Part shown: in pieces, positions 1-64,000 of the stretch
Numbering within the stretch: the stretch's first letter is position 1
How the letters are laid out: each line of letters starts with the position of its first letter
Virus record (IMG/VR): IMGVR_UViG_3300025018_000100
Length of the DNA: 64,000 bases
Strand: one strand, 5' to 3'
From: a virus
Made by a program: the position numbers and the translations under genes
The notes under the pieces: generated by a model
What the model was told of the DNA's origin: nothing
The model's input: only the letters and a program-made list of their open reading frames with translations
Databases searched by the model: none

Positions 1-361
1 GTCAGCTATAAGAATATGCGGAAAAGATACTCCTTATATGATTGAAAACCCTATAGGTGTAGTATCTACAATGTATAGAAAGTACGATTTCAACTTTAAT
101 CCTTGTGATTATGGTGGTTATTTGCCGGAGGATGATGTACATCCAGAATTTCCTGATTTAATTCCAGCAAGAGATAATTACACTAAAACAACTTGTTTAT
201 GGACAGGAAATGGATTTATAATACCAGAAAAGAAAAAGTTAAATATATTAAATAAAGGAAACGCCCATTACAATTCGGTTGGCGGTAAAAGCAAAAAAAC
301 AAAATATATAAGGTCTTTAAGTCCAAGAGGATTTTTTGTAGCCTTAGCGGAGATTTATTAA
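1..361 (+). CDS. DNA cytosine methyltransferase-like protein, C-terminal part (5' truncated by window)
   Basis: Frame open from position 2; IENP (ENV-like motif), YTKxTCLW and RSLSPRGF as in small phage Dcm-like proteins. Confidence 0.6.
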   Translation, partial: SAIRICGKDTPYMIENPIGVVSTMYRKYDFNFNPCDYGGYLPEDDVHPEFPDLIPARDNYTKTTCLWTGNGFIIPEKKKLNILNKGNAHYNSVGGKSKKTKYIRSLSPRGFFVALAEIY

Positions 362-573
362 TGATTTATATATATGGAATAGATAATTGTGAATTTTGTG
401 AAAAAGCAAAAGCTCTAGCATGTGAAAAAGGTATTGAATTTAAATATGTAGATATGCCCACAATATTAGAACGTAAAATAATTGGAAATAAGTACGGTAT
501 GCGCACTGCTCCAATTATCACAGAAGATGAAATATTAATTGGTGGTTATACTGAGTTTAAAAATTTAATCTAA
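361..573 (+). CDS. Glutaredoxin
   Basis: CEFC redox motif, RTAPII, IGGYTE; 70 aa. Confidence 0.9.
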   Translation: MIYIYGIDNCEFCEKAKALACEKGIEFKYVDMPTILERKIIGNKYGMRTAPIITEDEILIGGYTEFKNLI

Positions 574-708
574 AAATTTACAAATATAGAAATTTTTTTA
601 TTTTTTTCTATAAATACACACTTTCGGAATTGTGATTATATATAAAAATTTACGTTTTTGAAATAAATTAAAAATCATTGAGTACCTATCAGGAAGGTTA
701 AAAATTAA

Positions 709-1476
709 ATGAAAAAATATAAAACTATATGGTTAAGTGATATACACTTAGGTACTAGAGGTTGTCAGGCAGATTACTTATTAAGTTTTTTAATAAATAA
801 TGAAGCTGAGAATATATATTTAGTGGGGGATATTATTGATGGGTGGAGAATTATGGGAAGAGGTAAAACTTATTGGCCTACTTCACATAATACCGTAGTC
901 CAAAAATTATTAAGAATGGCTAGAGCAGGGACAAATATTGTGTTTGTAACTGGAAATCACGATGAATTTTTAAGACCATTAGTATCCGCCCAGGGCGGTG
1001 AATTAGAATTTGGAAATATGAAAATAGTAAATAGTTCTGAATATACTAGTCTTTCTGGTTTAAAATTTTGGATAGTTCACGGAGATGCTTTTGATGGAGT
1101 TACAGATTATCATAAATGGGCAGCTCTACTAGGAGATAATGCTTATGATTTTCTGTTATGGCTGAACATACATTTAAATAGGTTTAGAAGATTAATAGGA
1201 TTACCTTTTTGGAGTATTAGTAAATATCTAAAAAATAAAACTAAAAGTGCAATTAATTTTGTCTTTAAATATGAAGATAAGATTACCTATGAAGCTAAAA
1301 GAAGGGAATATAACGGAGTTATATGTGGTCATATCCATAATCCAGAAATTAAAATATTAAATGATGTCACTTATATAAACTGTGGTGATTGGGTAGAGAA
1401 TTGTACTGCTATTGTGGAGGATTATGATGGAAACATCAATATCATTAAATGGACAGAAAATACTGTTAGTGACTGA
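709..1476 (+). CDS. plcP: PlcP-like phospholipase C / LpxH-family metallophosphoesterase
   Basis: SDIHLG, LVGDIIDGW, GNHDE, HGD, CGHIH, NCGDWVE motifs; GNHD rather than LpxH GNRD; followed by a GT4 gene. Confidence 0.75.
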   Translation: MKKYKTIWLSDIHLGTRGCQADYLLSFLINNEAENIYLVGDIIDGWRIMGRGKTYWPTSHNTVVQKLLRMARAGTNIVFVTGNHDEFLRPLVSAQGGELEFGNMKIVNSSEYTSLSGLKFWIVHGDAFDGVTDYHKWAALLGDNAYDFLLWLNIHLNRFRRLIGLPFWSISKYLKNKTKSAINFVFKYEDKITYEAKRREYNGVICGHIHNPEIKILNDVTYINCGDWVENCTAIVEDYDGNINIIKWTENTVSD

Positions 1477-2437
1477 TGCTTGGTTGCCTCAAGTAAATGG
1501 GGTAGTAACTACTTTAAATACTATATATGAATTATGTAATATGCAAGTATTTCACCCAGAATTAGTAAAATATATTAAGTTTCCTTTTTATAAAGAAATC
1601 CCGTTATGTTATACTTTCAAAGGTCTTAAAGAATATATTAAGAATGCTGAATATATACATATAGCTACAGAAGGTCCTTTAGGGTTATATGCTAAATTGT
1701 ATTGTGATTTTAAAGGCTATAAATATACTACAGGATATCATACTAATTTTGATCAATTATTAAAAGATAACTATAATATTCCATTTTTTATTACTAACTT
1801 TTTTATTAAGTTTTTTCATAATAAAAGCGAAAAAATTTTAGTTCCGTCATTATCTACAGCTATCAAATTAAATAGTATTAACTTAAATAATACCATAATT
1901 TGGACAAGAGGAGTGACACAAAATTTTGTTTTCAATGATGAATTAGTAAAATTAAATAAAATTCTGAGATTACTTTATGTAGGTAGAATTAGTAAAGAAA
2001 AAAATATAAAGAATTTTTTAGATACAGAAATAGGTATACCCCATAAAAAAATAGTAATAGGGGATGGTCCTATGCTAAGACAATATCAAAAAGAATATTT
2101 AGATGTAAACTTTCTAGGTACTTTAGTAGGAGATCAACTAGTAAAGGAATATCAAAAAGCAAATGTTTTTGTTTTTCCTAGTAGATTTGATACTTTTGGG
2201 TTAGTACAAATTGAAGCTATGTACTGTGGAACTCCTGTAGCCGCATATAACGTTCCAGGACCTGAAGATGTAATAGACCAAAATAGAACAGGATATATAA
2301 GTAATAATTTAAAATATTCTATACTTAAATGCTTACATTTAGATAGAAAATCAGTAGCTAAACGAGCTAGAGAAATGTGGAGTTGGGATGCCTGCTTAGA
2401 TATATTTATTAGTAGTTTAGTAAAAAAAGAGAGATAG
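1424..2437 (+). CDS. GT4 glycosyltransferase, Agt-like glycolipid synthase candidate
   Basis: ILLVTDAWLPQVNGVV, HIATEGPLG, YVGRISKEKN, FPSRFDTFGLVQIEAMYCGTPV; GGAGG RBS at 1416-1420. Confidence 0.85.
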   Translation: MMETSISLNGQKILLVTDAWLPQVNGVVTTLNTIYELCNMQVFHPELVKYIKFPFYKEIPLCYTFKGLKEYIKNAEYIHIATEGPLGLYAKLYCDFKGYKYTTGYHTNFDQLLKDNYNIPFFITNFFIKFFHNKSEKILVPSLSTAIKLNSINLNNTIIWTRGVTQNFVFNDELVKLNKILRLLYVGRISKEKNIKNFLDTEIGIPHKKIVIGDGPMLRQYQKEYLDVNFLGTLVGDQLVKEYQKANVFVFPSRFDTFGLVQIEAMYCGTPVAAYNVPGPEDVIDQNRTGYISNNLKYSILKCLHLDRKSVAKRAREMWSWDACLDIFISSLVKKER

Positions 2438-2441
2438 TTTA

Positions 2442-2921
2442 TTGACTAATAAAAGCGCTTTAAAAGGTGGTGCTTATGAACGAAAAATTAAAGACTTGCT
2501 TACAGCTCATTATGGAATTAATTTTGAGAGAGTTCCTCATAGTGGTGCATTGAAATATTTAAAAGGCGACGTATGGGCACCTCACCATATGCATATATGG
2601 CAATATACAATCGAATGTAAGCATTATAAAGATTTAGAATTTAAAAACTTATTAGTAGCGAAAAGTAATGATATTCATAGTTTCTGGGCTCAAGCTTCGG
2701 AAGAAGCCGCTATTATGGCAAAAGAAAGTGGTACAGAAAAATATCCTTTATTAATATTTAGATGGAACAGAAGTAAAGATTATGTTGCTTGGAATACAGA
2801 ATTTGACTGTGAAACACAATTTTCTGTTAAAGCATTTGGTAATTTTTACAAAATAGCTTTGTTAGAGGATTGGTTGAAAGAAAATACAAAATTACTTGAA
2901 AAGTTAAAGCAACCTAAGTAA
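2442..2921 (+). CDS. Holliday junction resolvase, T5 D14-like
   Basis: KGGAYER...RVPHSGA...KGD...IECKHY PD-(D/E)xK pattern; directly upstream of D15-like gene as in T5. Confidence 0.75.
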   Translation: MTNKSALKGGAYERKIKDLLTAHYGINFERVPHSGALKYLKGDVWAPHHMHIWQYTIECKHYKDLEFKNLLVAKSNDIHSFWAQASEEAAIMAKESGTEKYPLLIFRWNRSKDYVAWNTEFDCETQFSVKAFGNFYKIALLEDWLKENTKLLEKLKQPK

Positions 2922-2929
2922 TTTTTATA

Positions 2930-2958
2930 TTGCGTTGCACCTTATTATGTTATATAAT
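2930..2958 (+). promoter_or_regulatory. sigma70-type promoter
   Basis: TTGCGT-17 nt-TATAAT upstream of flap endonuclease. Confidence 0.65.
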
Positions 2959-2990
2959 AAGTTTAATAATACTTATGAAAGGTAAAATTT

Positions 2991-3857
2991 ATGGATATGA
3001 GTTGGGATGATCTCGCAGGTCTTGAGGAACAGCGAGAGAATGCTCGTAAGAATTTACTATTAGTAGACGGCAACAACGTCGCTTATAGATATATTAAACG
3101 GGCTAATTATAATAATTTCACAGAAGATTATATTAGAACAGTAGAGAGTTTGGCAAAAAGTTATGATGCTAGACGTACAATCATTTGTTTTGATTTTGGT
3201 AAAAGCTATTACAGAAATAGTATATACCCAGAATATAAAGATAATAGGTCTCCTCCAAAAGACCCAGAAGAAAAAGAAAAGTATGATGAGTTTTTTAATT
3301 GTTTAAATTTCACTATTGATCTTCTAGCAGAACGTAATATGGAATATTATAAACTCAGAGGTGTTGAGGCTGACGATCTATTAACATTTTTTGTACAAAA
3401 CTTATCTGATGAATACGAACACACTTGGATAATTAGTAGTGACCGAGACTTATATCAACTTTTAGAAGAAGATATTAGTATTTTTAATATGTTTTCACGT
3501 AAAGAAATTACGTTAGAAAGCTTAAAAGAAGAACATAATTGTTCTCCAGAACAACATATGCTTGCTAAGATTATTCAAGGAGATAAGAGTGATAACATTT
3601 TTGGTATTGATGGAATTGGTGAAAAAAGAGCTTTAGATTTAGCTATTAAATATCATAACTTAAATAATTTAATCGCTAATCTACCTATTAAAGGTAGTAA
3701 AGCTAAATATATTGCTAATTTAAACGCAGGCAAAGATAAACTCATTCTTAATGAACAATTAGTTAATCTGGTAGAATATAATCAGCAAGCTATTGAAATG
3801 GGAAAGGAAGAGTCAGAAGGTTGGCAACAACTTCAAAGCGCTCTTATTTATAAATGA
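2991..3857 (+). CDS. 5'-3' exonuclease / flap endonuclease, T5 D15-like
   Basis: LLVDGNN, YPEYKDNR, GVEADD, SSDRD, GDKSDNIFGIDGIGEKRA (H3TH). Confidence 0.92.
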   Translation: MDMSWDDLAGLEEQRENARKNLLLVDGNNVAYRYIKRANYNNFTEDYIRTVESLAKSYDARRTIICFDFGKSYYRNSIYPEYKDNRSPPKDPEEKEKYDEFFNCLNFTIDLLAERNMEYYKLRGVEADDLLTFFVQNLSDEYEHTWIISSDRDLYQLLEEDISIFNMFSRKEITLESLKEEHNCSPEQHMLAKIIQGDKSDNIFGIDGIGEKRALDLAIKYHNLNNLIANLPIKGSKAKYIANLNAGKDKLILNEQLVNLVEYNQQAIEMGKEESEGWQQLQSALIYK

Positions 3858-4093
3858 TATTTTTCGGTAACGGAGAAAAATCTTTAGCAGAAGCTTATTT
3901 TTTAATTAAAGACTTAATTAAAGCTTTCGATATTTTGAACGGTCTTCAACAAGGGTATATAAATAAAGAAGAAAGAGAAGAATTAGAATATGAAGTATTA
4001 GCAGTTAGAAAAAAAATTTTTAATGCTTTAAGTATAAATAAAGATGATATGTTAATCCTTAATAGATTTGGTGAATTAAAAAATGAGAAATAA
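3854..4093 (+). CDS. Hypothetical protein
   Basis: ORF overlapping both neighbours. Confidence 0.55.
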   Translation: MIFFGNGEKSLAEAYFLIKDLIKAFDILNGLQQGYINKEEREELEYEVLAVRKKIFNALSINKDDMLILNRFGELKNEK

Positions 4094-4574
4094 CGTAGTT
4101 AGAAATAGAGGTAAAAGTAACGCCTCTATATTTTTTAAACCTGGAACCATTAATAGTGGGGATTATGTCACTATTTTTGTAGATGCTAGTTACTGTGATA
4201 AAACACATTCTATGGGTTGGGCAGGCTGGTGTAAATATGGAGAGTGTGGTAAAAATATAACTTGTTCAGGAACTGGCAAAGCTGCTAATAGTACAAAAGC
4301 GGAGTTAACTGGATTAATTAAAATGATTAATTTCGTAATAGAAAGTGGAGTTTCTATTAAAAATAAAAAAGTAGTTATTCAATGTGATAATATCAATGCA
4401 TTGGAGACATATAAACACGATAGACTTTATGAGTTAGGTGCAAAAAATGTTAAATTTAAGCATGTAAAAGCTCATACTAATGGCTGGGATCGACGCAGTA
4501 AAGTTAATGATTGGTGTGATGCCCAAGCCAAAGAAGCCTTAAACAGGAGTAGAAATGAACACGTTGGACGTTAG
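4083..4574 (+). CDS. rnh: Ribonuclease H
   Basis: IFVDAS, NSTKAEL, IQCDN, HVKAH, NDWCDAQA catalytic pattern. Confidence 0.85.
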   Translation: MRNNVVRNRGKSNASIFFKPGTINSGDYVTIFVDASYCDKTHSMGWAGWCKYGECGKNITCSGTGKAANSTKAELTGLIKMINFVIESGVSIKNKKVVIQCDNINALETYKHDRLYELGAKNVKFKHVKAHTNGWDRRSKVNDWCDAQAKEALNRSRNEHVGR

Positions 4575-5151
4575 AATTGAAAAAACAGAATTAGCTAAAA
4601 AATTAGAAATCAATCAAGGATTAAACTTTAATCTTTGGCAACATCACCCTTTTGATGCTGGATATGATGTGAGAGCTTGTATTGAAAAACCTATTTCCTT
4701 ATATGCTGGAGAAAGAGTTATTATCCCTATTGGGTTGTATATAGAATTAGATAGTCCACATTGGGAAATTCAAGTACGACCACGAAGCGGTCTATCCGCC
4801 AAAAACGGTATTACAATAGTAAATTCTCCGGGTACTATTGATTTTAGTTATAGAGATGAGATTAGAGTTGTTCTGTTAAATACCTCTCATGTAGTTTCTG
4901 AAGAAACGAAGTTTCTTATTAACCCAGGAGATAGAATTGCTCAGCTTTGTTTTAGAAAAGTACCAGAAGTTAATATAGAATACGTTGACGAAATAGCTAA
5001 AACAGTAATCATTAATAAAGAAAGAGACTGGACTAGAGAGGATAGAGGACCTAAAAATAAAAAACAATGGGGACTCGAAGCTACTGGTGAATTAACCGAA
5101 GAACAACAGAAAATAAAAAGAGGTGGATTTGGTAGCTCAGGTATTAAATAA
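4555..5151 (+). CDS. dut: Trimeric dUTPase
   Basis: DAGYD, RPRSGL, NSPGTIDFSYRDEI, GDRIAQL, RGGFGSSG; insertion before motif V. Confidence 0.95.
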   Translation: MNTLDVRIEKTELAKKLEINQGLNFNLWQHHPFDAGYDVRACIEKPISLYAGERVIIPIGLYIELDSPHWEIQVRPRSGLSAKNGITIVNSPGTIDFSYRDEIRVVLLNTSHVVSEETKFLINPGDRIAQLCFRKVPEVNIEYVDEIAKTVIINKERDWTREDRGPKNKKQWGLEATGELTEEQQKIKRGGFGSSGIK

Positions 5152-5335
5152 GAAATGGATTTTTAGAACAGTTCCCGCGATAATTCAATTAATTATCGCA
5201 ACTGTTCTATTTTTTTACTTTATGATAAACCCCGCTTATTTATTAATATATCTAGGCATTAGTATTCCTTTATCAGGATTATTTATAGAAACAATTATAC
5301 TAAATAATGCATTAAGGAAATGGTTAAGAATATGA
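5123..5335 (+). CDS. Small membrane protein
   Basis: Two hydrophobic segments, overlaps neighbours. Confidence 0.5.
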   Translation: MDLVAQVLNKKWIFRTVPAIIQLIIATVLFFYFMINPAYLLIYLGISIPLSGLFIETIILNNALRKWLRI

Positions 5336-5592
5336 TATATACACTAGGACATACAGAATCTTATAAAAAGATTTTAAAAGAAAATAAGATTGTATTTAAA
5401 GTGGGAAGAGAGATTGACGGAGTAGGTGGAATAGCTTTTAAAAACAAAGAAAATGCTAATAAGTATATTATTGATAATAATAAAAAAACTTGGTCAGTCT
5501 TTGGATTAGATTGTGAATGGGATAATACTTATTACTTAAAAGAAGAAGATAGGTATGCTATAATTAAAGATACAAGGATTATAAAAATATGA
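5320..5592 (+). CDS. Hypothetical protein
   Basis: ORF in tightly packed operon. Confidence 0.55.
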   Translation: MVKNMIYTLGHTESYKKILKENKIVFKVGREIDGVGGIAFKNKENANKYIIDNNKKTWSVFGLDCEWDNTYYLKEEDRYAIIKDTRIIKI

Positions 5593-5897
5593 AAATAACA
5601 TTGTGTGGAAGTACTAAATTCAAAGATAAATTTATAGAATTAAATAAATCTTTATCTAAGGAAGGGCATGTAGTTTATAGTGTGTCAAGCTTTGGACATT
5701 CTGGTGATGTTATATCAGATGATGAAAAAATAACCTTAGATTTAGTACATCTAATAAAAATACAAGAAAGTGATGCTATATATGTAATTGATATAGACGG
5801 TTACATAGGTTTTAGCACTAGTCGAGAAATTAAATGGGCTAAAATGTTAAACAAAAATATAATTTATTGGAGCCTAGAAAATGACAAAAAAAATTAG
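5589..5897 (+). CDS. Nucleoside 2-deoxyribosyltransferase-like protein
   Basis: KITLCGS ... IQESDAIYV...GYIGFSTSREI pattern of small Rossmann-fold phage proteins. Confidence 0.6.
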   Translation: MKITLCGSTKFKDKFIELNKSLSKEGHVVYSVSSFGHSGDVISDDEKITLDLVHLIKIQESDAIYVIDIDGYIGFSTSREIKWAKMLNKNIIYWSLENDKKN

Positions 5898-6072
5898 AAT
5901 TGAAAATGGAGACACATCTGGACACTCCGTAGATATAGAAATTTGGGATAATGATGAACTAATAGAAATTAAAAAATTAGACTACCCCACTGCGTTAGAA
6001 GAAATTACTATTTGGGAAGATCGATATATAGTTATTAGAGAGGTAAAAAGAGATAATGACCAAACAAAGTGA
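5881..6072 (+). CDS. Hypothetical protein
   Basis: ORF overlapping neighbours. Confidence 0.55.
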   Translation: MTKKIRIENGDTSGHSVDIEIWDNDELIEIKKLDYPTALEEITIWEDRYIVIREVKRDNDQTK

Positions 6073-6961
6073 GATACTAGAAGATAGTAATTATAGACCT
6101 ATATTAGACCATGGATTTGTGGGATTAATTGATGTTATGGGTAATGATGCTTCTATAGCTAGAGCCGCTAGAGTTAGTTATGGGGCAGGTACAAAAACGG
6201 TTAATGAAGATAGAGGCTTAATTAGACACTTAATAAGACATAAACATACTAGCCCAATTGAGATGGTAGAATTTAAGTTACATATAAAAATTCCCGTTTT
6301 TGTTATGAGACAACATGTAAGACATAGAACTGCTAGTCTTAATGAATACAGTGGTAGATATAGTGTTATGAGTGAGGAATTTTATATCCCTGAATCTGCT
6401 AATATAGCACCTCAAAGTATTAACAATAAACAAGGTAGAGAAGATGATGGTTTTGATATTGATACAAAACAATTTATTAAAGATATAATAAGTACTCATT
6501 CTGAAGATTCGTATAAAGCGTATGAGATTTTATTAGGACAAATCCCTAATGATGAAAATTATCCTTCTTACAAGACTATAACAGACAAAGGAGGTTTAGC
6601 TAGAGAATTAGCAAGAATGGTGCTACCAGTAAATTATTATACCGAATTATATTGGAAGATAGATTTACACAATCTTATGCATTTCTTAAAATTGAGAATG
6701 GATAGTCATGCACAATATGAGATTAGGGTATTAGCTAATGCTATATATGAACTAGTAAAACCTCATGTTCCTATTGCTATGGAAGCTTATGAAGATTATA
6801 TATTAGATGGTTGTTCTTTTAGTAAACAAGAATTACAAATACTTAGAAAATTCATTTATGTGATGAATATAAATAGAAGTGATGCTAGAGAAATGGCTAA
6901 TGAGTTTATAGAGAATAAAAGAGAATTGGAAGAATTTATAACAAAAATTTATAGAAACTAA
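6056..6961 (+). CDS. thyX: FAD-dependent thymidylate synthase
   Basis: RAARVSY, HTSPIE, RQHVRHRTASLNEYSGRY ThyX signature, ARELARMVLP, LRMDSHAQYEIR. Confidence 0.97.
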   Translation: MTKQSEILEDSNYRPILDHGFVGLIDVMGNDASIARAARVSYGAGTKTVNEDRGLIRHLIRHKHTSPIEMVEFKLHIKIPVFVMRQHVRHRTASLNEYSGRYSVMSEEFYIPESANIAPQSINNKQGREDDGFDIDTKQFIKDIISTHSEDSYKAYEILLGQIPNDENYPSYKTITDKGGLARELARMVLPVNYYTELYWKIDLHNLMHFLKLRMDSHAQYEIRVLANAIYELVKPHVPIAMEAYEDYILDGCSFSKQELQILRKFIYVMNINRSDAREMANEFIENKRELEEFITKIYRN

Positions 6962-7215
6962 TGAAAAAAGATTTTAGAAGAACTACAGAATGGAAAACTA
7001 AATTATTTCTATTTCCTAAAGCATTAGAAACGTGTAAAGCAGATATTCCGTATTTGAGTGATAGTATAATTGAATATAGTAGGTTTTTTACTAAATTAGA
7101 ATATAGAAAACAAGCAACAATCAATAATGGTTATATTACTATATATAGAAAACTAGGTTCTGATTGGGATATTTTTATACAAGATTTTGAAAAGAAGCCT
7201 CCACGTATAAAATGA
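6961..7215 (+). CDS. Hypothetical protein
   Basis: TAATG coupling to thyX. Confidence 0.55.
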   Translation: MKKDFRRTTEWKTKLFLFPKALETCKADIPYLSDSIIEYSRFFTKLEYRKQATINNGYITIYRKLGSDWDIFIQDFEKKPPRIK

Positions 7216-8360
7216 TAATATTTATGACTCAATATTATCGTGGTTTGGGTCATAGTATGCGTATTAAACATATTGCAGAAGAGATTTCCAAAACTCACGA
7301 AACGATGATAGTACATCATCTATTAAAACCGCCTATAGAATTTAACGTACAACATGAAGTAACTTTAATGACTAGAGATATGATAGATCGAAGTCAAAAA
7401 AATCTTTATGAAGGCATTATGACAGAGAGTAATATAAATGCCAGATTATTCAATTACAATGAGCGAGTGCTACCCTATGTGGATGAGAGAACAGTTTTCA
7501 TCTCAGAGGGTTGGCCTTTGTGCAGACATCAATTCGCTTTTGAATTGTTCCGAATTACTGAAAGTAACAAACAAAAAGGAGCAATCCAGTTGGTTAGTAT
7601 TAGAGACTTTCCTTGGGACGAGCCTCATAGCTTATCTCTCCAAGATTGGGTCGCGGTCACTCAAAATAAAATTATCAGAGAGTACTATGATACAGTCCTT
7701 GTTCATGGTGATGCAGCAGCCCTCCCAATGTACGCAGACACTATGGCATACGCAAACAGTGAAACTATTGTTCAGGAACTTTCAGAGTTTTTATACTATA
7801 CCGGATATGTGGTTAACCCCTCCCAACCCAAATATACGGGCGGGACAAACCGCATATACGTTAGCTGTGGACTCAATAAAGAAGAGAGTCTTTACTTATT
7901 ACGGGATTTCTTAAAAATAAGTAAAGAATTACCTGAATATGAGTTTATATTTCCTATTGCAAATGAACATTTAGTCAAACAATTAGGAATGAGAAATAAA
8001 AATAACGTAACTATAGTAGATTATATACCTAATCTGCATGAAAAATTAAGTAAGTGTGCTATATTTATTACTTATGGTGGTTATAATAGTACTATGGAAG
8101 TATTGAATGGACGTGTTCCTGCTATTATCATACCTAGAAGTGATGGTAGAAAATTGGAACAGTTTGTAAGATGTTATAAATTTGAAAAATATGATATGTT
8201 TAAAGTATGTAGCCCAGATAACCTAAAAAAGATACCTGAATTAGTTAGAAAAATTAGTCAAGATATTAATTTTCCTAAGAAATGCGAATTTAACTTGAAC
8301 GGAGTTCAAAATAGTGCCGAATACATTATCCGAAAAGCAGAAATGGCAAAAAAATCTTAA
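7212..8360 (+). CDS. GT-B glycosyltransferase (GT28 C-terminal-like)
   Basis: N-terminal GLGHSMR, LVHGD, YTGYV, ITYGGYNSTMEVL...PAIIIPR...EQFVR. Confidence 0.8.
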   Translation: MIIFMTQYYRGLGHSMRIKHIAEEISKTHETMIVHHLLKPPIEFNVQHEVTLMTRDMIDRSQKNLYEGIMTESNINARLFNYNERVLPYVDERTVFISEGWPLCRHQFAFELFRITESNKQKGAIQLVSIRDFPWDEPHSLSLQDWVAVTQNKIIREYYDTVLVHGDAAALPMYADTMAYANSETIVQELSEFLYYTGYVVNPSQPKYTGGTNRIYVSCGLNKEESLYLLRDFLKISKELPEYEFIFPIANEHLVKQLGMRNKNNVTIVDYIPNLHEKLSKCAIFITYGGYNSTMEVLNGRVPAIIIPRSDGRKLEQFVRCYKFEKYDMFKVCSPDNLKKIPELVRKISQDINFPKKCEFNLNGVQNSAEYIIRKAEMAKKS

Positions 8361-8826
8361 ACAGGATGAGCTTAAATATATTTTAACTAAAAATGATCCT
8401 ACCAACCCCGAAGATCATGGTTGGATACATATAACTTTAAGAGATAATAAATTAAATTATAAAGTATCTAAAGCAAGACGTATAGTATTAGTAGGATGTG
8501 GGAGCTACCCTTACAGTCTGTTTGATATAGCTAAAAAATACTCTCATAATAAAGATTTAATATTTATTGGCATAGATTACGATGAGATTTGTTATAGGAT
8601 ATGCGTATCTTTAAGGAATAAGTATAATTTACAAAATTTTTATTTTTATCAATGTAGAGGTATTGATTTTAATTATTCTAATTTAATAGATGAAGACATG
8701 ATATTCTTAAGTGCTGATTTAATAGATATCGAAGATACGTATTGGCATATTATAAAAAATAGTAAAGCTCAGGTTTATATATGCAAGCCACATAAAAAAT
8801 CACCGGGATTTTATCCCGGTGATTAA
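8314..8826 (+). CDS. SAM-binding Rossmann protein resembling nicotianamine-synthase-like / methyltransferase family
   Basis: RIVLVGCGSYPYSL motif I, FIGIDYD motif II. Confidence 0.5.
   Translation: MPNTLSEKQKWQKNLKQDELKYILTKNDPTNPEDHGWIHITLRDNKLNYKVSKARRIVLVGCGSYPYSLFDIAKKYSHNKDLIFIGIDYDEICYRICVSLRNKYNLQNFYFYQCRGIDFNYSNLIDEDMIFLSADLIDIEDTYWHIIKNSKAQVYICKPHKKSPGFYPGD
8798..8824. terminator. Hairpin at the convergence of the + and - arms
   Basis: AATCACCGGGAT-TTT-ATCCCGGTGATT with A-run on the left (U-tail on - strand). Confidence 0.75.
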
Positions 8827-8828
8827 GT

Positions 8829-8951
8829 TTACTTCTTCTTATACTTAGTTGTCTTCTTTTTGGGCATTTTTTTAGGGTCGGCTTTATTGCCAGCCATTTT
8901 TGATTTCATTGCTGCAACTAATTGAGGCGGCATTTTTTTCTTTGCGTCCAT
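8829..8951 (-). CDS. Very basic 40-aa peptide
   Basis: MDAKKKMPPQ...KKMPKKKTTKYKKK; purine-rich leader before ATG at 8951. Confidence 0.6.
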   Translation of the reverse strand: MDAKKKMPPQLVAAMKSKMAGNKADPKKMPKKKTTKYKKK

Positions 8952-9013
8952 AGTTTTCTCTCTTTTTAGCACCTTTAACATATTACGTTGTAAAAATAAA
9001 GGGACTACTGACA

Positions 9014-9280
9014 TTAAAATTTATTAAATGTATTTTGAGCAGAAAATTTCTTGCCCACGCCAGTCTTTTTTGGTCCCTTTGTAAGAGAGCCTGCTCCACC
9101 AGTTACGGGTGCACCGTTACCTGCTGAAGGGTTAACATTGTAGTTTCCTACACCGTTAGACTTCCCGGCACCTGTTAAAGTTTGTGTGCCTTTCTTTGCT
9201 GGTCCTTTCTGTACTCCACCTTTAGGTGTTACAGAATTTACACCATTATTTGATGGGGTACCGCTTGCTGTTTTTGCCAT
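9014..9280 (-). CDS. Gly/Lys/Asn-rich low-complexity basic protein
   Basis: AAGGAG RBS; no acidic residues; internal KGP(A)KK repeat. Confidence 0.7.
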   Translation of the reverse strand: MAKTASGTPSNNGVNSVTPKGGVQKGPAKKGTQTLTGAGKSNGVGNYNVNPSAGNGAPVTGGAGSLTKGPKKTGVGKKFSAQNTFNKF

Positions 9281-9293
9281 AGTAATTATCTCC

Positions 9294-9491
9294 TTATTTA
9301 GAACGACGAAGTCTTGTTTGATTCATTGCAATGGCGATTGCCTGTTTTTTATTAGTAACAGTTTTACCGCTTCCAGACTTTAGTTTGCCTTGTTTAAAGC
9401 TATCTATAGTCGAACCTACTCGTTTACGTTCACTATCTTTAAAATTTAGTAATGATTTTTTCCTTTGTTTCTTTTTAAGATTTTTCATCAT
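9294..9491 (-). CDS. Small basic protein with GKLKSGSG...KQAIAIA motif (DUF6496-like)
   Basis: FKQGKLKSGSGKTVTNKKQAIAIAM; ATG at 9491 just downstream of a promoter. Confidence 0.65.
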   Translation of the reverse strand: MMKNLKKKQRKKSLLNFKDSERKRVGSTIDSFKQGKLKSGSGKTVTNKKQAIAIAMNQTRLRRSK

Positions 9492-9498
9492 ATTATAT

Positions 9499-9527
9499 AT
9501 TATATTAAAAATTAAGCGTAATAGCAA
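9499..9527 (-). promoter_or_regulatory. sigma70-type promoter
   Basis: TTGCTA-17 nt-TATAAT on - strand. Confidence 0.7.
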
Positions 9528-9530
9528 ATA

Positions 9531-10118
9531 TTAATTTTTAATATTATCTATATGATCTTGAATCATATCGTGTAATGTTAAAATAGATGTTTTGGGTATA
9601 TTATATCCTTTTAAATAGGTTTCTAGGATATTCATTAAAGTATCTACTTGATCTACCGCTTCAAAAACTTTTTTCTCGGCCTCTCGTCTATTAAGAAGAC
9701 CTTTAATTACTCTACCATTATCATATTTCCAACGTAATAACTGATTTGCAGCTTCTATATAATCATTAGCATTTAGTTTTCTCAATAAAGTAGAAGTTTC
9801 AAAAGCTGTTTCTCCTACGTTATAAGTAAAACTAACTAATGCATCGAATTGATTTTGATTAATTTCTACATCTACAGAGTCATTAACTGAGGCTTCCGCC
9901 CATTTTACATCATGAGCAAGCCATACACTAGCTTGTTCAGGGGTGCAAGTCATTCCTTTAGTTACACGTTTCCCGTTGATTTTAGTAGTACCGTAACCAA
10001 TAGTCCATACCCCCCCTGTATCTAGGTATGCTTCATCTTCAAATCCTTCCCAGAATTGAATAAATTTTAATCCCTCTAATGAGAGAGACATTCTATTTTT
10101 AAGTCCCATATCCTTCAC
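9531..10118 (-). CDS. Endolysin, GH24 lysozyme (start may be ATG at 10091)
   Basis: FWEG...AYLDTGGVWTIGYGTT catalytic E-D-T, QFDALVSFTYNVG, GLLNRREAE. Confidence 0.95.
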   Translation of the reverse strand: MKDMGLKNRMSLSLEGLKFIQFWEGFEDEAYLDTGGVWTIGYGTTKINGKRVTKGMTCTPEQASVWLAHDVKWAEASVNDSVDVEINQNQFDALVSFTYNVGETAFETSTLLRKLNANDYIEAANQLLRWKYDNGRVIKGLLNRREAEKKVFEAVDQVDTLMNILETYLKGYNIPKTSILTLHDMIQDHIDNIKN

Positions 10119-11085
10119 CTGCCTTCCAATTTTTTATTTCGCCAGTTGTTAAATCTTCTTCTATTTTTTCTCTGCTGCTTATAATCTTTCCGCACTGGCT
10201 TTTGCAGAGTTTGAAACTTCTATCATATCCATGTAAAAAGCTTTGGAGTTTTTCCCAGTAATCTTTCTCAAGTATTTTTTGAATGGGGACATGAAAACCA
10301 TTGAACATATTTTCAAACTTTGTAGGATAATAGAATCGGTCATTAACTTTATCATAATAATGGCCTCCAGTCCAACAGCATCTAAAAACATTACCGTCTG
10401 GAGACACATACCATTTACCCCAGTCATACCAACTACATATAATTTTTTTAGGTAATTTTTCAATCTTTTCCACCTTCTTTGCGTGCACAAAAGGACCGGA
10501 TGTTGGAGCTCTAAAGTCTCTATTAGTTTTTACAGTACTAAAAGTAGTAAAACCCAACTCTTTAGCTCTTTTATGGGCTTCCTCAACTTGATGCTCATTG
10601 TAATCAAATACTATATATTTCCAGTGTACTTTAGGTCTATTAGTAGAAATAACAGCACATGCATTACGTATAACATTCTCGTATTTAGTATTAATTCTAT
10701 ATATATGATGTGTATCTTCTAACCCATCAATATCAAAATTAATTATATCTTTATCAGTAAGTATATTACCTACATCAATCCAATAATCTTCTGAGTGAAT
10801 AGCTCCATTAGTATGAATTATTATTTTAGTATCATGTTCTTTGACATAACTAATAATTTCTCTAAATTCTTTATTCATTATACTATCACCAAAATTACCG
10901 TTAATTACTAACCATTCTAAATTATTTAAAAGTTCACTATTAAATAAAATTTTAAAATTCTCTAAGGTAATAGTATATTTTTTATCGTTAAGATTAATAC
11001 GTAAAGGCTTCATTCTATGACAAGCTGGGCACTGAGCGTTACATCTAAAAGTAAGTTCCGTACTTATTTGTTTATATTTCTTCAT
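10099..11085 (-). CDS. Radical SAM protein with Cys-rich C-terminal (SPASM/twitch-like) domain
   Basis: CNAQCPAC; HTNG; DIDG; C-terminal C...GNVFRCC...CKSQC. Confidence 0.9.
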   Translation of the reverse strand: MKKYKQISTELTFRCNAQCPACHRMKPLRINLNDKKYTITLENFKILFNSELLNNLEWLVINGNFGDSIMNKEFREIISYVKEHDTKIIIHTNGAIHSEDYWIDVGNILTDKDIINFDIDGLEDTHHIYRINTKYENVIRNACAVISTNRPKVHWKYIVFDYNEHQVEEAHKRAKELGFTTFSTVKTNRDFRAPTSGPFVHAKKVEKIEKLPKKIICSWYDWGKWYVSPDGNVFRCCWTGGHYYDKVNDRFYYPTKFENMFNGFHVPIQKILEKDYWEKLQSFLHGYDRSFKLCKSQCGKIISSREKIEEDLTTGEIKNWKAGEGYGT

Positions 11086-12605
11086 TATGGTTTGTAAAAA
11101 GCGTTAATTATAATATACTCCCCCTCTATCATTGTTGTGTCTATAAATTGTATTGTATTATTTCCAGTGTTAAGTACCCACTCATTTTCAGGCTGAGCTA
11201 CCCCTCCTAAAAATATACTAACATACTCTGCACCGGGGATAGTACCTGGTGCACCTACAAAGTAAATATTGCTAGACGTAGAAGTAACTGTATTAGTCCA
11301 AGGAATTACATTAATAGTAGCACCAATAGAAGCAATATTATCTTGTAATACATTTAAATTAGCTGTTAAGCTAAGATAACTGTTGTAATCATTAGCCATA
11401 GCGGCGATATAAGTAGCATAGTCATTAGCTTTATATTCGGTTCCTAGTTGATTATATGTTGAAAAATCATTAGCTTTTGCAGAATTAAAGGTAGTTAAAT
11501 CATTAGCCATAGCTGCTAAATAAGTAACAACGTCATTAGCTCTGTAATCATTAGTTATTTGTGTATAAGTAGTATAATCATTTGCGTTAGCAAAAGTAAA
11601 AGTTATACTATCGTTAGCTTGATAATCTTGTCGTCTAGCTATATCATCAGCGCTTGTTAAAGGTCCTGTACCTAATCTAAATTTACTACCACTACCGCTT
11701 GCGTATACAATATTAGCTAATATTTGGTTATTGCTACCTGTTATTGCTAATCCTGCACCCTCTGCTGTAGCATCAGTACCGTTCCAGTTTACTGCAATAG
11801 TTGTATCTTCGCTAGTAACTGTTTCTGTATTAGCGGTAAAGCTATTTCCTTCAACAGTAACGTTACCTATAATAATAACATCACCCTGAAATATCTTTAG
11901 AGGGGCTGTAAATTCATCAGTCCCAGCTAAAATAGCATTATAAGTTGCAAAATCATTTGCATTAAATGAAGACTGTATATCAGAATATTCTTGACCATCA
12001 AGTAAATCAGCATTTAACCCACTACCTGGACCATCATTACCTTCATGCCAAATTACAGAACTACCACCAGAATAAGGACTAGTTCCGAATTCCCATCTGT
12101 TATTAGGTAAACTATAGGTTAACGCATTAGCGGTTTGTAGTACATTTTCTTTTTTAGGTATTAAATAAACCACCCCTAGATCATTAGTAATAATAGCTAT
12201 ACCGTTAGCAGAAGCACTATTAGCATTTTCTAATACTTCAAGACCTATACTATTAGGGGCTACTCTAATATCTAATGATCCAGTCATTACATCACCAGTT
12301 ACATTAACAAAATCATTAGTTACTTGAAGAAAAGTAGCATAGTCATTTGCAAGAGCAGCTTGATAAGTAAGATAATCATTAGCTTTAGATTGTAAAAACG
12401 TAGCAAAATCATTTGCTCTAAATGCATTAGTAGTAGTACTAACATTACTTTGCACTGCTGATACGTTAGCAGTTTCATCTAGTTTTGTTATGTCTATTGA
12501 ACCGTTAATATAGTGTCTATTTTCAATCTGATTAGATTGAATATTATAGCCCATAATGGTATTACTACTAATTACACTATTAGTTACTTTTGTTAAGTCT
12601 GACAT
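11085..12605 (-). CDS. Tail fibre protein with AND(F/Y) coiled-coil repeats
   Basis: IWHEGNDGPGSGLNADLLDG fibre motif; about a dozen AND-type repeats. Confidence 0.75.
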   Translation of the reverse strand: MSDLTKVTNSVISSNTIMGYNIQSNQIENRHYINGSIDITKLDETANVSAVQSNVSTTTNAFRANDFATFLQSKANDYLTYQAALANDYATFLQVTNDFVNVTGDVMTGSLDIRVAPNSIGLEVLENANSASANGIAIITNDLGVVYLIPKKENVLQTANALTYSLPNNRWEFGTSPYSGGSSVIWHEGNDGPGSGLNADLLDGQEYSDIQSSFNANDFATYNAILAGTDEFTAPLKIFQGDVIIIGNVTVEGNSFTANTETVTSEDTTIAVNWNGTDATAEGAGLAITGSNNQILANIVYASGSGSKFRLGTGPLTSADDIARRQDYQANDSITFTFANANDYTTYTQITNDYRANDVVTYLAAMANDLTTFNSAKANDFSTYNQLGTEYKANDYATYIAAMANDYNSYLSLTANLNVLQDNIASIGATINVIPWTNTVTSTSSNIYFVGAPGTIPGAEYVSIFLGGVAQPENEWVLNTGNNTIQFIDTTMIEGEYIIINAFYKP

Positions 12606-12620
12606 TTATATACCTGAAGA

Positions 12621-13067
12621 TTATTTATCTTCTTCCTCTATTTCAGCAAAAAATTCTGCTAAAAGGTCTTTTTGCTGAACAGGTGTGTTTTCTGTTTCAC
12701 TAAAAAACTCATCAATAAATTTCTGAACCTGTTCATCGTTAGATGGTGGTTTATTGAGGTCATCGTAGCTACCTGCAATAGCTTTATTAGCTATATCATC
12801 ACATATAGTCTGTTCTTCTTTAGTTAAAATTTGAATTGAACCATCTAACCAAGATTTTGTTGTCACATTGACGGGTTGTTCAATATAAATAAAATAAACA
12901 TCCCCATCTAATAACGTAAACCCGTCTTCTATCTCTAAAAATTTATCAAGAGGAAATCCATTTTTATAAAAAGATTTATTTCCTTCTTCATCTTTACCTC
13001 TTAATTCTAATGTAAACCTATTAATACTCTCGTCGAAAGTAATTTTTTTATAACTTATTTCTTTCAT
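12621..13067 (-). CDS. Acidic hypothetical protein (possible fibre chaperone)
   Basis: GAGG RBS; between two fibre genes. Confidence 0.55.
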   Translation of the reverse strand: MKEISYKKITFDESINRFTLELRGKDEEGNKSFYKNGFPLDKFLEIEDGFTLLDGDVYFIYIEQPVNVTTKSWLDGSIQILTKEEQTICDDIANKAIAGSYDDLNKPPSNDEQVQKFIDEFFSETENTPVQQKDLLAEFFAEIEEEDK

Positions 13068-13077
13068 GTTTTTCCTC

Positions 13078-14241
13078 TTAATATTTAATTATATAATTTA
13101 AAGCAGTTACCGGGTTAGTAATTGTATGAGTGTGCCCACTCTCAGGTTGAACATCTGTAAGGACGTTAGTAGTAGTACTATCTTTTGCGCTAGCTGCAAC
13201 AGTTGTAGTAACATTAGTGTGATCGTGACTACCCCCACCACCACTTGTTGTTTCTCCAGAACTGTTAACACTAGTACTTGAAGTAGTTCCTAAAGTCATA
13301 TTACCAGCACCTACTACAGATTTATTTTGTAGATTAGGTATATTAAACGTAGTTGACCCATCACCGACACCGTATATAGTACCAATTAGAGCAAATAAGG
13401 TTGCATATGTGGTTCTATTGATAGCTGTACCATCGCAGATAAACCATCCTACAGGTGCCGAAGACCCCGCAAAAGGTAATACAACTCCGGGAGGTAATAA
13501 ATCACCGAAGCTACCGGATTCACTTTCAAACTTTTTAAACTCAGCAGCTCTAATAGTATAAGGATTATTTAACCCATCAGTTACAGTCAGAGCGCTAGAA
13601 GAGGCATTGTGTGATACCATAGCGCTACTATTAATAGTATTAAAACTAATACTAGTATTACCGAAATCCGAATATAATTGAACAGCAGAAGTTAGATAAG
13701 TATCTTGATTATCGATATCAAACTTTTGTGCTGCGGTCCATACTCTAGAACTATCTGTTACACCTACATTACTACTTAATTTTTGTCCTGTGACTTGTCC
13801 ATTCCCAATCATATTAGTAGTAATACTTCCATTATTTGGAGGTATACCAATATCAACTATAATTCCCGCATTACTAGTTTTCATATATAGTCTAGAATTA
13901 GCGCCAACTGTTTTAAACAATTCTCCTACTTCGTAATCACTGCTAGAGTAGGAGCTTAAATCTTCAATTATTCTACTACCAATACCATTTACAGTGAAGC
14001 TACCAGCTCCCCCTTTAGTAAAGTTGTAATCTTTTATATATAATACACCGTTAGTAGAATTTCTCCATAGTAACCCGTCATCAGGAGTAGTAGCTACACC
14101 TTCTAACAAATAATTAGATGAAGTTGGTCTAGCAGGCCCATAAAAATTAGTAGCTAATGCTTTATGACTATTATTCCAAAAACCTCTAGCTAAGATTAAG
14201 GCTGTTGCGGCTGATGGTGTTGAGAAGGTATTTGAAACCAT
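13078..14241 (-). CDS. Tail fibre with phage tail collar domain
   Basis: PPGVVLPFAGSSAPVGWFICDG...LFALIGTIYGVGDGSTTFNIPNL; HDH and HTH motifs; LNYIIKY end. Confidence 0.9.
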   Translation of the reverse strand: MVSNTFSTPSAATALILARGFWNNSHKALATNFYGPARPTSSNYLLEGVATTPDDGLLWRNSTNGVLYIKDYNFTKGGAGSFTVNGIGSRIIEDLSSYSSSDYEVGELFKTVGANSRLYMKTSNAGIIVDIGIPPNNGSITTNMIGNGQVTGQKLSSNVGVTDSSRVWTAAQKFDIDNQDTYLTSAVQLYSDFGNTSISFNTINSSAMVSHNASSSALTVTDGLNNPYTIRAAEFKKFESESGSFGDLLPPGVVLPFAGSSAPVGWFICDGTAINRTTYATLFALIGTIYGVGDGSTTFNIPNLQNKSVVGAGNMTLGTTSSTSVNSSGETTSGGGGSHDHTNVTTTVAASAKDSTTTNVLTDVQPESGHTHTITNPVTALNYIIKY

Positions 14242-14247
14242 TTTATA

Positions 14248-17200
14248 TTAAACTCCTATTGCTGTTACTGTAACTTCTACACCTGTAACGGCTGATCCTG
14301 TATTGCTATACACATTTATATTTGCCCCATCTTTACTCCATCCAGGAATCAATACAGGTAAGTAGTTATTATCTGAACCTAAAGTCAATGTAATATTAGG
14401 TGGCTCAATAAATTGTCTGTTAGAGAAATCTATTGATTGTGGTGAAGTGGTAACAGTTATTGTTTCTGTATAAATTTTATTTTCTATATCAATGCTATAA
14501 TTAAGTTTATCTAGTAAATAATCTGCCTGATTAGGTTGTGAGTTTTGTACATTAAATCTAACTTGAAACCAACGGAAATTAATAGTAGAGCCACCATAAG
14601 GCTTCCAACCATCATTTGTAACCCCATCAGAGAATACTAGAGCATTAACATTACCGTTCGCATAGTAAGGATTAGCTGTAGTATATCTATACTCTAAGTT
14701 AGTATCAATAATACCGTTTTGTCCTTGGAAAGTTAATTGACCAGTATCATCAATAAATTGTTCTAAATTCACTAACTCATAACTAGTAGAACTATTAATA
14801 TTAGATAATAAATTAGTACCTGTTGGCATACCGTTAGCCCAATAACTATCACCTAGTGCTATAGCATTAGCGTTTATTACTCCAGCTATTAACGCCCAAC
14901 TATTAGCATTGGCATCGTCTCCAACATACTGTCCAGCATTCCAAATAGCATAAACATTTCCTGCATCTCCACCACTTGTGAGAGTACGGAAGTATGAATT
15001 ATATGATACAACAGCAGCCGTAGCATTGTCAAATCCTAAAATATGACCTATTCCCCCGAAATCTACGTCTACTAATACGTTATCTCCTGGAGAAGTTTCT
15101 GTAGCACCTGTTAAAATAATTTCTTTTAAGTCATTAAAAGTAGATGTTATACCCTGAGAACCATTAGCAGTTACAATAATACTTCCAGTAATTACGGAAC
15201 CCACATCTCTGATTTGAGTAGTATAAGTAGCGTTATCATCAGCTAAAAGATCAGTAGGACTACCACTAATAACAGTCCAACCAGAACTAGAACCATTAGC
15301 ATTATCTACAAGTCCAGAAGATGCACTACTTAAGCCACCTAAACTATCTGCAAAACTAGGATAATTATTTTCAAAAGGAGCTTCATTTGGTTGTCCCGTG
15401 ATAATGTTACTTGAAGGTTCGTCTTCACTCCAAGCTTTATATGCATCAATTCTAGCAGGTCTTTGTGTACTAATTGTTAATGTTCTAATTTCTTCACTCT
15501 CATTACTGCTAGTATCTTTAGTCTTAAAGAAATAGGTATAAACTCCATAATTTCCAATACTTAGAGTTACACTATTTGCAGGGGTAGCTACCTTAGCTAC
15601 AGGATCAGCAATAGGCCATTTACTAGCAGCATCAGCTGGGTCTACAATACCTCCAAGTCTTTTAATAATTATTTCATTTAGATCTAAATCAACAACAGTC
15701 CCGTCAGAATTAGTAGGAACCTTCCAAATAAACTTAAGAGTTTGTCCTTCTTGGCCCCCTGCTACTCCTTGAATATTTAAAGGAGGTGCAGATTTACCAA
15801 TTATACTTTGAGAAGCTTCAGCAGTAATACCACGTATACCTTTATTTAAAGGTACAACTCTAACAGTAATACTATTAATAGCAGAAATTCTGCCTCTATC
15901 AAGGTTATTAATAACATAACGAATCTTACCATCTGAGTCAATACCAGAGGCTGGAAGTTTAACAGTATTAAAAGTGGATAAATCTGCGCTAGAAGAGTTT
16001 AATTTGAAACTAACTTCGTAGTCACTAACTTCTTGATCTAAAATAGCATCAAAAGATATTACAGCTCTTACTATAATCCCTTGTGAAGTATCCTTATAAA
16101 GTTGCTCACTGATAGTAAGATTATCTACTTTTTTAATAGGTATTTCATTAATTTGTACTTCTTTTCTAACAAAAGGGCTTCTTCTACCGCTACTATTCAT
16201 ATTTCTAGCTCTAACTATACTAATTCCCGGATTAACGTCTTTCAATACTCTATCCGAAGACAGTGTTACAGGTTTAAAATCTAAGGGAACTTGAATATTG
16301 TATAATTGATTATTAGCTAAGTTAAAGTTACCTGTATACACATTTTCATTGTAATCTAAAGAAAAACTGTTAGCTACTACATCAACATTACCTATTAGAC
16401 CTACGATATCATTACTGATGTTAACAAAAGTTAAGCCGGAAACATTAGCTTTGATATTATCTCTTAATTCTATTTCATAAAAATTAGCAGTAGTCAAATC
16501 AACATTGTATGTAGGACTACTAATATCATAACTTACATTAGCTACAGCATATACGTTTTCTGAATAAAAACTAATATTATCACCAATTTCTACAGCAGGG
16601 GCAGTATAATAGTCTACTCTTGTTTTTAGTAAGCGAGTACCACTACTAATATCTAAGGTGATATTAGATAAATTATCCCAAACCCATGCACCTTTTGGTT
16701 CGATATTACCATCTACCCATACAGTTATTTCATTACTAGTTCTTGGTTTAATTTTAAGATCAAAAGTATTACTTCCTGTAAGGTTTTCAACATTATTTAC
16801 TACTTGTCTGTATTTATTTGAGCCAGTAATATAAAACTTTTTACTAGTAAAAAATCTAGTATCAATAATTTGTGCTAGCTTAGCATAAAAAGGTGGTGTA
16901 GGTAATACATCAAATAGCCCGACTCCTTGAGATTGTTCATTTTCAAAAGTAATAGTATTAGCACTAATATTATAAGATAAAATATTACTACTATATTGAG
17001 TTACGCTAGGATTGTATCCCACAAAATCTAATGCAGCTCCGGTATTAGATTTTTCATTAACAGGTACAGAAATGTAGTCTAAACCTTTTAGTCCATTAAA
17101 AAAGCCATCATTAACCTCTAAAAGGTGGTTAGAAAAATTTTTATCTTCTAACAAATTTAACCCTTCAACATTTAGCAATACATTAGAATCCATATCAATA

Positions 17201-17331
17201 GAAGATATTTCGGTTACTAATATAGGAATAGTTCCGGCTATACCTATAAATCCATTTTTTCCTGTTATAGCAGCAGTGTCTCCATTAGAAACATCACCTA
17301 TACTATTAGCTGTAAAATATAAACTTGCCAT
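14248..17331 (-). CDS. Large tail-tip protein with fibronectin III-like domains (J C-terminal / T5 pb4-like)
   Basis: VRARN.SGRRS, VRVVPLN, IGKSAPPLNI, YFFKTKDTSSNES FN3 patterns; follows hub gene. Confidence 0.7.
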   Translation of the reverse strand: MASLYFTANSIGDVSNGDTAAITGKNGFIGIAGTIPILVTEISSIDMDSNVLLNVEGLNLLEDKNFSNHLLEVNDGFFNGLKGLDYISVPVNEKSNTGAALDFVGYNPSVTQYSSNILSYNISANTITFENEQSQGVGLFDVLPTPPFYAKLAQIIDTRFFTSKKFYITGSNKYRQVVNNVENLTGSNTFDLKIKPRTSNEITVWVDGNIEPKGAWVWDNLSNITLDISSGTRLLKTRVDYYTAPAVEIGDNISFYSENVYAVANVSYDISSPTYNVDLTTANFYEIELRDNIKANVSGLTFVNISNDIVGLIGNVDVVANSFSLDYNENVYTGNFNLANNQLYNIQVPLDFKPVTLSSDRVLKDVNPGISIVRARNMNSSGRRSPFVRKEVQINEIPIKKVDNLTISEQLYKDTSQGIIVRAVISFDAILDQEVSDYEVSFKLNSSSADLSTFNTVKLPASGIDSDGKIRYVINNLDRGRISAINSITVRVVPLNKGIRGITAEASQSIIGKSAPPLNIQGVAGGQEGQTLKFIWKVPTNSDGTVVDLDLNEIIIKRLGGIVDPADAASKWPIADPVAKVATPANSVTLSIGNYGVYTYFFKTKDTSSNESEEIRTLTISTQRPARIDAYKAWSEDEPSSNIITGQPNEAPFENNYPSFADSLGGLSSASSGLVDNANGSSSGWTVISGSPTDLLADDNATYTTQIRDVGSVITGSIIVTANGSQGITSTFNDLKEIILTGATETSPGDNVLVDVDFGGIGHILGFDNATAAVVSYNSYFRTLTSGGDAGNVYAIWNAGQYVGDDANANSWALIAGVINANAIALGDSYWANGMPTGTNLLSNINSSTSYELVNLEQFIDDTGQLTFQGQNGIIDTNLEYRYTTANPYYANGNVNALVFSDGVTNDGWKPYGGSTINFRWFQVRFNVQNSQPNQADYLLDKLNYSIDIENKIYTETITVTTSPQSIDFSNRQFIEPPNITLTLGSDNNYLPVLIPGWSKDGANINVYSNTGSAVTGVEVTVTAIGV

Positions 17332-20306
17332 TAATTAATTCTCTCAATAATTTTAGTAGATGAAGGACTAGCGTATTCAAACTCAGTTCTTAAATCTAGT
17401 GGATATGCCGAAGTATCAGTTCTAGCATCAATTTCTAATTCATATGTTGTAGACCCATCAGCTAACCTTCTAGCTCTTGGTATTACATTTAATATAGGTG
17501 CTGGTGGAGCAATTAATGGACTGATAGTATCTATATATTTAACAGGAATATAATTTATAAGAGTATCACTATCAATATAAACATTAGATACATATTCACT
17601 AGCAGAAATCTGAATTTGGTCATCACCTCTTCTAGTTAATTGATTAACTTTGAATAATTTCTCACCTTGATTGGTATAAAAATTAGATGGGTCAATCTCC
17701 CCAATGGACCATAAGTCTCCTTTTACTGGGACATTATTACTAGTCCAATCTATATTAAAACCAAAAGTACTAAAAGTTTTGGAGTCTGGAATAAATCTTT
17801 GACTTACCGCTACCTCTACAAGATCAATACCAGATTGAGTATTGCCTGTTACATCAGCAGAAAAAGTGTTTGATAATAAATATAAACTTAATCTATCAGA
17901 TTCCATATTAATTACTCGTAATGCGAGAGGTTTCGTATTACTAGTAAATACGCTCTGACTTAATGCAGGAGAGGTAAAATGTTCTAATATAACAGTATCT
18001 TCTCCTATAACAGAATTACTAGCCACCCTTCCTGCGTAACCCCAAGCAGTTCCCGGCATTCTTTGAGATACACTAATAACATCACCGATAGTTAAATTAA
18101 CCGCTTCACTAGGAACGGTGAAATCAATTTTTCTTCTAATATATTTAGTAGATGCAATTAAATATTGAGCAAACCTAATAGCTTGCCCTCGTCTAGTACA
18201 ACCAGTAGCTTCAATTTGTTTTACATTCTCAATTTGATTTAATTCTCTTAAAGATTGAGGATCGTCTACTCGTACTGTTTCTCTCTTATAATGGTTATTA
18301 GGTTCAATATAACTAATTTCTACTCCGGTAATTAATTCTGATTCCTTAATACCGCTAATATTAACACTATCTTTGATAATATTAGCTTCACTGAAGTGAG
18401 CTACAGGAACTTCGTCGGGTAAATCCACATTAAGAGTAATTTTACCCCCACTATAGAATAGTACTCCACGGAAAATAGCAGCTACCTTCTGAATAATATC
18501 AAAAACCTGAGCCTGTGAACTTAATAATAAATCACAAATAAATCTACGCTCTTTAATAGCAATACCTGCATTTAGCCCGATTAATGCCTCGTTTACGGCA
18601 GTAAATCTATTTCTAGGCTTATATCTAAATGTACTGTCACTATATCCTACTACCCCATCAAATCTGCCGGTTTTTGGATTTACAGCATCACAGTATTGAG
18701 CAATTTTATAGAATCTATATTTATCAATATTAGCTTCTGGTATACCTAAACCATAAGTTGAATTAGTTAAAATATCATATAAAATCCAAGCAGGATTCTG
18801 AGTCCAAGCATAACTAAAAGTTCCGTCCCAAAAACCTTTGTAAATTTCTGGGTTATCTTCTGTTAGTACGGTACTACCAGTAGCCTGAAGTCTATATCCA
18901 TTAGCTTGGTAGCTGTTAATATTTGTTCCTGTAGGATCATTTACTACTTCTATTTCTCGCCAATCCACTTGGAAAGTAGAACTATTAAAGTCGGGAATAA
19001 TAGGCTGATTATAATTACTAGGTACCTTACATAACATACCTTTTACAATAGAGGTAAATGTTGGAATACCGCCTCGATATTCTGCAACAGCTTTAATAGC
19101 ATAGCCGATTACAGCTGTTCTTGTGTAAGCTACATCTTCGTGAGTTATTTCATCCCAAGAAATAAACTGAATAGCATCCTGAATTTTAGAACTATCACTG
19201 TCATTACTAGTTTTTTCTATAGTAAATCTATGACCACTAGAGCTTTTTGAAGCTTCTGGAATGGGAATATCGACAGTATATTTATACTGTACGTTAGTTT
19301 TCCCATCAATAGTAATAGGTTTTTCTGCAATTATATTAGAACCCGTATTATCATATACAGTAATCTTAGTAGCTACACTCCCAGAAAAAACATTTCCTTT
19401 ATCATCCATAGTTTGTAAAGCATTAATAACGAATACAAATCTTAGTACATCAATTCTAGACACACTAGTGTTTTGTAATACTACAGCAGCTCTAGGAATA
19501 CCTTCTAAATTACCTTTCTTTAGAGTAACAGGGTTACTTAGAGATTGAGGTACGACTGTTTCTTCACCAAAAATGTTTAGAGGTGTTTGAGTTAATGTAC
19601 CTGTAGTACTATCAGTATAAAAATATTCAGTGTTAATAGTACCATCAGTACTTAGATTAAGTAAGTCATCAATGTTACCATCATTAATTTCAATATCCTG
19701 AGGACCGTTTGGGTTAATTCTATATACAGGACCTTCACTAAGAGCTACAGTAACAAACATAATATCTGTAGAAAACAAATTATTTGGACTTTCTACCCCA
19801 GGGGCTGCAGTAGCACCCTTTCCACCACCTTTATTATGAACTAAAATATTATTAGCTATATAAGTATGATTATTTTCTACGGTTAAATTATACACAATAT
19901 CAACTTCTTTAGTAGTTTTACTAGCAATAGCTGTCATAGTACCAGTTTCTTGTACTAAACAATCTCCCTCTTTAAGAAGGCTTGCAGGTAAAAAGTCACC
20001 ATCTGGGGTTAAAATCCAGTGGTTATCTGTTACTACTAATTCGGTTTTATTCCATAATTTAAATACATGTACAGTATGTTTCTGTTCATGAATGTGAATT
20101 TGTGTTACTCTTTGTTGAGTAAAATTACCTTCACTATCATAACTAGTAACGTAAGTATCAACTCTAATATCTTCAATAGCAAGTTGACCGTTAGCTGTAG
20201 ATATCAAAGTACCTTCAGCGAAGCAACCACCCTTCCCGCCATGAATAAATGGAACTTTTTTATCTGCTATATTGAAATAATATTTAAAATTGTGGTTATT
20301 AAACAT
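17331..20306 (-). CDS. Central tail hub / tip attachment protein J with N-terminal Hint domain
   Basis: LSEGPV, VKGMLCKVPSNY, WTQNPAWILYD, IAQYCD, GCTRRGQAIR typical of lambda J-like proteins. Confidence 0.9.
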   Translation of the reverse strand: MFNNHNFKYYFNIADKKVPFIHGGKGGCFAEGTLISTANGQLAIEDIRVDTYVTSYDSEGNFTQQRVTQIHIHEQKHTVHVFKLWNKTELVVTDNHWILTPDGDFLPASLLKEGDCLVQETGTMTAIASKTTKEVDIVYNLTVENNHTYIANNILVHNKGGGKGATAAPGVESPNNLFSTDIMFVTVALSEGPVYRINPNGPQDIEINDGNIDDLLNLSTDGTINTEYFYTDSTTGTLTQTPLNIFGEETVVPQSLSNPVTLKKGNLEGIPRAAVVLQNTSVSRIDVLRFVFVINALQTMDDKGNVFSGSVATKITVYDNTGSNIIAEKPITIDGKTNVQYKYTVDIPIPEASKSSSGHRFTIEKTSNDSDSSKIQDAIQFISWDEITHEDVAYTRTAVIGYAIKAVAEYRGGIPTFTSIVKGMLCKVPSNYNQPIIPDFNSSTFQVDWREIEVVNDPTGTNINSYQANGYRLQATGSTVLTEDNPEIYKGFWDGTFSYAWTQNPAWILYDILTNSTYGLGIPEANIDKYRFYKIAQYCDAVNPKTGRFDGVVGYSDSTFRYKPRNRFTAVNEALIGLNAGIAIKERRFICDLLLSSQAQVFDIIQKVAAIFRGVLFYSGGKITLNVDLPDEVPVAHFSEANIIKDSVNISGIKESELITGVEISYIEPNNHYKRETVRVDDPQSLRELNQIENVKQIEATGCTRRGQAIRFAQYLIASTKYIRRKIDFTVPSEAVNLTIGDVISVSQRMPGTAWGYAGRVASNSVIGEDTVILEHFTSPALSQSVFTSNTKPLALRVINMESDRLSLYLLSNTFSADVTGNTQSGIDLVEVAVSQRFIPDSKTFSTFGFNIDWTSNNVPVKGDLWSIGEIDPSNFYTNQGEKLFKVNQLTRRGDDQIQISASEYVSNVYIDSDTLINYIPVKYIDTISPLIAPPAPILNVIPRARRLADGSTTYELEIDARTDTSAYPLDLRTEFEYASPSSTKIIERIN
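19833..20225 (-). other. Hint (intein-like) domain, 131 aa, no endonuclease
   Basis: CFAEGTLI start, VTDNH block B, VYNLTVENNHTYIANNILVHN end; +1 residue is Lys. Confidence 0.9.
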
Positions 20307-21075
20307 TAAATTCTTCTCCTACCTTTACTATATCATTTTTACCGTGGTTCGCTGTCTTTACATACCCACTAACAAACTGACCACCTTGTCTATGCATACC
20401 ATAAATTAAGGCTAGACTATTACTACTGTCGGTACTATTAGTTAAACTACCAAACGCATCATTATCTTTTCTGTCTTGAATATCGGTTTCTTGTTCGGGG
20501 GCACTGGGTTTTTTTTGAAATAAAGACATAATACCTCCAAGTATTAGATTAATTCCTATTCCCATCAGTGTTTGTGCAGCATATCCAGCTACTCCAGTAA
20601 GCCCACTATATGCTGCAGCACTTTGAGCAAGAAAACTACCTCCCGCAGCACCTCCCGCAGCTCCTCCAACAGCCGCGCCTCCAGCTGCTCCCCCAGCTGC
20701 CCCAACTGCTCCGCCAGCCGCTAATAAAGCAGGAAGAGCAAAAAAAGCAAACGCAGCTATAGCTGCACCAAGTATAATACCACTTTTACCACCCCCACCA
20801 CCACTAATCGTAGGAACTACATATACTTCAGTAATATATTTTGGATTTTTTATTATAGTTGTTTCGGTAATCAGTTTCTTATCTTGATCTAAAATTAATA
20901 ATAAATCCTTACTAGTTTCGAAGTTACTAATATCAGTAAACTTTAAAATCAATTCTTCAAATGTACTTTTTAAAGCATAACTAAGACCTAAAAAATCAGC
21001 CACATCAAAAGTAAATTCTGATACATTACTTGTGTATTTATGAAGAGAGGTGTGAAAGTGTACTTTTATTTTCAT
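20299..21075 (-). CDS. Tail assembly protein I-like (ubiquitin-like domain + Gly/Ala hydrophobic segment), paralog 2
   Basis: MoaD-like N-terminus ending VVPTISGG; C-terminal AFGSLTNSTDS...IYGMHRQGGQFVSG. Confidence 0.8.
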   Translation of the reverse strand: MKIKVHFHTSLHKYTSNVSEFTFDVADFLGLSYALKSTFEELILKFTDISNFETSKDLLLILDQDKKLITETTIIKNPKYITEVYVVPTISGGGGGKSGIILGAAIAAFAFFALPALLAAGGAVGAAGGAAGGAAVGGAAGGAAGGSFLAQSAAAYSGLTGVAGYAAQTLMGIGINLILGGIMSLFQKKPSAPEQETDIQDRKDNDAFGSLTNSTDSSNSLALIYGMHRQGGQFVSGYVKTANHGKNDIVKVGEEFNV

Positions 21076-21813
21076 TTAAAATTCCTCTCCTACATTTATC
21101 ATATCAGTCTTACCATGATTTTTAGTTTTTATATATCCGCTCACAAACTGACCACCAATTCTGTGCATTCCATATATAATACCTATCGCGCTTCTACTAT
21201 CTGTACTATTAGCAAGACTACCATAAGCATTATTCTCTGTTCTAGCCCCAGAATCAGGTACTTTTTGCTGGTTATTATTAATTTTAGGTTTTGGAGCTAA
21301 CCCAGAGAGTACCAACGAAAAACCTATACTTAAAGCTAATTGCCCTAAAGTAGTTAAACTTACTGTAGTAGCAGCGGCTGCTGCGGCTGCTCCACTACCT
21401 GCTGCAGCGATAGCACCGCCACTAAGAGTAGCACCACCAGCTGTTGAGCTAGTAGCTAATAGACCTAAACTCGCACCACCTGTAAAGAAAGATAATGCAA
21501 CTGCAGCAATAATTATAATACCGGCAATTAGACCACCATTACCGCCGCCACCATTTATAATAGGTACTAACGTAATCTCTTTCTTAGGTTTAAAAAATAC
21601 TTCATCCATAGGTACTACTTTACCATCACTTACTAGTAAAGCTTCTTCTTTAAAGTTATCTTTAACTACTGTTCTAAAATAGTTTTCAAGGTCTGGAAAC
21701 ATATTAGCTGCTGCTGTAACAGCATCACAATAACTTGTTACGTTTACTGTAATACTATCTACACCATTAGTAAATTTAGTTAATAGCTTATGAAATCGTA
21801 AAGTTACCTGCAT
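21076..21813 (-). CDS. Tail assembly protein I-like, paralog 1
   Basis: N-terminus ending LVPIINGG; C-terminal AYGSLANSTDS...IYGMHRIGGQFVSG. Confidence 0.8.
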   Translation of the reverse strand: MQVTLRFHKLLTKFTNGVDSITVNVTSYCDAVTAAANMFPDLENYFRTVVKDNFKEEALLVSDGKVVPMDEVFFKPKKEITLVPIINGGGGNGGLIAGIIIIAAVALSFFTGGASLGLLATSSTAGGATLSGGAIAAAGSGAAAAAAATTVSLTTLGQLALSIGFSLVLSGLAPKPKINNNQQKVPDSGARTENNAYGSLANSTDSRSAIGIIYGMHRIGGQFVSGYIKTKNHGKTDMINVGEEF

Positions 21814-21823
21814 CTATAAACCT

Positions 21824-22195
21824 CTATTTAAGGTGTCGAACCTCAAAAGGTTCATATCTTAACATTTTTAGTTTTTTATCGTACCAATAGATAAAGAACT
21901 TATCATTCCATCCCACAATAAATTTATAATTATCAAATGTTGTGCTGGCCATATCTTGTTCACTAGGAATAGGATTTTCATCACCAGGGTGACTATGAAA
22001 TATACCCCAACAAGTGTCCTCATGGTCTAATAATGCTACAGGGTCTAATACAAAACTAGTTTTAGGATATAGGCTAATATTTTTACAAAATACGTATTTA
22101 AAATCTTTAGTTATTAATCCGCACGCTTCTCTTGGGTAATCTGCGTGAGCATGTCTACCCATATCATCTTTTAATTTGTTATAAAGCTCTTCCAC
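21824..22195 (-). CDS. JAB/MPN metallopeptidase (lambda K N-terminal-like)
   Basis: PREACG, FHSHP...PSEQD JAMM motif. Confidence 0.9.
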   Translation of the reverse strand: MEELYNKLKDDMGRHAHADYPREACGLITKDFKYVFCKNISLYPKTSFVLDPVALLDHEDTCWGIFHSHPGDENPIPSEQDMASTTFDNYKFIVGWNDKFFIYWYDKKLKMLRYEPFEVRHLK

Positions 22196-22611
22196 CTGTA
22201 ATGTCCTTCAGTGTATTGTTTGTAATAGTTACCATATGATCCGATCCAGCTATTTCTATCAATAGTAATTTGAAGTAATTTATTATCTCCAACGTACATT
22301 GCCACATGATTTGGCATATTTGTTGCGCCTAGAGTCATTACTATAATATCAAAAGGCCTCATTTCACCATTATGTATTTCAACCCAGCCATATTTTTCAT
22401 CTCTAAACATATTAAGAGGGTGGTGTAAATCTGGATGATTGTACCAATCATCATCGGTTATATTACAAAAGGTACTTGTACTATACCATATATCAATATC
22501 ATGTTCTTTCTTTAGTACATATTTGATTAAATTACCACAATCAATACCGGTTACTGGGTCTTCCCCTAAATGTTTATAGGGTAATCCTTTATATTTTTCA
22601 TACCAAGTCAT
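22171..22611 (-). CDS. NlpC/P60 peptidase (lambda K C-terminal-like)
   Basis: GLPY...GIDCGNL...NHVAMYVG. Confidence 0.85.
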   Translation of the reverse strand: MTWYEKYKGLPYKHLGEDPVTGIDCGNLIKYVLKKEHDIDIWYSTSTFCNITDDDWYNHPDLHHPLNMFRDEKYGWVEIHNGEMRPFDIIVMTLGATNMPNHVAMYVGDNKLLQITIDRNSWIGSYGNYYKQYTEGHYRWKSFITN

Positions 22612-23023
22612 AGTGTCTATAACATCCTATTAATATTTTTATATCATCTTCATTAAGTAATTTAAAAGTTGCGTATCCGTTAAAAGGTAAATGAATATAA
22701 GTACCTGCTTCAATATACATTCCAAAATGAACATGTCTCATATTTTTAGTTCTAAATATAAGAATATCATATTCTTGGATGTCTCGCAAATTAATTTTTT
22801 TCCAATTATTTATTTCGTTAATTATAGTTTCATAAGGTACAATTTGATACCATTTTGCATCAATATTAGTAACACCATCAGTACCTGCTCTACTTAAACA
22901 TTCTTTTAAATCTATATTTAGAAATCTATTATATATGTCAACAATTAAGGTTACGCAATTCATCCCCTGCCATTCATGTTTTATCTTAATGTAATGTTCA
23001 TATTTTTTTAAACCAGTGCTCAT
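22598..23023 (-). CDS. Second NlpC/P60-like protein
   Basis: GMNCVTL...YDILIF...HFGMYI...YIHL. Confidence 0.75.
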   Translation of the reverse strand: MSTGLKKYEHYIKIKHEWQGMNCVTLIVDIYNRFLNIDLKECLSRAGTDGVTNIDAKWYQIVPYETIINEINNWKKINLRDIQEYDILIFRTKNMRHVHFGMYIEAGTYIHLPFNGYATFKLLNEDDIKILIGCYRHYDLV

Positions 23024-24179
23024 AATAAGGAAAAACCTCTATAAAATTTTCATTTCTTATACTATCTAATTTATCTGTATAATTTTTAAATTTAGATAGA
23101 AGATGACTATTATCTTGATTGTTCATAAATTTTAACCATACTAATATATGATTAACCTCATTTAAATGTAATCTTTTATCGATAGATAAATATTCTTTAT
23201 ATTTTTTATTTATAATTCTCTTTTCTTCAATAGGTAAACATTGAATGCTTAAATAGTTAGGAAAATATAATAAAGTGCCGTTAAAAAATATATCGTGAGT
23301 TTTGCACCAGTCGATCAACCTTAGCATACTATGTATGCTGTATATGTTAATAACACTACTAATTGTAGTTATATATTGTTTAACTTCCAAGCAATTAGCT
23401 TCAAACTGATCCCAGTTTAGTCCTTTTCTACTATATTCTGCTTCTTTGCCCATACCGTCCATACTAGGCCATAATTCAACTTCGTTGAAGTGGCTCCATA
23501 GTTCAGGTAAATCATATTCTTTATAGCGAAGTACACTAAGATTAGTATTATATGTAAGTCTAAGATTGGTATATCCATTACTAATTAAATATTCTAGTAA
23601 TTCATAATGTTCATCCATCATTAGCGGCTCTCCGCCCGCAAAATAAATTTCTTCTACATTATCTATAAATGTCGGAATGTCGTCCCACAAAGCTGGTTTA
23701 TTCCAATTTTTATGAGGACCTTTGAAATTTGTTTTACCAGTTAATTTCTGCCAATCATTATACCATTTAGTACTACTTTCAGGCCCGCACATTCTACACC
23801 TAAAATTGCAAACATTACTGAATCTAATATCAAAATAAGAAATGGGCACATCTACACTACCGTCAGGGTTAGTTTTATCCCAAAGGTCATGTTTATGTAC
23901 CCATTTTTTATTTTGATCGGTTCTGAAACTAGTCCCGCGTTGAGCCGCTTCGCGGCTATGGCAGGTTAAATAACATTCTCTAGGTATCTCATTATTAATA
24001 TATTGACTTCTAATGTGTTTCATTGGATTGCCATTCCAAACAGCATTATAGCTATCTTCACTAGTACCTAATTCTGTTTTTTCTTTTTGGTTCTGCAAGT
24101 AACAACAAAGTCTATATTTACCTTCTACATCTCCGTGTATATGTATCCAAGGAAGGATACATTTGTTATTATCAGTCAT
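22998..24179 (-). CDS. Radical SAM protein with N-terminal Cys-rich (twitch-like) domain
   Basis: CILPW...RLCC N-terminus; CNFRCRMC; FAGGEP; YNTN; SMDG; GAGGGG RBS before ATG 24179. Confidence 0.9.
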   Translation of the reverse strand: MTDNNKCILPWIHIHGDVEGKYRLCCYLQNQKEKTELGTSEDSYNAVWNGNPMKHIRSQYINNEIPRECYLTCHSREAAQRGTSFRTDQNKKWVHKHDLWDKTNPDGSVDVPISYFDIRFSNVCNFRCRMCGPESSTKWYNDWQKLTGKTNFKGPHKNWNKPALWDDIPTFIDNVEEIYFAGGEPLMMDEHYELLEYLISNGYTNLRLTYNTNLSVLRYKEYDLPELWSHFNEVELWPSMDGMGKEAEYSRKGLNWDQFEANCLEVKQYITTISSVINIYSIHSMLRLIDWCKTHDIFFNGTLLYFPNYLSIQCLPIEEKRIINKKYKEYLSIDKRLHLNEVNHILVWLKFMNNQDNSHLLSKFKNYTDKLDSIRNENFIEVFPYYEHWFKKI

Positions 24180-24365
24180 TATTCCCCTCAAAATTTAAAT
24201 ACAATTATGACGTTTTATAAAAAATAGCAAACTTCGTTTGTAAATTTATTGAATTAAAATTACGTATGTCCCAAATGGGCTACACGAGCCGTGCTAGCAT
24301 AACGTAAGACAATATAATTTTATTATGATAATTCAATAATAATAAAACTACGTTTTACATAAATA

Positions 24366-24394
24366 ATTGTATCATAATTTTTAATAATTGTCAA
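24366..24394 (-). promoter_or_regulatory. sigma70 promoter for radical SAM gene and downstream tail genes
   Basis: TTGACA-17 nt-TACAAT. Confidence 0.8.
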
Positions 24395-24423
24395 GTGTAT
24401 CTAGCAATTTTATTTTTTATATT

Positions 24424-25917
24424 TTACCTAGGGATAGTTCTACCAGTTCCTGGGAAGCCTCCGAAATGAATATTGTTATTTCTAAGAGTACATGCTTCAA
24501 AGTTTTTAGCACAAACATCTTCTTGTACAGTAAGTACTTCTGCATTATTAATATCAAAGTATCCATTAGCTGTACGATTTTGTGTATCTCCTGGAATTAA
24601 ATCAGAACCATTATCAGGATATTGACATTCGGGACCTTTATATGACCAAGGACAGCTATTCTTAAAATACTTTCTTTTTGGCAGCTGTAGTTTGAAATAT
24701 TGAAGCCAACTTACTACTGCGAATACTGCAACAATCGGATTTAAAGTATCTAAACTATCAATTTTAAAGTTATCAACTACGAAACCGTCTTGGTCAGCTT
24801 CTTCATTTACGATGTACAGCTTATCCCCAGCTTTTACGTTTGGAACTTCTGTATCGGTGATTAAGTTATCTCCGAACATATTAATAATCTGATAAGTTTC
24901 TTGATTAGAATTACTACGTACTATGTCGCCAATTCTATAAGGAAGTGTAGATGCTACAGTAATAAGATTAGGAGTAGTTTCTCTAACAATGCTATATTCA
25001 GGCCATACGTCAAGAAAGTTAGCGTAAGTACTTTTAATTTCGATTACTCCGCCTAGTAAGTCTCTAGTATCAATTTTTAGTTTATTCCAAGTATCTCCAA
25101 GACTAATAGTTGTATCATAATCAAAAGCGACGTTGTATCCGCCTCTGCTAGCTGCTATATTTTCATCAAAGTCTGGATGTTCTGGATTAGTACGTGGATC
25201 AATATTGGTAACATATTCACCATTAACAATAGCCGTATTACTATTACTGCTATTATTTCCTACAAGAAAAGGGTTTTCTACAAGAGTAGTAATTAGATTA
25301 TCAAAGTTACTAATAGTAATCTGAATTTCATTTACTTGCCCACTACTGTCTATACCAATATCACCACTTTCGATAGGGTAAGGAAGAAAACTTTCTCCAC
25401 CAAATAAACATTCATACTGAATATCACTAGCTGTTTCACCCCTAATCTCGGCAAATCTGAAAGGTAAACCATCGGGCCAAGGATATCCTGTACCCTCTCC
25501 TGTAGGATTTCCTGCTTGATTTGGTGGGTACCATTCTCCTGGGTAGTATAAAGTGTAAAGTCTAACTGAGGGTCTTTGAACAAAAGCGTTCTTTTCCCTA
25601 ATAAAATTACTATTTTGAATGTTAGTTATCTCACAACTACTAACAACAGTGGTTGCATTATAACTAGGCTCAAAATAGGGTTGTTGATTGATATCGACAC
25701 TTCCACCACTTGTAGTAATAAAAGTAGTATTGCAGGTTTCTGCAATATTATACTCTTGTAGTACGTTATCTACTTTAACCTTAATAGTGTTATTCTCAGG
25801 ATTAACGTTAGCAATAAATCCTTCAGTACCGCTTGTGATACCAATAATATTGTTACCTTGTGTAAATCCTACAGTGCTATTAACTGTTAAAATGTAATCG
25901 TATGTACGTGTTGTCAT
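24424..25917 (-). CDS. Minor tail protein L-like (Fe-S tail tip protein) with insertions
   Basis: YLPYPI-like core; LPKR...CPWSYKGPECQY...CAKNFEAC...FGGFPG four-Cys C-terminus. Confidence 0.85.
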   Translation of the reverse strand: MTTRTYDYILTVNSTVGFTQGNNIIGITSGTEGFIANVNPENNTIKVKVDNVLQEYNIAETCNTTFITTSGGSVDINQQPYFEPSYNATTVVSSCEITNIQNSNFIREKNAFVQRPSVRLYTLYYPGEWYPPNQAGNPTGEGTGYPWPDGLPFRFAEIRGETASDIQYECLFGGESFLPYPIESGDIGIDSSGQVNEIQITISNFDNLITTLVENPFLVGNNSSNSNTAIVNGEYVTNIDPRTNPEHPDFDENIAASRGGYNVAFDYDTTISLGDTWNKLKIDTRDLLGGVIEIKSTYANFLDVWPEYSIVRETTPNLITVASTLPYRIGDIVRSNSNQETYQIINMFGDNLITDTEVPNVKAGDKLYIVNEEADQDGFVVDNFKIDSLDTLNPIVAVFAVVSWLQYFKLQLPKRKYFKNSCPWSYKGPECQYPDNGSDLIPGDTQNRTANGYFDINNAEVLTVQEDVCAKNFEACTLRNNNIHFGGFPGTGRTIPR

Positions 25918-26867
25918 TAACCATAAACCTCTTTTAATTTAATTGATACAGAATAAAATTGATCTTGTACGTTTGTGCCTCTACTACCAATATGATTGAA
26001 TTGTAAATCTCCTTCAAATCTTACATTAACAGTACCTGGCTCATTTATATGAGATAAGTTGAAGATGAAATCTTCAAACGTCCCACTTCTTTCATTATAA
26101 AAATTCTCTAAAGCTTGTTTTTCTACGCCGCTAAGAACAGAATAAGTTAGCTGGTACTCTCTTTTAGCTCTACGACTAAGTAGTCTTCTTTTTTCATAAC
26201 CTGCTTGGCTTTCAAAAGTAGCAACATCAAATTTTCTAGATTCTGTATAACCTTTATCTGGCTTTTTATCCGCCATACTATTACATCTATCAGTAAAAGA
26301 GATACTATTATTAATAGTTCTAATGTCTAGAAAAGTATTGGCATATGCTGGAATAGGTGGATCAATGTCAATACCTTGATCACCTAAAACAGAACTTGGA
26401 AATACGAAACTATTATCGCTTTGATTAACACCATTAACAAACACAAAAATACTAGGTTTTTGTGTAGAAGTACTATTTAAGGGTAGTGCCCAACTAGTAG
26501 TAACCCCATCAATTAAATAATTATTTGCATTATTAGTGACTGGATTATTATTGCTATAAGTAACACTGAATGTTCCTGTCTCTGACACTAGCTTTTTAAA
26601 CCTAGCAGGAATACTTAAAGTTTTAATAGTTAAATTAGCAGCATTCGGAGGTATATAAAAATTAATTGTGGAATTATTGTTACTTACGTAAAAACTAGAA
26701 GTTGATTGAGTTACACCATCCGTAATTGCAAAGATTTCTCCTTCAAAAGAAACACTACTAGGGAGGTTAAAAGATACGTCTGTTGAAGTATTTGTATACT
26801 GCGTAGTACCAATTACACTAAAACTAGTTTCTATGTCAAATACTGCATCATCTGGATAAGTTGCCAT
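25917..26867 (-). CDS. Distal tail protein (lambda M-like C-terminal domain)
   Basis: FESQAGYEKRR...FYNERSG.FE.F.F...VRFE; follows tape measure. Confidence 0.7.
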   Translation of the reverse strand: MATYPDDAVFDIETSFSVIGTTQYTNTSTDVSFNLPSSVSFEGEIFAITDGVTQSTSSFYVSNNNSTINFYIPPNAANLTIKTLSIPARFKKLVSETGTFSVTYSNNNPVTNNANNYLIDGVTTSWALPLNSTSTQKPSIFVFVNGVNQSDNSFVFPSSVLGDQGIDIDPPIPAYANTFLDIRTINNSISFTDRCNSMADKKPDKGYTESRKFDVATFESQAGYEKRRLLSRRAKREYQLTYSVLSGVEKQALENFYNERSGTFEDFIFNLSHINEPGTVNVRFEGDLQFNHIGSRGTNVQDQFYSVSIKLKEVYG

Positions 26868-26979
26868 TTTTTATTTCCTCTTAATTAATCTTTGTACGTT
26901 CTTACCAGCAACAAATTCTCTTATTAATTTATCAATATGATGAAATTTTTTATTACTGGAAGAACGTACATTAATTATA

Positions 26980-29900
26980 TTACACACTTCTAAGTCCTTT
27001 TCTAATTGGTCCGTTATTTCTGAAATCTTTTAATACTACATCAATAACAAACTGTTTACCGTCAAAACTTACCTGAGGTTGACCATCAGTTTGTTGGGCT
27101 GTGCCATTGTTAACAATATTAACTTTAACATCAGGCTGTCCACCAGAACCCCCTCTATTCATATTTCTTAAATTATTAAGACCTATATCTTGAGAAGCTC
27201 TCTTGTTCATAACAAACTCGCCTGGCTCTAACATTGCAGGCACACTATCTCTTAATAGATTTGGACCTCCAGCAGCCATATATCTAACAGGACCCCCTGC
27301 CGCCATGGTTCTACCATCTAAGATTCCATACTGAGCAACGGATAAAGCACTACTAGTTCCTACGTTACTACCAGCAGTAAATCCAGCACCTCCGCCAAAC
27401 ATACTACTTATTCCAGTACCAATAAGCCCTAGGATACTACCAAAACCGCTACTAGAACCGCCAGAACTTCCTAAAGCACTAGATAAGCTACTACCTAAAA
27501 AGTCAAATACTTTTGTGGCTGTGTTACCAAACGAACTTAATCCTCTTGATAAAAGTCCGTTTTCTCCAAAAACACTATCAAAAAATCCAGTAGTTTGTTC
27601 TTTGTTTTTATTAATAGTTTCTGTAACAGCTTTATCTGAATTTTCCGCCGCACTAAGTACTTCGGATTTTATAGATTTACTAGCACCTAAGCTAACATCA
27701 GAAGTGTATAAGGGGAGGTCACGAGAGTTACCTCTCTCTTCGCTCCCAAAAAGATCACCAAAAACACTACCAATCATATCTTCAACAGGTTTTACAATAA
27801 GTCTATCCGTAACTTTTTCTCTTATACCATCTAAGATACCTACGAATAAATCTCTTGCACCTTCTTTAAAGTTGTCCATAGTAAGGGTACCATCAAAATA
27901 AGCCTTGCTTAAATCCTGAATACCTGTTCCAATTTTATTTTTAAGAACTGAACTAATATCGTCAGATAGTAATCTAAGGGCGTCTCCTTGCTCCCTTAAA
28001 TTACTCATGGTTAAACTATGATTAGAATTTGCTTTTATTTGTTCATTTTCTAACTGAGTTATAGTATTTTTAAATTCTTCTTCGTTTATCCCTATTTCTT
28101 TTCTTTTATTATCTATCTTAATTTGTAATGCTGCGAGTTCTGCGGCATTTTCTCTGTTAAGATTTGATATCTTAATGTCGTTTAATTCTGCTTGTAATTT
28201 AGCTAATTCTCCTATATCAAGAATTTCATCTTGTATAGCTCTAGCTTTAAGAGACCTTAATTTGTCCTGAGTATTAGCTTCTTGTGTGGCTGCGTCTGCT
28301 TGAGTAGCTGCTAAGTCCTTAGTAGCATTAATAGTACTATCTAATTGTTCAATAGAAGTTTTAATAGAAGAATTTAGTGAATCAATTTGTTCATCAAAAT
28401 TAGCTACACTAATCAAACTAGGATTACTAGTTCCGTAGAATCCTGCTAATGTTTTAATAAATTCATTGAATATTCTAGCCAATTCAATAGGAAATTGAGT
28501 TAATGCTTGTATTTCTTTCTGAACAGTCAATAATCTGGTTTTTTCTAATTCTAATGCAGCTAATTTATTAGTTTTATTAATATCAATTTCTTGTTTTTTT
28601 ATAGCTAATTCTGCGTCTGCTCTTATTTTTTCTTGATCTAATATATCTAATCTATTAATTAAATTTTTCTGTTCATTAATGCTTTTCTGCTCAGAAATTT
28701 GCTTCTCTCTTAATAAAAGAGCAGCTTTCTGGCTATTATCTTTAGCTTTAAAAGTTTTTTCCGCTTCTAAATTATCTATCTCTAGATTAATAATCCTAGA
28801 TTCATTATCAAATTTTTTCTTTTCTGCTTCTATACGAAGATTAATTAGATTTAATTCTTTTTCTAAGTTACTAGCTGCTTGTTCTGCTATTAAATTTCTT
28901 CTATCTTCCCTAGTACCAAAATTAGGAAAATTAGCTTGATTATCAGCAGTTCTCTGTAATCGTAAGTCTCTTAATAATGCAGCACGTTCTATTGCTAGTT
29001 CTTTTCCCTTTAGTTCTGTATCTAATAGTTTATTAGCTAAATTTAATTCTTCAACTTTATTTTCGTTTATTTGTTGTTGTTTTTTAAATTTAATATTTTG
29101 AGTTTCATTATATGCCTTGCTTATATCTAAAAGAGCATTTTCTTTAGTTAGTAGAGCTTCTAAAGCTTTATTTCTATTATCATAAGCTTCTTGAGATAAT
29201 AAAATATTATTAGATAATTTTTGAATTTCTAATTTTTGCTTTTCAATATCTAATTGTTGTAAAGACTCCCTTAGTCTTTTTTCTTCAGCTATTGCAATTT
29301 TTTGTATTTCTTCTTTTGATTTTAGGAAAGCACCAAATAAAGCCTTTTCCGTAGTTTTTCGGAGATTTCCTAAGGCTACAATCTTAGCATTTTGTTCTAA
29401 ATCTTTTTCTCCTCGACTAGCAGCTTCTTTTTGTAAAGCAGCGAGTTCTATTGATCCTTGTTTTGCTATATTAATAGCAGTTACTAAATTTTCTGCTTTG
29501 TTAGCAGCTATTTCAATACCATTTTCTGCAAATTTACCATTAAATAAGTTAATTATCCCAGAAGATTCTAAGTTATCTACTAAACTTATTTGGCTAGAAA
29601 AAGCTTTAGTAATATTTACAGATAATTGCTCAATAGCTTGAAGCTCTTGGGTTATTTTTCTTGCTTCTTTTCCTTGATCTTTAAGTCTATTTATAATAGC
29701 AACTAATTTAGGGTCTAACTCACCATATTCGTTAGTGTAGGCTTCTTGTAATTTAACTAATTCACTAGTGATAGTAGTTATTGCTGTAAGTTTTTGTGCT
29801 GCCTTCTCTGCATCAAGAGAACCTGAAGCAAAAGAATCAGAGAAACTTTTACTTGCGTTTATGCTTTTACCTAACTCAGAAACTAAATTACCTACACCCG

Positions 29901-32082
29901 TTTTTAATTTGGGTAATCCTTTGTCGCTAATTTCAGAAATAGATGCTTGAATACCTCCAAAACCTATAGTAGCTACTTGATCATTAAATTTTATAAAACC
30001 TTGTAAAGCTAAATCAGCTACTTGTTGAATAGGAATTCCAGCAGTTCTACTGATTTCTTCAATAATACCCGATAATTGAGTTTTACCAGATTCTAAATTT
30101 TTAACTGCTTCCTCCAAAGTAGCTACCTCTAATCGACTACTTCTTAATTCCTCTCCACTTAGTTTTGTTTGTTTATTTTTTAATCTAGTAATAGTTTGAT
30201 TAAGTCTTTCTATTTGATTTAAGACACCTAATCTTAGTACTTCTTCTTTACTTAAAGCCTGTGCCTGTTCAAATTGTTCTTTATTAGGTCTAAATTCATT
30301 TCTTCCTGCAAAATTAGTTCCATTGTCTTTTGCTAATTGATTAGCAAATTGCTGTCTAATCCCAGAAGTGTTAGTTAATCCCTCAATAATTTGTTTATTT
30401 ACATCAGAATATTTTTCCGCTAGTTTTTCTCTAGCCTCTCTATCTAAATCTAATTCTTTTGCTAACTTTTCTAAATTGCTATTTTTAGATATAAAAGTAG
30501 TAGCAGCTAAAGCTTGGGCTCCTTCTTTAGCTCTATCAATTTCTTCTGTTAAAGATTTGAAAAATTTAATTACGCTATCTAAAATATCTACACCAAATAA
30601 ACTTGCGATAAATTGAATAGTAGATCCTACAAGAAAAAACTTATTTGCTAAGGAAACTGCGGCACTAATTGCTAACCCTGTTCTTCTAAAAGCTGCACCA
30701 ATAAAATCAGCTGATCTAGCTATACCTTTAGATAGTCCAGAACTATTATTCATAACCGTATTTAGATTAATATAAGAAACCTCTAAAGCTTTAACTCTTC
30801 TTGTAGCTCTTTCAATACTTCTATTTGCTGCATCAATTTGTTCCTTAGTTCTTCCCTGTACAGTTAAATATTTTTGTTTAGTAGCGATAAACTTATTTTC
30901 TTGTTCAATTTGAGCTTTAATTAAAGGAGTTGTTTCTCTAATTTGTTGGTTAGTTAGAGAATCTGCGTTATCTATTAAGTTATTAAATTGACTGGGAGAG
31001 AGTTTACCTCCGAAAGCATTTTTACCTCCGGTAAAACCTTTATTACCTTCAAATTCTGCTTTTGTATTATCTAAAGTATTTAAATTATCTTTTATAGTAT
31101 TTTTACCAAATAATCTAATATTTTTAGCTTTTTCTTCAATTCGTGTAAAAAATCTATCGATACTTTGTCCGCTCTCAGTAACAAAACTAGAAATACCTGC
31201 TGATAGACTACTAAAAATCTGAACAGATAGTACCGCAGCTAGTGCTCCAATGTTTCCAGGAGTTTGACTAAAGAAATCTGCTAAACTAGACAAAGGACCG
31301 GCTACAGCTTGTCCGACTTTAGTAGCTAAATCAATAACTTTAGCAGATAATTCTTCTAGACTTTGTTGCGTAGTAGGTAAAACGGTGTTAATAATACTGA
31401 ATTTACGCTCACCTTCTTCGATAACTTCATTAATGAAAGCTTGTCTTTTTTCATAATTAGTTAAACTAGATGTTGCAACATTTAATTGTCTAGCATACTT
31501 TTCTACCGCAGGGTCAATACGAGTAAAAATACCTAATTCATCTAAAAGTTCTGGTTCTAACTTAGCCGCACCTCGAACTAATCTTTGAAATGCATCTGTT
31601 AATGTTCTACCTAAGGCACGGCTAGCTTTTAGAGCAACCCCCGTAATTCTTTCTAATTGTTCACCGCCAAATCCAGCAGATAGTGCAATGTTAGCATTTT
31701 GAGCAGCTTCTGCTAAAGTTAACTGACCTTTGGTAATTTCTTGAATTTTAGCAAGAATTTTATTACCGTTAGAGCCTATTTCGTTAGCTAATGTAATAGT
31801 ACCACGTACAATTTCTTCTGATTGAGTTGCTCTTTGTAATGCCGCGAATGCCTGTTGCAATGCGAATACGCTAGCAGCCGCACCAGCATAAGCACCAACT
31901 AACCCACCTAAGCCTCTAGCTTGTTGAGAAAAAGCTCTACCTGCACTAGCTTGAGTAGTAGTAAGACGATTACTTTTACTATCAAGTTTATCTACTTCGT
32001 TAGATACACCTTTAATAGCGCTTTTTGTCTTATTACTACCATTAGCTTTTACATTAACATTTACATTAGCATTAGTTGTCAT
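26980..32082 (-). CDS. Tape measure protein
   Basis: 1700 aa helical; GAAKLEPELLDELGI (T5 pb2-like); C-terminal MAAGG...DSVPAMLEPGEFVM. Confidence 0.93.
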   Translation of the reverse strand: MTTNANVNVNVKANGSNKTKSAIKGVSNEVDKLDSKSNRLTTTQASAGRAFSQQARGLGGLVGAYAGAAASVFALQQAFAALQRATQSEEIVRGTITLANEIGSNGNKILAKIQEITKGQLTLAEAAQNANIALSAGFGGEQLERITGVALKASRALGRTLTDAFQRLVRGAAKLEPELLDELGIFTRIDPAVEKYARQLNVATSSLTNYEKRQAFINEVIEEGERKFSIINTVLPTTQQSLEELSAKVIDLATKVGQAVAGPLSSLADFFSQTPGNIGALAAVLSVQIFSSLSAGISSFVTESGQSIDRFFTRIEEKAKNIRLFGKNTIKDNLNTLDNTKAEFEGNKGFTGGKNAFGGKLSPSQFNNLIDNADSLTNQQIRETTPLIKAQIEQENKFIATKQKYLTVQGRTKEQIDAANRSIERATRRVKALEVSYINLNTVMNNSSGLSKGIARSADFIGAAFRRTGLAISAAVSLANKFFLVGSTIQFIASLFGVDILDSVIKFFKSLTEEIDRAKEGAQALAATTFISKNSNLEKLAKELDLDREAREKLAEKYSDVNKQIIEGLTNTSGIRQQFANQLAKDNGTNFAGRNEFRPNKEQFEQAQALSKEEVLRLGVLNQIERLNQTITRLKNKQTKLSGEELRSSRLEVATLEEAVKNLESGKTQLSGIIEEISRTAGIPIQQVADLALQGFIKFNDQVATIGFGGIQASISEISDKGLPKLKTGVGNLVSELGKSINASKSFSDSFASGSLDAEKAAQKLTAITTITSELVKLQEAYTNEYGELDPKLVAIINRLKDQGKEARKITQELQAIEQLSVNITKAFSSQISLVDNLESSGIINLFNGKFAENGIEIAANKAENLVTAINIAKQGSIELAALQKEAASRGEKDLEQNAKIVALGNLRKTTEKALFGAFLKSKEEIQKIAIAEEKRLRESLQQLDIEKQKLEIQKLSNNILLSQEAYDNRNKALEALLTKENALLDISKAYNETQNIKFKKQQQINENKVEELNLANKLLDTELKGKELAIERAALLRDLRLQRTADNQANFPNFGTREDRRNLIAEQAASNLEKELNLINLRIEAEKKKFDNESRIINLEIDNLEAEKTFKAKDNSQKAALLLREKQISEQKSINEQKNLINRLDILDQEKIRADAELAIKKQEIDINKTNKLAALELEKTRLLTVQKEIQALTQFPIELARIFNEFIKTLAGFYGTSNPSLISVANFDEQIDSLNSSIKTSIEQLDSTINATKDLAATQADAATQEANTQDKLRSLKARAIQDEILDIGELAKLQAELNDIKISNLNRENAAELAALQIKIDNKRKEIGINEEEFKNTITQLENEQIKANSNHSLTMSNLREQGDALRLLSDDISSVLKNKIGTGIQDLSKAYFDGTLTMDNFKEGARDLFVGILDGIREKVTDRLIVKPVEDMIGSVFGDLFGSEERGNSRDLPLYTSDVSLGASKSIKSEVLSAAENSDKAVTETINKNKEQTTGFFDSVFGENGLLSRGLSSFGNTATKVFDFLGSSLSSALGSSGGSSSGFGSILGLIGTGISSMFGGGAGFTAGSNVGTSSALSVAQYGILDGRTMAAGGPVRYMAAGGPNLLRDSVPAMLEPGEFVMNKRASQDIGLNNLRNMNRGGSGGQPDVKVNIVNNGTAQQTDGQPQVSFDGKQFVIDVVLKDFRNNGPIRKGLRSV

Positions 32083-32094
32083 TATATAACTCTC

Positions 32095-32448
32095 TTATTG
32101 TTTAGATTTTTCATGAGCATATTTCATATATAAATTAGTACAAATACTTAGTAATTCAAAAACTCTGTATTTATCCTCAATTTTTAATAGGTCCATTATA
32201 AATTCTAAACTTGCATAATCTTTACCATACCAACCAGCACCCATACCGTCAATTTTATCGGGTAAGGTATTAAATAGCATTAAACTTTGTTGGGCTTCTA
32301 TAGTAAGTTTACTCGCATCTAAATTATTTTCTCCAAAGTCTTCTGGGATATCCCAGCCCATTTGTTCAAATATAGCTAATTCTTTATCAACATCTATATT
32401 AGAGTCACCTGAGTCTCTTAACCAACTTTGGAAGTATTCTTTAAATTT
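32095..32448 (-). CDS. Tail assembly chaperone frameshift extension (gpGT-like)
   Basis: -1 frame open from the slippery site (EKFKEYFQSWLRD...QMGWD) to stop at 32095. Confidence 0.75.
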   Translation of the reverse strand, partial: KFKEYFQSWLRDSGDSNIDVDKELAIFEQMGWDIPEDFGENNLDASKLTIEAQQSLMLFNTLPDKIDGMGAGWYGKDYASLEFIMDLLKIEDKYRVFELLSICTNLYMKYAHEKSKQ

Positions 32449-32873
32449 TTCTCTTCTTCCTTTTTAGCAGCTTCACTAAATAATTCTAAGTCATTCATAG
32501 AATCAGTAATAAACTGATCAAAAACAGTGCTATCAGATAATAAATCTAAAGCATCTTCAGGAGAGTAAGGAATTTCATCATTAGGATTAACATTACTTAA
32601 ATCAACAGCCATTAACTCAGAAAGATGCTTAAACTTTAAGCCCTTCCAACCTTTGATAACCGCGTCACAATAAAGTGATAAGAATTTTTCATTATCAATT
32701 TCTTCTTCTCTTTGTTTGGTTGATCTATTAAATTTCATTTTTAAACATTTATTACGAATCTTAATTAATTCGTCTTTAGGTAGATAAGCTAAGGTGATTA
32801 CAAATCCCTCAATATCAGGAAACTCAACATCTACTAACTTTTCTTTAATTTCTAAACTTTTGATTAAACTCAT
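32418..32873 (-). CDS. Tail assembly chaperone (gpG-like)
   Basis: Between major tail and tape measure; VIKGWKGL...IPYSPEDA motif. Confidence 0.8.
   Translation of the reverse strand: MSLIKSLEIKEKLVDVEFPDIEGFVITLAYLPKDELIKIRNKCLKMKFNRSTKQREEEIDNEKFLSLYCDAVIKGWKGLKFKHLSELMAVDLSNVNPNDEIPYSPEDALDLLSDSTVFDQFITDSMNDLELFSEAAKKEEEKNLKNTSKVG
32439..32448 (-). other. Programmed -1 frameshift site
   Basis: Overlapping in-frame heptamers A AAT TTA and T TTA AAG near the end of the chaperone gene. Confidence 0.75.
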
Positions 32874-33009
32874 TTCTTTTTTCCTTTTTTTAAATAAAAA
32901 GGGTGCTTACTCTTTTCAACGCGCGCTTGGTGAGGGGGACCAATTGCTTGTTACAGAGTAAGCACCCATATGATTAATTTTTTAGTCCCCTCAGACTATT
33001 TTCAGTTAA

Positions 33010-34269
33010 TTACTTAACCGCAAAGATTGTTACTTCGTCACCATTACCACAGTTATCAACACTCTCTTGTGCCTGGAAAGCAGCAGAAACTGAAATCACA
33101 TCCTCAATTGCATGAGTTGGAAAATCGAATTGAACAGCTGGGTGGTAGAAAGCTACGTATGGAACACTTGTTCCACCAACCTGTAGGTTGGCATTAGCAG
33201 CAGTACTATGACTTACTCTGCTATCTTCAACAATATTCTTTAAGAATGTTGCTGATTGGGCAGTACCATGACGTAGATAAGCACTGAACGTACCACTAAT
33301 TGTTCTGCTTCCGGCAAAATTACCGATAGGAGCATTAAGGGTAGATAATTCTTCTGGTGTTAAGTATGTAATATTGTTATTTAGACTCCAATTCATAGCA
33401 GTTACTGGGAATGTATAATTCACAGGAGAACCGCTAGCAGGTGTATGAAAAGCACTAAGAGTAGTAAGTCTATTCTTAATAAAACTTGCAGAAGCTATGC
33501 TTGATGCTACGTTATAAGAATTCCAAGGCTGATAAGCGCTTTCTGCTGTTACAGCATATGCATTACTATTAGCACTAGTTTCTACTCCAGAATTAAGAAC
33601 TCCACCGAATACACTAACAGCGTTATTTCTAGGACCATTTCTTAGTTCAACTAAGTTAGTTCCAAAACCTGTCCAAGTAGTAGTAGCAATACTATCAATA
33701 GCGGAATCTACAGATGCTTCATTAACCGCAGCATTAGATACCTGATAGTATACGTTATCCATAACAATATATAGATGATTTTCTTGAGCAACAGCGAAAT
33801 TAGGTGTATGCGCTGCAACGTTAGCTGAAGCGACTCTAGATACACTACGGAAAATTCCGCCATTCTCCCAAACACTTTGTTCTTCTGATCCAACTGCAGG
33901 GGCTGTATTAGATAAGGCAGCCTGCCATAAGAACCAATCAGCCACAGGTTTAGCATTAGATGTTGCAGATACACCATCCGTGTTAGCTTTTGTGTTTGTG
34001 ATTCCTGTTGGTTTTAGATAGCATTGAAAATTCCATTCTACAGGGTTGATAGCAGTGTTAAATCTAGTTACAGCACGATCAGGAGTAAGACCACTTTCTA
34101 AAGTAGTAATATCCTGAGTAGCAGCAGCCTGAGATACGGCATAACCGGCTAATACTTCTACCTGCCAAGTGTTGGCAGGTACCATATCAGTTACGGGGTC
34201 GCCTGATGCTAAGTCAATAGTAGAATAGAAGATTTTGGTATTACGCTGTAAATTTAGATTGCAGCTCAT
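33010..34269 (-). CDS. Major tail tube protein (T5 pb6-like)
   Basis: LQRNTKIF, FNTAINPVEWNF, NNNITYLTPEEL, GSRTISG. Confidence 0.85.
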   Translation of the reverse strand: MSCNLNLQRNTKIFYSTIDLASGDPVTDMVPANTWQVEVLAGYAVSQAAATQDITTLESGLTPDRAVTRFNTAINPVEWNFQCYLKPTGITNTKANTDGVSATSNAKPVADWFLWQAALSNTAPAVGSEEQSVWENGGIFRSVSRVASANVAAHTPNFAVAQENHLYIVMDNVYYQVSNAAVNEASVDSAIDSIATTTWTGFGTNLVELRNGPRNNAVSVFGGVLNSGVETSANSNAYAVTAESAYQPWNSYNVASSIASASFIKNRLTTLSAFHTPASGSPVNYTFPVTAMNWSLNNNITYLTPEELSTLNAPIGNFAGSRTISGTFSAYLRHGTAQSATFLKNIVEDSRVSHSTAANANLQVGGTSVPYVAFYHPAVQFDFPTHAIEDVISVSAAFQAQESVDNCGNGDEVTIFAVK

Positions 34270-34285
34270 TTAATAAACTCCTCTA

Positions 34286-34729
34286 TTAGCTCAAAACGTA
34301 TTGAACACTTAAAATTATTTCTCCAAAACCGTAAGGTTCTAATAGTCCCTCATCAGTAGAAATTGCGTCTATAGTTATATCTTCAATTCCTAATATTGGG
34401 CTATCAGTGAGATTATAAATTACATGCTCTATATCGTCTATTACGTTTTGTAATTCGTTTTGAACATCACTGGACTTATGATATATTCTTAAGGTTATAG
34501 GGAGTCCAGCCTCCGTAAATTCCTGTGAATTATAGGTTCTGGTTTCTCTACCAGCAACAATATAAACAGAGGGAAAATCGTTGATACTATCAAAAAATTT
34601 AAAACCTCTATCTACATTACCAAATAAATTACTATTATAAGTGTACGAACTGTCAAAAGACGATACCTGACCGTTAATTAACTTTAGTTCTGTAATTATT
34701 CTTGTAGTAATTTCTTTTCTTATACTCAT
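34286..34729 (-). CDS. Tail terminator protein
   Basis: INDFP...ISTDEGLLEPYGFGEI; immediately before tube gene. Confidence 0.8.
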   Translation of the reverse strand: MSIRKEITTRIITELKLINGQVSSFDSSYTYNSNLFGNVDRGFKFFDSINDFPSVYIVAGRETRTYNSQEFTEAGLPITLRIYHKSSDVQNELQNVIDDIEHVIYNLTDSPILGIEDITIDAISTDEGLLEPYGFGEIILSVQYVLS

Positions 34730-34784
34730 TATTGTATACCATCTGAAAAATTTTATCCAATTTTATTTTTAAAAAATATAATTG

Positions 34785-35930
34785 CTAAAACGTGGATTTA
34801 AATACTCTTACTTGCCCACCCGTAAGCCTACCTACTACTGTTCTAATACTACCTTCAATAGTATTTCTAGGGTCTCTGGATGTACTTTCATGAGAAAAGT
34901 AACGAGGGTTATAAAAATATTTAACAGCATTTAATTTTCTATCATAAAACACATCAATACTTCTTGCAAAAGTACCTGATCTATATGTTAGTATTTGTGC
35001 CGATAAAGGCGGGCCTCTTGGAGGACCTTTGGGCATTTTTAAAGTAACTGAAGCTCTTACTCTTCTTGTTAGTTCTGCATCCGATAACCTAGTCATTAAA
35101 GTATTAAAACTTTCATTAGCTGTTTGTACTATACTCTTATTTTGATTTTCTACTACAGCGTTAATATCAACATCATTTACTAAAGTATTTAGTCCAATTC
35201 TTATTGAAGAAGGCTTTAATGATATAATCTGCCCTATAAAGTCTAATTCTGATTTAGTTTTGTTTCTAAAAATAGTTATTACTTCGTCAGGATTACTTTC
35301 TAGAGTACGTTGTAAATTTATAATGACTTTATTTAATCCATTTCTTGACAAACTTAACTGAACTTTAACAATAACATTATTATCTTGTATGATTACATTT
35401 GTTAGTTTCATATTAAAATCTCTTGCAGAGAATTTAATATTTGTAGCCGTAACTAGGAAATTAGAACCATCTGGAAATAATAAAGGTAAAGTTAGCATAG
35501 ATAGTCTAGTTTGTAATTCTTTAGTTTTAATTAAGTCATTTATAAACTGAGTTTTACTACCTTGTATTCTTTTCTTAGCCTTAGAAATTAATAATGAAGT
35601 GTTATTAAAATCTGCCGGATTTTGCGATAAATCAGCAAAAGATTGTGTAGATTCTGAATTTAGTAATATTTGACCAGAATTAATAGGTAAATTATTATTT
35701 TTAAAAATTTCATCGTTAATAGGTTTAATAAGAGGATTAGATTTAGAATTTTTAACATTGACTATTAGGTTACCTGTTTTTGCTTTCGCTCCAATACTTT
35801 TTCTTTTTAAAAAAGTAGAAACAGAACTAGTCATATTTTTATTGGCTAAAATACTATTAGATGATTTATCAATAGTGTCAAATAGATTTTTAGCTTCTTT
35901 AGTGTCGATACTTAATATAACAAAAGCCAT
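34785..35930 (-). CDS. Tail completion / neck protein
   Basis: C-terminal LTYRSGTFARS...RDPRNTIEGSIR; position. Confidence 0.65.
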   Translation of the reverse strand: MAFVILSIDTKEAKNLFDTIDKSSNSILANKNMTSSVSTFLKRKSIGAKAKTGNLIVNVKNSKSNPLIKPINDEIFKNNNLPINSGQILLNSESTQSFADLSQNPADFNNTSLLISKAKKRIQGSKTQFINDLIKTKELQTRLSMLTLPLLFPDGSNFLVTATNIKFSARDFNMKLTNVIIQDNNVIVKVQLSLSRNGLNKVIINLQRTLESNPDEVITIFRNKTKSELDFIGQIISLKPSSIRIGLNTLVNDVDINAVVENQNKSIVQTANESFNTLMTRLSDAELTRRVRASVTLKMPKGPPRGPPLSAQILTYRSGTFARSIDVFYDRKLNAVKYFYNPRYFSHESTSRDPRNTIEGSIRTVVGRLTGGQVRVFKSTF

Positions 35931-36553
35931 TACATTAATAATCTATACATTTCTAATATTCTTCTAATATGAGAAGGGAAATTAGCAGAAGTAGGAAATG
36001 AGGTTTTAGATTCTCCTTGAAAACTCATTGTCTCTGAACTACTTTCGTTCTTATGTAATAATTTTATATAATCTAAAGTTGCTAATTTTAAATCACTAGG
36101 TATAGTAATATAGCCGCCACCGTATACTACCTTTACACCCTTAGGGTAGTTATTAAACTTAGTATACTGACCTAGGTCTAAGTCAACAGTATAAGCCCTA
36201 TTAGTTCTCACAATTTCTCCAGTATCTTCATACCACATATATTCTATAGAGCCACTAGAACTCGATAAATTATTTGGTAAACTACCATCACTATTTGGCC
36301 CTGCTAAATTAGCATAATCTGATCCATCGTATTCTGCAACTACAGTTACGTTATTAATAGGTATTCTTTTAACAAATACGGAAGGTAATCCACCGTTGTG
36401 ATATTCTGTGTAAGTATTAGCAACTAATTCTCGACCACAGTATGTCTCTATAGCTTGAGAAGCATACTCAATTATATTTGAAAGTCTACCATCAGACTTC
36501 GTACTAGTTACTTCTAAATAATTTTTTACTTCCTCAAGACTAACTAAAGACAT
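35930..36553 (-). CDS. Head-tail connector / head completion protein
   Basis: LVSLEEVKNYL, IETYCGR, YGGGY..IPSDLKLA, FPSHIRRILEMYR. Confidence 0.85.
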   Translation of the reverse strand: MSLVSLEEVKNYLEVTSTKSDGRLSNIIEYASQAIETYCGRELVANTYTEYHNGGLPSVFVKRIPINNVTVVAEYDGSDYANLAGPNSDGSLPNNLSSSSGSIEYMWYEDTGEIVRTNRAYTVDLDLGQYTKFNNYPKGVKVVYGGGYITIPSDLKLATLDYIKLLHKNESSSETMSFQGESKTSFPTSANFPSHIRRILEMYRLLM

Positions 36554-36568
36554 ACTGTGACCTCCTTA

Positions 36569-36838
36569 TTATTTACTAGTGATAGCAGGAGTTGTTACTG
36601 TGCTAACAGTAGAAGTTTTTTTAGCTACGATAGGTTTCACTGTTTTAGGTGTCTCTACCTTTTTCTTTTCAACTTTAAGTAAAGTACGAGTCTCCCAATC
36701 ATCTAAATATTCTTGTATTAGGCCTAAACTAACCCCGCGCTTAAACGCCCAATTAGTAGCTTCTACTTCGTCTGTAATAGAAACTGGAATTTCTAAACGT
36801 GTTTCGATTTCAAAACTTTTATTTTCTCTTACTCCCAT
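36569..36838 (-). CDS. Hypothetical virion-associated protein
   Basis: AAGGAG RBS before ATG 36838; Lys/Thr-rich tail. Confidence 0.55.
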   Translation of the reverse strand: MGVRENKSFEIETRLEIPVSITDEVEATNWAFKRGVSLGLIQEYLDDWETRTLLKVEKKKVETPKTVKPIVAKKTSTVSTVTTPAITSK

Positions 36839-36926
36839 TATAGTATCTCCTTTTAAAAACAAAGGGAGACCGACTGTACCTTCGGCCTCCCACTAAGTGT
36901 ACTAATTAACCTTGATTATAAATCAA

Positions 36927-37553
36927 TTAGCTAATTAAAGCACGAACTGTTTCAACAGTGTTACCAGTGTTTGAGCCGCCAGATTGTGCAGCAGTAACGG
37001 TTACTGTTGCTTTACCTGTATTACCCCCACCTGTGGCGAAGTATGCGTTAGAACTAGTGTTAAGAACTGAGAAACTAATTGAGGTGTTAGCATTTGCACT
37101 AACAGCCTGATCGACTCCGCTTAAATCAGAGTAACTAATTGATAAAGCACCAGTAGAGCCGTGATGAATAACACCGTACTCTGCGTTACTTAATTTAACA
37201 TCACGAATAGCTAAGGTAACACTACCACTAGCATCATCAGGTGATCCTACTTCGATAGCTGTGGTTAAACTATGTGCGGCAGCGTTACTACCTTTAATAG
37301 TTAAGTTTTTAACAGTAACTGTATTAACAGCTGTATTACTTAAGGTTAAACCATTAACGATAACATCGTCTACATCACCAACACCAATAAGTGCGACATC
37401 ATTCCAGCTTGCACTGATTGCGTCATACGTACCTGGATATAGTAAAATGGTTGTACCCTGAGTAAGAGCAGAACTATCAATTTCGCTTACACTTTTGTAT
37501 TGAGCATCGTCAGTAAGTTCTGGACTGACTTTATGGATAAATTTTTGTGCCAT
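36927..37553 (-). CDS. Beta-helix-like protein, probable capsid decoration
   Basis: TILLYPGTY...VALIG...VKNLTIKG pattern; directly after capsid gene with AGGAG RBS. Confidence 0.55.
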   Translation of the reverse strand: MAQKFIHKVSPELTDDAQYKSVSEIDSSALTQGTTILLYPGTYDAISASWNDVALIGVGDVDDVIVNGLTLSNTAVNTVTVKNLTIKGSNAAAHSLTTAIEVGSPDDASGSVTLAIRDVKLSNAEYGVIHHGSTGALSISYSDLSGVDQAVSANANTSISFSVLNTSSNAYFATGGGNTGKATVTVTAAQSGGSNTGNTVETVRALIS

Positions 37554-37570
37554 AATTTAATCTCCTGTAT

Positions 37571-37595
37571 TAGGGGGAGACTAAGTCTCCCCCTA
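37571..37595 (-). terminator. Stable hairpin after major capsid gene
   Basis: TAGGGGGAGAC-TAA-GTCTCCCCCTA; weak U-tail. Confidence 0.55.
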
Positions 37596-37605
37596 TATTT
37601 TCAAC

Positions 37606-40593
37606 TTAAGCGCTACGTAATACAGACGCTAGGCTGTACTGGCTACTTAGGGTTGGAGCAGTTGAAGTACCTACAGTTGTAAGTGGCTTCATATCGAAAC
37701 GAGTGCTCATGTAAACCGCAGTTACCTGCTGACGAGGATTATACTCGCTTTCAATTTCCATTGCACGACGTTCTGCAATCATAAATCCTGGCTTGTATAA
37801 TAATAGACCAATATGATCATCATTTGCACCTGCAGCGTCTAAGAACTCTGTAATCATTACAGGCATTCCATAAACAGCACCGATGCTACCAGTTAGATAG
37901 GTTGCGTTTGGTCCGTACTTATCAACGGTACGGAAATCAGAGGTCTGAACAAGTTCATTATAACCTTCGATTGTTGTTAAGTAAACTAAATCGTCACCTA
38001 ACTGTAATCCGTACTTACCAAGTTTAGCGCGTGCAGCAGCAATATTTGCTGGAGTAGCTGCTGTAGAAGCTCCACAGTTAACTCTTAATCCTGCAACATC
38101 ATTAGCAAGAGTAACAAGACCCTTCATAACAGATGCATAACCAGCACCAGGAGTAATTGCGTTAGTTGGGCTAGCATTAAACCCTGTTAGGGTTCCATCA
38201 CCACGAAGTAGTGACTTATCGATAGCACGAGCAACACGACGAGCAGCATCAGCTCTTAGGAAGTCAATAAGAGGAAGAACTGTATCTTCCTGCTCATCTT
38301 TCGCTAAATGAGTGGTCGCCATCCATTTGTGTGGAGTAAAGCGAACTGATGATATAGTATTCTGGTTACTAGTTGGAACACGAGTAGCATCATAAGCACC
38401 AGTCGCAAAGGTTCCGTTGGCAAACTGTGCTACATCACCGTCAACATCTTCATTAGTTACAGGAACATCGAAGCTCTTAGCATCTACTTGAATGCGTCGG
38501 AACATGGGCACGATAACTAATTGCTGTTGCATTTCTTCATAGACAGTGCTAGAAAAGTTGCTTAAGAACTGGTCAACAGTTGTAATGGCTTTCATTTTAG
38601 AACCAAAATTGGTGTCAAAAACTTGCTCGTTATTCTTACCAAGAGCCTTAGCAAGAAATACAGCATTAGCCATTTCTTTATCTGTGAATTGAGCCTTACG
38701 TGAAGGATCGTTATTTTGATTGTAGACCATCTTAGAATTTTGTAAGGCATTAACAAGCTCTTTCTGCTTCTTAATTTCTTGCATTAGTTCTTCAACTTGG
38801 TCGGATAAGCTTGTATCACCACGAATTTCTTCGTTATCAGCAGCTTTATTCATTGTTTGTTCGGTCTTATTTAGTAAGTCCTGAACTTGAGGTTCCTTAA
38901 CTTGAGCTACAGAATTTGGAGCATTCTCCGCTTTAGCGCCGGTGTTAACTACCATTGGTTCATCAACATTTTGAGTAGGCATATCTTTTTTCTCCTCTTG
39001 ACTCTCTGCCTTATGACCGTTTAAGATTAACTGTAAATTACGGTCGTCAGACTCGGGTAATCCCTTGAGAGCCTTAATTTTTTCAACTACTCTATTTGCT
39101 AGAGCGTAGTTAGTATCATTCCAATCTTTAAAATTGGTTGCAATTAAATTGTATGTGTTGTTTAAAGTAATTTGCTGTTCTTGTGTAGTAGCAGAAGACT
39201 TTAAATTATTTAGATCGATTTCTTTTAGATTTACATGTTCTACGAAACCTTTCTTAATTTCTTCTCTTTGTTTGTCTGTTAGGTTAGTTACTTTAGCGTG
39301 TTTAACCATTTTAATATCAAACTTAGTACCAATATCCCAGGTGTTAATTACAGAAAGATCAGTTGCTTTGATAGAAACAGCCTCTCCAATAACTTCACCT
39401 TCTACACTTACAGGTTCAACAATAAAGTTAGGGTTTGTTTGAGTAGCAATATTTTTAATCTTGTGTCGAGAACCATCAAGTTTGACAAAATCATCAGCTT
39501 TAAGTTCTCCGGTTGACATACTTAGTAAGTTAACAAAAGGAATAGCCTTATATGGGTCTGCTTGAGTCTCTTCATCTACGGTTTCTTTGATATTAGAATC
39601 TGTAGGAACAGAAGTATCAGTTTTAGTATTAGGTTGTTCTACTGCTGAGTTTTCGTTTTTATCTTCAACGTCAGCTTTTGTAGATTCACTATCATTAGTT
39701 TTTCCTTCTGTAGGAATTTCTAATTTAACTGTTTCTTCTGCCTGATTCATATCTTTAACTTCTGTTTCAGAAGCTTTATTTTCGGAATTAGGCATATTTT
39801 TATTCTCCTCGTCGGTAAGTAGTTCTTCAATATTATTGAAATTACTTTCAATTTCCATTTCTGGTAGTTTTGAAGAGTCCTTCCAAATTTGAACATCATG
39901 ACTATGACCATCTTCAGCAGATTTAATTTCATAATTAACTACATCGTGGTTATGTTTTTGGCCATGAGAGGTGTAAGTTGCGGTACCGTTACCATCCGCA
40001 TCTACTTCAAATGTATGATAGTGACCATCTTTATGAATTTCAGAAATTCCGGCCTTAACTACTGTTGTATCTTCGTTTTTATCAACAACTTCTTCTAAGA
40101 ATGATTTATAATCCTCATTGTTGTCAAAACTTTTACGAACACTAAACAGACTATCTTGATTACAAGGTACACTTACTATACTAATTTCTAGTAACTCTAG
40201 TTCTGTAATATAAGTGGTATCTGTTTTTCTATCATATCTAGCACGTTTTGGTCGAAATCCTACACTAAAAGCTTTTAAAGCACCGTCTCGAACTAATGTT
40301 CTAGTACCGTACTGTTTTTCAGCAGCTTCGCTGATATCAGCTTCTACGTGAATGCCCTTGTTATCAAGACGCATTTTTGTAACTTTACCAATCGGTTGAT
40401 CGTGTTTATGTTGAAGAAGAAGCACAGGGTTTTTTAAGTATTCCTGAGCACCTTTTGTCCAAGCGGAAGGAACAATGACGTCACCGGTTCTATCTCTTGA
40501 GACAGTATTTGCATATCCTGAGATACTTAAACCTTTACTTTGTTCAGTAGATTTAATTTCCATACTATCTAAATAGAGGGTTTTCTTTGACAT
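37606..40593 (-). CDS. Fused HK97-type prohead protease - scaffold - major capsid protein
   Basis: ISGYAN...DRTGD, LLQH, AFSVGF, LEISIVSVPCN protease motifs; C-terminal capsid (ARAKLGKYG, GAVYGMPV, IESEY). Confidence 0.9.
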   Translation of the reverse strand: MSKKTLYLDSMEIKSTEQSKGLSISGYANTVSRDRTGDVIVPSAWTKGAQEYLKNPVLLLQHKHDQPIGKVTKMRLDNKGIHVEADISEAAEKQYGTRTLVRDGALKAFSVGFRPKRARYDRKTDTTYITELELLEISIVSVPCNQDSLFSVRKSFDNNEDYKSFLEEVVDKNEDTTVVKAGISEIHKDGHYHTFEVDADGNGTATYTSHGQKHNHDVVNYEIKSAEDGHSHDVQIWKDSSKLPEMEIESNFNNIEELLTDEENKNMPNSENKASETEVKDMNQAEETVKLEIPTEGKTNDSESTKADVEDKNENSAVEQPNTKTDTSVPTDSNIKETVDEETQADPYKAIPFVNLLSMSTGELKADDFVKLDGSRHKIKNIATQTNPNFIVEPVSVEGEVIGEAVSIKATDLSVINTWDIGTKFDIKMVKHAKVTNLTDKQREEIKKGFVEHVNLKEIDLNNLKSSATTQEQQITLNNTYNLIATNFKDWNDTNYALANRVVEKIKALKGLPESDDRNLQLILNGHKAESQEEKKDMPTQNVDEPMVVNTGAKAENAPNSVAQVKEPQVQDLLNKTEQTMNKAADNEEIRGDTSLSDQVEELMQEIKKQKELVNALQNSKMVYNQNNDPSRKAQFTDKEMANAVFLAKALGKNNEQVFDTNFGSKMKAITTVDQFLSNFSSTVYEEMQQQLVIVPMFRRIQVDAKSFDVPVTNEDVDGDVAQFANGTFATGAYDATRVPTSNQNTISSVRFTPHKWMATTHLAKDEQEDTVLPLIDFLRADAARRVARAIDKSLLRGDGTLTGFNASPTNAITPGAGYASVMKGLVTLANDVAGLRVNCGASTAATPANIAAARAKLGKYGLQLGDDLVYLTTIEGYNELVQTSDFRTVDKYGPNATYLTGSIGAVYGMPVMITEFLDAAGANDDHIGLLLYKPGFMIAERRAMEIESEYNPRQQVTAVYMSTRFDMKPLTTVGTSTAPTLSSQYSLASVLRSA

Positions 40594-40595
40594 AT

Positions 40596-41876
40596 TTATC
40601 CTCTCTTTGAAATTGCCTTTCCATCTCCAGATTGGGGAGTAGTTGTACTAGTGCCTTCCGGCTTACCCCCTAAGGATGGATTGGTTGCGCTCCCTGTTAT
40701 ATTTTGAGGAACACGTAATTTATCACATTCTCCGTCTACCATACACTCAAGCCTGAGTTGTTCTCTAGCCTCATTAATGGTAGCTATACCAGTATTAACA
40801 AGAGTAGCCCAATATTGAGCTTGTGTTTTAGCATCAGGACGTAATGCATTTACTTCTAATTTATCTGGTTCTATATTCATATCAGGACCAAAAAAGTGCT
40901 CAAAAGAACTAGCAATCATGTTACAAATAGGTAAAATGGTGTGTTCATAAAGTAATTTTTGGTTTTGAGTAATATTTGCATTATTACCAGATTTTAACAG
41001 AACATAAGGAACGCCAATAGCCTTACTCATATCTTGTTGTAGTCTTTCAACACTATTTTCAAAATCCATTTCTCTGAAATTAATGTTACTAAATTTATCA
41101 ATTTTTAGCCCACCATCTAAGATGGCTGGATTTCTAGCACCATCGAAAATCGTAGTGTGAGTCATTTTCCATTGTTGAAGTAGTCTTTCTTTGATTTTCG
41201 TACTTAATACGTTTTCACTAGTTAAAACTACTCCAGGTACTGCATTGTTTTTAAAGAATTGTTGTTGAAATTTAATTAATTCGTAATATAATTTAATTAA
41301 CTGATCTACGCTTCTTAATCTACTAGCACCTCTATATATACTGTTTTGATTATCAAGTTTAATATGAATTATTTCATCTGGATTAAACATGACACGTCTT
41401 GACTCTCGGGTTCTTGGAGCTCTACCAAACACTTGAGATACTGCATCATTAGGATCACTAATTAAATATTCATAATGATGAATGTAAGTAGTTGGGTCGG
41501 GTATAATTTCTACATCGTTAGCAGGTAATATATAAATATGATTACCGTCATAGTAGAAAAATATATTTCCGTCTAGCATTAAATCTAATATAGCTCTTCT
41601 ATAGAATTTGTCTCTATCTTCAAAAGGGTTTGGACGTTTATTAATAAGTTTTGAAACTTTCTTAGTAGGTCCGTTACCTTCTACTCTGAAGGGGATATCT
41701 ACGACAGCACTAATAATAACTTCGATTGCTCTATGAATAACATCAATTTCTTCGTAGGCAATTTCATAATCGGTAATACTTTCAGGCCCTGCTGAAGGTT
41801 CTTTACCAAAAATTGAACTTTGTGCTGGATTGAGTTTATCAATAGTCCACAATCTAAAATTTTCAAGCATTCCCAT
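40596..41876 (-). CDS. Portal protein (HK97 family)
   Basis: RPNPF, DLMLDGN, EIIHIK, FFKNNAVPG, GIATINEAR. Confidence 0.93.
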   Translation of the reverse strand: MGMLENFRLWTIDKLNPAQSSIFGKEPSAGPESITDYEIAYEEIDVIHRAIEVIISAVVDIPFRVEGNGPTKKVSKLINKRPNPFEDRDKFYRRAILDLMLDGNIFFYYDGNHIYILPANDVEIIPDPTTYIHHYEYLISDPNDAVSQVFGRAPRTRESRRVMFNPDEIIHIKLDNQNSIYRGASRLRSVDQLIKLYYELIKFQQQFFKNNAVPGVVLTSENVLSTKIKERLLQQWKMTHTTIFDGARNPAILDGGLKIDKFSNINFREMDFENSVERLQQDMSKAIGVPYVLLKSGNNANITQNQKLLYEHTILPICNMIASSFEHFFGPDMNIEPDKLEVNALRPDAKTQAQYWATLVNTGIATINEAREQLRLECMVDGECDKLRVPQNITGSATNPSLGGKPEGTSTTTPQSGDGKAISKRG

Positions 41877-42255
41877 CTTGGTTTTGTCCTCTTTTTAACT
41901 CTATCCAATTCTTGACTTTTTTAGCCATAGTATTAGGATAAGTTTGTCCATAAATTGTATGAAGACGCAGATGGTGTGCTTTGCATAAAGTATAACAATG
42001 TTCTGGCGCTAACGGTTCTCTATTATCCTTGTAAAAGGCAACCCTAATAGAGTTCATTCCGTCTACTGTTTGCGTTTGCTCAACAGTAATATTATTCTGT
42101 TTACACCAAGTGTGAAATAAATCAGACACACTATATAAATGATGAAGTTCTAAATTATCAAGCGTCTTACAGATATAACACTCAGAACCTTTTTCATAAT
42201 CTTTCTTTATATAATCCCTGATCATTTTTACAGGTATTCTTTTAAGTTCTGTCAT
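41863..42255 (-). CDS. HNH endonuclease (T5 nicking-endonuclease-like)
   Basis: CYIC...LELHH...TLCKAHHLRLH; between terminase and portal as in T5. Confidence 0.8.
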   Translation of the reverse strand: MTELKRIPVKMIRDYIKKDYEKGSECYICKTLDNLELHHLYSVSDLFHTWCKQNNITVEQTQTVDGMNSIRVAFYKDNREPLAPEHCYTLCKAHHLRLHTIYGQTYPNTMAKKVKNWIELKRGQNQDGNA

Positions 42256-42332
42256 ATTTCTAACTCATATTATGCCACAATATAGTAATCTCGGCAATTT
42301 TTAAAATTTTATAAAAATGTCCTTACTACTTA

Positions 42333-42602
42333 TTATTTCTTTTTAAGAGTTGCTCTGTTTGTTTTAGGGTTATAGGAATATTGAGAAGGTTTACTTCCCT
42401 TACTATACTTAGCTGCTCTATCTTTAGCCCTAGCAGCTGGAGTCATTTTCCCTCTAGCTAAACCTTTCTTAGTAGGTTTAACAGTACCTTTTTTTAAATT
42501 ACCACTTTTTTGTAGACTAGAAGTAGCTATGGCTCTAGCTGAGCCAGCACTAAAACCTTTAGCTTTAAGCTGTCTTACTAATCTATCTAGAATTGCGGGC
42601 AT
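42333..42602 (-). CDS. Small highly basic protein
   Basis: AGGAG RBS; K/R/A-rich 89 aa. Confidence 0.7.
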   Translation of the reverse strand: MPAILDRLVRQLKAKGFSAGSARAIATSSLQKSGNLKKGTVKPTKKGLARGKMTPAARAKDRAAKYSKGSKPSQYSYNPKTNRATLKKK

Positions 42603-42666
42603 TATTTTTTTCTCCTAATATTTATATATATTACCAAAATTTTTGAACCACCGCAAATTTGATTTT

Positions 42667-43332
42667 TTAAAATTTATGAATCCTTCTGAAACTTTTTATA
42701 ACATCCCATCTTTTTTTATAATGAGCTGGATTGTCAGATAAAGACACATCTCCTTCAGGTAACATCTCTACTACCGCATATTCTACTTTATGTTTAACAT
42801 TGTATTTTTCTGATAATGATAAACTAATTAATATATCATCACCCCTGTCTGCATATCCAAAAGGTTTAATATACGTATCATATATAGATTTTATATTTTC
42901 AGTTCTAGTAACAATACAACTTCCTACAACTATATCTACGTCTTTTTTCACGCACCATACGTCTTGTAAGTCTTCATAACATGAAGCAGTTTCTATATTA
43001 TTTTTACCATATATTCCTACTAGAGAATGTGGATTATTTTCAGCAACATTTTTTAAATGCTCTATACTATCAATATCTACTAATAAATCATCATCCAATA
43101 AACATATATAATCAGAAGTTATGTTCATAGCTTGATGCCACCTTTCAATGCACCATTTATTTTTACTATTATTAATTACGCGTTCTACATGAGTAGGCTT
43201 TTTCATAATAATAGTGGGATTATTATTTATAATATGTATTTTTATTTTAGTTGAATAATAGTTTACTATTTTTGCTATATTAGCAAATCTTTTGTAATTT
43301 AAAACTACTAAAGTTATATTATCTAACTCCAT
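42667..43332 (-). CDS. GT-A glycosyltransferase
   Basis: VVLNYKR, ICLLDDD (DxD), RGDDI. Confidence 0.7.
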   Translation of the reverse strand: MELDNITLVVLNYKRFANIAKIVNYYSTKIKIHIINNNPTIIMKKPTHVERVINNSKNKWCIERWHQAMNITSDYICLLDDDLLVDIDSIEHLKNVAENNPHSLVGIYGKNNIETASCYEDLQDVWCVKKDVDIVVGSCIVTRTENIKSIYDTYIKPFGYADRGDDILISLSLSEKYNVKHKVEYAVVEMLPEGDVSLSDNPAHYKKRWDVIKSFRRIHKF

Positions 43333-44647
43333 ATATACCTACACCTGATCTGGAGTGAGAGTACATAGCATACCTAACTGCGTCATTATAGTGAGAGCTC
43401 CAGTCATGTAAAGGTTTTTGTTTTTCTGTTTTATCATTCCATCTATATGCGGCCATAGCAATAAATACTTGTTCACAGTTTTTATGGATTTCTAAATTAT
43501 TTGCTTGAATTAATACCTGGACATAGGCGATACTTTCTAGAACACTATGTTTAACCGCTGACTCACAATAAATATCATAGTCATAAGCTAAATCGGCTTT
43601 AGTTTGTGCCGCAGCCGCATCAATATAGATAGTTTCTATATTCCATTTATTTATTAATTCTTGTATTAATTCTGCGTGAACAGAAGTAGCACTTCCAGAA
43701 CCTGTATAATGATCTACAATCCTATATGTATCTCCCTTCACAGCTATAACTACGAAAGCTGTATGATCTCGAAACCCCATATCTAATCCAGCAATAATAT
43801 CCCAGCTTAAATCATAGTCGTCTGGATCACTATCAGTACTAATTAAGTGTACATCTTCGTCTAATTCATATATCTGCCCTTCGAATATTGTCCATTCACA
43901 AAAATATTCTTGCTGGAAAATATTATTAGGAAGAGTTTTTCTAGCTTCTTCAATATCTTTTTCTCTAAGTAATGGATTAGCTTTCCAAGTATATCTAGCA
44001 CTGCCCCAATCAGGATATTCAGATCCAAACTCAGGCTCTCCACGTAAAAAGTATTGATATAAATAATTCGATTTACCGCGTGGAGTACTAATAAATAAAG
44101 CTCTACTACCTTCATAAGTAGATAGGGCAGGACGTAAATCACGAGTAAAATATTCATCATCATCAATAATTGCAGCCTCGTCAACTATTAATAAATGAGC
44201 ACCACGACCGATTAGAGAGTCTCTGTTATTAGCTGATAGCAAACGAAATACGCTGCCATTAACTAATTGTACGACTTTGTCTTTTACGTTAAATCTAACA
44301 CATTCAATATCTAATTCTCTAATAAATTCAGTCACATAATCCCAAATAATACTAGATAGGGTAAAATTAGGAGCAACTACGGTTACATATTGTCCAGGTT
44401 CTAATAATTTAGCTAATGCAATGATAGCAGCGGCAAAACTCTTACCAGTACGGCGAGCACTTATATGTACCCAAAATCTTTTAGTTTCTAATCCTTCAAC
44501 CATAGCCCACTGACTTTCGTTAAATGATATTTTACCTTGTTTATCTTTATACCTAGCTGGTAACTTATCTAATAATTTTTCAATAGGAATTTTTATAAAC
44601 CTATCTTTAGGGTTATTTGGTATTGCTAAAACGTTACTATGCTCCAT
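43319..44647 (-). CDS. terL: Terminase large subunit
   Basis: SARRTGKS Walker A, LIVDEAA Walker B, FISTPRG, AGLDMG, SHYNDAVRY. Confidence 0.95.
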   Translation of the reverse strand: MEHSNVLAIPNNPKDRFIKIPIEKLLDKLPARYKDKQGKISFNESQWAMVEGLETKRFWVHISARRTGKSFAAAIIALAKLLEPGQYVTVVAPNFTLSSIIWDYVTEFIRELDIECVRFNVKDKVVQLVNGSVFRLLSANNRDSLIGRGAHLLIVDEAAIIDDDEYFTRDLRPALSTYEGSRALFISTPRGKSNYLYQYFLRGEPEFGSEYPDWGSARYTWKANPLLREKDIEEARKTLPNNIFQQEYFCEWTIFEGQIYELDEDVHLISTDSDPDDYDLSWDIIAGLDMGFRDHTAFVVIAVKGDTYRIVDHYTGSGSATSVHAELIQELINKWNIETIYIDAAAAQTKADLAYDYDIYCESAVKHSVLESIAYVQVLIQANNLEIHKNCEQVFIAMAAYRWNDKTEKQKPLHDWSSHYNDAVRYAMYSHSRSGVGIYGVR

Positions 44648-45203
44648 TAATTAATATTCCTCTCACTTCTGATGCCTTTATTTTTAAATATTCAAGCATT
44701 TCATTATCTGATGCTTTAGGCTTATGATTATCATCAATAACAATAGCTATTTCACCAATTAAATGTGGTGCAAATACAGGACAAGTAATTGAATAAGTAT
44801 TAAGCTTAATTTTATCCTTTGATACTATTGCGTACTGGTTAGCACCTTTTTTGGTGCATTTATTTTTTAAAAACTCTAAATAATAAGGCTGTTCAATGTT
44901 AGCCAAAACATTAACAAAGTCAGGTAAAATAGGATTCACATCTGAAAAGTAAGTTTCTGCTATCGCAGTAAAATAAATTTGTCCTATACCGTGTTTATCT
45001 TTAGAATATAGTATAAAAACTGTTCTTTTAATCCCTGAAAATTTATTATATATATCGTCAGTTATCTTTTGAATACTATGAACTTCTTTATGTGCTATAT
45101 TAAGTGTTCCATCTTCTATACTTCTTAATACAAGAATTCCTGCTATGGAAAGAGCAATTCCCCAGATAAATCCTATTGTTATTCCAAGTATTAGTCTATT
45201 CAT
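44637..45203 (-). CDS. Membrane protein with GAF-like domain (holin/antiholin-like)
   Basis: N-terminal TM; C...ITCPVF...IGEI pattern shared with neighbour. Confidence 0.5.
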   Translation of the reverse strand: MNRLILGITIGFIWGIALSIAGILVLRSIEDGTLNIAHKEVHSIQKITDDIYNKFSGIKRTVFILYSKDKHGIGQIYFTAIAETYFSDVNPILPDFVNVLANIEQPYYLEFLKNKCTKKGANQYAIVSKDKIKLNTYSITCPVFAPHLIGEIAIVIDDNHKPKASDNEMLEYLKIKASEVRGILINGA

Positions 45204-45892
45204 TAGAATACTTTCCTATCGTTAGAAACATAAGGGGCTAAGTTTTTTCCTACTTTTAATAATTTCTTTTCGATTTCTTCTTTAATTTCTGTTACATTAC
45301 CGGCATTAGTTATAAAATCTACTCCTACAAATCCTATTAATATATTTTCTTTATTATATAAAGGGCAGGTGTAAGTACTGGATATTCCTTGTTCTAATAA
45401 AGAATTGTTATAAGCATTATTTATTTCCTGCATATTAGTTATATAACTATAACATCTATGATTTATATATGCAGATGCTTTATCAGTATTAATGGAAATT
45501 GGTAGTTGTTGTAAATCCTGTATAGAATTAACTATACCAGGTCTAGTTATCATATGTGTTGCGCTTTGAAAAATAAAACTTAACCCATCTACACCTCTAG
45601 TACCATTATGAAACTTAAAAACATAAGTTCTGGCAGAGTTATTTACATCTCTCAATAATGTTTCTAAAATAACATTAATTCTTACACTATTTTCTATATC
45701 CTTAATTAAATCCTGTTGGGATATATAAGGATCTTTCAATAAAGAATATTGTCTAGAAAGATAATCAAAATTATCTACAGATAAATAAATTATAGACAAA
45801 CATAAACATGTTAATATAATAATAACAGCTTGTGCTAGCATTGTCATAATATGTGTCTCAGTAAGATAATTTAATAGTTTTTCCTTAAACAT
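45203..45892 (-). CDS. Holin, T4 T/T5-like (single TM + GAF-like domain)
   Basis: One N-terminal TM; RTYVFKFHNG, YTCPLYN...IGFVGVDF. Confidence 0.6.
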   Translation of the reverse strand: MFKEKLLNYLTETHIMTMLAQAVIIILTCLCLSIIYLSVDNFDYLSRQYSLLKDPYISQQDLIKDIENSVRINVILETLLRDVNNSARTYVFKFHNGTRGVDGLSFIFQSATHMITRPGIVNSIQDLQQLPISINTDKASAYINHRCYSYITNMQEINNAYNNSLLEQGISSTYTCPLYNKENILIGFVGVDFITNAGNVTEIKEEIEKKLLKVGKNLAPYVSNDRKVF

Positions 45893-45903
45893 GTTTTTTT
45901 CAA

Positions 45904-46554
45904 CTAGTTAAGGTATTTTAGTATATCCTTAACTAATTCGCTCCTAACTACATCGGTCTCACTAAACCCGACTATATTTACGCTTGAACATTCTCGTAAT
46001 TTACTTACTGCCCAAACTAATCCGTTGTCTGATCCTACTATATCTGATTGGGTTGGGTCACCGTTAATCATAACCTTAATATTTTCACCAAATCTAGTAA
46101 GAAACATTTTCATTTGGTCAACTGTGCTATTTTGAGCTTCATCAAATATTACTGCACAATTATTTAATGTTCTTCCTCGCATAAACGCTAAAGGAGCAAT
46201 TTCAATTTCACCAGTACTAATCATTTTATCTACTTTTTTAGGCCCCCACCTAGATTGAAGAGCATCAAATAGCGGTCTCATATAAGGATCCATTTTCTCT
46301 TCTAAGGTGCCAGGTAAGAATCCTAAGTTTTCTGTGGCTACATGTGGTCGTACTAATACCAATTTATTAATTTTGTTAGCTTCAAACTCTTTAGTAGCTC
46401 TATATACAGCTAAAAAACTTTTTCCTGTTCCAGCATGTCCAATACCTATTGTTACAGGAAATTCTTTCATACTCTCTAAGTAAAATGCTTGTTTATCATT
46501 TCTTGGACGGATATTCTTAACAAAATTAGTATTCTCATAATCTTTTTGATTCAA
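45904..46554 (-). CDS. phoH: PhoH-like ATPase
   Basis: GHAGTGKS, LGFLPG, LAFMRGRTL, DEAQN, GDPTQSD, DVVRS. Confidence 0.95.
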   Translation of the reverse strand: MNQKDYENTNFVKNIRPRNDKQAFYLESMKEFPVTIGIGHAGTGKSFLAVYRATKEFEANKINKLVLVRPHVATENLGFLPGTLEEKMDPYMRPLFDALQSRWGPKKVDKMISTGEIEIAPLAFMRGRTLNNCAVIFDEAQNSTVDQMKMFLTRFGENIKVMINGDPTQSDIVGSDNGLVWAVSKLRECSSVNIVGFSETDVVRSELVKDILKYLN

Positions 46555-46566
46555 TTAATTATCCTT

Positions 46567-47205
46567 TTAACTAGGCCACCCAGAGTATATATCTAAGTTT
46601 AGTAGTTCCTCTATGGAAGCAGAATCTATAATATCTTTAAGATTCCATGAATATTTATATATTTGTGATATTTTATTACTAACAGATAAACTCATAGTTA
46701 ACATTTCTTGGGGAGTTAATTTATGAGTTATATTATTACTGTCTCTAAAATCAATATGATTATTACTATTAATATTAGATAAGAATAAAGCATTAGCCCC
46801 CATAGCAGTAATATTTATAATATCTCTATCTGTAGCAGTATCTAAAATAGCAGTATTATTAGCAGTGGTAGAAGCTTCTACTCCTCTATTCAATAACTCT
46901 GTCCTATAATTATTAACTTTTTGTTTTAAACTATTTCGAATAGTTATCAAAGGTTTATATTGTTGAGTATGTGTCTTTATTACCTTATCGTTTTCTTCGT
47001 TATATGTTACAGATACTAAAGTATCAATAAAATCAGACTCAATGAAAGTACCAATAACTTCCTCTTTATAGACGTTTAAAGATCGTAATTTTTCTATACT
47101 AATATCTTCAAAATTATATCTAGTATTAGTATCTTTAAATATCTCTTTCAGTATACCTGATTTAGAGCTAGCTACTATTTTTTTATTTTTCACGTAGTGA
47201 AACAT
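46567..47205 (-). CDS. Tail fibre assembly-like protein (DUF4376-like)
   Basis: FRDSNN...LTPQEM...W-terminal pattern; follows fibre gene. Confidence 0.6.
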   Translation of the reverse strand: MFHYVKNKKIVASSKSGILKEIFKDTNTRYNFEDISIEKLRSLNVYKEEVIGTFIESDFIDTLVSVTYNEENDKVIKTHTQQYKPLITIRNSLKQKVNNYRTELLNRGVEASTTANNTAILDTATDRDIINITAMGANALFLSNINSNNHIDFRDSNNITHKLTPQEMLTMSLSVSNKISQIYKYSWNLKDIIDSASIEELLNLDIYSGWPS

Positions 47206-47208
47206 TTT

Positions 47209-49641
47209 TTATCTCCCTAAAATAGGTGGAAGTTCGCCACCGCCTGCGATGTCAGCCATTGCGAGGTAGAGGTAAAGACCACCAGAGGCGTTCTTTCCAG
47301 AATGGGTTGTGCGAATTTTCACGCTGTCACCCAGCACGTCGATGTGGAACGCCGTGTTGTTTAGCTGCTCGTCCGCCGACGAGTTGGCGTAGATGGCGTC
47401 GTCGATCACATTGAACGGATTGCGAGCGGTGTCCTGCACTTGCCAGTCTTCCGTACCGCTATCCACCCGCTTAATAAGCACCCACCTTGGCGTGAACCCT
47501 AGCCAAATCATTGGCCCGTCAGCACTGCCGTTGCCCGTATACGAGCCAACCTTGCAGAGACCAGGGACGGAGCGGAAGGCGTAAGCTATGTGATTATTAG
47601 TGTTCTGATTGTTGTTACTATCAGTACCTAGCGTGATGACTGACCCATCTGGGGCGGTGGTGTTTAACCAACTAATGGCCCCGGCAAACCCCTTTGCCCC
47701 TGCCTGATCCAGCATTAAATAATCGGAATTACCGGCCCCTAATAAGATACAATAGACCACCCAATTTCTGGAAGTATCTCTGTTTTTGAAAATTATTAAA
47801 TCTGGTGCACCAGGTAAATCGTGCCCGATTGTGGCCCCCGCAGTGGCGTTGCCTTGATAACCAATTATACTGAAATGGCCCGCCACCGCTGCACTAACTG
47901 TACTGGTGATCGTTCCGTCGTTGTTGGTGACGCCAGCACCACCGGCTCGGAAGCCCCATCCGACATAAGTTGCGGCGCTATCATTGGCGTTGTTCGCATT
48001 GTTGATTGTAAACCCATCCGCGTCGTCGATGCTATCAAACCCGCCCTCAACTTGTTCGGCATTGGTCGAGTCTGAGTATATGACGTTGTTCACACCACGG
48101 ATCACGTCTTGGAGTTTATGGGACAATGCGGCAGATCGTTTTTTGTACCAGAGCAAGTCGCTGGCGAAACCCATTCCGGTAATGCCTCGGTCGTTTGTCG
48201 CGTTACCAGTCAACAGCAAGGAGTTGAACCAATCCGCACCTTGAGGGTCTGTGGCGAGACGACCGTTGTTCGCAACGCGCAAAGCCGAATACCCAGAACC
48301 AATAGGGTAAGTAAATTCGTCTTCAAAAACCAAGAATGTCCAATCATAGTTATTAAAACGTGCCACAACCGGAAAAAATTCAAGGGACGTATCAACGCCG
48401 GTTGAGGTGGTCTCAAGAACATTATTAATAAGCCACTGTATTTCTCCCGCATCTGCGTCATACCGAACAGTGACAACATCGTTTGCACTAAGTGCGGTGC
48501 CCCCAGTGTAAGGGGTAAGACTGGCGGCAGCAGTTACGTTCTGGACACTACCATTTTCACGATAAGCCCAAGCCTCATTAAACCCCACTGAAGACCCCCT
48601 TAATGCGTTATTCGAGGGGTTGGAAACCGCAAGCGCGGCATCATAGCAACAGATACCGACTGAGCCGTCACCGTTATTGGTTTTCACTTGAAATTCATAC
48701 TTACCTGTCTTGGGTAATGGGACGGACAAAAATGCGCCACCATCGCCACCGCCTGAACCTGTAACCCTGCGACCGCCCTCTAATGTTGTGATGGTCGATG
48801 AACTGGGCTGGATCAATATATCAACAACAGGCCCCAGTCTCGAAGGCGTGTCCGACGATCCATTGGCGGCATGGCTCATGCTTGTTGGCGTGAAGTCGTT
48901 CCCGTTCGCGCTTGCATCGGTGCCGTCGCCAATCTCGGAAGTCTGGCAGAAGCTATTCCCACCAGCCGTGTTAGCCTGAGCCACTAGTTTGGTGTCTGGT
49001 TGGGCGGCCCAGATAAGACCGTTATCACCCGCCGCCCACCACTGGCCTAAATCCTCAATAGTGAAATCTGCGCCTTGAATGGAAACACCGTCCAGGTAGG
49101 TGGCTTGGCTTATTCGGGCTGGGATTGGTTGGAAAGCTGCCCCGGCGCTATCAGGCCAAGCGCCCACAAACATATTCTGACCAGAAAGAGATATAGCCGC
49201 GCTAAAACCCAAGGTCGGGTAGGTTGCGGTATCAAAGACAGTCTCTTGCTCACCATTGATAAAAACTTTGATGCGGTCTGATGCAGTAGCTTGGTTAGTA
49301 TCTACGCTAACCACAATATGATACCAGTTAGTATCGCGGAATAGTCGTGTGGTGGTGAGCTGAAAACTAGTTGCGTTGAATTGAGCAAACTCAAACTTTT
49401 CATTGAAGAAGCGAGCCGTCACAGAAGATGGAACGTTTGCTGATCCAAAGAATGCAACATTGTTTCCAAAACCGGTGCGGCGCACCCAAAATGATAAGGC
49501 AAACTCCTGCCTGTTGCCGGTTGACCCTGGAGTCCATGATAAATAATCAGCCGATCCATCAAACCATGCGGATTGATCCACAGTTAAAGGGTTCCAACTA
49601 TTATTTGAAGCAGCTAAAACATTACTATTAAAAATACTCAT
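47209..49641 (-). CDS. LamG/concanavalin + SPRY-like virion protein, candidate receptor-binding protein (GC-rich)
   Basis: FDGSADYL, LSFWVRR, WYHIVVS LamG; GKYEFQV SPRY; repeated YTGNG...GFTP..V.IKR modules. Confidence 0.75.
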   Translation of the reverse strand: MSIFNSNVLAASNNSWNPLTVDQSAWFDGSADYLSWTPGSTGNRQEFALSFWVRRTGFGNNVAFFGSANVPSSVTARFFNEKFEFAQFNATSFQLTTTRLFRDTNWYHIVVSVDTNQATASDRIKVFINGEQETVFDTATYPTLGFSAAISLSGQNMFVGAWPDSAGAAFQPIPARISQATYLDGVSIQGADFTIEDLGQWWAAGDNGLIWAAQPDTKLVAQANTAGGNSFCQTSEIGDGTDASANGNDFTPTSMSHAANGSSDTPSRLGPVVDILIQPSSSTITTLEGGRRVTGSGGGDGGAFLSVPLPKTGKYEFQVKTNNGDGSVGICCYDAALAVSNPSNNALRGSSVGFNEAWAYRENGSVQNVTAAASLTPYTGGTALSANDVVTVRYDADAGEIQWLINNVLETTSTGVDTSLEFFPVVARFNNYDWTFLVFEDEFTYPIGSGYSALRVANNGRLATDPQGADWFNSLLLTGNATNDRGITGMGFASDLLWYKKRSAALSHKLQDVIRGVNNVIYSDSTNAEQVEGGFDSIDDADGFTINNANNANDSAATYVGWGFRAGGAGVTNNDGTITSTVSAAVAGHFSIIGYQGNATAGATIGHDLPGAPDLIIFKNRDTSRNWVVYCILLGAGNSDYLMLDQAGAKGFAGAISWLNTTAPDGSVITLGTDSNNNQNTNNHIAYAFRSVPGLCKVGSYTGNGSADGPMIWLGFTPRWVLIKRVDSGTEDWQVQDTARNPFNVIDDAIYANSSADEQLNNTAFHIDVLGDSVKIRTTHSGKNASGGLYLYLAMADIAGGGELPPILGR

Positions 49642-50552
49642 TAAACCATATCCTTAGCAGCAGTCAAATATACAGCTGTTCCATTAGATAAATAACTTAA
49701 TAAAGTTATTCCACTTGATAAAGTTAAACTACTTGTTTTAATGTTCCCGTCAATGCTAATATTATTAGCAGAAGTATTAATTAGCTCAATCCACCCAGAT
49801 TGTCCTATAGCATTAGAAATATTTGTAAAATTGATAGTTATATCTTCTGATACTACGCAAGTAAAATTTTGAGCAACATCTAAATTAAAATAACCTTGAT
49901 TATTGCTTGTAATGTTTACTCTTCCTTTATTTGCATACACAGTGCCCCACCTACTAGCTTCATTACCAAAATTAGAAGTTAGATTATTAGTAGGATTAAC
50001 GTTTCCTCCGATATTAATGTTATTCCCAATAGTTACATTCCCGTCAGAGGATAAATTGTTAGCAAAGTATCCTTCTCCTAGAGTATTAACCCAGAAAGTA
50101 GTATTATTTGTATCGTTCCCAATAAATCCAGAATAAAAATATGCATTTTGACTATACGTGTTAGACCCAGCACCAATTATTGTATTCGAAAAAGTAAAAG
50201 AAGGTGCGTGGAATACCGCGGCCATATTATGGTCTTGCTTAGGCTGAACAAATAATCTTTCGGCATCTAAACTAGCAAATCCAAAAATTCCTGTTCCTAA
50301 AGTCCATACAGCATCATTATCAAAATATACAAACCCAGAGTCTGATATTACAGTAGACCCTGTAATATTTAAATCCCCGACGGTAAAATCATTAGTAGAT
50401 ATAGAGGTTGAAAAAGTGTTACCTGTTACATGTAGATTAGCAGCAGGCGTGACTGTACCAACACCTACACGAACATTAGTTCTATCTACGTGTAGAATAC
50501 CTGTATTGTCAACACCGGTACCACCCATCTGTGTACTAATTCTCTGTACCAT
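49641..50552 (-). CDS. Fibre-like virion protein
   Basis: RVGVGTVTPAANLHVTGN; GNEASRWGTVYA motifs. Confidence 0.65.
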   Translation of the reverse strand: MVQRISTQMGGTGVDNTGILHVDRTNVRVGVGTVTPAANLHVTGNTFSTSISTNDFTVGDLNITGSTVISDSGFVYFDNDAVWTLGTGIFGFASLDAERLFVQPKQDHNMAAVFHAPSFTFSNTIIGAGSNTYSQNAYFYSGFIGNDTNNTTFWVNTLGEGYFANNLSSDGNVTIGNNINIGGNVNPTNNLTSNFGNEASRWGTVYANKGRVNITSNNQGYFNLDVAQNFTCVVSEDITINFTNISNAIGQSGWIELINTSANNISIDGNIKTSSLTLSSGITLLSYLSNGTAVYLTAAKDMV

Positions 50553-51019
50553 TAATTACCCTCAAAAAGATCATTCATTAGCTTATCATAATTATTAATC
50601 TGAATAGCTACTCCAGGACCTTGTTCTTTCTTAGGCTTGATATTTGTTTCCACATCGTTAAGATGTTTTAACCAATCAAGTAAATCTTTTTTACTATAAA
50701 CACCAGTCTCTAGTGCTTCTTCTAGTTTGTGCTCAATTACTTTGTTTATTACTTGTAATCTCTTACTTCTATTAAGATAGCCCTGATTTAAAATTACACC
50801 ATTAATATAATTTTGAACCTCTTTCTTATCTAAAACTGTGGTAACTAAGTCTGGAGATATATCATATTCTTTAGCTATAGCAGAGACGTCTTTTCCTGCC
50901 AAACTATCGTTTGCAATACTTAAATATACTGGATCAAGTTTAGGAGCTTCTAAACTTTTAGTTAAAGCATTATCGCCAGTATCTGGTTCATATACTTTTA
51001 CATCTGTAGTTCTAGACAT
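50552..51019 (-). CDS. terS: Terminase small subunit (T5-like)
   Basis: N-terminal HTH, GYLNR, EALETGVYSKKDLLD, QINNYDKLM. Confidence 0.7.
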   Translation of the reverse strand: MSRTTDVKVYEPDTGDNALTKSLEAPKLDPVYLSIANDSLAGKDVSAIAKEYDISPDLVTTVLDKKEVQNYINGVILNQGYLNRSKRLQVINKVIEHKLEEALETGVYSKKDLLDWLKHLNDVETNIKPKKEQGPGVAIQINNYDKLMNDLFEGN

Positions 51020-51483
51020 TATACTGTTACCTCATACGAAATTTCTAGTGTAACTTCGGCTATACCAAACGGAGCAAATAAACCTTCATCTGTCTCAACG
51101 CTAGTAACTCGTACATCTACTATATCTTGAGCGCAACCTTCATATCGCATACCACCAATTACAAATTCAATATCATCTAATAAGTTATCAGCAGCAGCTA
51201 TACTATCGTCACCATCTCGGATATAACCTCTTAAATTTACTGTATAGTTTCCGTATTTTACACCAGCCCCGATGTGAATACGAGATTCAGTCGCATTGTA
51301 AACACAGATTGTGGGGAAATCATTAATTTCGTCTACATATTTAAAGCGGCTGAATACTCGATCGTCTACGTTATTAACAAAAGTATGTGGGCTGTTAGGA
51401 TATCTAACTTCCTCTAATGTTAACCCGTTTATTTTTTTTAATTGAGTTACAAGTAACTCAGTAATTTCTCTTTTACGTGCCAT
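51019..51483 (-). CDS. Second tail-terminator-like protein
   Basis: Shares RxEIT...LKxING, INDFP, TDEGL..P.G..E with 34286-34729. Confidence 0.7.
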   Translation of the reverse strand: MARKREITELLVTQLKKINGLTLEEVRYPNSPHTFVNNVDDRVFSRFKYVDEINDFPTICVYNATESRIHIGAGVKYGNYTVNLRGYIRDGDDSIAAADNLLDDIEFVIGGMRYEGCAQDIVDVRVTSVETDEGLFAPFGIAEVTLEISYEVTV

Positions 51484-51862
51484 AGATTAATTCTTTAAAC
51501 TTTTCTATACTACCACACTCTAAAGCTTTTCGAGTACAATAGGTTTTTATTATGTGATTTGGATTTTTTAATAACCAATATATGATATACTTTTTAACTT
51601 GGTCGTCAGTAATATCAAAAAAATTTTTTGTAAACCAGCTTTTAGTAGTCTTTAGACTAGGTATTTGAATAGATAGATATTCGTTATATTCTGTAGCCGT
51701 TGGAATATGGTGAGGATGGAGTATACAATCTAAACTTAATAGTTGTTTACCAGCACTATCTACGGGTATTCCTATATCATCATAACCTGCCGGTTCTAAT
51801 GGGTATATCATATTACCTTCTGGTCCCCATACAAAAGGCCCATAAGAATAATTAACCATCAC
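51473..51862 (-). CDS. Hypothetical protein
   Basis: ORF overlapping neighbours. Confidence 0.6.
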   Translation of the reverse strand: MMVNYSYGPFVWGPEGNMIYPLEPAGYDDIGIPVDSAGKQLLSLDCILHPHHIPTATEYNEYLSIQIPSLKTTKSWFTKNFFDITDDQVKKYIIYWLLKNPNHIIKTYCTRKALECGSIEKFKELIYGT

Positions 51863-52298
51863 TAATTGCTGTGTTAACGTATTTATTCCCTAAGAAAGAT
51901 ACTTGTTCTGTACTATCTAATTTACTAATGTGATCTAAAATATAACTATCAACTTGCTCTGTAAAAACAGAAGCGTTGACGTTTTCTCTAATACCACTTT
52001 CTTGCTCTACAACTACTTGTACGTTATCTATTAATATATTATTCATAGTAGGGAATTGACTATTTAGTGTTACCCAATAGTCTTTTGCATCTAATAAATT
52101 CACAGCATTAAACGACACCAAAATATTATTATTGGCATCTCTAATATCAGCATCTGTAAACCAAGTAAAACTGGTTTCTTCTTTATAAGGAATATAAAGA
52201 GTAGTAATTAAATCAACATTAGCTCTTTGATAATAAGCGACCCAAGCGTTGAAGCGACCGTTTTGGTACTCTCGCTCAGCACTTAAAAGTGTATACAT
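51852..52298 (-). CDS. Hypothetical protein, first gene of late operon
   Basis: GGGGA RBS; promoter upstream. Confidence 0.6.
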   Translation of the reverse strand: MYTLLSAEREYQNGRFNAWVAYYQRANVDLITTLYIPYKEETSFTWFTDADIRDANNNILVSFNAVNLLDAKDYWVTLNSQFPTMNNILIDNVQVVVEQESGIRENVNASVFTEQVDSYILDHISKLDSTEQVSFLGNKYVNTAISDG

Positions 52299-52343
52299 TC
52301 TAGCTTCCCCGCAATTAAAAAGTTATTTATCATTATTCTATGT

Positions 52344-52372
52344 ATATTAACATATTAAAATTGACATGTCAA
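52344..52372 (-). promoter_or_regulatory. Late-operon promoter
   Basis: TTGACA-17 nt-TAATAT; -35 lies in palindrome TTGACATGTCAA. Confidence 0.65.
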
Positions 52373-52472
52373 AAATAAAAGTATTAGAAAAGTTTTAAGG
52401 CTTCAAGTATGTGGTAGTAGAAAATTTAAAATAATCTTGCTACCATTATGGTATCGAAATTTTAAAATTATA

Positions 52473-52501
52473 TTGATGAATACAATTTTATATGTTATAG
52501 T
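52473..52501 (+). promoter_or_regulatory. Divergent sigma70 promoter
   Basis: TTGATG-17 nt-TATAGT with TG extension. Confidence 0.6.
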
Positions 52502-52590
52502 ATAGTTACGAAATAATTGGAAAAAGGTATAAAATATTAAAATTTCCACTAAAATGAAAACTTATTTTAAGATATAGGAGTTATATAATA

Positions 52591-53139
52591 ATGACATGTA
52601 TAGTTGGGTTACGTAATGATAAAGGAGTTATACTGGCAGGAGATAGTGCCGGAGTTGAGGGATTCAACGTAACCATTAGAAAAGATAGTAAAGTTTTTAA
52701 GGTAAATAACATATTAATTGGATATACTAGTAGCTTTAGAATGGGACAAATTATACGTTATCATTTAGATATAACGTATAGTGGGGACGAAGATGAATAT
52801 GATTGGATGGTAACTGTTTTTATTCCTCATATAAGAAAAATTCTACAAGAGCATGGATTTACTAAAATAAATAATAACGAAGAGTCCGGAGGTGTCTTTC
52901 TCGTAGGAATTAATAATAGGTTATTTATAGTAGAATCAGATTTTCAAGTGGGAGAAAGTAATTTAGTATATGAGAGCGTAGGTTGTGGAGAAAAATATGC
53001 TAAAGGATATATTTATGCGGCTCTAGGAAATATTAATAATACAAGAACAGAAGAACAAATAGTAGAAGGTGCATTATACTGCGCTACTAACTTTAGTGCA
53101 GGTGTAAGACCTCCTTTTAACTTTATCAAGAACTATTAA
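52591..53139 (+). CDS. Ntn-hydrolase / HslV-like peptidase
   Basis: MTCIVG (Thr nucleophile), LAGDS, SKVF, SVGCGEKYA. Confidence 0.8.
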   Translation: MTCIVGLRNDKGVILAGDSAGVEGFNVTIRKDSKVFKVNNILIGYTSSFRMGQIIRYHLDITYSGDEDEYDWMVTVFIPHIRKILQEHGFTKINNNEESGGVFLVGINNRLFIVESDFQVGESNLVYESVGCGEKYAKGYIYAALGNINNTRTEEQIVEGALYCATNFSAGVRPPFNFIKNY

Positions 53140-53150
53140 AGGAAAAATTA

Positions 53151-53396
53151 ATGTTAAAAAAGAAAGATGTTATTCATAGATTAGCCGATAGAATTGATGT
53201 TGACAAGAAAGGTAACGATCTAGTTATACATAGAGGCTATACAAATAAAGTTTATAAATCATTAAAAAATGATTATTCTCGTTATCGAAGCGGTAAGTGG
53301 TTTCAAGGCAATCATAACGAATTTTATAAAGCAACCTTAGAGGACTTATTTGTTGTCTACCAAACTTTTAAGAGAATTAACTACAATAAGTATTAA
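53151..53396 (+). CDS. Hypothetical protein
   Basis: AAGGA RBS. Confidence 0.55.
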   Translation: MLKKKDVIHRLADRIDVDKKGNDLVIHRGYTNKVYKSLKNDYSRYRSGKWFQGNHNEFYKATLEDLFVVYQTFKRINYNKY

Positions 53397-53604
53397 TTAT
53401 CATTTATCTTTAGCAGCTCTTGGTAATAATAAAAACTCTGCATTTGCTAGAAAAAGCAGACTCAGAGAGCTAGAGCTATTATCAGGTGCTTATAGTAAAA
53501 AAATACATGAAGTATTACGTTATTTAATTGAAACTAAAAATATATCTAACGAAGAACTAACGGACTTACTAACATTAATGATAGAAATATCAGATGGACA
53601 GTAA
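53350..53604 (+). CDS. Hypothetical protein
   Basis: GAGGA RBS before TTG. Confidence 0.5.
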   Translation: MLSTKLLRELTTISINYHLSLAALGNNKNSAFARKSRLRELELLSGAYSKKIHEVLRYLIETKNISNEELTDLLTLMIEISDGQ

Positions 53605-53824
53605 CTATTTGACAATAAAACCTAACGATCAAATAGATGCGCCGTATCCGCCATATAACTTCGTTATAGTAGGAGAACGATTAGATAATAAGTTCAAGTT
53701 TGATAAGCGCCCTAAAGAATATGAAGAATGGAGTGCTAACAAAAACGTACATCTTCGTATAGGTATTAGAGATGATTACTATAGCATCTATGAAATGTTT
53801 ATGATATTTATTGTAATTAATTAA
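53594..53824 (+). CDS. Hypothetical protein
   Basis: Overlaps upstream ORF. Confidence 0.5.
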   Translation: MDSNYLTIKPNDQIDAPYPPYNFVIVGERLDNKFKFDKRPKEYEEWSANKNVHLRIGIRDDYYSIYEMFMIFIVIN

Positions 53825-53851
53825 GCAGAAAAGCTTTTCTGCTTAATTAAT
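53816..53851. repeat. Perfect 36-bp palindrome
   Basis: ATTAATTAAGCAGAAAAG|CTTTTCTGCTTAATTAAT. Confidence 0.9.
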
Positions 53852-54006
53852 CTTGCATTATGCTATACAATATAGTATTTTATATAAAAGGGAAAAAATG
53901 AAATCAATAAGTTTAGAAGAAATAGCAAATTTAGCCTAAATAATTTTAGATTAGGCCGGCTACTGCAATATTTAGACAAAAATAATATTAAAAAAAGGAA
54001 TTAAGA

Positions 54007-54354
54007 ATGCTAATTAAAAAATTGATAGATATGTACTGGGAATTTAGAAGGGGTTTTACGATAAGACCTGTTGACAAAGAGTGGGATAGTCTTCTAAATA
54101 AACTAATGGATGAAGGAAAACTATTAGAGACACAAAGCAATTTTACTTGTGTTTTTGAATATGATAATTTACATTATTATGTATGGGTAGGTAACTGGCC
54201 CTTTGCTTATGGTTATTTATGGGGCTCTACTCCTAAACAAGAGAAATACCCTAACTTTATTGATAACAATAATAGTCACAATGAGGTATTACCTAAAGCA
54301 GTAACGGCGTTTAAATTAAGGAATTTTTTAAAAGATGCTAGAGCAAATAATTAA
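54007..54354 (+). CDS. Hypothetical protein (paralog of next gene)
   Basis: W..LL...GKL...F...VW..N..FAYG. Confidence 0.65.
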   Translation: MLIKKLIDMYWEFRRGFTIRPVDKEWDSLLNKLMDEGKLLETQSNFTCVFEYDNLHYYVWVGNWPFAYGYLWGSTPKQEKYPNFIDNNNSHNEVLPKAVTAFKLRNFLKDARANN

Positions 54355-54425
54355 GCATATTATAAAAAGTCAAGAAACTCGTAAACAGACTAGAGAACAA
54401 CAAAAAAAATCAGCTCAACAGATTT

Positions 54426-54791
54426 ATGTCTAGTTTAAAAGACAGCAAAGAAAAAGAGCATCTAAATAAAATAGCTATCTCTCAAGGCATCAAATATAAA
54501 GATTCTAGCATTTGTCAACAATGGTCAGACCTTGTTAAACTATATTTAACACATGGAAAACTAATAGAAAATGACGGTAGAACAATTGTTTTTGATGTAG
54601 GTGGACATAAAGTAGAAATATGGACGAGTAATTTCGGTTACGCTTTTGGAAAACCTTGGAATACCCCACCGTTTGATGGAGATGAAAGACCTGAAAGATA
54701 TGTTGGTTACGCGTTAAAACTCTATATAGATAGCTTAACAACAAATTTTGTAGACGATATCTATAAGGAAGTATATGATGATAAACTTTGA
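54426..54791 (+). CDS. Hypothetical protein (paralog of previous gene)
   Basis: W..LV...GKL...F...IW..N..YAFG. Confidence 0.65.
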   Translation: MSSLKDSKEKEHLNKIAISQGIKYKDSSICQQWSDLVKLYLTHGKLIENDGRTIVFDVGGHKVEIWTSNFGYAFGKPWNTPPFDGDERPERYVGYALKLYIDSLTTNFVDDIYKEVYDDKL

Positions 54792-55263
54792 AGATGATAA
54801 TTTTAAGTTTTCGCCTAGAGTAAAAATTGTAGAAGCAGCTAGAAGAACAGGAAAAACTAAAGCTATTAAAGAAAGAATTAGTAAAATTAATGAACAAGAT
54901 AGTGTATTAATAGGAAGTTCCGGGTATTCATTAAGAGTATCGTCATCCGAAGCAATAAGTAGAATAAAAGAGAGATTTGCAGGAACAACTTATAAGAAAA
55001 TAGGCATTTACGCAGATGATTATTTTGGCGATATTCATATTATAGACACGATAAGTAAAATTATTCACCATAAATCTTTAGAAACTATAGAAATTTGTGT
55101 AGCTTATACTCCTATAGATGCTTGTCAAATATATAATGGCATCTTCGATAGCACTAAAATAAGACATAAACATAATAAAGATATTATTAGTGAAGAAGCT
55201 ATTAAACTAATTCAAACTATTGGTTGGGAAAATTTTAAGAAAAATTACTTGTTATGCGATTAA
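54775..55263 (+). CDS. Small P-loop-like protein
   Basis: VEAARRTGKT Walker A-like, IYADD Walker B-like. Confidence 0.5.
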   Translation: MMINFEDDNFKFSPRVKIVEAARRTGKTKAIKERISKINEQDSVLIGSSGYSLRVSSSEAISRIKERFAGTTYKKIGIYADDYFGDIHIIDTISKIIHHKSLETIEICVAYTPIDACQIYNGIFDSTKIRHKHNKDIISEEAIKLIQTIGWENFKKNYLLCD

Positions 55264-55556
55264 ATACTAGATATACAAATATACACAAACAAATCTGGTA
55301 CATAAAAAATTCTTTTTATACTAGGCAACAAAGATATTTAAGTACTACGCTATTAAACTATGATATCAGAAAATCGATATTTGTTAATAGTATACTAGCC
55401 TATCCTATGGCTAGAAACGTTACCCATTATAGGCTATGGACATATCCAGAGATATTAGTCTTTCCTCTTAGAAAAAAGGAAAAAATAAAGTTTAATATGG
55501 GTAAAGAGTTACACAAATTATATAGAGGAAATCTTTATACTAAAAGGAAAAAATAA
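55254..55556 (+). CDS. Hypothetical basic protein
   Basis: ORF in packed operon. Confidence 0.45.
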   Translation: MRLNTRYTNIHKQIWYIKNSFYTRQQRYLSTTLLNYDIRKSIFVNSILAYPMARNVTHYRLWTYPEILVFPLRKKEKIKFNMGKELHKLYRGNLYTKRKK

Positions 55557-55832
55557 ATGGTTAAAATAGAAGGTAATGATATAGTTATTCGAATACCTAT
55601 TGAGACATTAGATATATCTGTTAATGATGGGTATGATCTTGGTTATTTAGATTATAATGTAAGATTAGTAGACAAAAATGTTTTTGCTAAAGATTTAGTT
55701 ACTGAATTAGAAAGAGAAAGCGAAGACGGATCAACACTAATAAATGAAATGTTAGATCAAGCTTGTAATCAAGTTATAGAAAATGGTTCACTAGGCGTTG
55801 AAGAAATTGGAGAAAATGTAGATTATGCTTGA
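55557..55832 (+). CDS. Acidic hypothetical protein
   Basis: AAGGA RBS. Confidence 0.6.
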   Translation: MVKIEGNDIVIRIPIETLDISVNDGYDLGYLDYNVRLVDKNVFAKDLVTELERESEDGSTLINEMLDQACNQVIENGSLGVEEIGENVDYA

Positions 55833-55992
55833 GCAAAAAGTAGTTAGTATTATAGAGATAGCAACAGCTATTTATATCAGAAAAGCAGGAGATAGTAGTT
55901 ACTCTTTAAAAGATAGTGATATCTCAAGAGCAATTAATGATGCAACTAAATTTGTAGAAGCTATCCACGAATTTAAAAAGACAGTAAAATAA
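55825..55992 (+). CDS. Hypothetical 55-aa protein missing from ORF track
   Basis: MLEQKVVSIIEIATAIY...KKTVK; GGAG upstream; TAATG coupling to next gene. Confidence 0.55.
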   Translation: MLEQKVVSIIEIATAIYIRKAGDSSYSLKDSDISRAINDATKFVEAIHEFKKTVK

Positions 55993-56627
55993 TGTTTGCT
56001 TATCATAATGATCCACGTACTAAAGAAGATATTATTAGTCAGTTAGAATTTCATAAACTTGCTGACCAATTGGAACAAGGTGCTTATTGGGATAACCATT
56101 TTAAAAAAGGCTGTGCAGTAGGTTGCACAATTTACAGTAACAACCACATAGAGTATGAGCATAGATTCGGTATTCCAGCCAATCTAGCTATGATAGAAGA
56201 GGGTATTTTTGAAGGTCTAAGTGTAGAGGCATCTAAAAATTGGCCTATAGATTTTATGAAAGCTATTAACGTAGGAAGTAATTTAGAAGGAGTAGATTGG
56301 ATTATTTGTAGATATGCTTTTAGTTTAAGAAAAGATAATTATCCTAAACTTATTTATGATATAATAGATGATATGCTTGCTAGTTTGTCAGAAGGCGTAG
56401 AAGACAAAAAAATAGAAAAATATGCTAGACCGATGTTATATGAAGTCATCGAACAATCTCATCGTATAAATTATAGAAAACCTAGTTACGTAAAACTAAT
56501 AACTCTTGACTGTTATCTACATGCGATAATTCATAGATGGTGCGATAGTATTTTCTATAAGTATACTACCGATGAAGTTAAAAAAGTAGCAGATTTTACT
56601 ATTAACCTATTAAAGGATATTAAATAA
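55992..56627 (+). CDS. Phage hypothetical protein
   Basis: QGAYW...KGCAVGC...FGIP...IFEGL...WP motif. Confidence 0.65.
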   Translation: MFAYHNDPRTKEDIISQLEFHKLADQLEQGAYWDNHFKKGCAVGCTIYSNNHIEYEHRFGIPANLAMIEEGIFEGLSVEASKNWPIDFMKAINVGSNLEGVDWIICRYAFSLRKDNYPKLIYDIIDDMLASLSEGVEDKKIEKYARPMLYEVIEQSHRINYRKPSYVKLITLDCYLHAIIHRWCDSIFYKYTTDEVKKVADFTINLLKDIK

Positions 56628-56843
56628 ATGTTTTTTCATAATTTTATAGCTCATCCCGTAATGGCTATACTACAATTAATTGGACTGAAAGACTTAGCAG
56701 CAAAGATTCATGATAGTACTTGTCCACAAAAAACTGATAAATACGCTCAATATATTTTAAACAATAGTGAGTCATATAGGCAAGAATTATTGCAAAAAAT
56801 TAACGATAGCGAAAGAGGAAAAATAATTGACAAAAAAATCTGA
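56628..56843 (+). CDS. Hypothetical protein
   Basis: HNFIAHP...IHD motif; AAGGA RBS. Confidence 0.55.
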   Translation: MFFHNFIAHPVMAILQLIGLKDLAAKIHDSTCPQKTDKYAQYILNNSESYRQELLQKINDSERGKIIDKKI

Positions 56844-57069
56844 GATCGAAGAATATCTTCAGTCTGAATTACATAGTCTATGTTCTGATGCTACTGTCTG
56901 TTATTATTTCTGTAAATATAAGAATGAAGATATGTCTATAGAAAAAGCAGTAATTGAGGCACTTCGTATTAAAGTGAAGGAAAACGAATCAATAACTAAT
57001 GATCTTATAGAGCTTAAATCAAGAACTCTTGGTAATATGTTGGTCGGAAATAAAGTTTGCTCAAGTTGA
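56827..57069 (+). CDS. Hypothetical protein
   Basis: GAGGA RBS before TTG. Confidence 0.5.
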   Translation: MTKKSEIEEYLQSELHSLCSDATVCYYFCKYKNEDMSIEKAVIEALRIKVKENESITNDLIELKSRTLGNMLVGNKVCSS

Positions 57070-57386
57070 TATGATTTGCTTATACGTTTGCTCATACGTT
57101 TGCTCGGAGAGCAACAACGCCGGTAACGCTGAGTAAATTTTATAACTACTATAGGTAAATACTTGTTATTCCTTCAAGGAATAGTTAAACAGTCTTAGAT
57201 TTTTTGGAAAAAATCCCAAATAAAGTTCCTGGGCAGGGGACACATGAAAGTCAAGGTTGTATAGTCTCCATAACCGCCCCCCATGGTTGTATATTATTTC
57301 TATAGAAATATAAAAATAATGCTTGCATTAATAAGATTAAGTGTTATCTTACTTATAGACAATAACCAACGGAAAAGGACTGAAAA

Positions 57387-57704
57387 ATGTTGCAAAGCAA
57401 AACGATTTACCTGAATGACACAACAAAGAAAGATGACAATACCGTGATTTCTTTCGCATATACCGTCCTGGGAGTGGCTCATGGCTCGGTCGCGTTCTTT
57501 GCCCTATCACTTGCGGCGCTTATTCCAGGGCAAGCTATCCCTTTCTTGTTGATTACCTTGGCGGCGGCGCTAATGTCCTATTGGTTCCTGCTGCTGAAAG
57601 ATGGTTTGGAACAAGAAAAGAAACCTTTTTATTCTAAGAAAGGGGGGTTGCATTTTTTCCGGGTCGGTCGGTACGGTGCAACGTTCTACCGCACAAAAAA
57701 ATAA
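57387..57704 (+). CDS. Two-TM membrane protein, higher GC, own promoter and terminator
   Basis: TTGCAT...TATCTT promoter upstream, AAGGA RBS, hydrophobic core. Confidence 0.7.
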   Translation: MLQSKTIYLNDTTKKDDNTVISFAYTVLGVAHGSVAFFALSLAALIPGQAIPFLLITLAAALMSYWFLLLKDGLEQEKKPFYSKKGGLHFFRVGRYGATFYRTKK

Positions 57705-57710
57705 CAACGT

Positions 57711-57738
57711 AAAAGGGGAAGCAATTGCTTCCCCTTTT
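57711..57738. terminator. Bidirectional intrinsic terminator
   Basis: AAAAGGGGAAGCAATTGCTTCCCCTTTT. Confidence 0.85.
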
Positions 57739-57893
57739 CTTTATTCTTATTCTACACAAAACTTGTGTATTAGCACCGCCAGGAAACCTTCTCCTACCCC
57801 TGTAGGGTAACACGGTTTTACCATACTTGTAAAGCTAATTTTATTTCGTTGTTTATATTATTTGAGAAATATTATTAGCCAATAAAGGCACCG

Positions 57894-57908
57894 GAACAAA
57901 ACGTGAAC
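57894..57908 (+). promoter_or_regulatory. Alphaproteobacterial LexA box
   Basis: GAAC-AAAACGT-GAAC (GAAC-N7-GAAC); near match GAAC-N7-AAAC at 57984-57998. Confidence 0.55.
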
Positions 57909-57928
57909 AAACAGGGTGCAGCGCAATA

Positions 57929-57962
57929 TGGCATGATAATTGCATAAGCAATTTATATGCCA
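57929..57962. promoter_or_regulatory. Two head-to-head sigma54 (-24/-12) sites forming an inverted repeat
   Basis: TGGCATGATAATTGCA (+) and TGGCATATAAATTGCT (-), both GG-N10-GC. Confidence 0.65.
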
Positions 57963-58198
57963 TTAAGAATAGATCGCATTAGAGAACAAAAGATAAACAT
58001 AAAGCATTACTAAACTATAGGAATAAGCCTATTTTACACAAAAAATATGGGTTAAAATGAATAGAATATAGATAAACCCAAACTATGCTAAGAATAGATT
58101 AACCCATTAATTTTATTAAATAATATTTTAGTGTTTACATACCTATTAAATGCCTCTATTATAATGCCAGGTAAACAAAACTGGAAAGGACCAAAACA

Positions 58199-58849
58199 AT
58201 GGCAATTAAGAGCAACCACGCATTTTCCCGCACATTACGTAATCAATTGCGAGAAACCTTTAACAACGCGCAATGCGTTTATAAGGATATCCAGGACCAA
58301 GTACCGGCGCTCATTACCTTAGACAATGGGGAATTTGACCATATACTAGCGCGGGAATTTGCCTATTTGGAAAAGGATATGCAAGCGGCGATTAAGAATG
58401 CCGGTTATCCAAAAACACTTTGGCAAAATTTCGCTATCAATAGCCATGTTAATTGCGCGCGTGTTAGCGCGTCTGGGAATTGGCTAAAAGGACAACAAGA
58501 AAAGTCTTTGATGGTTATCAAACAAGATAACGCGGTGATTGTTCACGCCATGCGATATTTTGCGCGTGTATGGGGTCTTAACGGGAAAAGAAAAATTGTT
58601 CTCAAATCCGTCGCCAACAAAACAAAACATCTTGCAATCAAAGCAAACGAATATGAAGCGCTTTCCGTTCGTGCGGTACGCTTGGAACATACTAAAGGGG
58701 ATTTAGATAAATTTAGTATGTCTCACAATTGGATTAAAGAGGGGAAGGAATATAAAAGGCAAATTTTAAAATTCGGGGATGAAACTCCAGAAGCGAAAGC
58801 GCATTTAAAGAAAATGAAACAGACCATAAAGGAATACATGGTTTACTGA
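58199..58849 (+). CDS. HNH-like protein, higher GC
   Basis: EFDHIL...N....S..GNWLKG; AAGGA RBS; TTTACA-17 nt-TATTAT promoter. Confidence 0.55.
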   Translation: MAIKSNHAFSRTLRNQLRETFNNAQCVYKDIQDQVPALITLDNGEFDHILAREFAYLEKDMQAAIKNAGYPKTLWQNFAINSHVNCARVSASGNWLKGQQEKSLMVIKQDNAVIVHAMRYFARVWGLNGKRKIVLKSVANKTKHLAIKANEYEALSVRAVRLEHTKGDLDKFSMSHNWIKEGKEYKRQILKFGDETPEAKAHLKKMKQTIKEYMVY

Positions 58850-58852
58850 AAA

Positions 58853-58880
58853 ATATGGGGGGAAGCAATTCCCCCCATAT
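58853..58880. terminator. GCAA-tetraloop hairpin
   Basis: ATATGGGGGGAA-GCAA-TTCCCCCCATAT; U-run only on - strand. Confidence 0.7.
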
Positions 58881-58886
58881 ACCTAC

Positions 58887-59019
58887 CTGAATTGCGAATG
58901 ATTATCATTCCTGACTGAATTGCGAATGATTATCATTCCTGACTGAATTGCGAATGATTATCATTCCTGACTGAATTGCGAATGATTATCATTCCTGACT
59001 GAATTGCGAATGATTATCA
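58887..59019. repeat. Tandem array, 4.75 x 28 bp, each unit containing a Fur-box core
   Basis: Unit CTGAATTGCGAATGATTATCATTCCTGA at 58887, 58915, 58943, 58971, partial at 58999; AATGAT-T-ATCATT palindrome. Confidence 0.95.
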
Positions 59020-59045
59020 AGAGAAAAATAGTTAAAAATTTTTCT

Positions 59046-59120
59046 GCACCTGTACGAAATCGAAATAAAAAAGTGAGAAAGTAAGTGCCAAATTTAGATT
59101 TAGCACCTGTATGAAAACGA
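59046..59120 (+). repeat. 18-bp direct repeat pair
   Basis: GCACCTGTACGAAATCGA (59046) and GCACCTGTATGAAAACGA (59103). Confidence 0.8.
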
Positions 59121-59176
59121 CTAATTTTTGTATTAATTCTATCTCAAAAATAATGATATAAAATGAAAAATAATAG

Positions 59177-59205
59177 TTGACTAGTATTAATATAAAGACT
59201 ATATT
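59177..59205 (+). promoter_or_regulatory. Early sigma70 promoter
   Basis: TTGACT-17 nt-TATATT with A-rich UP element. Confidence 0.8.
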
Positions 59206-59237
59206 ATATTTATTGAAACACTCAAAGGAGATAGAAA

Positions 59238-59441
59238 ATGTTTTACGAAAGAGTTACCAAAGTCACACAAGACTGGTTAAACACTCTCAGAAACAATGCT
59301 TCAAGAAAAGACTTTGTAGTTGGTTCTATGTGCGCTAAAATGGGACTAGCTTTAGCTACAGCGGAGAGAGCCCAAAAAAGTGACGATCTTAAGACAATAC
59401 AAGAGGATTTAGAAAGGATTATTAAAATCTTAGAGAAGTGA
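59238..59441 (+). CDS. Hypothetical early protein
   Basis: AAGGAG RBS, promoter and terminator. Confidence 0.75.
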   Translation: MFYERVTKVTQDWLNTLRNNASRKDFVVGSMCAKMGLALATAERAQKSDDLKTIQEDLERIIKILEK

Positions 59442-59447
59442 CCAGGG

Positions 59448-59479
59448 AAACCCTCTAGCGAAAGTTAGGGGGTTTTTTT
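59448..59479 (+). terminator. Intrinsic terminator
   Basis: AAACCCTCTAGC-GAAA-GTTAGGGGGTTT + T run. Confidence 0.85.
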
Positions 59480-59486
59480 GTGTATA

Positions 59487-59543
59487 AATCAATTAATTAT
59501 ATTATTACCCGCCGTAGGCGAGTTATCAGTTAAGTTGTTAAAA
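59487..59543. repeat. 57-bp IHF-hairpin-IHF module, copy 1
   Basis: AATCAATTAATTA-7 nt-ACCCGCC GTA GGCGAGT; promoter TTGACA 59563 / TACAGT 59586. Confidence 0.8.
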
Positions 59544-59619
59544 ATAAACGATAATTTAGTTGTTGACATTGCTTTATTTTACCGATACAGTCTATATATC
59601 GAAACAAAGGAGAAAGACT

Positions 59620-59853
59620 ATGTCACGTCACAGCAAACAAGAAACCTTGATCGCTACATCTTTTGTAAAAGAAACAGAAAAAAGTTGGGTGGTCATGTTT
59701 TACGGTACTAAAGCAGTCCTAGCCAAGAGCATGTGCGAACATGATGGGGGTTTGCAATTTTCCATCCCTAAATGGTTGTACAAGAAAATCATGGAAGCAG
59801 AAGAAAAAAATACAGATAACTTCTATGAAGAACAAGCTTTGTTGCTGGCTTAA
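59620..59853 (+). CDS. Hypothetical early protein
   Basis: AAGGAG RBS before ATG 59620; ETEKSW...IPKWL. Confidence 0.75.
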   Translation: MSRHSKQETLIATSFVKETEKSWVVMFYGTKAVLAKSMCEHDGGLQFSIPKWLYKKIMEAEEKNTDNFYEEQALLLA

Positions 59854-59856
59854 CAT

Positions 59857-59898
59857 AAAAGTCTCTTAGAGATATCCAGGCTCTAAGAGACTTTTTTT
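59857..59898 (+). terminator. Intrinsic terminator
   Basis: AAAAGTCTCTTAGAG...CTCTAAGAGACTTTT. Confidence 0.85.
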
Positions 59899-59905
59899 GT
59901 TTAAT

Positions 59906-59962
59906 TTTCAATAGGTTAGCTGGCGACCCGCCGTAGGCGGGTTAGCGGCTAACACGTTGATA
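59906..59962. repeat. 57-bp module, copy 2
   Basis: TTTCAATAGGTTA-7-ACCCGCC GTA GGCGGGT-7-TAACACGTTGATA; promoter TTGACA 59982 / TATATT 60005. Confidence 0.9.
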
Positions 59963-60060
59963 ACAAACAATAATTATTTTGTTGACACACTAAGGGAAAA
60001 ATCTTATATTATTTATATCAAGACGAGGCAATAATGCCACATAGGAAAAGGAGAATTACT

Positions 60061-60273
60061 ATGCTACGCCGGATTGAGAATGTTAACTGCAAAGATGAAA
60101 ATGGCCTGTCAAGCACAATTGCTGTTATTCAAAAAGCGGTAGACAATAAGGGTAATACCCTTGCTTATAGCGTTGCTTTCGCAGACGGCACAACCGTTGG
60201 CAATATTCCCCGGCTGGGAGAGGCTCGCGCTATCGCAGTCAAAGGTAAGGTTCAACAGCAAGAAGCTGCATAA
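60061..60273 (+). CDS. Hypothetical early protein
   Basis: AAGGAG RBS before ATG 60061. Confidence 0.75.
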   Translation: MLRRIENVNCKDENGLSSTIAVIQKAVDNKGNTLAYSVAFADGTTVGNIPRLGEARAIAVKGKVQQQEAA

Positions 60274-60398
60274 TTCCACAATTTCCAAAGGGTAAGAGAT
60301 ATGACACATAATTCAAGAGACTCCCCTTAAAAAGAAGACAAGGGTTGTGGGATTTTGGTAAAGCAACCGTTAATTTAGATAGATATATAAGAGAAAAT

Positions 60399-60432
60399 AA
60401 AAAAACGTCCAGCACATGCTGGACGTTTTTTT
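60399..60432. terminator. Bidirectional terminator
   Basis: AAAAAAACGTCCAGCA-CA-TGCTGGACGTTTTTTT. Confidence 0.85.
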
Positions 60433-60439
60433 ATTTATT

Positions 60440-60496
60440 TTTCAATAGGTTAGGTGACGACCCGCCTACGGCGGGTTAGCGGCTAAACCATTGTTT
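60440..60496. repeat. 57-bp module, copy 3 (TAC loop)
   Basis: ACCCGCC TAC GGCGGGT; promoter TTGACG 60516 / TATATT 60539. Confidence 0.9.
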
Positions 60497-60571
60497 TTAA
60501 ACAATAATTTAGTTGTTGACGTAATACTTTTTAAGACTTATATTAATAACATAATTATTAGGAGAAAAAAT

Positions 60572-61129
60572 ATGCGAAGCCCTTTAGAATTAGTTAGCAT
60601 GCTTAATAGATGTGGTCTTATTAAGATCGGGGAAGGGTCTTATGCTGAGGTCTATGCTAAAAAGACAAAAGACTTTGCTTATAAAGTAGGTAATATGTAC
60701 CTTGATGAAAATGATGGTTGGTTTCAGTATGCTAAATTAGCAAAAAAGCATAGTGCTAATAATCCGTACTTCCCTGAAATTAGTTTTATTAGGGGATCTG
60801 CAAGGGCTTATATAGCTAAAATGGAATTTATTCCAAAAACGTTATTTGATATTAGAGACGGTGTTTATAATAAGTCATATGAAATTGATGATAGTTTATG
60901 GCAAGTATTTTACGAAGACAAAAATTCAACACTTGTACAAAAATTATATGAACAGAACCCAGAATTTTTTAAATTTTTAAAAGATGAAAAATTCTGGGAA
61001 GCTGTATCACTTATCAAGGAATATATGAAAGATTTTCCCGATATGGATTTAGATATACACGACCGTAATATAATGATAAGAGAAAACGGGCAAATAGTAA
61101 TTACAGACCCTTACCTAGAAGGGTATTAA
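60572..61129 (+). CDS. Ser/Thr protein kinase-like (T7 gp0.7-like kinase domain), paralog 1
   Basis: IGEGSYAEVY, AYKV, MEFI, DIHDRNIM, VITDP; AGGAG RBS before ATG 60572. Confidence 0.8.
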   Translation: MRSPLELVSMLNRCGLIKIGEGSYAEVYAKKTKDFAYKVGNMYLDENDGWFQYAKLAKKHSANNPYFPEISFIRGSARAYIAKMEFIPKTLFDIRDGVYNKSYEIDDSLWQVFYEDKNSTLVQKLYEQNPEFFKFLKDEKFWEAVSLIKEYMKDFPDMDLDIHDRNIMIRENGQIVITDPYLEGY

Positions 61130-61157
61130 ACACTGACACCAAAAACAGGAGATTTCT

Positions 61158-61622
61158 ATGTTGTTGAATAGTATGAAAATAGAAGACTTTGTCGATATCA
61201 TTAAAAATGATATCGATAATTCTGGAGAAACTATGGGCGATATTCACATTAGCCTTGTGAAAAATTTGCTTAAAGTTTCAACAAGTACTATTGATAGTAG
61301 TAAAACTATCAATATGCTTATTAAGTATTCAAAAGTTATCGGGTCTGAAATTGTGAACAGGGCCGTCTACGAAACTATCTTGGCTTCTGAAAGTCAGAAA
61401 GTGTATAAGTGGAGTATTATCGGGTATAAAAACGATTTGCTTACTGATAAGATTAAAGCAATCGTCGCTATTCGCAAAACTATTAGCGATATGTCTTTGA
61501 TGGAAGCTAAGGGAATTATGGAAAATGACAAGTACCTTTTTGCTAATGTGAGTACTGTCACAAAACTTAATAAGGAAATTATGCCTTACGGTTTTATTGC
61601 GGTTCCACAAAGTAGCTATTGA
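61158..61622 (+). CDS. Protein with ribosomal L7/L12 C-terminal-like domain
   Basis: DKIKAIVAIRKTISDMSLMEAKGIME. Confidence 0.65.
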   Translation: MLLNSMKIEDFVDIIKNDIDNSGETMGDIHISLVKNLLKVSTSTIDSSKTINMLIKYSKVIGSEIVNRAVYETILASESQKVYKWSIIGYKNDLLTDKIKAIVAIRKTISDMSLMEAKGIMENDKYLFANVSTVTKLNKEIMPYGFIAVPQSSY

Positions 61623-61656
61623 CTCATATATTAATTAGAGTAGAAAAAGCCAGTTA

Positions 61657-61713
61657 AGTCAACAACTTAGCTGGCGACCCGCCGTAGGCGGGTTATCAGT
61701 TAAGTTACTGATA
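61657..61713. repeat. 57-bp module, copy 4
   Basis: AGTCAACAACTTA-7-hairpin-7-TAAGTTACTGATA; promoter TTGACT 61733 / TATATT 61756. Confidence 0.9.
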
Positions 61714-61791
61714 ACAAACTATAATTTAATTGTTGACTATATAGTAGTGTAAGACTATATTATTTTTACTGAAAAACAGAAAGGATACGTT

Positions 61792-61980
61792 ATGCACAGG
61801 GCAAGAAAAGATTATGTAATTATGGAAGCAAAGAAACAAGCTAAGTACGACCCTTGGAGTAGTAAAATCAGGGAATTGTTGACAGGGGAAGAAATTAATG
61901 TTATAAACAGGCATTGGCAAAAAATGAAAGGAATTGCTAGCTGGTTTGATGCGTTTATGGATTTACCTGTTGATAGCTAA
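61792..61980 (+). CDS. Hypothetical early protein
   Basis: AAGGA RBS. Confidence 0.65.
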   Translation: MHRARKDYVIMEAKKQAKYDPWSSKIRELLTGEEINVINRHWQKMKGIASWFDAFMDLPVDS

Positions 61981-62023
61981 TATAAGTTATTGACTTAGTA
62001 ACAAAACGATTATATAGTATGTT

Positions 62024-62154
62024 ATCGAAATAAAATTACCCTGTGGGGAAAGGGGGAGTTAATACCTCCGGAATTTCGCAGCATAAGGGTTTTTCTCCTT
62101 CTTACCTTGTGCGCGGTACTAGTCTCTCAGGTCAGAAACCTGAGAGACTTTTTT
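62024..62154 (+). ncRNA. Candidate small RNA with anti-Shine-Dalgarno loop
   Basis: Promoter TTGACT(61990)-17 nt-TATAGT(62013), no ORF, two hairpins, terminator 62121-62154. Confidence 0.65.
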
Positions 62155-62161
62155 GTTTATA

Positions 62162-62218
62162 TTTCAACGACTTAAGTGACGACCCGCCTACGGCGGGTGA
62201 GAGGCTAACCTGTTGATT
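62162..62218. repeat. 57-bp module, copy 5 (TAC loop, no adjacent promoter)
   Basis: TTTCAACGACTTA-7-ACCCGCC TAC GGCGGGT-7-TAACCTGTTGATT. Confidence 0.9.
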
Positions 62219-62230
62219 AACCTCACTTTT

Positions 62231-62623
62231 TTACACTGTAAGTTCAATAATTTCTACAAATTGTTGCAATTCTTCTTTATTCCAACCCCCAGCACTTTTA
62301 GCATCCGAAGTGTCTGTGCCGTCTACAAGATGATTTAAGAGTGTAATAAAAAATTTTTCAATAAAGTCTTTATCCTCTTGATAAATAGCCTTAAGGATAA
62401 ATTCCCAAGAATTGATACGTTTTGTTAGAGGCAGTTTATCAACCTCATCAAAGCACCACTTTAACATATCATAATGTAAAGAACCAGTATTCTCAATTTT
62501 CACCTTAAAAAGTCCGTGAGCCAAAGATTTGATAGCTACTTCTTTTTTTATTTCAGATGAAAGATTTAAACTTTCAATATAATTTCTGTAATCTTGCAAA
62601 TCCTGCTTAGAACAATAATCCAT
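62231..62623 (-). CDS. Hypothetical protein
   Basis: AAGGA RBS. Confidence 0.7.
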   Translation of the reverse strand: MDYCSKQDLQDYRNYIESLNLSSEIKKEVAIKSLAHGLFKVKIENTGSLHYDMLKWCFDEVDKLPLTKRINSWEFILKAIYQEDKDFIEKFFITLLNHLVDGTDTSDAKSAGGWNKEELQQFVEIIELTV

Positions 62624-62680
62624 GATGTATCCTTTCTTAAGAAATTGTTGTTACATATAATAACAAATATCTACTTTATG

Positions 62681-63010
62681 TCAATAGACTTCCTTACGAA
62701 AATTATACATATAAGTAAAATCAGAACACTCGATAGAAAAAGACTCTTGGTTTAGTTCGTCCTTCAATAAAATTCCTAAACGGCAAGCGTGTATTTTAAT
62801 ATCCTTAAATTTTGATGGAAATCTGGGATAATTAATAAAATCTACTCTTATACCTTTTTCTTGCCCATGAGTATATACGTATTCTGTTGTAGATATAGAA
62901 ACACACAACCCAACATTATCGCAGTAATCACGACATACTACAGTAGCTTTGTCAATATCCCCCGCAATCCAAATTGTTGCATGAAAGCTGTTTGAACGAA
63001 TAACTTGCAT
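62681..63010 (-). CDS. Phage hypothetical protein
   Basis: AAGGA RBS before ATG 63010; CRDYC..GLCV...Y.YT.G.E.G...INYPRFP. Confidence 0.75.
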   Translation of the reverse strand: MQVIRSNSFHATIWIAGDIDKATVVCRDYCDNVGLCVSISTTEYVYTHGQEKGIRVDFINYPRFPSKFKDIKIHACRLGILLKDELNQESFSIECSDFTYMYNFRKEVY

Positions 63011-63085
63011 TATATAATTTCCTTTGTTGATTAATAAGAATATATCACATTTTGCATGAAATGCAACAAATAAATTAATCAACGT

Positions 63086-63142
63086 TTTCAACAGTTTAGC
63101 TGGCGACCCGCCGTAGGCGGGTTAGCCGCTAACCCCTTGTTT
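63086..63142. repeat. 57-bp module, copy 6, between divergent promoters
   Basis: TTGCAT -35 boxes on both sides (63061-63066 on -, 63162-63167 on +), each 19 bp from the module. Confidence 0.9.
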
Positions 63143-63218
63143 TTAAAAGATAATTTAGTTGTTGCATTTATTTATAAACTAGCTATACTAGCTATAGCAA
63201 ATTTAAAGGAGACATTAA

Positions 63219-63815
63219 ATGAGTGTACGAAAAATAGTGAAACGACTAAGAAAAACAGGATTAGTACGTATTGGTGAAGGCTCTTTCGGAGTAGCAGTTG
63301 CACCTGAAAGTAGAGAATATGTGTACAAAATTGGAAGTATTAATAATCTCTTAGATGGTTGGTACTATTTTGGACAATTAGCTATGTTGCATAGTGATAA
63401 TCCTTATTTTCCTAAAATTGAAAAACTCCAAGGAACCTCACAAGCATATGTTGCTAAAATGGAATATATACCCTCAGAAGTTACAACATCGGCGTCAATA
63501 AAGTGGGAATTAGGAGACTATATTAAAAACTGGTTATCTCCTACGGATGAATATAGTACAGAATGGTATAAAAAAGACAGTGATTTTATAAAAAGTTTTC
63601 CATTCACTGCTGATCCACTATTTTGTGACGCACTTTCAATTATGAGTTTTTATCTTGAAGATATTAAACGTGAGTTAGGAATAAATATATACTTTGATAT
63701 ACATGAAGGTAATTTTAGATGTAGGGAAGATGGACAGTTAGTAATTATTGATCCATTTGCTATTGAAGAAACAGATAGCTACTCAGGAATGTCTGAGTCT
63801 TGGTTCTGGGCCTAA
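63219..63815 (+). CDS. Ser/Thr protein kinase-like, paralog 2
   Basis: IGEGSFG, VYKI, NPYFP, AKMEYIP, DIHEGNF, VIIDP. Confidence 0.8.
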   Translation: MSVRKIVKRLRKTGLVRIGEGSFGVAVAPESREYVYKIGSINNLLDGWYYFGQLAMLHSDNPYFPKIEKLQGTSQAYVAKMEYIPSEVTTSASIKWELGDYIKNWLSPTDEYSTEWYKKDSDFIKSFPFTADPLFCDALSIMSFYLEDIKRELGINIYFDIHEGNFRCREDGQLVIIDPFAIEETDSYSGMSESWFWA

Positions 63816-63826
63816 AAAGTTAGCTA

Positions 63827-63883
63827 AGTCAATGACTTAGCTGACGACCCGCCGTAGGCGGGTTAGAGGCTAACACGTTGATT
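63827..63883. repeat. 57-bp module, copy 7
   Basis: AGTCAATGACTTA-7-hairpin-7-TAACACGTTGATT; promoter TTGACA 63913 / TATATT 63936. Confidence 0.9.
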
Positions 63884-64000
63884 TTAAACGATAATTATTT
63901 TTAAAATAGTTGTTGACACTAAATCTAAAATAATCTATATTAGTTAAATCAAGAGCGGATAGAATACCTTACCGCTAGGTTTTAGTCGCTTACATATTAG

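What the first reader, a model, noticed from the sequence alone, without database searches (positions are those of the whole stretch)
19833..22195. Shared VPxIxGG processing signal on three tail proteins plus a non-splicing Hint domain
Seen: both gpI-like proteins end their ubiquitin-like domain in VPTISGG / VPIINGG, and the hub protein J starts with a short leader ending VPFIHGG, then KGG, a 131-aa Hint domain (C...HN), then KGGGKG. A stand-alone JAB peptidase is adjacent. Known: lambda gpI carries a Ubl domain, gpK a JAB domain, and JAB enzymes cut after GG; canonical splicing needs C/S/T at +1, but here it is Lys, as in bacterial intein-like domains. Inference: one JAB enzyme matures three substrates. 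Hint C-terminal cleavage would give J the same KGG... N-terminus as JAB cleavage, or the Hint thioester could ligate the GG-ended leader onto an amine in a ubiquitin-like way.
Basis: partly seen in the sequence, partly recalled or inferred. Interest (0 to 1): 0.75.

Follow-up and report, generated by a model that had tools for sequence, protein, structure and literature searches.

The report
Ubiquitin-tail-like propeptide and BIL domain on phage J
In an uncultured phage, the tail hub protein J starts with a short leader that copies the Gly-Gly tail of the ubiquitin-like domains on the two neighbouring gpI proteins, is predicted to fit the active site of the adjacent JAB peptidase, and is followed by a self-processing intein-like (BIL) domain, which suggests one peptidase matures three tail-tip proteins.

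Summary
VP.I.GG occurs three times in the window (0.01 expected): at the end of the N-terminal domain of both gpI paralogues and at residues 18-24 of J. The gpI domain folds as a MoaD/ThiS-like beta-grasp. The JAB has an intact JAMM motif. The Hint domain (C28-N158, +1 Lys) matches type A bacterial intein-like (BIL) domains best.

New here: about 50 related metagenomic phages share the gene order. Outside one leaderless subclade, J carries the leader with or without the Hint; P19, I21 and G23 are invariant, matching the invariant P-x-[IFL]-x-G of gpI. The Hint is old, diverges in step with J, keeps both junction chemistries and never has C/S/T at +1. A control-checked complex model puts leader residues 18-27 in the JAB catalytic groove.

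Best reading (about 0.5): the leader is a ubiquitin-tail-like propeptide removed by JAB. The BIL, inserted in the Gly/Lys linker, excises itself by cleavage or aminolytic splicing. JAB-gpI processing was predicted in 2006; the J leader and a BIL in J appear unreported. No cleavage is shown. BIL-driven, ubiquitin-like ligation has a ciliate precedent (BUBL), but Hint-less relatives with the same leader argue against it. Earlier notes of this scan cover only this same stretch.

The parts
21824..22195 (-). Stand-alone JAB/JAMM metallopeptidase, 123 aa, GTG start
   Evidence: Pfam Prok-JAB 7.5e-12, above the cut-off. E23, H67, S68, H69, S78 and D81 are invariant in 20 homologues.
21076..21813 (-). 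gpI paralogue I2, 245 aa: ubiquitin-like domain, Gly-rich and hydrophobic middle, TAPI-C end
   Evidence: phrog_32 tail assembly protein 3.2e-19, matching the C-terminal part. It aligns with I1 and 26 homologues.
21547..21567 (-). VPIINGG, aa 83-89, at the end of the I2 ubiquitin-like domain
   Evidence: P and the first G are invariant in alignment A1.
20299..21075 (-). gpI paralogue I1, 258 aa
   Evidence: phrog_32 3.5e-20. In the AF2 model, residues 1-91 are mostly confident (10-residue block means 59-93) and the rest is low.
20797..21075 (-). I1 ubiquitin-like (MoaD/ThiS-type beta-grasp) domain, aa 1-93, ending VPTISGG (20797-20817)
   Evidence: Top structural matches are MoaD, SAMP1, CysO and Urm1, with Z from 8.9 (rmsd 2.4, 77 aligned) down to 6. 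They cover residues 1-90/93 and run up to the end of the target chains.
17331..20306 (-). Tail hub / central fibre protein J, 991 aa
   Evidence: phrog_31 8.6e-114. Pfam Phage-tail_3 and FNIII-A_GpJ. About 26% identity to lambda J.
20226..20306 (-). J leader, aa 1-27, with VPFIHGG (20235-20255) then KGG: the proposed ubiquitin-tail-like propeptide
   Evidence: P19, I21 and G23 are invariant in 16 leaders, with and without the Hint. The leader has low pLDDT on its own. In the complex model, leader residues 18-27 contact JAB E23, H67, H69, S78, D81 and strand 46-50.
19833..20225 (-). Type A BIL / PT-HINT domain, C28 to N158, 131 aa, no endonuclease
   Evidence: Pfam PT-HINT 1.3e-10. Best solved sequence match is the BIL 2LWY at 5.7e-9. 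AF2 10-residue block pLDDT means run 84-96 across the domain. Foldseek ranks 2LWY and then Tetrahymena BIL2 first. Catalytic residues are invariant.
19815..19832 (-). KGGGKG linker after the Hint (+1 Lys), lying where lambda J begins (lambda J starts MGKGSSKG)
   Evidence: The +1 residue is K or G in every Hint-bearing homologue.
22171..23023 (-). Two tandem NlpC/P60 genes (22598-23023 and 22171-22611) upstream of JAB. Together with JAB they are the split counterpart of lambda gpK.
   Evidence: Pfam NLPC_P60 2.4e-5 and 4.3e-10. The gene order is conserved in relatives.

Best explanation
This is the tail-tip assembly module of a large uncultured siphophage.

Both gpI paralogues begin with a MoaD/ThiS-like ubiquitin-like domain whose last strand ends in P-x-[IFL]-x-G-G. 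J begins with a disordered leader of about 24 residues that ends in the same motif. Both are followed by a Gly/Lys-rich linker.

The adjacent stand-alone JAMM peptidase binds this tail as ubiquitin-type tails are bound: as an added beta-strand, with the Gly-Gly at the zinc site. It then cuts at or next to Gly-Gly. This releases the ubiquitin-like domains from I1 and I2 and the leader from J. Mature J then starts with a Gly/Lys stretch, as lambda J does natively.

The Hint is a type A bacterial intein-like domain that sits in the linker between the JAB site and the J body. It removes itself in two steps. Cys28 forms a thioester, and Asn158 cyclises to cut the C-terminal junction. After that, either the thioester is hydrolysed (cleavage, which I favour about 60:40) or the freed alpha-amine attacks it (aminolytic splicing).

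Because the leader is thrown away anyway, exact splicing is not needed. That would explain why a +1 nucleophile is absent in every lineage.

Shown: the anatomy, folds, conserved catalytic residues, conservation of the leader, and the predicted docking. Inferred: every cleavage event and their order.
For: 1. The motif is unique to these three proteins, with 0.01 expected.

2. The I1 N-domain is a MoaD/SAMP-like fold that ends at the Gly motif. P88 and G92 are the only invariant residues of that domain in 28 gpI proteins.

3. The JAB catalytic residues E, HxH, S and D are invariant.

4. About 50 IMG/VR relatives share the order M-L-(rSAM)-P60-P60-JAB-I(-I)-J. J carries the leader both with and without the Hint, and P19, I21 and G23 are invariant.

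5. An HMM built from the gpI tail finds J leaders as its first non-gpI hits, always at J residues 13-26. These hits are weak: the best E-value is 0.07.

6. Complex model of JAB + Zn + J(1-32): score 0.94, best of 3 controls 0.02. The mark was reached by 58 of 80 solved complexes and 2 of 110 mismatched pairs. The runs agree in at least 90% of contacts, and partner pLDDT is at least 73. The counts hold only roughly, because my own alignments were used and a zinc rode along. Leader residues 18-27 touch E23, H67, H69, S78, D81 and strand 46-50.

7. Lambda J starts directly at the Gly/Lys stretch and has no leader. In lambda virions gpI is seen only from residue 101 or 135 onward, after its VPRVAGA motif at residues 91-97, and gpK is absent.

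8. The Hint matches BILs best. C1, the block B T-x-N-H-W, the block F His and the terminal VHN are invariant, while overall identity falls to 29-38% between clades, in step with the J body at 47-54%. The +1 residue is K or G in all.

9. JAMM enzymes are reported to cut linear ubiquitin-like fusions, for example DRJAMM on MoaD-MoaE (PMC8832034 abstract).
Against: No proteolysis is observed for any of the three substrates, here or, as far as I found, in lambda.

The lambda data fit disorder of the gpI N-domain as well as they fit its removal.

The leader-to-gpI similarity is at motif level only. The HMM E-values are 0.07 or worse, and the window's own leader did not reach the list.

The complex score can reflect likeness to solved JAMM-ubiquitin tail complexes rather than a real substrate relation. 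The analogous JAB-gpI model could not be run, so there is no positive control.

One subclade (L040-L052) keeps JAB and gpI but has no J leader. Another (L023-L027) has only a shortened form without the Pro. The leader is therefore dispensable for this kind of tail.

Invariant Cys1 and block B show that the N-terminal junction chemistry is under selection. Simple C-terminal cleavage alone would not require that.
Confidence: 0.5

Rival explanations
1. The leader is a docking tag, not a cleavage site. It binds the JAB groove, or another partner that reads the ubiquitin-like tail. This brings JAB and the NlpC/P60 proteins to J, or times J's entry into the tail-tip complex. The leader stays on J, or is lost only together with the BIL.
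For: The complex model supports binding, not catalysis. gpK-type proteins are needed for assembly but are absent from lambda virions, as a chaperone would be. The leader is disordered on its own.
Against: All JAMM catalytic residues are invariant, and the Gly-Gly is modelled next to them. A retained leader would require true splicing in Hint-bearing phages, which lack a +1 nucleophile. Lambda J functions with no leader.
Confidence: 0.2
2. The shared motif is unrelated to JAB. The leader is a short structural strand or a folding aid for the J N-terminus. It resembles the gpI tail only because both are a beta-strand followed by a Gly-rich linker. JAB acts on gpI only.
For: The profile similarity is weak. 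The L040-L052 clade has JAB and gpI but no leader. The TAPI-C domain of gpI also contains a P-[VI]-P-x-I-Y-G stretch that fits the loose pattern, so such strings do recur in these proteins.
Against: The same three positions (P, I/F/L, G) are the invariant ones in both the leader and the gpI tail. The exact motif has 0.01 expected occurrences. Docking is specific, at 0.94 against 0.02 for the controls.
Confidence: 0.15
3. BUBL-like conjugation. The BIL thioester at Gly27-Cys28 is attacked by a lysine side chain, either the +1 Lys or a Lys of the Gly/Lys linkers of J or gpI. This attaches the Gly-Gly-ended leader by an isopeptide bond without ATP. JAB acts as the isopeptidase that edits or removes it.
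For: Tetrahymena BIL2 does this with a ubiquitin-like domain (PMC8616854), and it is the second-best sequence and structure match to this Hint. The +1 residue is Lys in most lineages. Cys1 and block B are invariant. JAMM enzymes are isopeptidases by ancestry (PMC1779556).
Against: Hint-less relatives have the same leader, JAB and gpI. One Hint clade has Gly at +1. The N-extein is a 27-residue disordered peptide, not a ubiquitin-like fold. No acceptor is identified.
Confidence: 0.07

Closest known systems
Lambda and T1-type tail assembly proteins gpI (TAPI, ubiquitin-like domain) and gpK (JAB + NlpC/P60), Iyer, Burroughs and Aravind 2006 (PMC1779556)
   Same: The same gene neighbourhood lies between L and J. 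gpI has a MoaD/ThiS-like N-domain with a conserved C-terminal Gly, a Gly-rich linker and a TAPI-C domain. A JAB is predicted to release the ubiquitin-like domain. Lambda gpI has VPRVAGA at the matching place.
   Different: Here JAB is a separate 123-aa protein placed after two separate NlpC/P60 genes. gpI is duplicated. J itself carries a copy of the tail motif on a short leader, which lambda J lacks and which the 2006 paper does not describe in the passages read.
Type A bacterial intein-like (BIL) domains, e.g. the Clostridium thermocellum BIL, PDB 2LWY (Pfam PT-HINT)
   Same: Hint fold, Cys1, C-terminal His-Asn and no +1 nucleophile. 2LWY is the best sequence match (5.7e-9) and the best fold match (TM 0.86 on the target, rmsd 1.7). 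Known members splice by aminolysis, but mostly cleave (PMC4031507).
   Different: The host is a phage tail hub protein, and the N-extein is only a 27-residue leader. I found no report of a BIL in a J protein. Activity is untested.
Tetrahymena BUBL loci: the BIL2 domain flanked by ubiquitin-like domains (PDB 6Y75, 6TMM)
   Same: A BIL sits directly after a Gly-ended ubiquitin-type tail. Sequence match is 1.5e-8 at 28-30% identity, and it is the second-best fold match. It provides ATP-free transfer of the N-extein to a lysine.
   Different: There is no ubiquitin-like fold before the BIL here, only the tail motif. The leader also exists without the BIL in relatives. Conjugation here is pure speculation.
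Archaeal and bacterial JAMM enzymes acting on MoaD/SAMP-type proteins (HvJAMM1-SAMP1, DRJAMM on MoaD-MoaE)
   Same: A small stand-alone JAMM protein is paired with a MoaD-like ubiquitin-like protein ending in Gly-Gly. Cleavage of linear fusions after the tail is reported (abstracts of PMC4443979 and PMC8832034).
   Different: Those systems serve sulfur transfer or protein modification in cells. This one is in a virion assembly module, and one proposed substrate has no ubiquitin-like fold at all.
Canonical class 1 mini-inteins
   Same: Same fold and same blocks A, B, F and G.
   Different: The +1 residue is Lys or Gly, never Cys, Ser or Thr, in every homologue. The position after the block F V-Y, which from my own knowledge is usually Asp, is N, I or T here.

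Membership tests
gpI / TAPI (lambda tail assembly protein I) | N-terminal MoaD/ThiS-like beta-grasp ending in a conserved Gly | tested here: met
   In the AF2 model, residues 1-91 are mostly confident (10-residue block means 59-93). MoaD, SAMP1, CysO and Urm1 are the top hits, with Z from 8.9 down to 6 over residues 1-90/93. P88 and G92 are invariant.
gpI / TAPI (lambda tail assembly protein I) | Gly-rich linker, hydrophobic middle and TAPI-C domain; gene located next to J | tested here: met
   phrog_32 matches aa 146-245 of I1 and aa 141-234 of I2. The sequence and the gene order fit.
JAMM/MPN+ (JAB) metallopeptidase | E...H-x-H...S-x-x-D zinc and catalytic motif | tested here: met
   E23, H67, H69, S78 and D81 are invariant in 20 sequences. 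Pfam Prok-JAB scores 45.6 bits against a cut-off of 25. There are eight residues between the second His and the Ser, rather than the seven of the textbook motif.
JAMM/MPN+ (JAB) metallopeptidase | Zinc-dependent cleavage after a Gly-Gly tail | not testable with these tools
   Only a docking model is available.
Type A bacterial intein-like domain (BIL / PT-HINT) | Hint fold with an N-terminal Cys and a C-terminal His-Asn | tested here: met
   PT-HINT scores 42.1 bits against a cut-off of 27.7.
Type A bacterial intein-like domain (BIL / PT-HINT) | No Cys, Ser or Thr at +1 | tested here: met
   The +1 residue is K in the window and in most relatives, and G in one clade.
Type A bacterial intein-like domain (BIL / PT-HINT) | Autocleavage or aminolytic splicing | not testable with these tools
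   Inferred only from the invariant catalytic residues.
Canonical splicing intein (class 1) | Nucleophile (Cys, Ser or Thr) at +1 | tested here: not met
BUBL-type ubiquitin-dispensing BIL | A ubiquitin-like domain immediately N-terminal to the BIL | tested here: not met
   The N-extein is 27 residues with pLDDT of 43-67 and no beta-grasp. Only the tail motif is present.
BUBL-type ubiquitin-dispensing BIL | A lysine acceptor forming an isopeptide bond | not testable with these tools
   The +1 Lys and the Lys-rich linkers exist, but no product can be observed.
Lambda gpJ-type tail hub / central fibre | Hub domains plus FNIII-A; homology to J | tested here: met
   phrog_31 8.6e-114, Pfam PF13550 and PF24801. 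tblastn to lambda J gives 3e-37.

The most novel reading that the evidence does not exclude
The leader plus BIL is a minimal, ATP-free ubiquitin-like conjugation device inside a virion assembly line. The BIL thioester hands the Gly-Gly-ended leader to a lysine of a tail-tip protein, and the JAB is its isopeptidase. This would be a phage counterpart of the ciliate BUBL system, and a prokaryotic-virus example of E1/E2/E3-independent tagging.
Probability: 0.07. Interest if true: 0.9.

Novelty: new variant of a known kind. Interest (0 to 1): 0.6.

Why it matters
How gpK-type proteins act in tail-tip assembly is still open. gpK is required for assembly but is absent from lambda virions, and the fate of the gpI ubiquitin-like domain has not been shown.

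This clade offers a cleaner test. The JAB is a separate small protein, and one candidate substrate is a 24-residue peptide on J rather than a folded domain. If JAB cuts it, the hub protein itself is matured by a ubiquitin-type peptidase that reads only a tail motif. That would bear on how JAMM enzymes recognise substrates and on the pre-eukaryotic history of ubiquitin-like processing.

The BIL domain shows how an intein-like element can persist for a long time without being able to splice canonically, when it sits in front of a cleavage site in a disposable propeptide. It is also a compact (131 aa) candidate self-cleaving module with Gly and Lys flanks.

Tried and rejected
- Megablast of the module against cultured phages found no match.
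- tblastn of J residues 1-219 against cultured phages found only unrelated Hint domains in helicase and other genes, and no J with this N-terminus.
- The J body reaches lambda-like J proteins at only about 26% identity. No cultured model phage is therefore at hand.
- No whole genome is held for the window, so I could not look for other Hint, JAB or ubiquitin-like genes outside the 64 kb.
- I tested whether the tape measure protein might be a fourth substrate. Lambda gpH is cut in a Gly-rich region by an unknown protease. Neither the window's tape measure nor lambda gpH contains P-x-[IVLFM]-x-G-[GSA], so I dropped this idea.
- Homology of the leader to the gpI tail could not be shown. The tail HMM gives J leaders E-values of 0.07 or worse, and the window's own leader is not listed. 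I kept it as motif-level resemblance only.
- One gain of the Hint or several could not be told apart. The deep forks of the J tree are unresolved and the careful tree search did not finish.
- A literature search for a Hint or intein in J or tail-tip proteins found nothing relevant.
- No tRNA genes were found in the window.
- Sequencing runs: no RNA holder is listed. The only full holder is an aquifer metagenome run that may be the source itself. No reads were laid.

Full report
**1. What is there**

The window is a phage structural region. It encodes terminase, portal, a protease-capsid fusion, major tail protein, a 1700-aa tape measure, M-like and L-like proteins, J and fibres.

Between L and J, on the minus strand, lie these genes in order:
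- a radical SAM/SPASM gene;
- two NlpC/P60 genes;
- a 123-aa JAB;
- two gpI paralogues, I2 and then I1;
- J.

I2 has VPIINGG at aa 83-89. I1 has VPTISGG at aa 87-93. J has VPFIHGG at aa 18-24, then KGG, then Cys28 to Asn158, then KGGGKG. VP.I.GG occurs nowhere else in the window, and 0.01 copies are expected by chance.

**2. The parts, tested one by one**

The gpI N-domain was missed by Pfam and PHROGs, which match only the C-terminal TAPI-C part. An AlphaFold2 model of I1, built on 28 homologues, gives residues 1-91 mostly high confidence (10-residue block means 59-93), with a beta-beta-alpha-alpha-beta-alpha-beta order. The last strand is residues 83-90, and the Gly run that follows is disordered.

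A search of 48,161 solved chains that does not rely on Foldseek puts MoaD, SAMP1, a MoaD-related protein, CysO and Urm1 on top. The best Z is 8.9 (rmsd 2.4, 77 aligned). The alignments run from residue 1 to 90-93, up to the end of the target chains. The motif therefore sits where these sulfur-carrier and modifier proteins have their terminal Gly-Gly. In the 28-protein alignment, the only invariant residues of this domain are P88 and G92.

The JAB passes Pfam's threshold and has E23, H67, S68, H69, S78 and D81 invariant in 20 homologues.

The Hint passes Pfam PT-HINT. Its best solved sequence relative is the bacterial intein-like domain 2LWY (5.7e-9), followed by Tetrahymena BIL2 (1.5e-8). The AF2 model is confident for residues 28-158 (10-residue block means 84-96), but not for the leader (43-67) or for the linker behind the Hint. 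Foldseek ranks the same two BILs first, ahead of true inteins and Hedgehog.

**3. Relatives**

A scan of IMG/VR with J gave 63 loci. The 52 closest share the gene order M-L-(rSAM)-P60-P60-JAB-I(-I)-J. A protein search added 13 more Hint-bearing J proteins.

Four results follow.

(a) The leader does not depend on the Hint. Hint-less J proteins, such as those of L017, L019, L034, L046, L049 and L036, start with a leader of similar length ending V-P-x-I-x-G-[GSA], followed by K-G-G repeats and then the J body. Across 16 leaders, P19, I21 and G23 are invariant. These are the same positions that are invariant or hydrophobic in the gpI tail.

(b) The Hint always sits in the Gly/Lys linker, 3 to 9 residues after the motif. 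It always begins G|C-F and ends H-N, and it is followed by K (most lineages) or G (one clade). It is never followed by C, S or T.

(c) The Hint is old and inherited with J. Between the three Hint-bearing clades it is 29-38% identical, where the J body is 47-54%. Within clades the figures are 58-88% against 60-85%. C1, F2, the block B T-x-N-H-W, a block F His and the terminal V-H-N never change. Both junction chemistries are thus under selection. The deep branching of Hint-bearing and Hint-less clades is unresolved.

(d) One subclade (L040-L052) lacks the leader and both NlpC/P60 genes but keeps JAB and gpI. Another (L023-L027) has a shortened leader.

**4. Does JAB see the leader?**

A control-checked complex model of JAB (20-row alignment), zinc and J residues 1-32 (16-row alignment) scored 0.94. 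The best of 3 controls scored 0.02. This mark was reached by 58 of 80 solved complexes and 2 of 110 mismatched pairs. The three runs agree in at least 90% of contacts, and the partner's pLDDT is at least 73. The counts hold only roughly, because my own alignments were used and a zinc rode along.

Leader residues 18-27 touch JAB E23, H67, H69, S78, D81 and the strand at 46-50. G23 lies against D81 and residues 47-49. The contact set includes the invariant JAB residues E23, F48, P52, H67, H69, S78 and D81.

This supports binding in the manner of a ubiquitin tail. It does not show cleavage. Because JAMM-ubiquitin complexes are solved, part of the score may be likeness learned from them.

**5. Comparison with lambda and the literature**

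Iyer et al. 2006 described the ubiquitin-like domain of TAPI and the JAB plus NlpC/P60 of TAPK. They predicted that JAB releases the ubiquitin-like domain at its last Gly.

Lambda gpI has VPRVAGA at residues 91-97. Virion structures resolve gpI from residue 101 or 134/135 onward, do not see the N-domain, and do not find gpK. That fits removal of the domain, but it also fits disorder.

Lambda J starts at M-G-K-G-S-S-K-G, that is, where the linker begins in this phage. It has no leader. Removing the leader, or cutting at the Hint's C-terminal junction, would give this J a lambda-like N-terminus.

Type A BILs have a C-terminal His-Asn, lack the +1 nucleophile, and splice by attack of the freed alpha-amine on the thioester, with cleavage products dominating. 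Tetrahymena BIL2 instead transfers the preceding ubiquitin-like domain to a lysine without ATP.

**6. Reading**

The most economical account is that the leader is a propeptide carrying the recognition tail of the gpI ubiquitin-like domain. One JAB trims I1, I2 and J. The BIL is a resident element in the linker that frees itself.

A BIL that cannot splice canonically is tolerable exactly because what lies in front of it is discarded. Conversely, its long persistence without a +1 nucleophile is mild evidence that the leader is not needed on mature J.

The invariant Cys1 and block B remain only partly explained. They fit aminolytic splicing, coupling of the two junction reactions, or the low-probability BUBL-like transfer.

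The rival readings are a non-cleaved docking tag, a JAB-independent strand, and conjugation. They are listed with their tests in the rival explanations.

**7. Verdict**

- The gpI-JAB half is known as a prediction.
- The J leader, its conservation, its predicted fit to the JAB site, and a type A BIL in a tail hub protein are, as far as I could find, new.
- Nothing here is experimental.
- The phage is uncultured. The only run that holds the stretch in full is an aquifer metagenome, which may be the source itself.

Noticed in passing
window 22998-24191 (-): A radical SAM/SPASM gene sits inside the tail-tip module, between the L-like gene and the NlpC/P60 genes. It is conserved at that place in many relatives but not all. 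Its target is unknown. The neighbouring gpL family binds a 4Fe-4S cluster in lambda.
   Followed up: no
window 22171-23023 (-): Two separate NlpC/P60 genes precede a separate JAB. In lambda, one protein (gpK) carries JAB and then NlpC/P60. Both copies keep a Cys and a His in the expected motifs, by eye.
   Followed up: partly
proteins P0004, P0016, P0018, P0024: The closest non-phage relatives of this Hint (about 29-35% identity) are bacterial proteins with two to four tandem Hint copies after a signal-like N-terminus. The copies are separated by K-G or K-G-G-G, and are followed by a membrane segment and a Tim44-like domain. The Gly at -1 and Lys at +1 therefore seem to be traits of this BIL subfamily.
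   Followed up: no
loci L040-L052: This subclade lacks the J leader and both NlpC/P60 genes but keeps JAB and gpI, whose tail reads T-P-V-F-F-G-A. L023-L027 have one NlpC/P60 gene and a shortened leader. A link between the leader and NlpC/P60 is possible, but it rests on only two or three lineages.
   Followed up: no
window 24424-25917 (-): The L-like protein is 497 aa, against 232 aa in lambda. Pfam Phage_tail_L matches best in its last 120 residues. Relatives reach 500-718 aa.
   Followed up: no
window 37606-40593 (-): A single 995-aa ORF matches head maturation protease and major head protein families over its first 315 residues. The rest of this large ORF was not assigned here.
   Followed up: no
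L036:2064-7308: In this relative the J gene is in two pieces, of 83 aa and 1468 aa, with the break after the leader region. This could be a frameshift, a sequencing error or an insertion.
   Followed up: no
gpI C-terminal domain, e.g. L003:357-1055: The TAPI-C domain has its own conserved P-[VI]-P-x-[IV]-Y-G stretch. It fits the loose motif pattern and is picked up weakly by the tail HMM. In the window's I1 and I2 it has lost the prolines.
   Followed up: partly

Follow-up and report, generated by a model that had tools for sequence, protein, structure and literature searches.

Facing sigma54-type boxes beside a LexA-type box in untranslated pre-early DNA of a distant T5-like phage: a possible docking module for host factors

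What are sequences resembling the binding sites of host regulators doing in an interval of phage DNA with no apparent coding function? The question is raised by positions 57740–58198 of a 64,000-nt stretch (GC ~33%) of the virus record IMGVR_UViG_3300025018_000100, the whole of which is here termed the window. An initial annotation had described this interval as free of open reading frames (ORFs) and its motifs as a landing pad for host DNA-binding proteins; on re-checking the sequence all of these motifs were found where it had placed them, and no plus-strand ORF of at least 30 aa occurs in 57811–58130. The answer reached below, held at slightly less than even confidence, is that the interval may be a host-factor docking module of pre-early DNA, of the type of the T5 iss, working together with a nearby Fur-box-like array.

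Judging from its proteins, the window derives from a distant T5-like phage. TerL, PolA and the portal protein share 33–43% amino acid identity with Demerecviridae (T5-like) proteins, and the window comprises a long minus-strand block (9.5–52.3 kb) encoding portal, TerL, tail and fibre proteins, plus-strand genes for FEN, ThyX and glycosyltransferases at 1–8.8 kb, and small plus-strand genes after this late block (52.6–64 kb). The same DNA is contained in a 200,719-bp metagenome contig (ena:ERZ27293386:k141_579368), on which T5_Terminase_small was called and a Pfam Phage_T5_A2 protein is encoded ~10 kb downstream of the interval. Combined with the Demerecviridae-like TerL, PolA and portal, these two proteins suggest that the DNA from 52.6 kb onward is the counterpart of T5 pre-early, first-step-transfer DNA. 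The interval is located ~5.3 kb into this pre-early block of at least 16 kb, whereas the T5 iss is found at the block end. Further along, from window position 59480 onward (L003, the ENA contig, 11190–20460), twelve copies of a ~110-nt module occur, one before each small pre-early gene, consisting of a GC hairpin (CCCGCCGTAGGCGGG) set between inverted arms and, after these, a promoter of the TTGACA type. Another region of the record (87.7–123.7 kb; L198, L199 and L200) encodes a class II RNR (1438 aa) and a helicase (828 aa), both with intein and LAGLIDADG domains, as well as an NAD-type ligase, UvdE and a radical SAM protein.

The interval itself is AT-rich (31% GC); in Rfam it gave only sub-threshold matches to the terminator, and no tRNAs were found. 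Searches for its relatives through 216-aa, 105-aa, kinase-like and HslV-like proteins returned nothing or an unrelated contig, homologues of a 211-aa neighbour belong to a different phage in which the motifs are absent, and a scan for relatives with the core of the Fur-like array yielded single boxes only. A diverged relative of the interval was not found in the collections searched, and the copies in L003 and L004 are identical across it. To its left lies a 105-aa ORF (57387–57704) with a ribosome-binding site, two hydrophobic segments (two-TM) and its own terminator, which is missing from the gene calls of the public collection; small two-TM pre-early proteins are also encoded by T5 (T5.005, T5.013). 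A second untranslated block (57075–57105 and 57150–57310) contains 2.6 copies of TTTGCTCATACG, the short perfect palindromes ATTCCTT-CA-AGGAAT and GATTTTTT-GG-AAAAAATC, a 12-nt repeat at 30-bp spacing, and the word ATAACCGCCC, which is present twice in the iss region of Salmonella phage HMD-P4. The features of the interval and its surroundings are as follows, sigma54-type boxes being scored with a matrix built from 169 phage sigma54-like sites (training scores 11.7–29.3 bits).

57711–57738, unstranded: perfect 14+14 palindromic hairpin, terminator of the 105-aa ORF, at the left edge of the untranslated interval
57894–57908, plus strand: GAAC-N7-GAAC, an alphaproteobacterial-type LexA box, ending 20 nt before the sigma54-type pair
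57929–57943, plus strand: sigma54-type -24/-12 box TGGCATGATAATTGC, 21.8 bits, 34th percentile of the 169 phage sites
57948–57962, minus strand: sigma54-type -24/-12 box TGGCATATAAATTGC, facing the first, 17.9 bits, 10th percentile of the 169 phage sites
57964–57974, plus strand: TAAGAATAGAT, a two-copy repeat with an exact second copy at 58089–58099
57984–57998, plus strand: degenerate copy GAAC-N7-AAAC, starting 21 nt after the pair
58047–58055 and 58099–58107, unstranded: 9-bp inverted repeat ATGGGTTAA/TTAACCCAT, its arms separated by 43 nt, no more than expected by chance
58134–58162, plus strand: sigma70-type promoter TTTACA-N17-TATTAT of the 216-aa gene, at the right edge of the interval
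58199–58849, plus strand: orphan 216-aa gene with weak HNH/GmrSD_C-like features and its own sigma70-type promoter and terminator
58887–59019, plus strand: Fur-box-like array (28 bp x 4.75, 7-1-7 palindrome), beyond the terminator of the 216-aa gene and 0.9 kb from the interval

The consensus of the sigma54 (RpoN) -24/-12 element is YTGGCACG-N4-TTGCW, and sigma54 holoenzyme forms stable closed complexes in which the DNA is not opened without an AAA+ activator. Both arms of the pair in the interval read TGGCAT-N5-TTGC, together spanning 34 bp and leaving 4 bp between their TTGC cores, or 2 bp when TTGCW is counted, and the GG-N10-GC geometry is exact in both half-sites, within TGGCA-N6-TTGC. 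This arrangement is clearly non-random. Exact TGGCA-N6-TTGC occurs three times in the window against 0.34 expected, a count reached by none of 100 shuffles, and the facing pair taken as a single pattern occurs once against 0.00 expected. The two head-to-head GG-N10-GC sites of the initial annotation are real. No other site in the window exceeds 12 bits on the sigma54 matrix, an intragenic match at 22312 scoring 11.8. Against the extended consensus YTGGCAYR-N4-TTGCW, both half-sites match at R and W; both have A before TGG, as opposed to T in 127 of the 169 phage sites.

The facing pair also recurs in uncultured phages. A scan of IMG/VR for TGGCAT-N5-TTGC followed, after a gap of 2–8 nt, by the mirrored box identified at least 75 stretches, compared with a single one for a control with N6 in both arms. 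When the N5 spacers of one arm and the other are compared, 75 of 83 instances show agreement at 0–2 of 5 positions (peaking at 1–2 of 5), which is the chance level; what is under selection is therefore the TGGCAT block, the TTGC block and the distance between them, not a hairpin. Outside the pairs, the same 75 loci (629 kb) contain 203 single TGGCA[CT]-N5-TTGC boxes, as against 2–7 at any other spacing. The flanks of the phage sites are likewise constrained, with T before TGG in 127, R after TGGCAY in 159 and W after TTGC in 159 of 169 cases, and by these counts the flanking bases are those of the textbook sigma54 consensus. The window pair, whose spacers agree at 2 of 5 positions, whose gap is 4 nt and which lies in untranslated DNA, fits the recurrent facing-pair element as defined here; unlike the 75 recurrent loci, the window contains no further single sigma54-type box above 12 bits near the pair. 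Dense arrays of such boxes are exemplified, among IMG/VR loci L005–L079, by L049 (1120–1310), L020 (6570–6760), L071 (290–640) and L073, and no description of phage sigma54 site arrays was found in the literature searched. Bacterial genomes contributed 115 matching stretches, and of the 80 examined about three quarters belong to a single Leptospira repeat family, several more being plain, scattered hairpins. In saprophytic Leptospira (L081–L160) this is a highly repeated element, with many copies per contig ~1 kb apart, that has the same facing TGGCAT-N5-TTGC / GCAA-N5-ATGCCA core and non-complementary spacers.

In these other phages the pair falls outside any ORF of at least 100 aa in 74 of 83 cases, within long untranslated stretches, and boxes are typically separated from ORF starts by 200–500 nt, showing neither an orientation bias nor a preferred distance, a distribution on which ordinary gene-proximal promoters were rejected for the wider class. 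Boxes often adjoin terS-like genes, in complete records they are clustered (21 of 22 boxes within 22 kb of a 335-kb phage), and perfect DnaA boxes are found within 300 nt of sigma54-type boxes in about five lineages. Neither PF00158 (activator) nor PF04552 (sigma54 DNA-binding) was detected in five near-complete records, and a phage-encoded sigma54 or activator was rejected on this basis.

The flanking LexA-type boxes present a different statistical picture. GAAC-N7-GAAC (or GTTC-N7-GTTC) is the LexA (SOS) box of Alphaproteobacteria, and the exact copy and the near match noted by the initial annotation are both present, the latter (GAAC-N7-AAAC) within a 21-nt direct repeat that shares 76% identity with 57894–57914. 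Their abundance carries no signal, since the window has a single GAAC-N7-GAAC where 0.99 are expected (at least one in 57 of 100 shuffles), and there is again only one, against 1.7 expected, in 93.5 kb of phage, the part of the genome that could be assembled for such counts. No promoter-like site overlaps it. By analogy with the cultured T5-like phages described below, it is nonetheless suggestive that the box may be non-random through its position beside the sigma54-type pair: from the observed density, the chance that an exact copy falls no more than 40 nt from the pair is estimated post hoc at ~0.002, or at ~0.01 once several known LexA-box types are allowed. Overall, a LexA reading of the GAAC box falls somewhat short of an even chance, and would gain if the host were an alphaproteobacterium. 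The remaining repeats are less telling: the inverted repeat reported near 58048–58106 exists, at 58047–58107, and when the 459-bp interval is dinucleotide-shuffled, a repeat of this length arises in 28% of cases. A single DnaA-like TTWTNCACA lies in the interval, at 58032, the window total being at chance, and the interval holds neither DnaA-box pairs nor any DnaA enrichment. Thus, when the motifs are compared with shuffled sequence, as the annotation had proposed, the facing pair stands out, and the GAAC box and the inverted repeat do not.

An alphaproteobacterial host had also been proposed on the strength of the GAAC box, and this part of the earlier view is not supported, since a motif at chance by count cannot alone indicate such a host. 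The E. coli-type LexA box CTGT-N8-ACAG is missing from the 93.5 kb, which fits a host outside the Gammaproteobacteria; the closest cultured relatives, though, infect Gammaproteobacteria, and are related at only 33–43% amino acid identity. Counts of GANTC, GATC and CtrA boxes in the 93.5 kb were uninformative on the host, and a search for it with ThyX returned a single match, on a short contig binned in a Planctomycetota MAG.

How, then, might the pair function? One possibility, considered unlikely but of some weight, is that the pair alone is functional as a compact bidirectional enhancer-dependent promoter served by a host activator, the GAAC boxes being fortuitous, which their count at chance would allow. 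By textbook geometry, from which both the start positions and the footprint overlap are derived, transcription would begin at ~57955 rightward and ~57936 leftward, 19–20 bp apart. The sequence geometry indeed fits textbook -24/-12 spacing, in other phages 23 of 53 pairs lie between divergent genes, an enrichment over the 13% background, and the hairpin at 57711–57738 could end a leftward RNA of ~200 nt. In the window, however, the flanking genes are arranged in tandem (both plus strand) with no coding sequence to the left for such an RNA to express, and the rightward 216-aa gene has its own sigma70 promoter, so that no gene lies within normal reach of the pair without a promoter of its own. 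The pair is poorly placed for an ordinary gene promoter, which bears out the doubt originally voiced about facing sigma54 sites acting in this manner. In addition, the wider class lacks a preferred distance or orientation relative to ORF starts, an activator gene is absent from the five records, and two holoenzymes would be mutually exclusive.

It is less probable still, indeed quite improbable, that the palindrome has nothing to do with sigma54, and serves instead as an operator bound by a dimeric protein of phage or host origin, or as a DNA or RNA hairpin acting as a processing or pause signal. The pair does form an imperfect palindrome with 16-nt arms matching at 13 of 16 positions, its RNA fold is stable (-15.2 kcal/mol, z = -2.8), and the A preceding TGG in both half-sites departs from the T or C of sigma54 elements. 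Yet across 83 instances the arm spacers agree at chance only, single asymmetric boxes outnumber pairs and need the exact N5 spacing, the flanking preferences (T at -1, R at +6, W at +15) agree with sigma54, and no U-tract follows the hairpin on either strand. That the interval has no function, as a spacer or what is left of decayed genes, with incidental motifs, is the least probable of these alternatives, and its AT-richness, the chance level of most motifs and the orphan genes of a fast-turnover region have to be set against a pair with 0.00 expected occurrences that belongs to a class in 75:1 excess over its spacing control.

The favoured reading, a host-factor docking module, draws on what lies beyond the interval and on cultured relatives of the phage. 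The Fur array that had been placed ~1 kb away is indeed there, at a distance of 0.9 kb, and a blastn search with it led to an untranslated region of phage HMD-P4; its 19–20 nt core (58893–58995) is common to T5-type iss repeats (HMD-P4, T5). In the 200-kb ENA contig (L003 10681–10737) the array is 84 bp (3 units) shorter than the 4.75 units of the window, a difference that is either real copy-number variation or an assembly collapse. The 216-aa protein encoded between the interval and the array has no Pfam match and no homologues among 5.8 billion proteins; the Atlas offered weak HNH/GmrSD_C structure look-alikes, and a DH...N...N pattern is discernible by eye in its sequence. The gene may be an insertion splitting one untranslated region, perhaps encoding a homing-type nuclease like T5 hegG, and if gene, promoter and terminator did arrive in this way, then the interval and the Fur-like array would once have formed one untranslated region.

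Precedent for such a region is provided by T5 itself. In the T5 genome (L197, NC_005859) the annotated iss (9140–10149) holds a perfect 20-nt E. coli SOS box at 9409–9428 (0.00 expected), followed by DnaA boxes and then by a Fur-like array at 9552–9715. T5 RR2 (6120–6230) also carries a canonical E. coli LexA box beside DnaA boxes. The pattern extends to other cultured T5-like phages, since ACTGTAT-N4-ATACAG with at most one mismatch is found in all five of T5, Pontus, Kamaji, My1 and KEY, and a reversed control gave none. In each of the five, DnaA boxes (TTATCCACA) accompany the LexA boxes. For T5, Pontus and My1 each LexA-box coordinate recurs in the second terminal repeat, and for T5, Pontus and KEY the boxes fall in unannotated DNA; in the four records checked, LexA boxes appear confined to untranslated portions of the terminal repeats. 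T5, HMD-P4, Kamaji and KEY have no sigma54-type boxes. In Vibrio phage Pontus (Thalassavirus), both distinct sigma54 boxes of the genome are located in the two untranslated blocks of the terminal repeat (L209, 600–830 and 4380–4740), with none elsewhere. The first (678–692) has a DnaA box 11 nt on and a LexA-like box 20 nt on, followed by more DnaA boxes and a perfect LexA box, and the second (at 4723) has a LexA-like box 10 nt upstream. The untranslated repeat regions of T5 and their DnaA boxes, among them paired DnaA boxes 3 bp apart in IRD'-spacer-IRC', have been described, as has the splitting of RR1 and RR2 by hegG, in an account that does not mention LexA or Fur for the repeat regions (Davison, bioRxiv 10.1101/866236). 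No report of LexA or Fur boxes in the T5 iss was found in the literature searched. The original proposal of a landing pad on first-entering DNA has thus acquired a precedent, comprising the LexA and DnaA boxes of five cultured phages, the Fur-like array of T5 and the sigma54 boxes of Pontus.

If the interval is a docking module, its core would be the facing pair, predicted to bind host sigma54 RNA polymerase holoenzyme. Only one holoenzyme would be accommodated at a time, in either orientation, since the two footprints would overlap when the -12 elements are 4 bp apart. The pair is flanked at 20–21 nt by the GAAC-N7-GAAC LexA-type box and its degenerate copy, and would be assisted by the Fur-box-like array 0.9 kb downstream, beyond the possibly inserted HNH-like gene. 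Host proteins would load on the DNA soon after entry to form a stable nucleoprotein complex for which no transcription is needed. The T5 iss suggests by analogy what this complex would do: pause or anchor the DNA on its way in, give it order, or act as a gate on pre-early transcription. Host-protein binding, the overlap of sigma54 footprints and any role in DNA entry are inferred, and even T5 offers no proof of what such sites do. Several points weigh against the docking module, namely the lack of homology between 57740–58198 and the T5 and HMD-P4 repeats, the lack of DnaA-box pairs and, in the collections searched, of a diverged relative that could show conservation, the presence of a single module, its mid-block site, the GAAC count at chance, and the A before TGG.

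A broader proposition, which must be regarded as doubtful, is that phages widely equip their untranslated DNA with sites for host proteins (sigma54 holoenzyme, LexA, DnaA, Fur), to dock or trap these proteins without transcription. In T5-like phages such sites would make up the machinery for handling first-entering DNA, and in many uncultured phages they would take the form of dense arrays and facing pairs that capture closed-complex holoenzyme. Were this true, a captured sigma54 complex might act as an anchor or a roadblock, or might, by titration, deprive host stress and defence operons of sigma54. The stop and restart of T5 DNA transfer has been an open problem for decades, for which DnaA boxes are the only published site-level idea found (Davison, bioRxiv 10.1101/866236). 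LexA boxes in all five T5-like phages, Fur-like arrays in T5-type phages and sigma54 boxes in Pontus and the window phage would add named host-protein candidates. Beyond the T5-like phages, the 75:1 excess of facing boxes, together with hundreds of single boxes not placed as promoters, suggests that phages exploit sigma54 recognition in a way that has gone unrecognised.

Comparison with known systems places these elements in context. With sigma54 promoters the pair shares the GG-N10-GC geometry, the TGGCA and TTGC cores, R after TGGCAY and W after TTGC. It differs from them in that its boxes point towards each other across a 4-bp gap, so that joint occupancy would be excluded by the inferred overlap of footprints, in having no identified upstream activator site, activator gene or gene placed to be driven, and in having A rather than Y before TGG. 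With the alphaproteobacterial LexA box the window shares the exact direct-repeat consensus at 57894–57908, although here it lies over no SOS-type gene promoter, its frequency is at chance, and the consensus may not be that of the host.

The likeness to the T5 repeat regions and iss is one of organisation. Both are untranslated DNA in the pre-early, first-entering block, packed with short repeats and palindromes, and both carry consensus sites for host DNA-binding proteins, binding in the window being a prediction; the nearby Fur-like array shares the 19–20 nt core, and the HNH-type gene may split the window region as hegG splits RR1 and RR2. In contrast, 57740–58198 has no sequence homology to the T5 and HMD-P4 terminal repeats, which are matched by the Fur-like core at 58893–58995 alone, and the facing sigma54 pair of the window has no counterpart in T5 or HMD-P4. 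The window lacks DnaA-box pairs and an IRC-spacer-IRD / IRD'-spacer-IRC' partner module, has a LexA-type box of the form GAAC-N7-GAAC in place of the CTGT-N8-ACAG of T5, and contains one such module, as compared with two or three LexA-box sites per repeat in the cultured T5-like phages; its interval is positioned mid-block, and the T5 iss at the repeat end. The Pontus blocks, although their sigma54 boxes are single, their LexA boxes gamma-type and their perfect DnaA boxes interleaved, share with the window a placement of sigma54-type boxes close to LexA boxes (10–20 nt in Pontus, 20–21 nt in the window) within untranslated pre-early DNA.

Follow-up and report, generated by a model that had tools for sequence, protein, structure and literature searches.

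A tandem array of predicted Fur boxes in a distantly T5-like phage, probably a decoy or recruitment site for host Fur

The datA locus of Escherichia coli soaks up DnaA, and the Fur titration assay (FURTA) relies on titration by multicopy Fur boxes. Both embody the mechanism that we propose below, in which numerous high-affinity sites, multiplied as their DNA replicates, deplete the free regulator and so relieve repression of the genes under its control. FURTA, whose use is mentioned in PMC2189734, is a laboratory assay, however, and datA is a chromosomal locus, whereas the array described here is phage-borne. Among the known systems closest to it is the sfuC operator of Pelagibacter/SAR11, which precedes the gene for the Fe(III)-binding protein of the sfuABC transporter, together with the alphaproteobacterial Fur/Mur boxes (Rodionov et al. 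2006, PMC1698941). Among the genes of SAR11, sfuC is the one most induced by iron starvation, with 16-fold induction of the mRNA and 27-fold induction of the protein under iron limitation (Smith et al., PMC2864753), and it has been proposed as an iron-stress marker.

Bacteriophage T5 provides the closest comparison on the viral side. The injection stop signal of T5 is held in the untranslated Repeat Region 3, with its direct repeats DRC1-4 and palindromes E-I, and this repeat region borders the 7.9% nick and the shear point, where the terminal repeat has its inner edge (Davison, bioRxiv 10.1101/866236). DnaA boxes are named in that analysis, but Fur is never mentioned. Our literature search found no paper linking Fur boxes with T5-like phages, and none describing Fur-box arrays in phages or a natural phage-borne Fur decoy.

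The array and its genomic setting

The array lies in a 64,000-nucleotide stretch of DNA from an uncultured ocean phage, hereafter the window, with a GC content of 28-37% over most of its length. The plus strand encodes, at 0.7-9 kb, a Mre11-type phosphoesterase, a PDDEXK nuclease, a flap endonuclease, RNase H, dUTPase and ThyX; the minus strand, at 9.5-52 kb, carries terminase, portal, protease/head, major tail and tail-fibre genes; and the plus strand at 52.6-64 kb is occupied by small genes without families. Identity of the terminase is 40% to its counterparts in Demerecviridae (the T5 family) and 60-66% to those in uncultured aquatic contigs. Judged from its genes, the window phage is distantly T5-like. 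Since the window has the T5 gene order, a collapsed terminal repeat carrying pre-early genes would be expected in the block of small genes. The array could therefore occupy a special position, for instance within such a repeat. A tblastn search for homologues of T5 A1, A2 and dmp found none in the window.

Several other features of this genome deserve mention. The gene that opens the block of small genes on the plus strand (52591-53139) has a marginal match to the Pfam Proteasome subunit family, with an E value of 8e-5, just above the cut-off, and its product may be an HslV-like peptidase. Two ORFs farther along the window, at 60491-61129 and 63219-63815, match a PHROG of the T7 gp0.7-type protein kinase / host transcription inhibitor. 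A minus-strand late gene contains a 111-bp tandem duplication (11387-11600, 1.9 copies, 74% matches), and GC content rises up to 46%, against ~32% elsewhere, at 48001-50000, inside an 810-aa virion/tail-fibre gene (47209-49641); this stretch may be a recently acquired host-recognition module.

As detected by Tandem Repeats Finder, the array consists of a 28-bp unit repeated 4.75 times in tandem at 58887-59019 (period 28, 4.8 copies, 100% matches, no indels), that is, four full units and one truncated, and TTGCGAATGATTATCA opens all five copies (Table 1). This bears out an earlier note on this DNA, which had described four identical 28-bp units plus a partial one. Each of the four full copies contains a perfect 15-bp palindrome, GAATGAT-T-ATCATTC, and the fifth ends after ...ATCA. 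Within the 64-kb window this palindrome is confined to the array, with four sites on both strands against 0.26 expected from shuffles. In addition, TTGCGAATGATTATCA harbors a 7-1-7 word, TGCGAAT-G-ATTATCA, agreeing at 12 of 14 positions with the Fur 7-1-7 consensus word, TGATAAT-N-ATTATCA. The exact unit had no match in IMG/VR or JGI metagenome contigs. While the array itself is confirmed as a real sequence feature, its copy number, known from one assembly, could be an assembly product.

Table 1. Features in and around the array (positions in the window; strand where assigned)
Feature	Positions	Strand	Source
Upstream gene, 216 aa, orphan, without family or homologue	58199-58849	+	
G+C-rich hairpin just 5' of the array, T-run on the minus-strand side	58853-58880		
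Tandem array, 28-bp unit x 4.75, copies identical	58887-59019		TRF, sequence, repeat family D1
Box 1, 23-mer with 15-bp perfect palindrome; 19/23 identical to SAR11 sfuC operator	58892-58914		
Box 2, same as box 1	58920-58942		
Box 3, same as box 1	58948-58970		
Box 4, same as box 1	58976-58998		
Box 5, truncated: 16-nt left part (7-1-7 register) kept, right palindrome arm gone	59004-59019		
AT-rich gene-free spacer with 18-bp direct repeat pair (59046-59063 and 59103-59120)	59020-59176		sequence, repeat family D17
Strong sigma-70-type promoter of next gene cassette, ~160 bp from the array	59177-59205	+	
Downstream gene, 67 aa, without family	59238-59441	+	

The array sits in a 389-bp gene-free gap between the 216-aa and 67-aa genes. 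It contains no sigma-70-like promoter scoring at least 9/12, the nearest to it being TTGACT-17-TATATT downstream, and the earlier statement that it overlaps no evident promoter therefore holds. At the same threshold, the array lacks a promoter overlapping or just preceding the boxes, as is found in Fur-repressed genes. The hairpin at 58853-58880 would terminate the 216-aa gene, and would halt leftward transcripts too. It is near-identical to a second G+C-rich hairpin at 57711-57738 (both of the GGGGAAGCAATT... type); the two close both genes preceding the array, and they look like a shared terminator module. The repeat pair in the downstream spacer has the sequence GCACCTGTA.GAAA.CGA, its copies are 57 bp apart, and a related third word occurs at 57770 (families D17 and D19). 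Neither the flanking DNA nor the flanking genes had relatives in megablast and tblastn searches against cultured phages, in IMG/VR pattern searches, or in a search of 5.8 billion proteins. We detected no FUR or HTH domain in 26 phage ORFs near the array, and the array region gave no Rfam match.

Operator identity and the likely host

The earlier note had called the units Fur boxes, but similarity to the consensus alone is not significant. While the unit agrees with the classical 19-bp Fur consensus at 14 of 19 positions, scores of at least 14/19 occur at 21 positions of the window (3-13 in simulated sequence), and such a match, being frequent in the AT-rich window, does not establish a Fur box. 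The identification stands instead on the genes that the word precedes in bacteria. We scanned one genome per species, 185,579 species in all, for the core with either flank, which yielded at least 120 loci. Among the matches listed, the core sites are intergenic, 39 of 120 are full 19-bp palindromes, and ~40 of the 149 ORFs starting within 350 bp of these sites come from metal-uptake families, namely ZnuA/SitA (10), Peripla_BP_2 (6), CobW (5), Fe(III)-type substrate-binding proteins (SBPs, 5), TonB receptors (4), HisI (4), FeoA (3), siderophore oxygenase (3), FUR (2) and HemB (2). The core thus precedes, among these matches, genes for iron, manganese and zinc uptake, and a neighborhood mixing the Fur, Mur and Zur regulons identifies it as a putative Fur-family operator.

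The flanks are informative as well. Sites flanked by TTGCG, as in the window, belong, among the matches listed, to Alphaproteobacteria, where they are located beside FbpA-type SBPs, SitA/ZnuA and TonB receptors. One of them, found in Amylibacter before a SitA/ZnuA gene, has 21 of 21 nt in common with the phage unit. The same class of 15-bp core palindrome stands ahead of genes for the import of iron and manganese in SAR11, SAR116, Caulobacter, Stellaceae, Amylibacter and Loktanella. By this comparison, the TTGCG... flank of the window is the alphaproteobacterial form of the box, and the identification of the array units as predicted Fur-family operators, four complete and one truncated, is supported. 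An identity of 26 consecutive nt was seen with an operator before an FbpA-type gene in the metagenome-assembled genome of a high-GC proteobacterium (locus L157, 4520-4555), and it takes in 9 nt of left flank beyond the searched pattern. This organism is ruled out as a host by its GC content of 65-70%, and we take the 26-nt identity as an extended motif or chance.

Our comparison with SAR11 genomes points to a specific bacterial counterpart. At up to three mismatches, a 20-mer from the window was found in 24 of 101 Pelagibacteraceae genomes, with 36 matches against nine for the reversed control. The recurrent site is a 23-bp near-palindrome, present once per genome and located 33-52 bp upstream of a gene encoding a 338-aa FbpA-type SBP. 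The locus reads aceA (isocitrate lyase), small ORF, box, FbpA-type SBP, an order that is that of SAR11_1240-1238 and consequently identifies the SBP gene as sfuC (SAR11_1238). The phage unit and the SAR11 sfuC operator are identical over their first 16 nt and at 19 of 23 positions overall, the differences being in the right arm, where four of the last seven positions of the phage unit are unlike the SAR11 operator. The right arm of the unit is also less symmetric (16/23 self-complementary, against 20/23 for the operator). Moreover, the bacterial site is a single copy 33-52 bp before the gene that it controls, whereas in the phage five copies stand in tandem, unaccompanied by a gene or promoter. 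Exactly one zero-mismatch core is present in each of five SAR11 genomes. At up to two mismatches, matches were found in seven of 101 SAR11 genomes but in only three of 101 genomes of Rhodobacterales, which are much larger. The operator loci in SAR11 have a GC content of 29-31%, in keeping with the 28-37% of most of the window, and this match, combined with the operator likeness, leads us to infer a SAR11-type or similar low-GC marine alphaproteobacterium as the host.

Box arrays in T5 and other phages

The earlier note had also linked the array to the T5 injection-stop region, and this link is real as far as the boxes go. The DRC1-4 repeats and palindromes E-I of T5 are composed of the same word class as the window array, with one T5 15-mer being a single base away from the window palindrome. 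Across the entire T5 record, clusters of the word are found only in Repeat Region 3 and its copy in the right repeat (control, 0). In the related phages phiR2-01, My1 and KEY, the box class is almost restricted to the injection-stop region, and a close T5 relative in IMG/VR exhibits the same confinement. Repeat Region 3 of T5 and its relatives has clusters of four to nine boxes of this class, limited to that region, in the untranslated DNA of T5-type phages. However, the boxes of T5 have diverged flanks, irregular spacing and a match to E. coli-type Fur sites, while those of the window are of the alphaproteobacterial type and form identical units. In the window we found neither the paired DnaA boxes of T5 (IRD'-spacer-IRC') nor its DRD repeats and nick site: DnaA boxes number eight, against 8.3 expected, with no pair near the array, and no DRD-type word was found above chance. 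It is in these respects, and in the absence of the array from the nearest relatives of the window phage and from a Vibrio phage (see below), that the case departs from the T5 injection-stop region.

The word in each phage resembles the operators of its own known or presumed kind of host. A T5 19-mer searched in E. coli K-12 with up to three mismatches was found in 13 places, against 0 for the control. Six were inspected, in the promoters of gpmA, ryhB, sufA, nfeF (yqjH) and fecI and before nohD in prophage DLP12, and all six are Fur operators; the Fur sites of gpmA, ryhB and nohA have been confirmed by Chen et al. (PMC2189734), that of nohA by gel shift. By comparison, the window 19-mer has almost no matches in E. 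coli, and blastn with the array against E. coli genomes gave no match at that database size. A looser 6-3-6 pattern with two mismatches proved too noisy in E. coli K-12 (170 matches vs. 83 for the control). That the boxes differ with the host, between T5 and the window phage, makes a host protein a simpler explanation than a phage protein. The site in the cryptic prophage DLP12, a strong Fur-type box at 580592-610 of E. coli K-12 (NC_000913.3), lies between ylcI and the packaging gene nohD. It parallels the nohA site, so that temperate phage remnants too have Fur boxes beside packaging genes.

Among phages, the boxes are patchily distributed. A complete 173-kb relative of the window phage (G001) has no box, a second (G002) has one, three more relatives have none, and none is present in Pontus, a Vibrio phage that belongs to the T5 family. 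With the closest relatives and a T5-like Vibrio phage devoid of it, the array is not a universal part of the injection stop. The single box of G002, whose terminase is ~60% identical to that of the window phage, is of the alphaproteobacterial type (TGCGAATGATTCTCATTTGCA; L082, 8255-8295) and lies in a region of small-gene cassettes, where it closely follows a promoter-like TTGTCA...TATATG. Unrelated phages have arrays of this box too, among them myophages of the phi92/phAPEC8-like and phiTE-like kinds and several uncultured contigs, in which the direct repeats measure 41-50 bp. These virulent phages carry several boxes in gene-free repeat regions. They have no detectable proteins in common with the window phage, and their boxes have the GAG flank typical of gamma-, betaproteobacterial or cyanobacterial sites. 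In phAPEC8, phiTE and alia (L100 2300-2500, L101 2300-2500 and L104 2300-2480), the Fur-box cluster invariably comes after a conserved stretch rich in G+C and a promoter-like site, and further short direct repeats lie beyond it; no match to an Rfam family was found. A distribution this patchy and convergent is more in keeping with an accessory device than with an entry signal that the phage could not do without.

Possible functions of the array

Taken together, these comparisons suggest that the array is probably a decoy or recruitment site for host Fur. Binding itself is the firmer part, and we consider it likely that host Fur occupies the array. That the array then acts as a decoy is a serious possibility, which we rate somewhat short of even. 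In such a scheme, iron-loaded dimers of host Fur would bind the boxes, and each copy of the phage genome would add four to five competitors of top affinity against the single perfect SAR11-type site of the host. As phage DNA replicates, the array would pull Fur from the host operator, repression of sfuCBA would be lifted, and iron import into the infected cell would be raised. Tandem duplication of one unit would be the simplest route to a higher dose, and the perfect identity of the copies fits a recent amplification for dose. A decoy is favored by the contrast between one top site in the host and four to five per phage genome, by the identical copies, by the lack of an attached promoter or gene, and by the fact that the site copied is that of the chief iron-uptake gene. 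That the nearest relatives are without it is what one would expect if the array were accessory and not essential.

In the main rival reading, host Fur would instead be recruited for a structural purpose, as a nucleoprotein block or anchor that stops or pauses DNA entry, acts as a roadblock to transcription or replication where the first-entering DNA ends, or serves there as an iron checkpoint on whether infection proceeds. The boxes of the T5 injection-stop region would share this role. We regard this as rather unlikely for the window phage, although several observations speak for it. In T5, phiR2-01, My1 and KEY, the boxes are almost restricted to the untranslated repeats that line this inner edge of the terminally repeated DNA, and the window array directly follows a terminator hairpin, between two gene blocks and before a run of strong-promoter cassettes. 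In addition, T5 destroys host DNA within minutes. The same boxes in T5 consequently cannot work through de-repression of host genes, which would make no sense there, and a different, shared function is possible. However, an essential entry signal should be conserved, whereas G001 and Pontus have no box and G002 a single one, and the window shows neither enrichment of DnaA boxes nor DRD-type repeats. A Fur sponge suits the window phage somewhat better than an anchor. If Fur bound at the array acted on a nearby promoter, repressing or activating it, the boxes would make neighboring phage genes responsive to iron, much as pho boxes do for cyanophage pstS. The last copy and its flank indeed form a weak promoter-like TTGCGA-17-AATAGT (8/12), the single box of G002 is just downstream of a promoter-like site, and Fur sites upstream of promoters can activate, e.g., at ftnA in E. 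coli. Such local control is nonetheless improbable, since no promoter of at least 9/12 overlies the array, the strong promoter is ~160-290 bp off, neither neighboring ORF is linked to metals, and one or two boxes would suffice, which leaves five identical copies unexplained.

Two further readings dispense with Fur, and we give both very little weight. The repeats might be sites for a phage-encoded protein, whether replication-origin iterons by an AT-rich stretch, a partition site or repressor operators. Tandem palindromes followed by ~200 bp of AT-rich DNA do recall the layout of the lambda ori, where iterons lie beside AT-rich DNA. But the word is identical to operators of host metal regulons and changes with the host between T5 and the window phage, it is common to unrelated phages that have no proteins in common, and no initiator or DNA-binding domain was detected in 26 nearby ORFs. 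Alternatively, the array could act as RNA, for example as a tandem-repeat mimic of an antitoxin (cf. the pseudo-ToxI of phage phiTE), or be a neutral minisatellite or an assembly artefact. A weak leftward promoter (59225-59198), the array and the hairpin with its minus-strand T-run could frame a ~330-nt transcript, and the fold has a z-score of -6. This score is a trivial consequence of the palindromes and the terminator, however, no toxin gene is nearby, and in other phages the word has varying flanks and spacings, as expected for protein sites; with no Rfam match besides, we set the RNA reading aside as uninformative. Perfect identity of the copies would fit recent slippage in a neutral repeat, but recurrence of the word across unrelated phages does not.

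Three points are new here: the box takes a marine, alphaproteobacterial form, it comes close to identity with the operator of SAR11 sfuC, and by our comparison it tracks the host, a behavior expected of a site for a host factor. This case adds a marine, alphaproteobacterial example to a pattern that extends across several unrelated phage groups, and it makes Fur a concrete candidate for the protein acting at the long-unexplained injection-stop repeats of T5. More tentatively, we propose that a phage of the most abundant ocean bacteria may decoy Fur with copies of the main iron-uptake operator, and that promoter-less arrays may be an undescribed device, convergently evolved in virulent phages (T5-like, phi92-like and marine), for taking hold of a global regulator of the host. 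Soaking up Fur would, if it occurs, switch on iron import in infected cells. Iron limits growth across large areas of the ocean, and SAR11 are the most abundant marine bacteria, whose iron uptake infection could change; the fivefold copy of the sfuC operator offers a testable route from infection to altered iron uptake.

Follow-up and report, generated by a model that had tools for sequence, protein, structure and literature searches.

Phages of the T5 type seize the cell from short linear DNA, with host proteins only. The mechanism by which their strong pre-early promoters operate in the first-injected state is, to our knowledge, poorly understood. At lambda pL and Mu Pe, an IHF site overlaps the A/T-rich region directly upstream of a strong sigma-70 early promoter. 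At N4-type promoters, a hairpin with a 5–7 bp stem and a 3-nt loop is situated at the start site and is read by the virion RNA polymerase. The Correia repeat enclosed elements (CREEs) of Neisseria are MITEs of about 100–155 bp.

The CREEs are small and palindromic, with promoters at either or both ends, IHF binding and RNA hairpins (PMC2649163). IHF stimulation of lambda pL has been tied to supercoiling (Giladi et al. 1992, as cited in PMC1874639, ref. 51). The PeSLs of T4-type phages have been discussed as possible recombination patches, in papers that contain 0 occurrences of IHF (PMC2839356, PMC4122927). In the description of the T5 terminal repeat, IHF appears merely as passing speculation (Davison, bioRxiv 10.1101/866236).

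An array of modules in pre-early DNA

The DNA analysed here, a stretch of 64 kb referred to as the window, derives from a phage that, judging by its proteins, is T5-like and uncultured; its TerL is ~40% identical to those of Demerecviridae, and its A2 and Dmp are of the T5 type. The phage comes from an aquifer metagenome. A preliminary description of the window had reported seven 57-bp modules with a 13 + 7 + 17 + 7 + 13 layout. All seven were located, via the core, at the starts it had given (Table 1), and the lengths of the parts never vary. The core, ACCCGCC-NNN-GGCGGGT, was found seven times in the 64-kb window with no more than one mismatch (at 59507, 59926, 60460, 61677, 62182, 63106 and 63847), while 0 occurrences were expected from 100 shuffles. 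Copy 1 is the most degenerate, with GGCGAGT in its core, an AT-only left spacer and two mismatches in its right arm.

When the source contig was walked, the seven modules of the window proved to be the start of an array of 22 modules, which extends for ~15.4 kb (window-equivalent 59487 to 74916). All 22 are intergenic, and every one is located between transcription units. The block that contains the array carries the T5 pre-early markers A2-like and Dmp-like, and modules are restricted to that block. The inner spacers are asymmetric, and a single genome orientation was observed for 22 of 22 modules, regardless of gene direction.

Table 1. Modules, promoters and terminators between positions 59487 and 63941 of the window
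Feature	Position	Strand	Details
Module 1 (degenerate)	59487..59543	+	Left arm AATCAATTAATTA, core ACCCGCC-GTA-GGCGAGT, right arm TAAGTTGTTAAAA; first of the array
Sigma-70 promoter, module 1	59563..59591	+	TTGACA-17-TACAGT, gap 19 bp
Module 2	59906..59962	+	Terminator T-run before left arm; right arm (bottom strand TATCAACGTGTTA) exact IHF consensus
Promoter, module 2	59982..60010	+	TTGACA-17-TATATT, gap 19 bp
Bidirectional intrinsic terminator	60395..60436	.	T-run is the A/T tract of the module 3 left arm
Module 3	60440..60496	+	Core loop in TAC orientation
Promoter, module 3	60516..60544	+	TTGACG-17-TATATT, gap 19 bp; drives T7 gp0.7-like kinase paralog
Module 4, class B	61657..61713	+	Left arm within hairpin GCCAGTTAAGT/ACTTAGCTGGC, A-run before hairpin; right arm exact IHF consensus
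Promoter, module 4	61733..61761	+	TTGACT-17-TATATT, gap 19 bp
Intrinsic terminator	62121..62155	+	Closes rightward unit directly ahead of module 5
Module 5	62162..62218	+	Convergent junction, no promoter
Module 5 right arm			Within hairpin GAGGCTAA/TTAACCTC, then T-run (to 62230)
Leftward promoter, module 6	63039..63066	-	TTGCAT-16-TATATT, gap 19 bp; -35 within palindrome TTGCAT-gaa-ATGCAA
Module 6	63086..63142	+	Divergent promoters on both flanks
Rightward promoter, module 6	63162..63189	+	TTGCAT-16-TATACT, gap 19 bp; drives second kinase-like paralog
Hairpin AGCTAAGTC-ATT-GACTTAGCT with minus-strand T-run	63822..63842	-	Overlaps left arm of module 7
Module 7, class B	63827..63883	+	Right arm exact IHF consensus
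Promoter, module 7	63913..63941	+	TTGACA-17-TATATT, gap 29 bp (19 + 10)

Similarity of the arms to IHF sites

As had been claimed, an exact WATCARNNNNTTR is present on one side of copies 1, 2, 4, 5 and 7; copies 3 and 6 have one mismatch in each arm. When all 44 arms of the array were scored against the known IHF core consensus, WATCAANNNNTTR, on the assumption that the host has an IHF with this consensus, 17 were exact, 26 had one mismatch and 1 had two. Because these arms were located via the core alone, and not via an arm motif, they represent an unbiased sample. All 44 fit the pattern A/T tract, 8 nt, W-A-T-C-A-A-N4-T-T-A(G), with W1 conserved in 100%, T3 in 39, C4 in 43, A5 in 44, A6 in 42 and TTA in 44 of the 44, and with N4 variable. 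Position 2 of the left arms is mostly T or G, not A, and 19 of the 22 left arms have one mismatch. A palindrome, TTAGC-N-GCTAA, falls outside the IHF consensus.

The reported fit of the 13-mers to the IHF consensus was thus borne out at every defined position, and a second IHF determinant was added, namely an A/T tract separated from the core by 8 nt on its outer side; across the 44 arms, positions -12 to -8 consist of A or T in 100% of cases. The H' site in the lambda record, AAAAAA-GCATTGCT-TATCAATTTGTTG, has the same geometry of tract, 8 nt and 13-mer. A G at position 14 is ~80% conserved and is absent from the IHF consensus, which may point to a different reader or to a preference of the particular host.

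Spacing between modules and promoters

Twenty sigma-70 promoters are carried by 18 of the 22 modules. The distance from module edge to -35 is 19 bp for 15 of them, 29 bp for four and 39 bp for one, with no other distances among the 20; the centre of the arm is situated at about -61, -71 or -81, respectively. The A/T tract on the promoter side spans about -46 to -41, where the proximal UP subsite is situated. Script checks reproduced the gaps previously noted, with 19 bp at the rightward promoters of copies 1, 2, 3, 4 and 6, the same value at the leftward one of copy 6, and 29 bp at copy 7. The proposed helical phasing is consistent with these data, since the gaps take only the values 19, 29 and 39 bp and distant relatives also keep to the 19-bp rule. 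The module had further been called bidirectional, and modules 63086 and 71132 are indeed flanked by promoters, so that either or both sides can be used. Three of the four 29-bp gaps contain an almost identical insert, so that the number of independent spacing events is only about three. Four of the 22 modules (copy 5 in the window) lack a promoter, so the modules must do more than activate promoters.

Hairpins and terminators at the module arms

The far-side arm and an intrinsic terminator have one A/T tract in common, and the module is thus, in addition, a marker of where the adjacent transcription unit ends. In class A the terminator hairpin is situated outside the tract, while in class B and in leftward units it covers the arm itself. 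Hairpins of 8–12 bp, with compensatory changes and adjoining A or T runs, are formed by the left arm in seven cases (class B) and by the right arm in five.

Such compensatory changes, and the location of all modules between transcription units, would be expected if the modules were mainly RNA-level or recombination cassettes like the T4-type PeSLs, in which hairpins terminate, process or stabilise transcripts, the promoter-terminator repeat provides a homology patch for gene shuffling, and no protein reader of the arms is required. Also in keeping with this idea is a 1.1-kb contig from another sample in which module 63827 is joined to the promoter of module 72471, with 8.6 kb skipped, but this sole junction contig may be an assembly artefact; Logan contigs break at repeats. 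It is apparent, moreover, that none of the 20 promoter-side arms folds into a hairpin, yet all 20 retain TCAA-N4-TTA and the tract. Structure alone does not account for the conservation of TCAA and TTAG, with N4 free, in phages of 30–54% GC, and in the sense direction no U-run follows the class-B hairpins. A cassette function of this kind is, consequently, unlikely to be the principal one.

The central palindrome

In the window phage, the centre folds, as single-stranded DNA, into a 7-bp GC stem with a 3-nt loop, at -8.4 kcal/mol (z -3.9), and the fold of the whole module has -15 kcal/mol (z -4.3). The stability of both would suit a cruciform reading, in which the central C-GTA-G hairpin is extruded and serves as the recognised signal, as at the N4 early promoters to which the preliminary description had referred. 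In most relatives, however, the centre is shorter, rich in GC and particular to the phage (examples are GGCGCC and GGGCCCCGGCCC), and the relatives' centres fold no better than shuffles (z +0.34); their inner spacing is usually 22 bp, as against 31 bp here. The hairpin is located ~75–91 bp upstream of ordinary sigma-70 promoters, away from the start site, and freshly injected DNA would be linear and, if relaxed, without the supercoiling to drive extrusion. A centre that is not conserved, and that in most relatives does not fold, is not supported as the signal, nor is the likeness to N4, since both position and polymerase type are wrong. A cruciform signal is scarcely credible on these data.

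The same GC-rich centre resembles a REP palindrome, and in E. coli BIMEs REP palindromes occur together with the binding of IHF and of gyrase (PMC3333891, PMC6379681). The module might accordingly be envisaged as a BIME-like topological insulator, in which IHF bends lie on either side of a palindrome that recruits gyrase or another topoisomerase and each strongly transcribed unit is torsionally isolated on the injected linear DNA. The position of modules at unit boundaries, promoter-less convergent junctions included, would agree with this. The order of parts is, however, the opposite of that in BIME-1 (REP-IHF-REP), the centres in relatives are short and non-folding, gyrase sites are without evidence, and strict 19-bp coupling to the -35 would be needless for an insulator, all of which makes it a highly unlikely explanation.

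Modules in related phages

A motif scan of the genome and its relatives yielded, in addition to the 22 modules of the source contig, 143 unique modules with the same arms, A-tract and 19-bp rule at 26 other loci (viral and metagenome contigs). No modules were found in T5 or in Vibrio phage AG74. In 286 arms of relatives, at positions outside the search pattern, W1 is conserved in 94% and A2 in 67%, and the tract is 84–99% A/T and A-rich. Among 159 unique modules (16 from the window phage), -35-like hexamers peak sharply at 19 bp, with 49 against a background of ~3–5. Retention of the spacing in related phages, on which the preliminary description had staked its proposal, was evident from the relatives alone, which under strict criteria gave 10 at 19 bp, 3 at 18, 1 at 20, 3 at 38–39 and 1 at 49. 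The arms are conserved in phages of 30–54% GC whose centres differ, a pattern that fits a conserved host factor.

It was also considered whether the arms, the centre or both might be operators for a phage-encoded protein (the A2-like helix-turn-helix protein or another pre-early product), the IHF match being coincidental; such a protein could serve pre-early shutoff or timing, or prepare the DNA injected first, by organising it, for second-step transfer. The centre is constant within one phage and different between phages, neither G14 nor the TTAGC-N-GCTAA palindrome is part of the IHF consensus, the genome orientation of modules is fixed, A2-like genes co-occur at 20 of the 26 loci, and A2 is annotated as a DNA-binding protein in the T5 record, all of which an operator could explain. 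The arms, on the other hand, are asymmetric, unlike typical dimer operators, and lie at -55 to -67, the position of an activator and not of a repressor; pre-early promoters, furthermore, have to fire ahead of any phage protein. T5 and AG74, which are without modules, share the conserved A2 motif, and that of the window phage is unlike those of the relatives despite arms of identical pattern. When 31 pre-early proteins were queried, only A2-like, Dmp-like and HNH proteins were widely common to module-bearing relatives, leaving no further widely conserved candidate. Recognition by a phage protein is thus rather improbable.

Proposed function

The anatomy, copy number, spacing rules and conservation across phages of the module, and its restriction to pre-early DNA, are established. 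The reading favoured here, to which we assign a probability of roughly 0.55, is that a host IHF-type protein binds both arms, that the arm on the promoter side is an architectural activator whose effect depends on the helix face, and that the module marks unit boundaries. The module would then be a composite boundary and promoter element of pre-early (first-step-transfer type) DNA. Each 13-mer, with the A/T tract 8 nt outward, would constitute an H'-type site for the host bending protein, and a bend at about -61 (or -71, -81) would let the upstream DNA wrap around RNA polymerase on one helix face. The predicted outcome is strong, host-only transcription of freshly injected DNA, ahead of any phage protein. 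The GC-rich centre may be a phage-specific linker, either a stiff spacer or a site for a second phage-specific or topological factor. IHF binding, bending and activation are our inference.

The fixed orientation of the modules and their asymmetric inner spacers are unexplained by a model with IHF only. A more speculative proposal, offered tentatively and as a minority view, is that of an undescribed, self-contained nucleoprotein boundary element in which two host IHF bends clamp a phage-specific GC linker read by a second factor (a phage protein or topoisomerase). Each pre-early gene would be an insulated host-only unit, the orientation would reflect a process specific to strand or direction, such as DNA entry, and the element would be an invention common to a large uncultured T5-like clade.

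The putative IHF-type site occupies class-I-like positions relative to the promoter to which it is tied (-61, -71, -81), in a module repeated more than 20 times per genome and common to many uncultured phages. That IHF is a general pre-early host factor is a cheaply testable hypothesis, for which the modules constitute a natural spacing-variant series. The module also provides a sequence signature for pre-early regions in metagenomic T5-like contigs, and a source of compact bidirectional promoter and terminator parts.

Comparison with known systems

The T4-type PeSLs (PMC2839356, PMC4122927) are similar to the modules in combining a repeated terminator stem-loop with an early sigma-70 promoter among small early genes. 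They have neither the paired asymmetric 13-mers nor a centre rich in GC, and their place is in hyperplastic regions of T4-like myoviruses, whereas the modules are found in T5-like pre-early DNA. The likeness to PeSLs drawn in the preliminary description therefore stands for the terminator-promoter composite but not for the type of phage. With N4 hairpin promoters the modules cannot be grouped, since the hairpin here is not retained in relatives and is located far upstream of sigma-70 promoters.

Correia elements share with the modules the form of small palindromic repeats with a promoter at one or both ends. CREEs, however, have one central IHF site between terminal inverted repeats in a bacterial chromosome and are mobile with a target-site duplication, while in the modules the IHF-type sites are terminal, the centre is GC-rich and the whole is locked to promoter and terminator geometry in a phage. 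BIME-1/RIP of E. coli (PMC3333891, PMC6379681) is likewise an extragenic mosaic, found where transcription units end, of an IHF site with palindromes rich in GC, but BIME-1 has two inverted REP palindromes on either side of one IHF site (REP-IHF-REP) and is not promoter-coupled, in contrast to the IHF-type/palindrome/IHF-type order of the modules.

The T5 terminal repeat (Davison, bioRxiv 10.1101/866236) represents the same compartment, i.e. first-injected DNA with A2, dmp and proposed host-factor sites. Its repeats differ from the modules, comprising paired DnaA boxes inside clustered inverted repeats in a non-coding block; 0 paired-arm modules were found in it, and only 4 DnaA-box matches, scattered, were found between 57 and 78 kb here, unlike the injection-stop signal (iss) type of T5. 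Further parallels are from lambda and Mu. The H' site of lambda attP has the same three parts as the module arms (A-tract, 8 nt and WATCAANNNNTTR). As compared with lambda pL and Mu Pe, the putative sites here are inverted pairs around a GC-rich centre, repeated 22 times, and are situated at a fixed 19 (+10n) bp from the -35, with promoter-less junctions in addition.

Extent of the module array

The preliminary description counted seven modules; all lie where it placed them, and the number proved to be an underestimate. The core ACCCGCC-NNN-GGCGGGT occurs seven times in the window (0 expected by chance), and every copy has the layout 13 + 7 + 17 + 7 + 13, the outer figures being the 13-bp arms. 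A walk along an ENA contig extended the array to 22 modules, from 59487 to 74916 in window-equivalent coordinates, all of them (22/22) intergenic. Strict inverted arm pairs numbered 16 in the 83-kb extended sequence, versus 0.75 in shuffles, and all 16 fall within the array. The left inner spacer, GNTGRCG, and the right, TAGNGGC, keep one orientation in 22/22 copies, even between leftward genes; 19 of the core loops are GTA and the other 3 are TAC.

Searches of genome and metagenome contigs with the core pattern yielded, among the matches listed, only chance matches in GC-rich genomes, and viral contigs gave 0 matches to the full-core pattern and 0 to a GGCGCC-centre pattern. Logan contigs stop at each module, and apparent joints are repeat artefacts. 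In L321, a short contig from another sample of the same study series, a kinase gene and module 63827 (named by its start) run straight into the promoter and Dmp gene that belong to module 72471. This junction skips 8.6 kb via a 76-nt shared stretch; it is either an assembly artefact or a deletion variant that arose when modules recombined.

The phage and its pre-early block

The window contains T5-like structural genes of a siphovirus (large terminase, portal, major tail protein and a 1700-aa tape measure). Identity between the window's TerL and those of the Demerecviridae is approximately 40%, and the G+C content is approximately 32%. An identity look-up with a window protein identified near-identical contigs, a 200,719-bp ENA contig and a 33-kb JGI contig; the sequencing runs with window DNA are labelled aquifer metagenome, and none of those listed is an RNA data set. 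A 995-aa ORF matches head maturation protease and major head protein families in PHROGs over its N-terminal residues 10-315, and may encode a protease-capsid fusion.

Genes of the array block include an A2-like gene and a second A2 paralog, HNH and SprT-like genes, two tRNAs and a gene for a Dmp-like nucleotidase. The nucleotidase shares 31% identity with T5 dmp, a gene of the T5 terminal repeat. The last module is followed by approximately 2.4 kb of non-coding DNA and then by leftward genes. From this gene content (A2-like, Dmp-like) and the non-coding stretch after it, it is apparent that the array occupies the equivalent of the pre-early (first-step-transfer) DNA of T5. Among GenBank phages there was no megablast match to the module region and no tblastn match with either A2-like paralog, hence no close homologs of the A2-like proteins; a related-locus search with the Dmp-like and phrog_4848 proteins gave no match. 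Pfam returned nothing useful for the small pre-early proteins, and Rfam returned the two tRNAs and no other match in the region. The block also has two T7 gp0.7-like protein kinase genes, paralogs that have diverged, each with its own module and promoter.

Features in and around the module array. L322 denotes DNA of the same phage beyond the window.
Feature	Coordinates	Remarks
995-aa ORF	window 37606-40593	minus strand
Tandem array, 28-bp unit ATTCCTGACTGAATTGCGAATGATTATC	window 58879-59047	directly left of module array
Promoter TTGACT-17-TATATT	window 59177-59205	serves 67-aa gene at 59238; no module upstream
T7 gp0.7-like kinase paralogs	window 60572-61129 and 63219-63815	phrog_15752
Strong promoter TTGACT-17-TATAGT, module-less	window 61990-62155	then ~130 nt non-coding and intrinsic terminator
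Palindrome TTGCAT-gaa-ATGCAA	window 63046-63066; 70073 and 74860 (L322)	overlaps -35 of leftward promoters
Junction of modules 63827 and 72471	L321:1-1143	
tRNA-Leu(TAA), tRNA-Met(CAT)	L322:3485-3569 and 3797-3873	within pre-early block, in gaps without module
Two A2-like paralogs	L322:5635-5964 and L322:11098-11499	both match the same single A2-like gene of relatives
Non-coding DNA, ~2.4 kb	L322:12168-14628	after last module

Sequence of the arms

The 44 arms were collected via the module core only; since the modules were found by the core alone, these arms constitute an unbiased sample. Positions -12 to -8 are A or T in 44/44, and 8 variable nucleotides separate this tract from the 13-mer. 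Reading inwards (n=44), the 13-mer begins with W (44/44), an A/T-rich position, T (39), C (43), A (44) and A (42); four variable positions follow, then T, T and A (44/44 each), and then G (35). Compared with WATCARNNNNTTR, the IHF consensus assumed to hold in the host, 17 arms match exactly, 26 differ at one position and one differs at two. The three-part geometry of the module arms is also that of the lambda H' site, given in the lambda record as AAAAAA-GCATTGCT-TATCAATTTGTTG. In the whole window there are 24 exact consensus matches (14.0 ± 3.3 expected), of which five are module arms. It is the fit at every defined position, together with an A-tract at the right distance, that makes the IHF-type reading specific.

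Two other explanations of the arms were ruled out. As DnaA boxes they have 2 mismatches to the box and form no clusters. Selection for a hairpin over the whole module was rejected because the N4 segments of left and right arms are not complementary.

Promoters associated with the modules

Twenty sigma-70 promoters were found on 18 modules, 15 rightward and 5 leftward. The proposed bidirectional use is matched by modules 63086 and 71132, which have a promoter at either end. In line with the preliminary description, the -35 boxes lie at quantised distances from the module edge: 15 promoters have a gap of 19 bp, four a gap of 29 bp and one a gap of 39 bp, which accounts for all 20. A nearly identical insert is present in three of the four 29-bp gaps, so that independent +10 or +20 events number only about three. 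With a 17-bp spacer, the centre of the 13-mer lies at approximately -61, -71 or -81 and the A/T tract at approximately -46 to -41; these positions are those of class I activator sites and of the proximal UP subsite, respectively. The predicted reading of the modules by IHF, dependent on the face of the helix, is well supported by the sequence and by comparison. Four modules have no promoter: 62162, 68642 and 74179, at convergent junctions, and 73209.

The promoter serving the 67-aa gene is the only pre-early-type promoter in the window with a gene and without a module; its -10 and leader are the same as those of the module 4 promoter. The module-less strong promoter and the DNA after it look like a small RNA gene, for which there was no Rfam match. 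The palindrome at leftward promoters, which looks like an operator, is absent from rightward promoters.

Modules in related phages

Two contigs that share the gene layout were reached through Dmp homologs approximately 45% identical. Their pre-early regions contain 12 and 11 modules with the same arms, an inner spacing of exactly 22 bp, versus 31 in the window phage, and the centre GGCGCC. A search of IMG/VR with a variable-gap arm pattern gave at least 112 loci; among the matches listed, 24 loci have 3 to 24 modules each. These and the two Dmp-derived contigs make up a relatives' set of at least 26 loci and at least 143 unique modules (G+C 30-54%), and a pooled set of at least 159 unique modules, including 16 from the window phage.

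The inner spacing is 22 in 123 of the 159 modules and 31, 28, 23, 19-21 or 13 in the rest, among the matches listed. Centres are phage-specific, and in two loci arms accompany 19/19 and 25/26 centre matches. Positions outside the search pattern agree with the window phage: among the matches listed, the relatives have W at position 1 in 94%, A at position 2 in 67% and G at position 14 in 79%, and a tract, also outside the pattern, that is 84-99% A/T, mostly A. Conservation of spacing was likewise found. In the pooled set (at least 159 modules), -35-like hexamers lie 19 bp from the arm in 49 cases, 18 bp in 13 and 20 bp in 10 (background approximately 3-5), and the 19-bp peak recurs in the relatives alone under strict promoter criteria (10 at 19, 3 at 18, 1 at 20, 3 at 38-39 and 1 at 49).

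A2-like and Dmp-like genes occur in 20-22 of the 26 loci, among the matches listed, and no module enrichment was found in the T5 terminal repeat, Vibrio phage AG74 or 820 kb around the relatives' TerL genes. Taken together with the lack of close GenBank homologs of the A2-like proteins, these results indicate that the module marks pre-early DNA in a T5-like clade of uncultured phages.

In two of the relatives, L325 and L326, the hexamer CGAATC/GATTCG is far commoner than expected, with approximately 65 copies per 20 kb versus approximately 10 (a rough estimate for both strands). It is typically situated between the -35 and -10 of pre-early promoters and occurs also in repeats like AATCAGGCGCCAG; five CGAATC are present in the T5 iss region.

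A candidate reader of the arms

The arms are nearly identical among phages whose centres and proteins have diverged, which points to a conserved reader. When 31 pre-early proteins were queried, only the A2-like, Dmp-like and HNH proteins were widely common with the relatives. T5 and AG74, both of which lack modules, also have the conserved A2 motif (VRSKL...Y), and the A2 motif of the window phage is unlike that of the relatives, while the arms are alike. Because pre-early promoters must fire ahead of any phage protein synthesis, a host IHF-type protein is the most economical candidate for the reader, a prediction to which we assign a probability of about 0.55. IHF does not explain G14, the palindrome TTAGC-N-GCTAA or the way in which the asymmetric inner spacers keep one orientation on the genome.

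The centre and the hairpins over the arms

As single-stranded DNA, the centre of the window phage forms a stable hairpin of -8.4 kcal/mol (z -3.9), whereas a typical relative's centre folds no better than shuffles (z +0.34). The suggestion of cruciform extrusion, as in N4 early promoters, was therefore not borne out: extrusion is not the conserved property of the centre, which is conserved in its GC richness and its constancy within a phage. The two main inner spacings (31 versus 22) differ by 9 bp, approximately one helical turn; whether the two predicted bends are in phase or in anti-phase would turn on the position of the bend centre. A T5-type nick site was ruled out, as the T5 nick is pGCGC and GCGC is absent from the window phage's centre.

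Ten left arms (class A) follow an ordinary terminator, the T-run of which is the arm's A/T tract. Seven others (class B) are contained in a hairpin that has 9-12 pairs in its stem run and an A-run before it. Five right arms, which belong to leftward or convergent units, form part of an 8-bp hairpin that has a T-run after it. Compensatory changes are present in the arm-hairpin stems (e.g. GCCAG/CTGGC, GTTAG/CTGAC and GTCAAC/GTTGAC). Promoter-side arms have a hairpin in 0/20 cases, yet retain motif and tract in 20/20. The hairpins are thus an overlaid RNA-level or termination code, and what all arms have in common is the sequence motif.

Comparison with known systems

In T5, ATCATTCGCATTCAGG is located in the injection-stop repeat region adjoining the major nick. 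The reverse complement of the 28-bp tandem array contains ATCATTCGCAATTCAG, which is close to ATCATTCGCATTCAGG; the ENA contig is 84 bp (3 units) shorter than the window in this array. The non-coding DNA after the last module contains direct repeats, e.g. ACTAGTAGATAACCGAACAATTATTT twice, and GCGCAC-TTCG-GTGCGC hairpins, with no cluster of DnaA boxes, and may correspond to the injection-stop region of T5. The T5 terminal repeat has been described as having DnaA-box repeat regions, with IHF named only in passing (Davison, bioRxiv 10.1101/866236).

In the literature covered, on the T5 terminal repeat and the elements named below, no description was found of pre-early DNA in which paired IHF-type sites stand at a fixed distance from promoters. 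Among repeated promoter-terminator cassettes, the nearest are the PeSLs (promoter-early stem-loops) of T4-type phages (PMC2839356, PMC4122927), which, however, have no IHF component. Correia elements (PMC2649163) bind IHF, create promoters at their ends and form hairpins, but they are MITEs whose single IHF site is central, and in BIMEs (PMC3333891, PMC6379681) the order of parts is reversed. The known kinds behind the module are IHF-assisted phage early promoters and repeated promoter-terminator cassettes.
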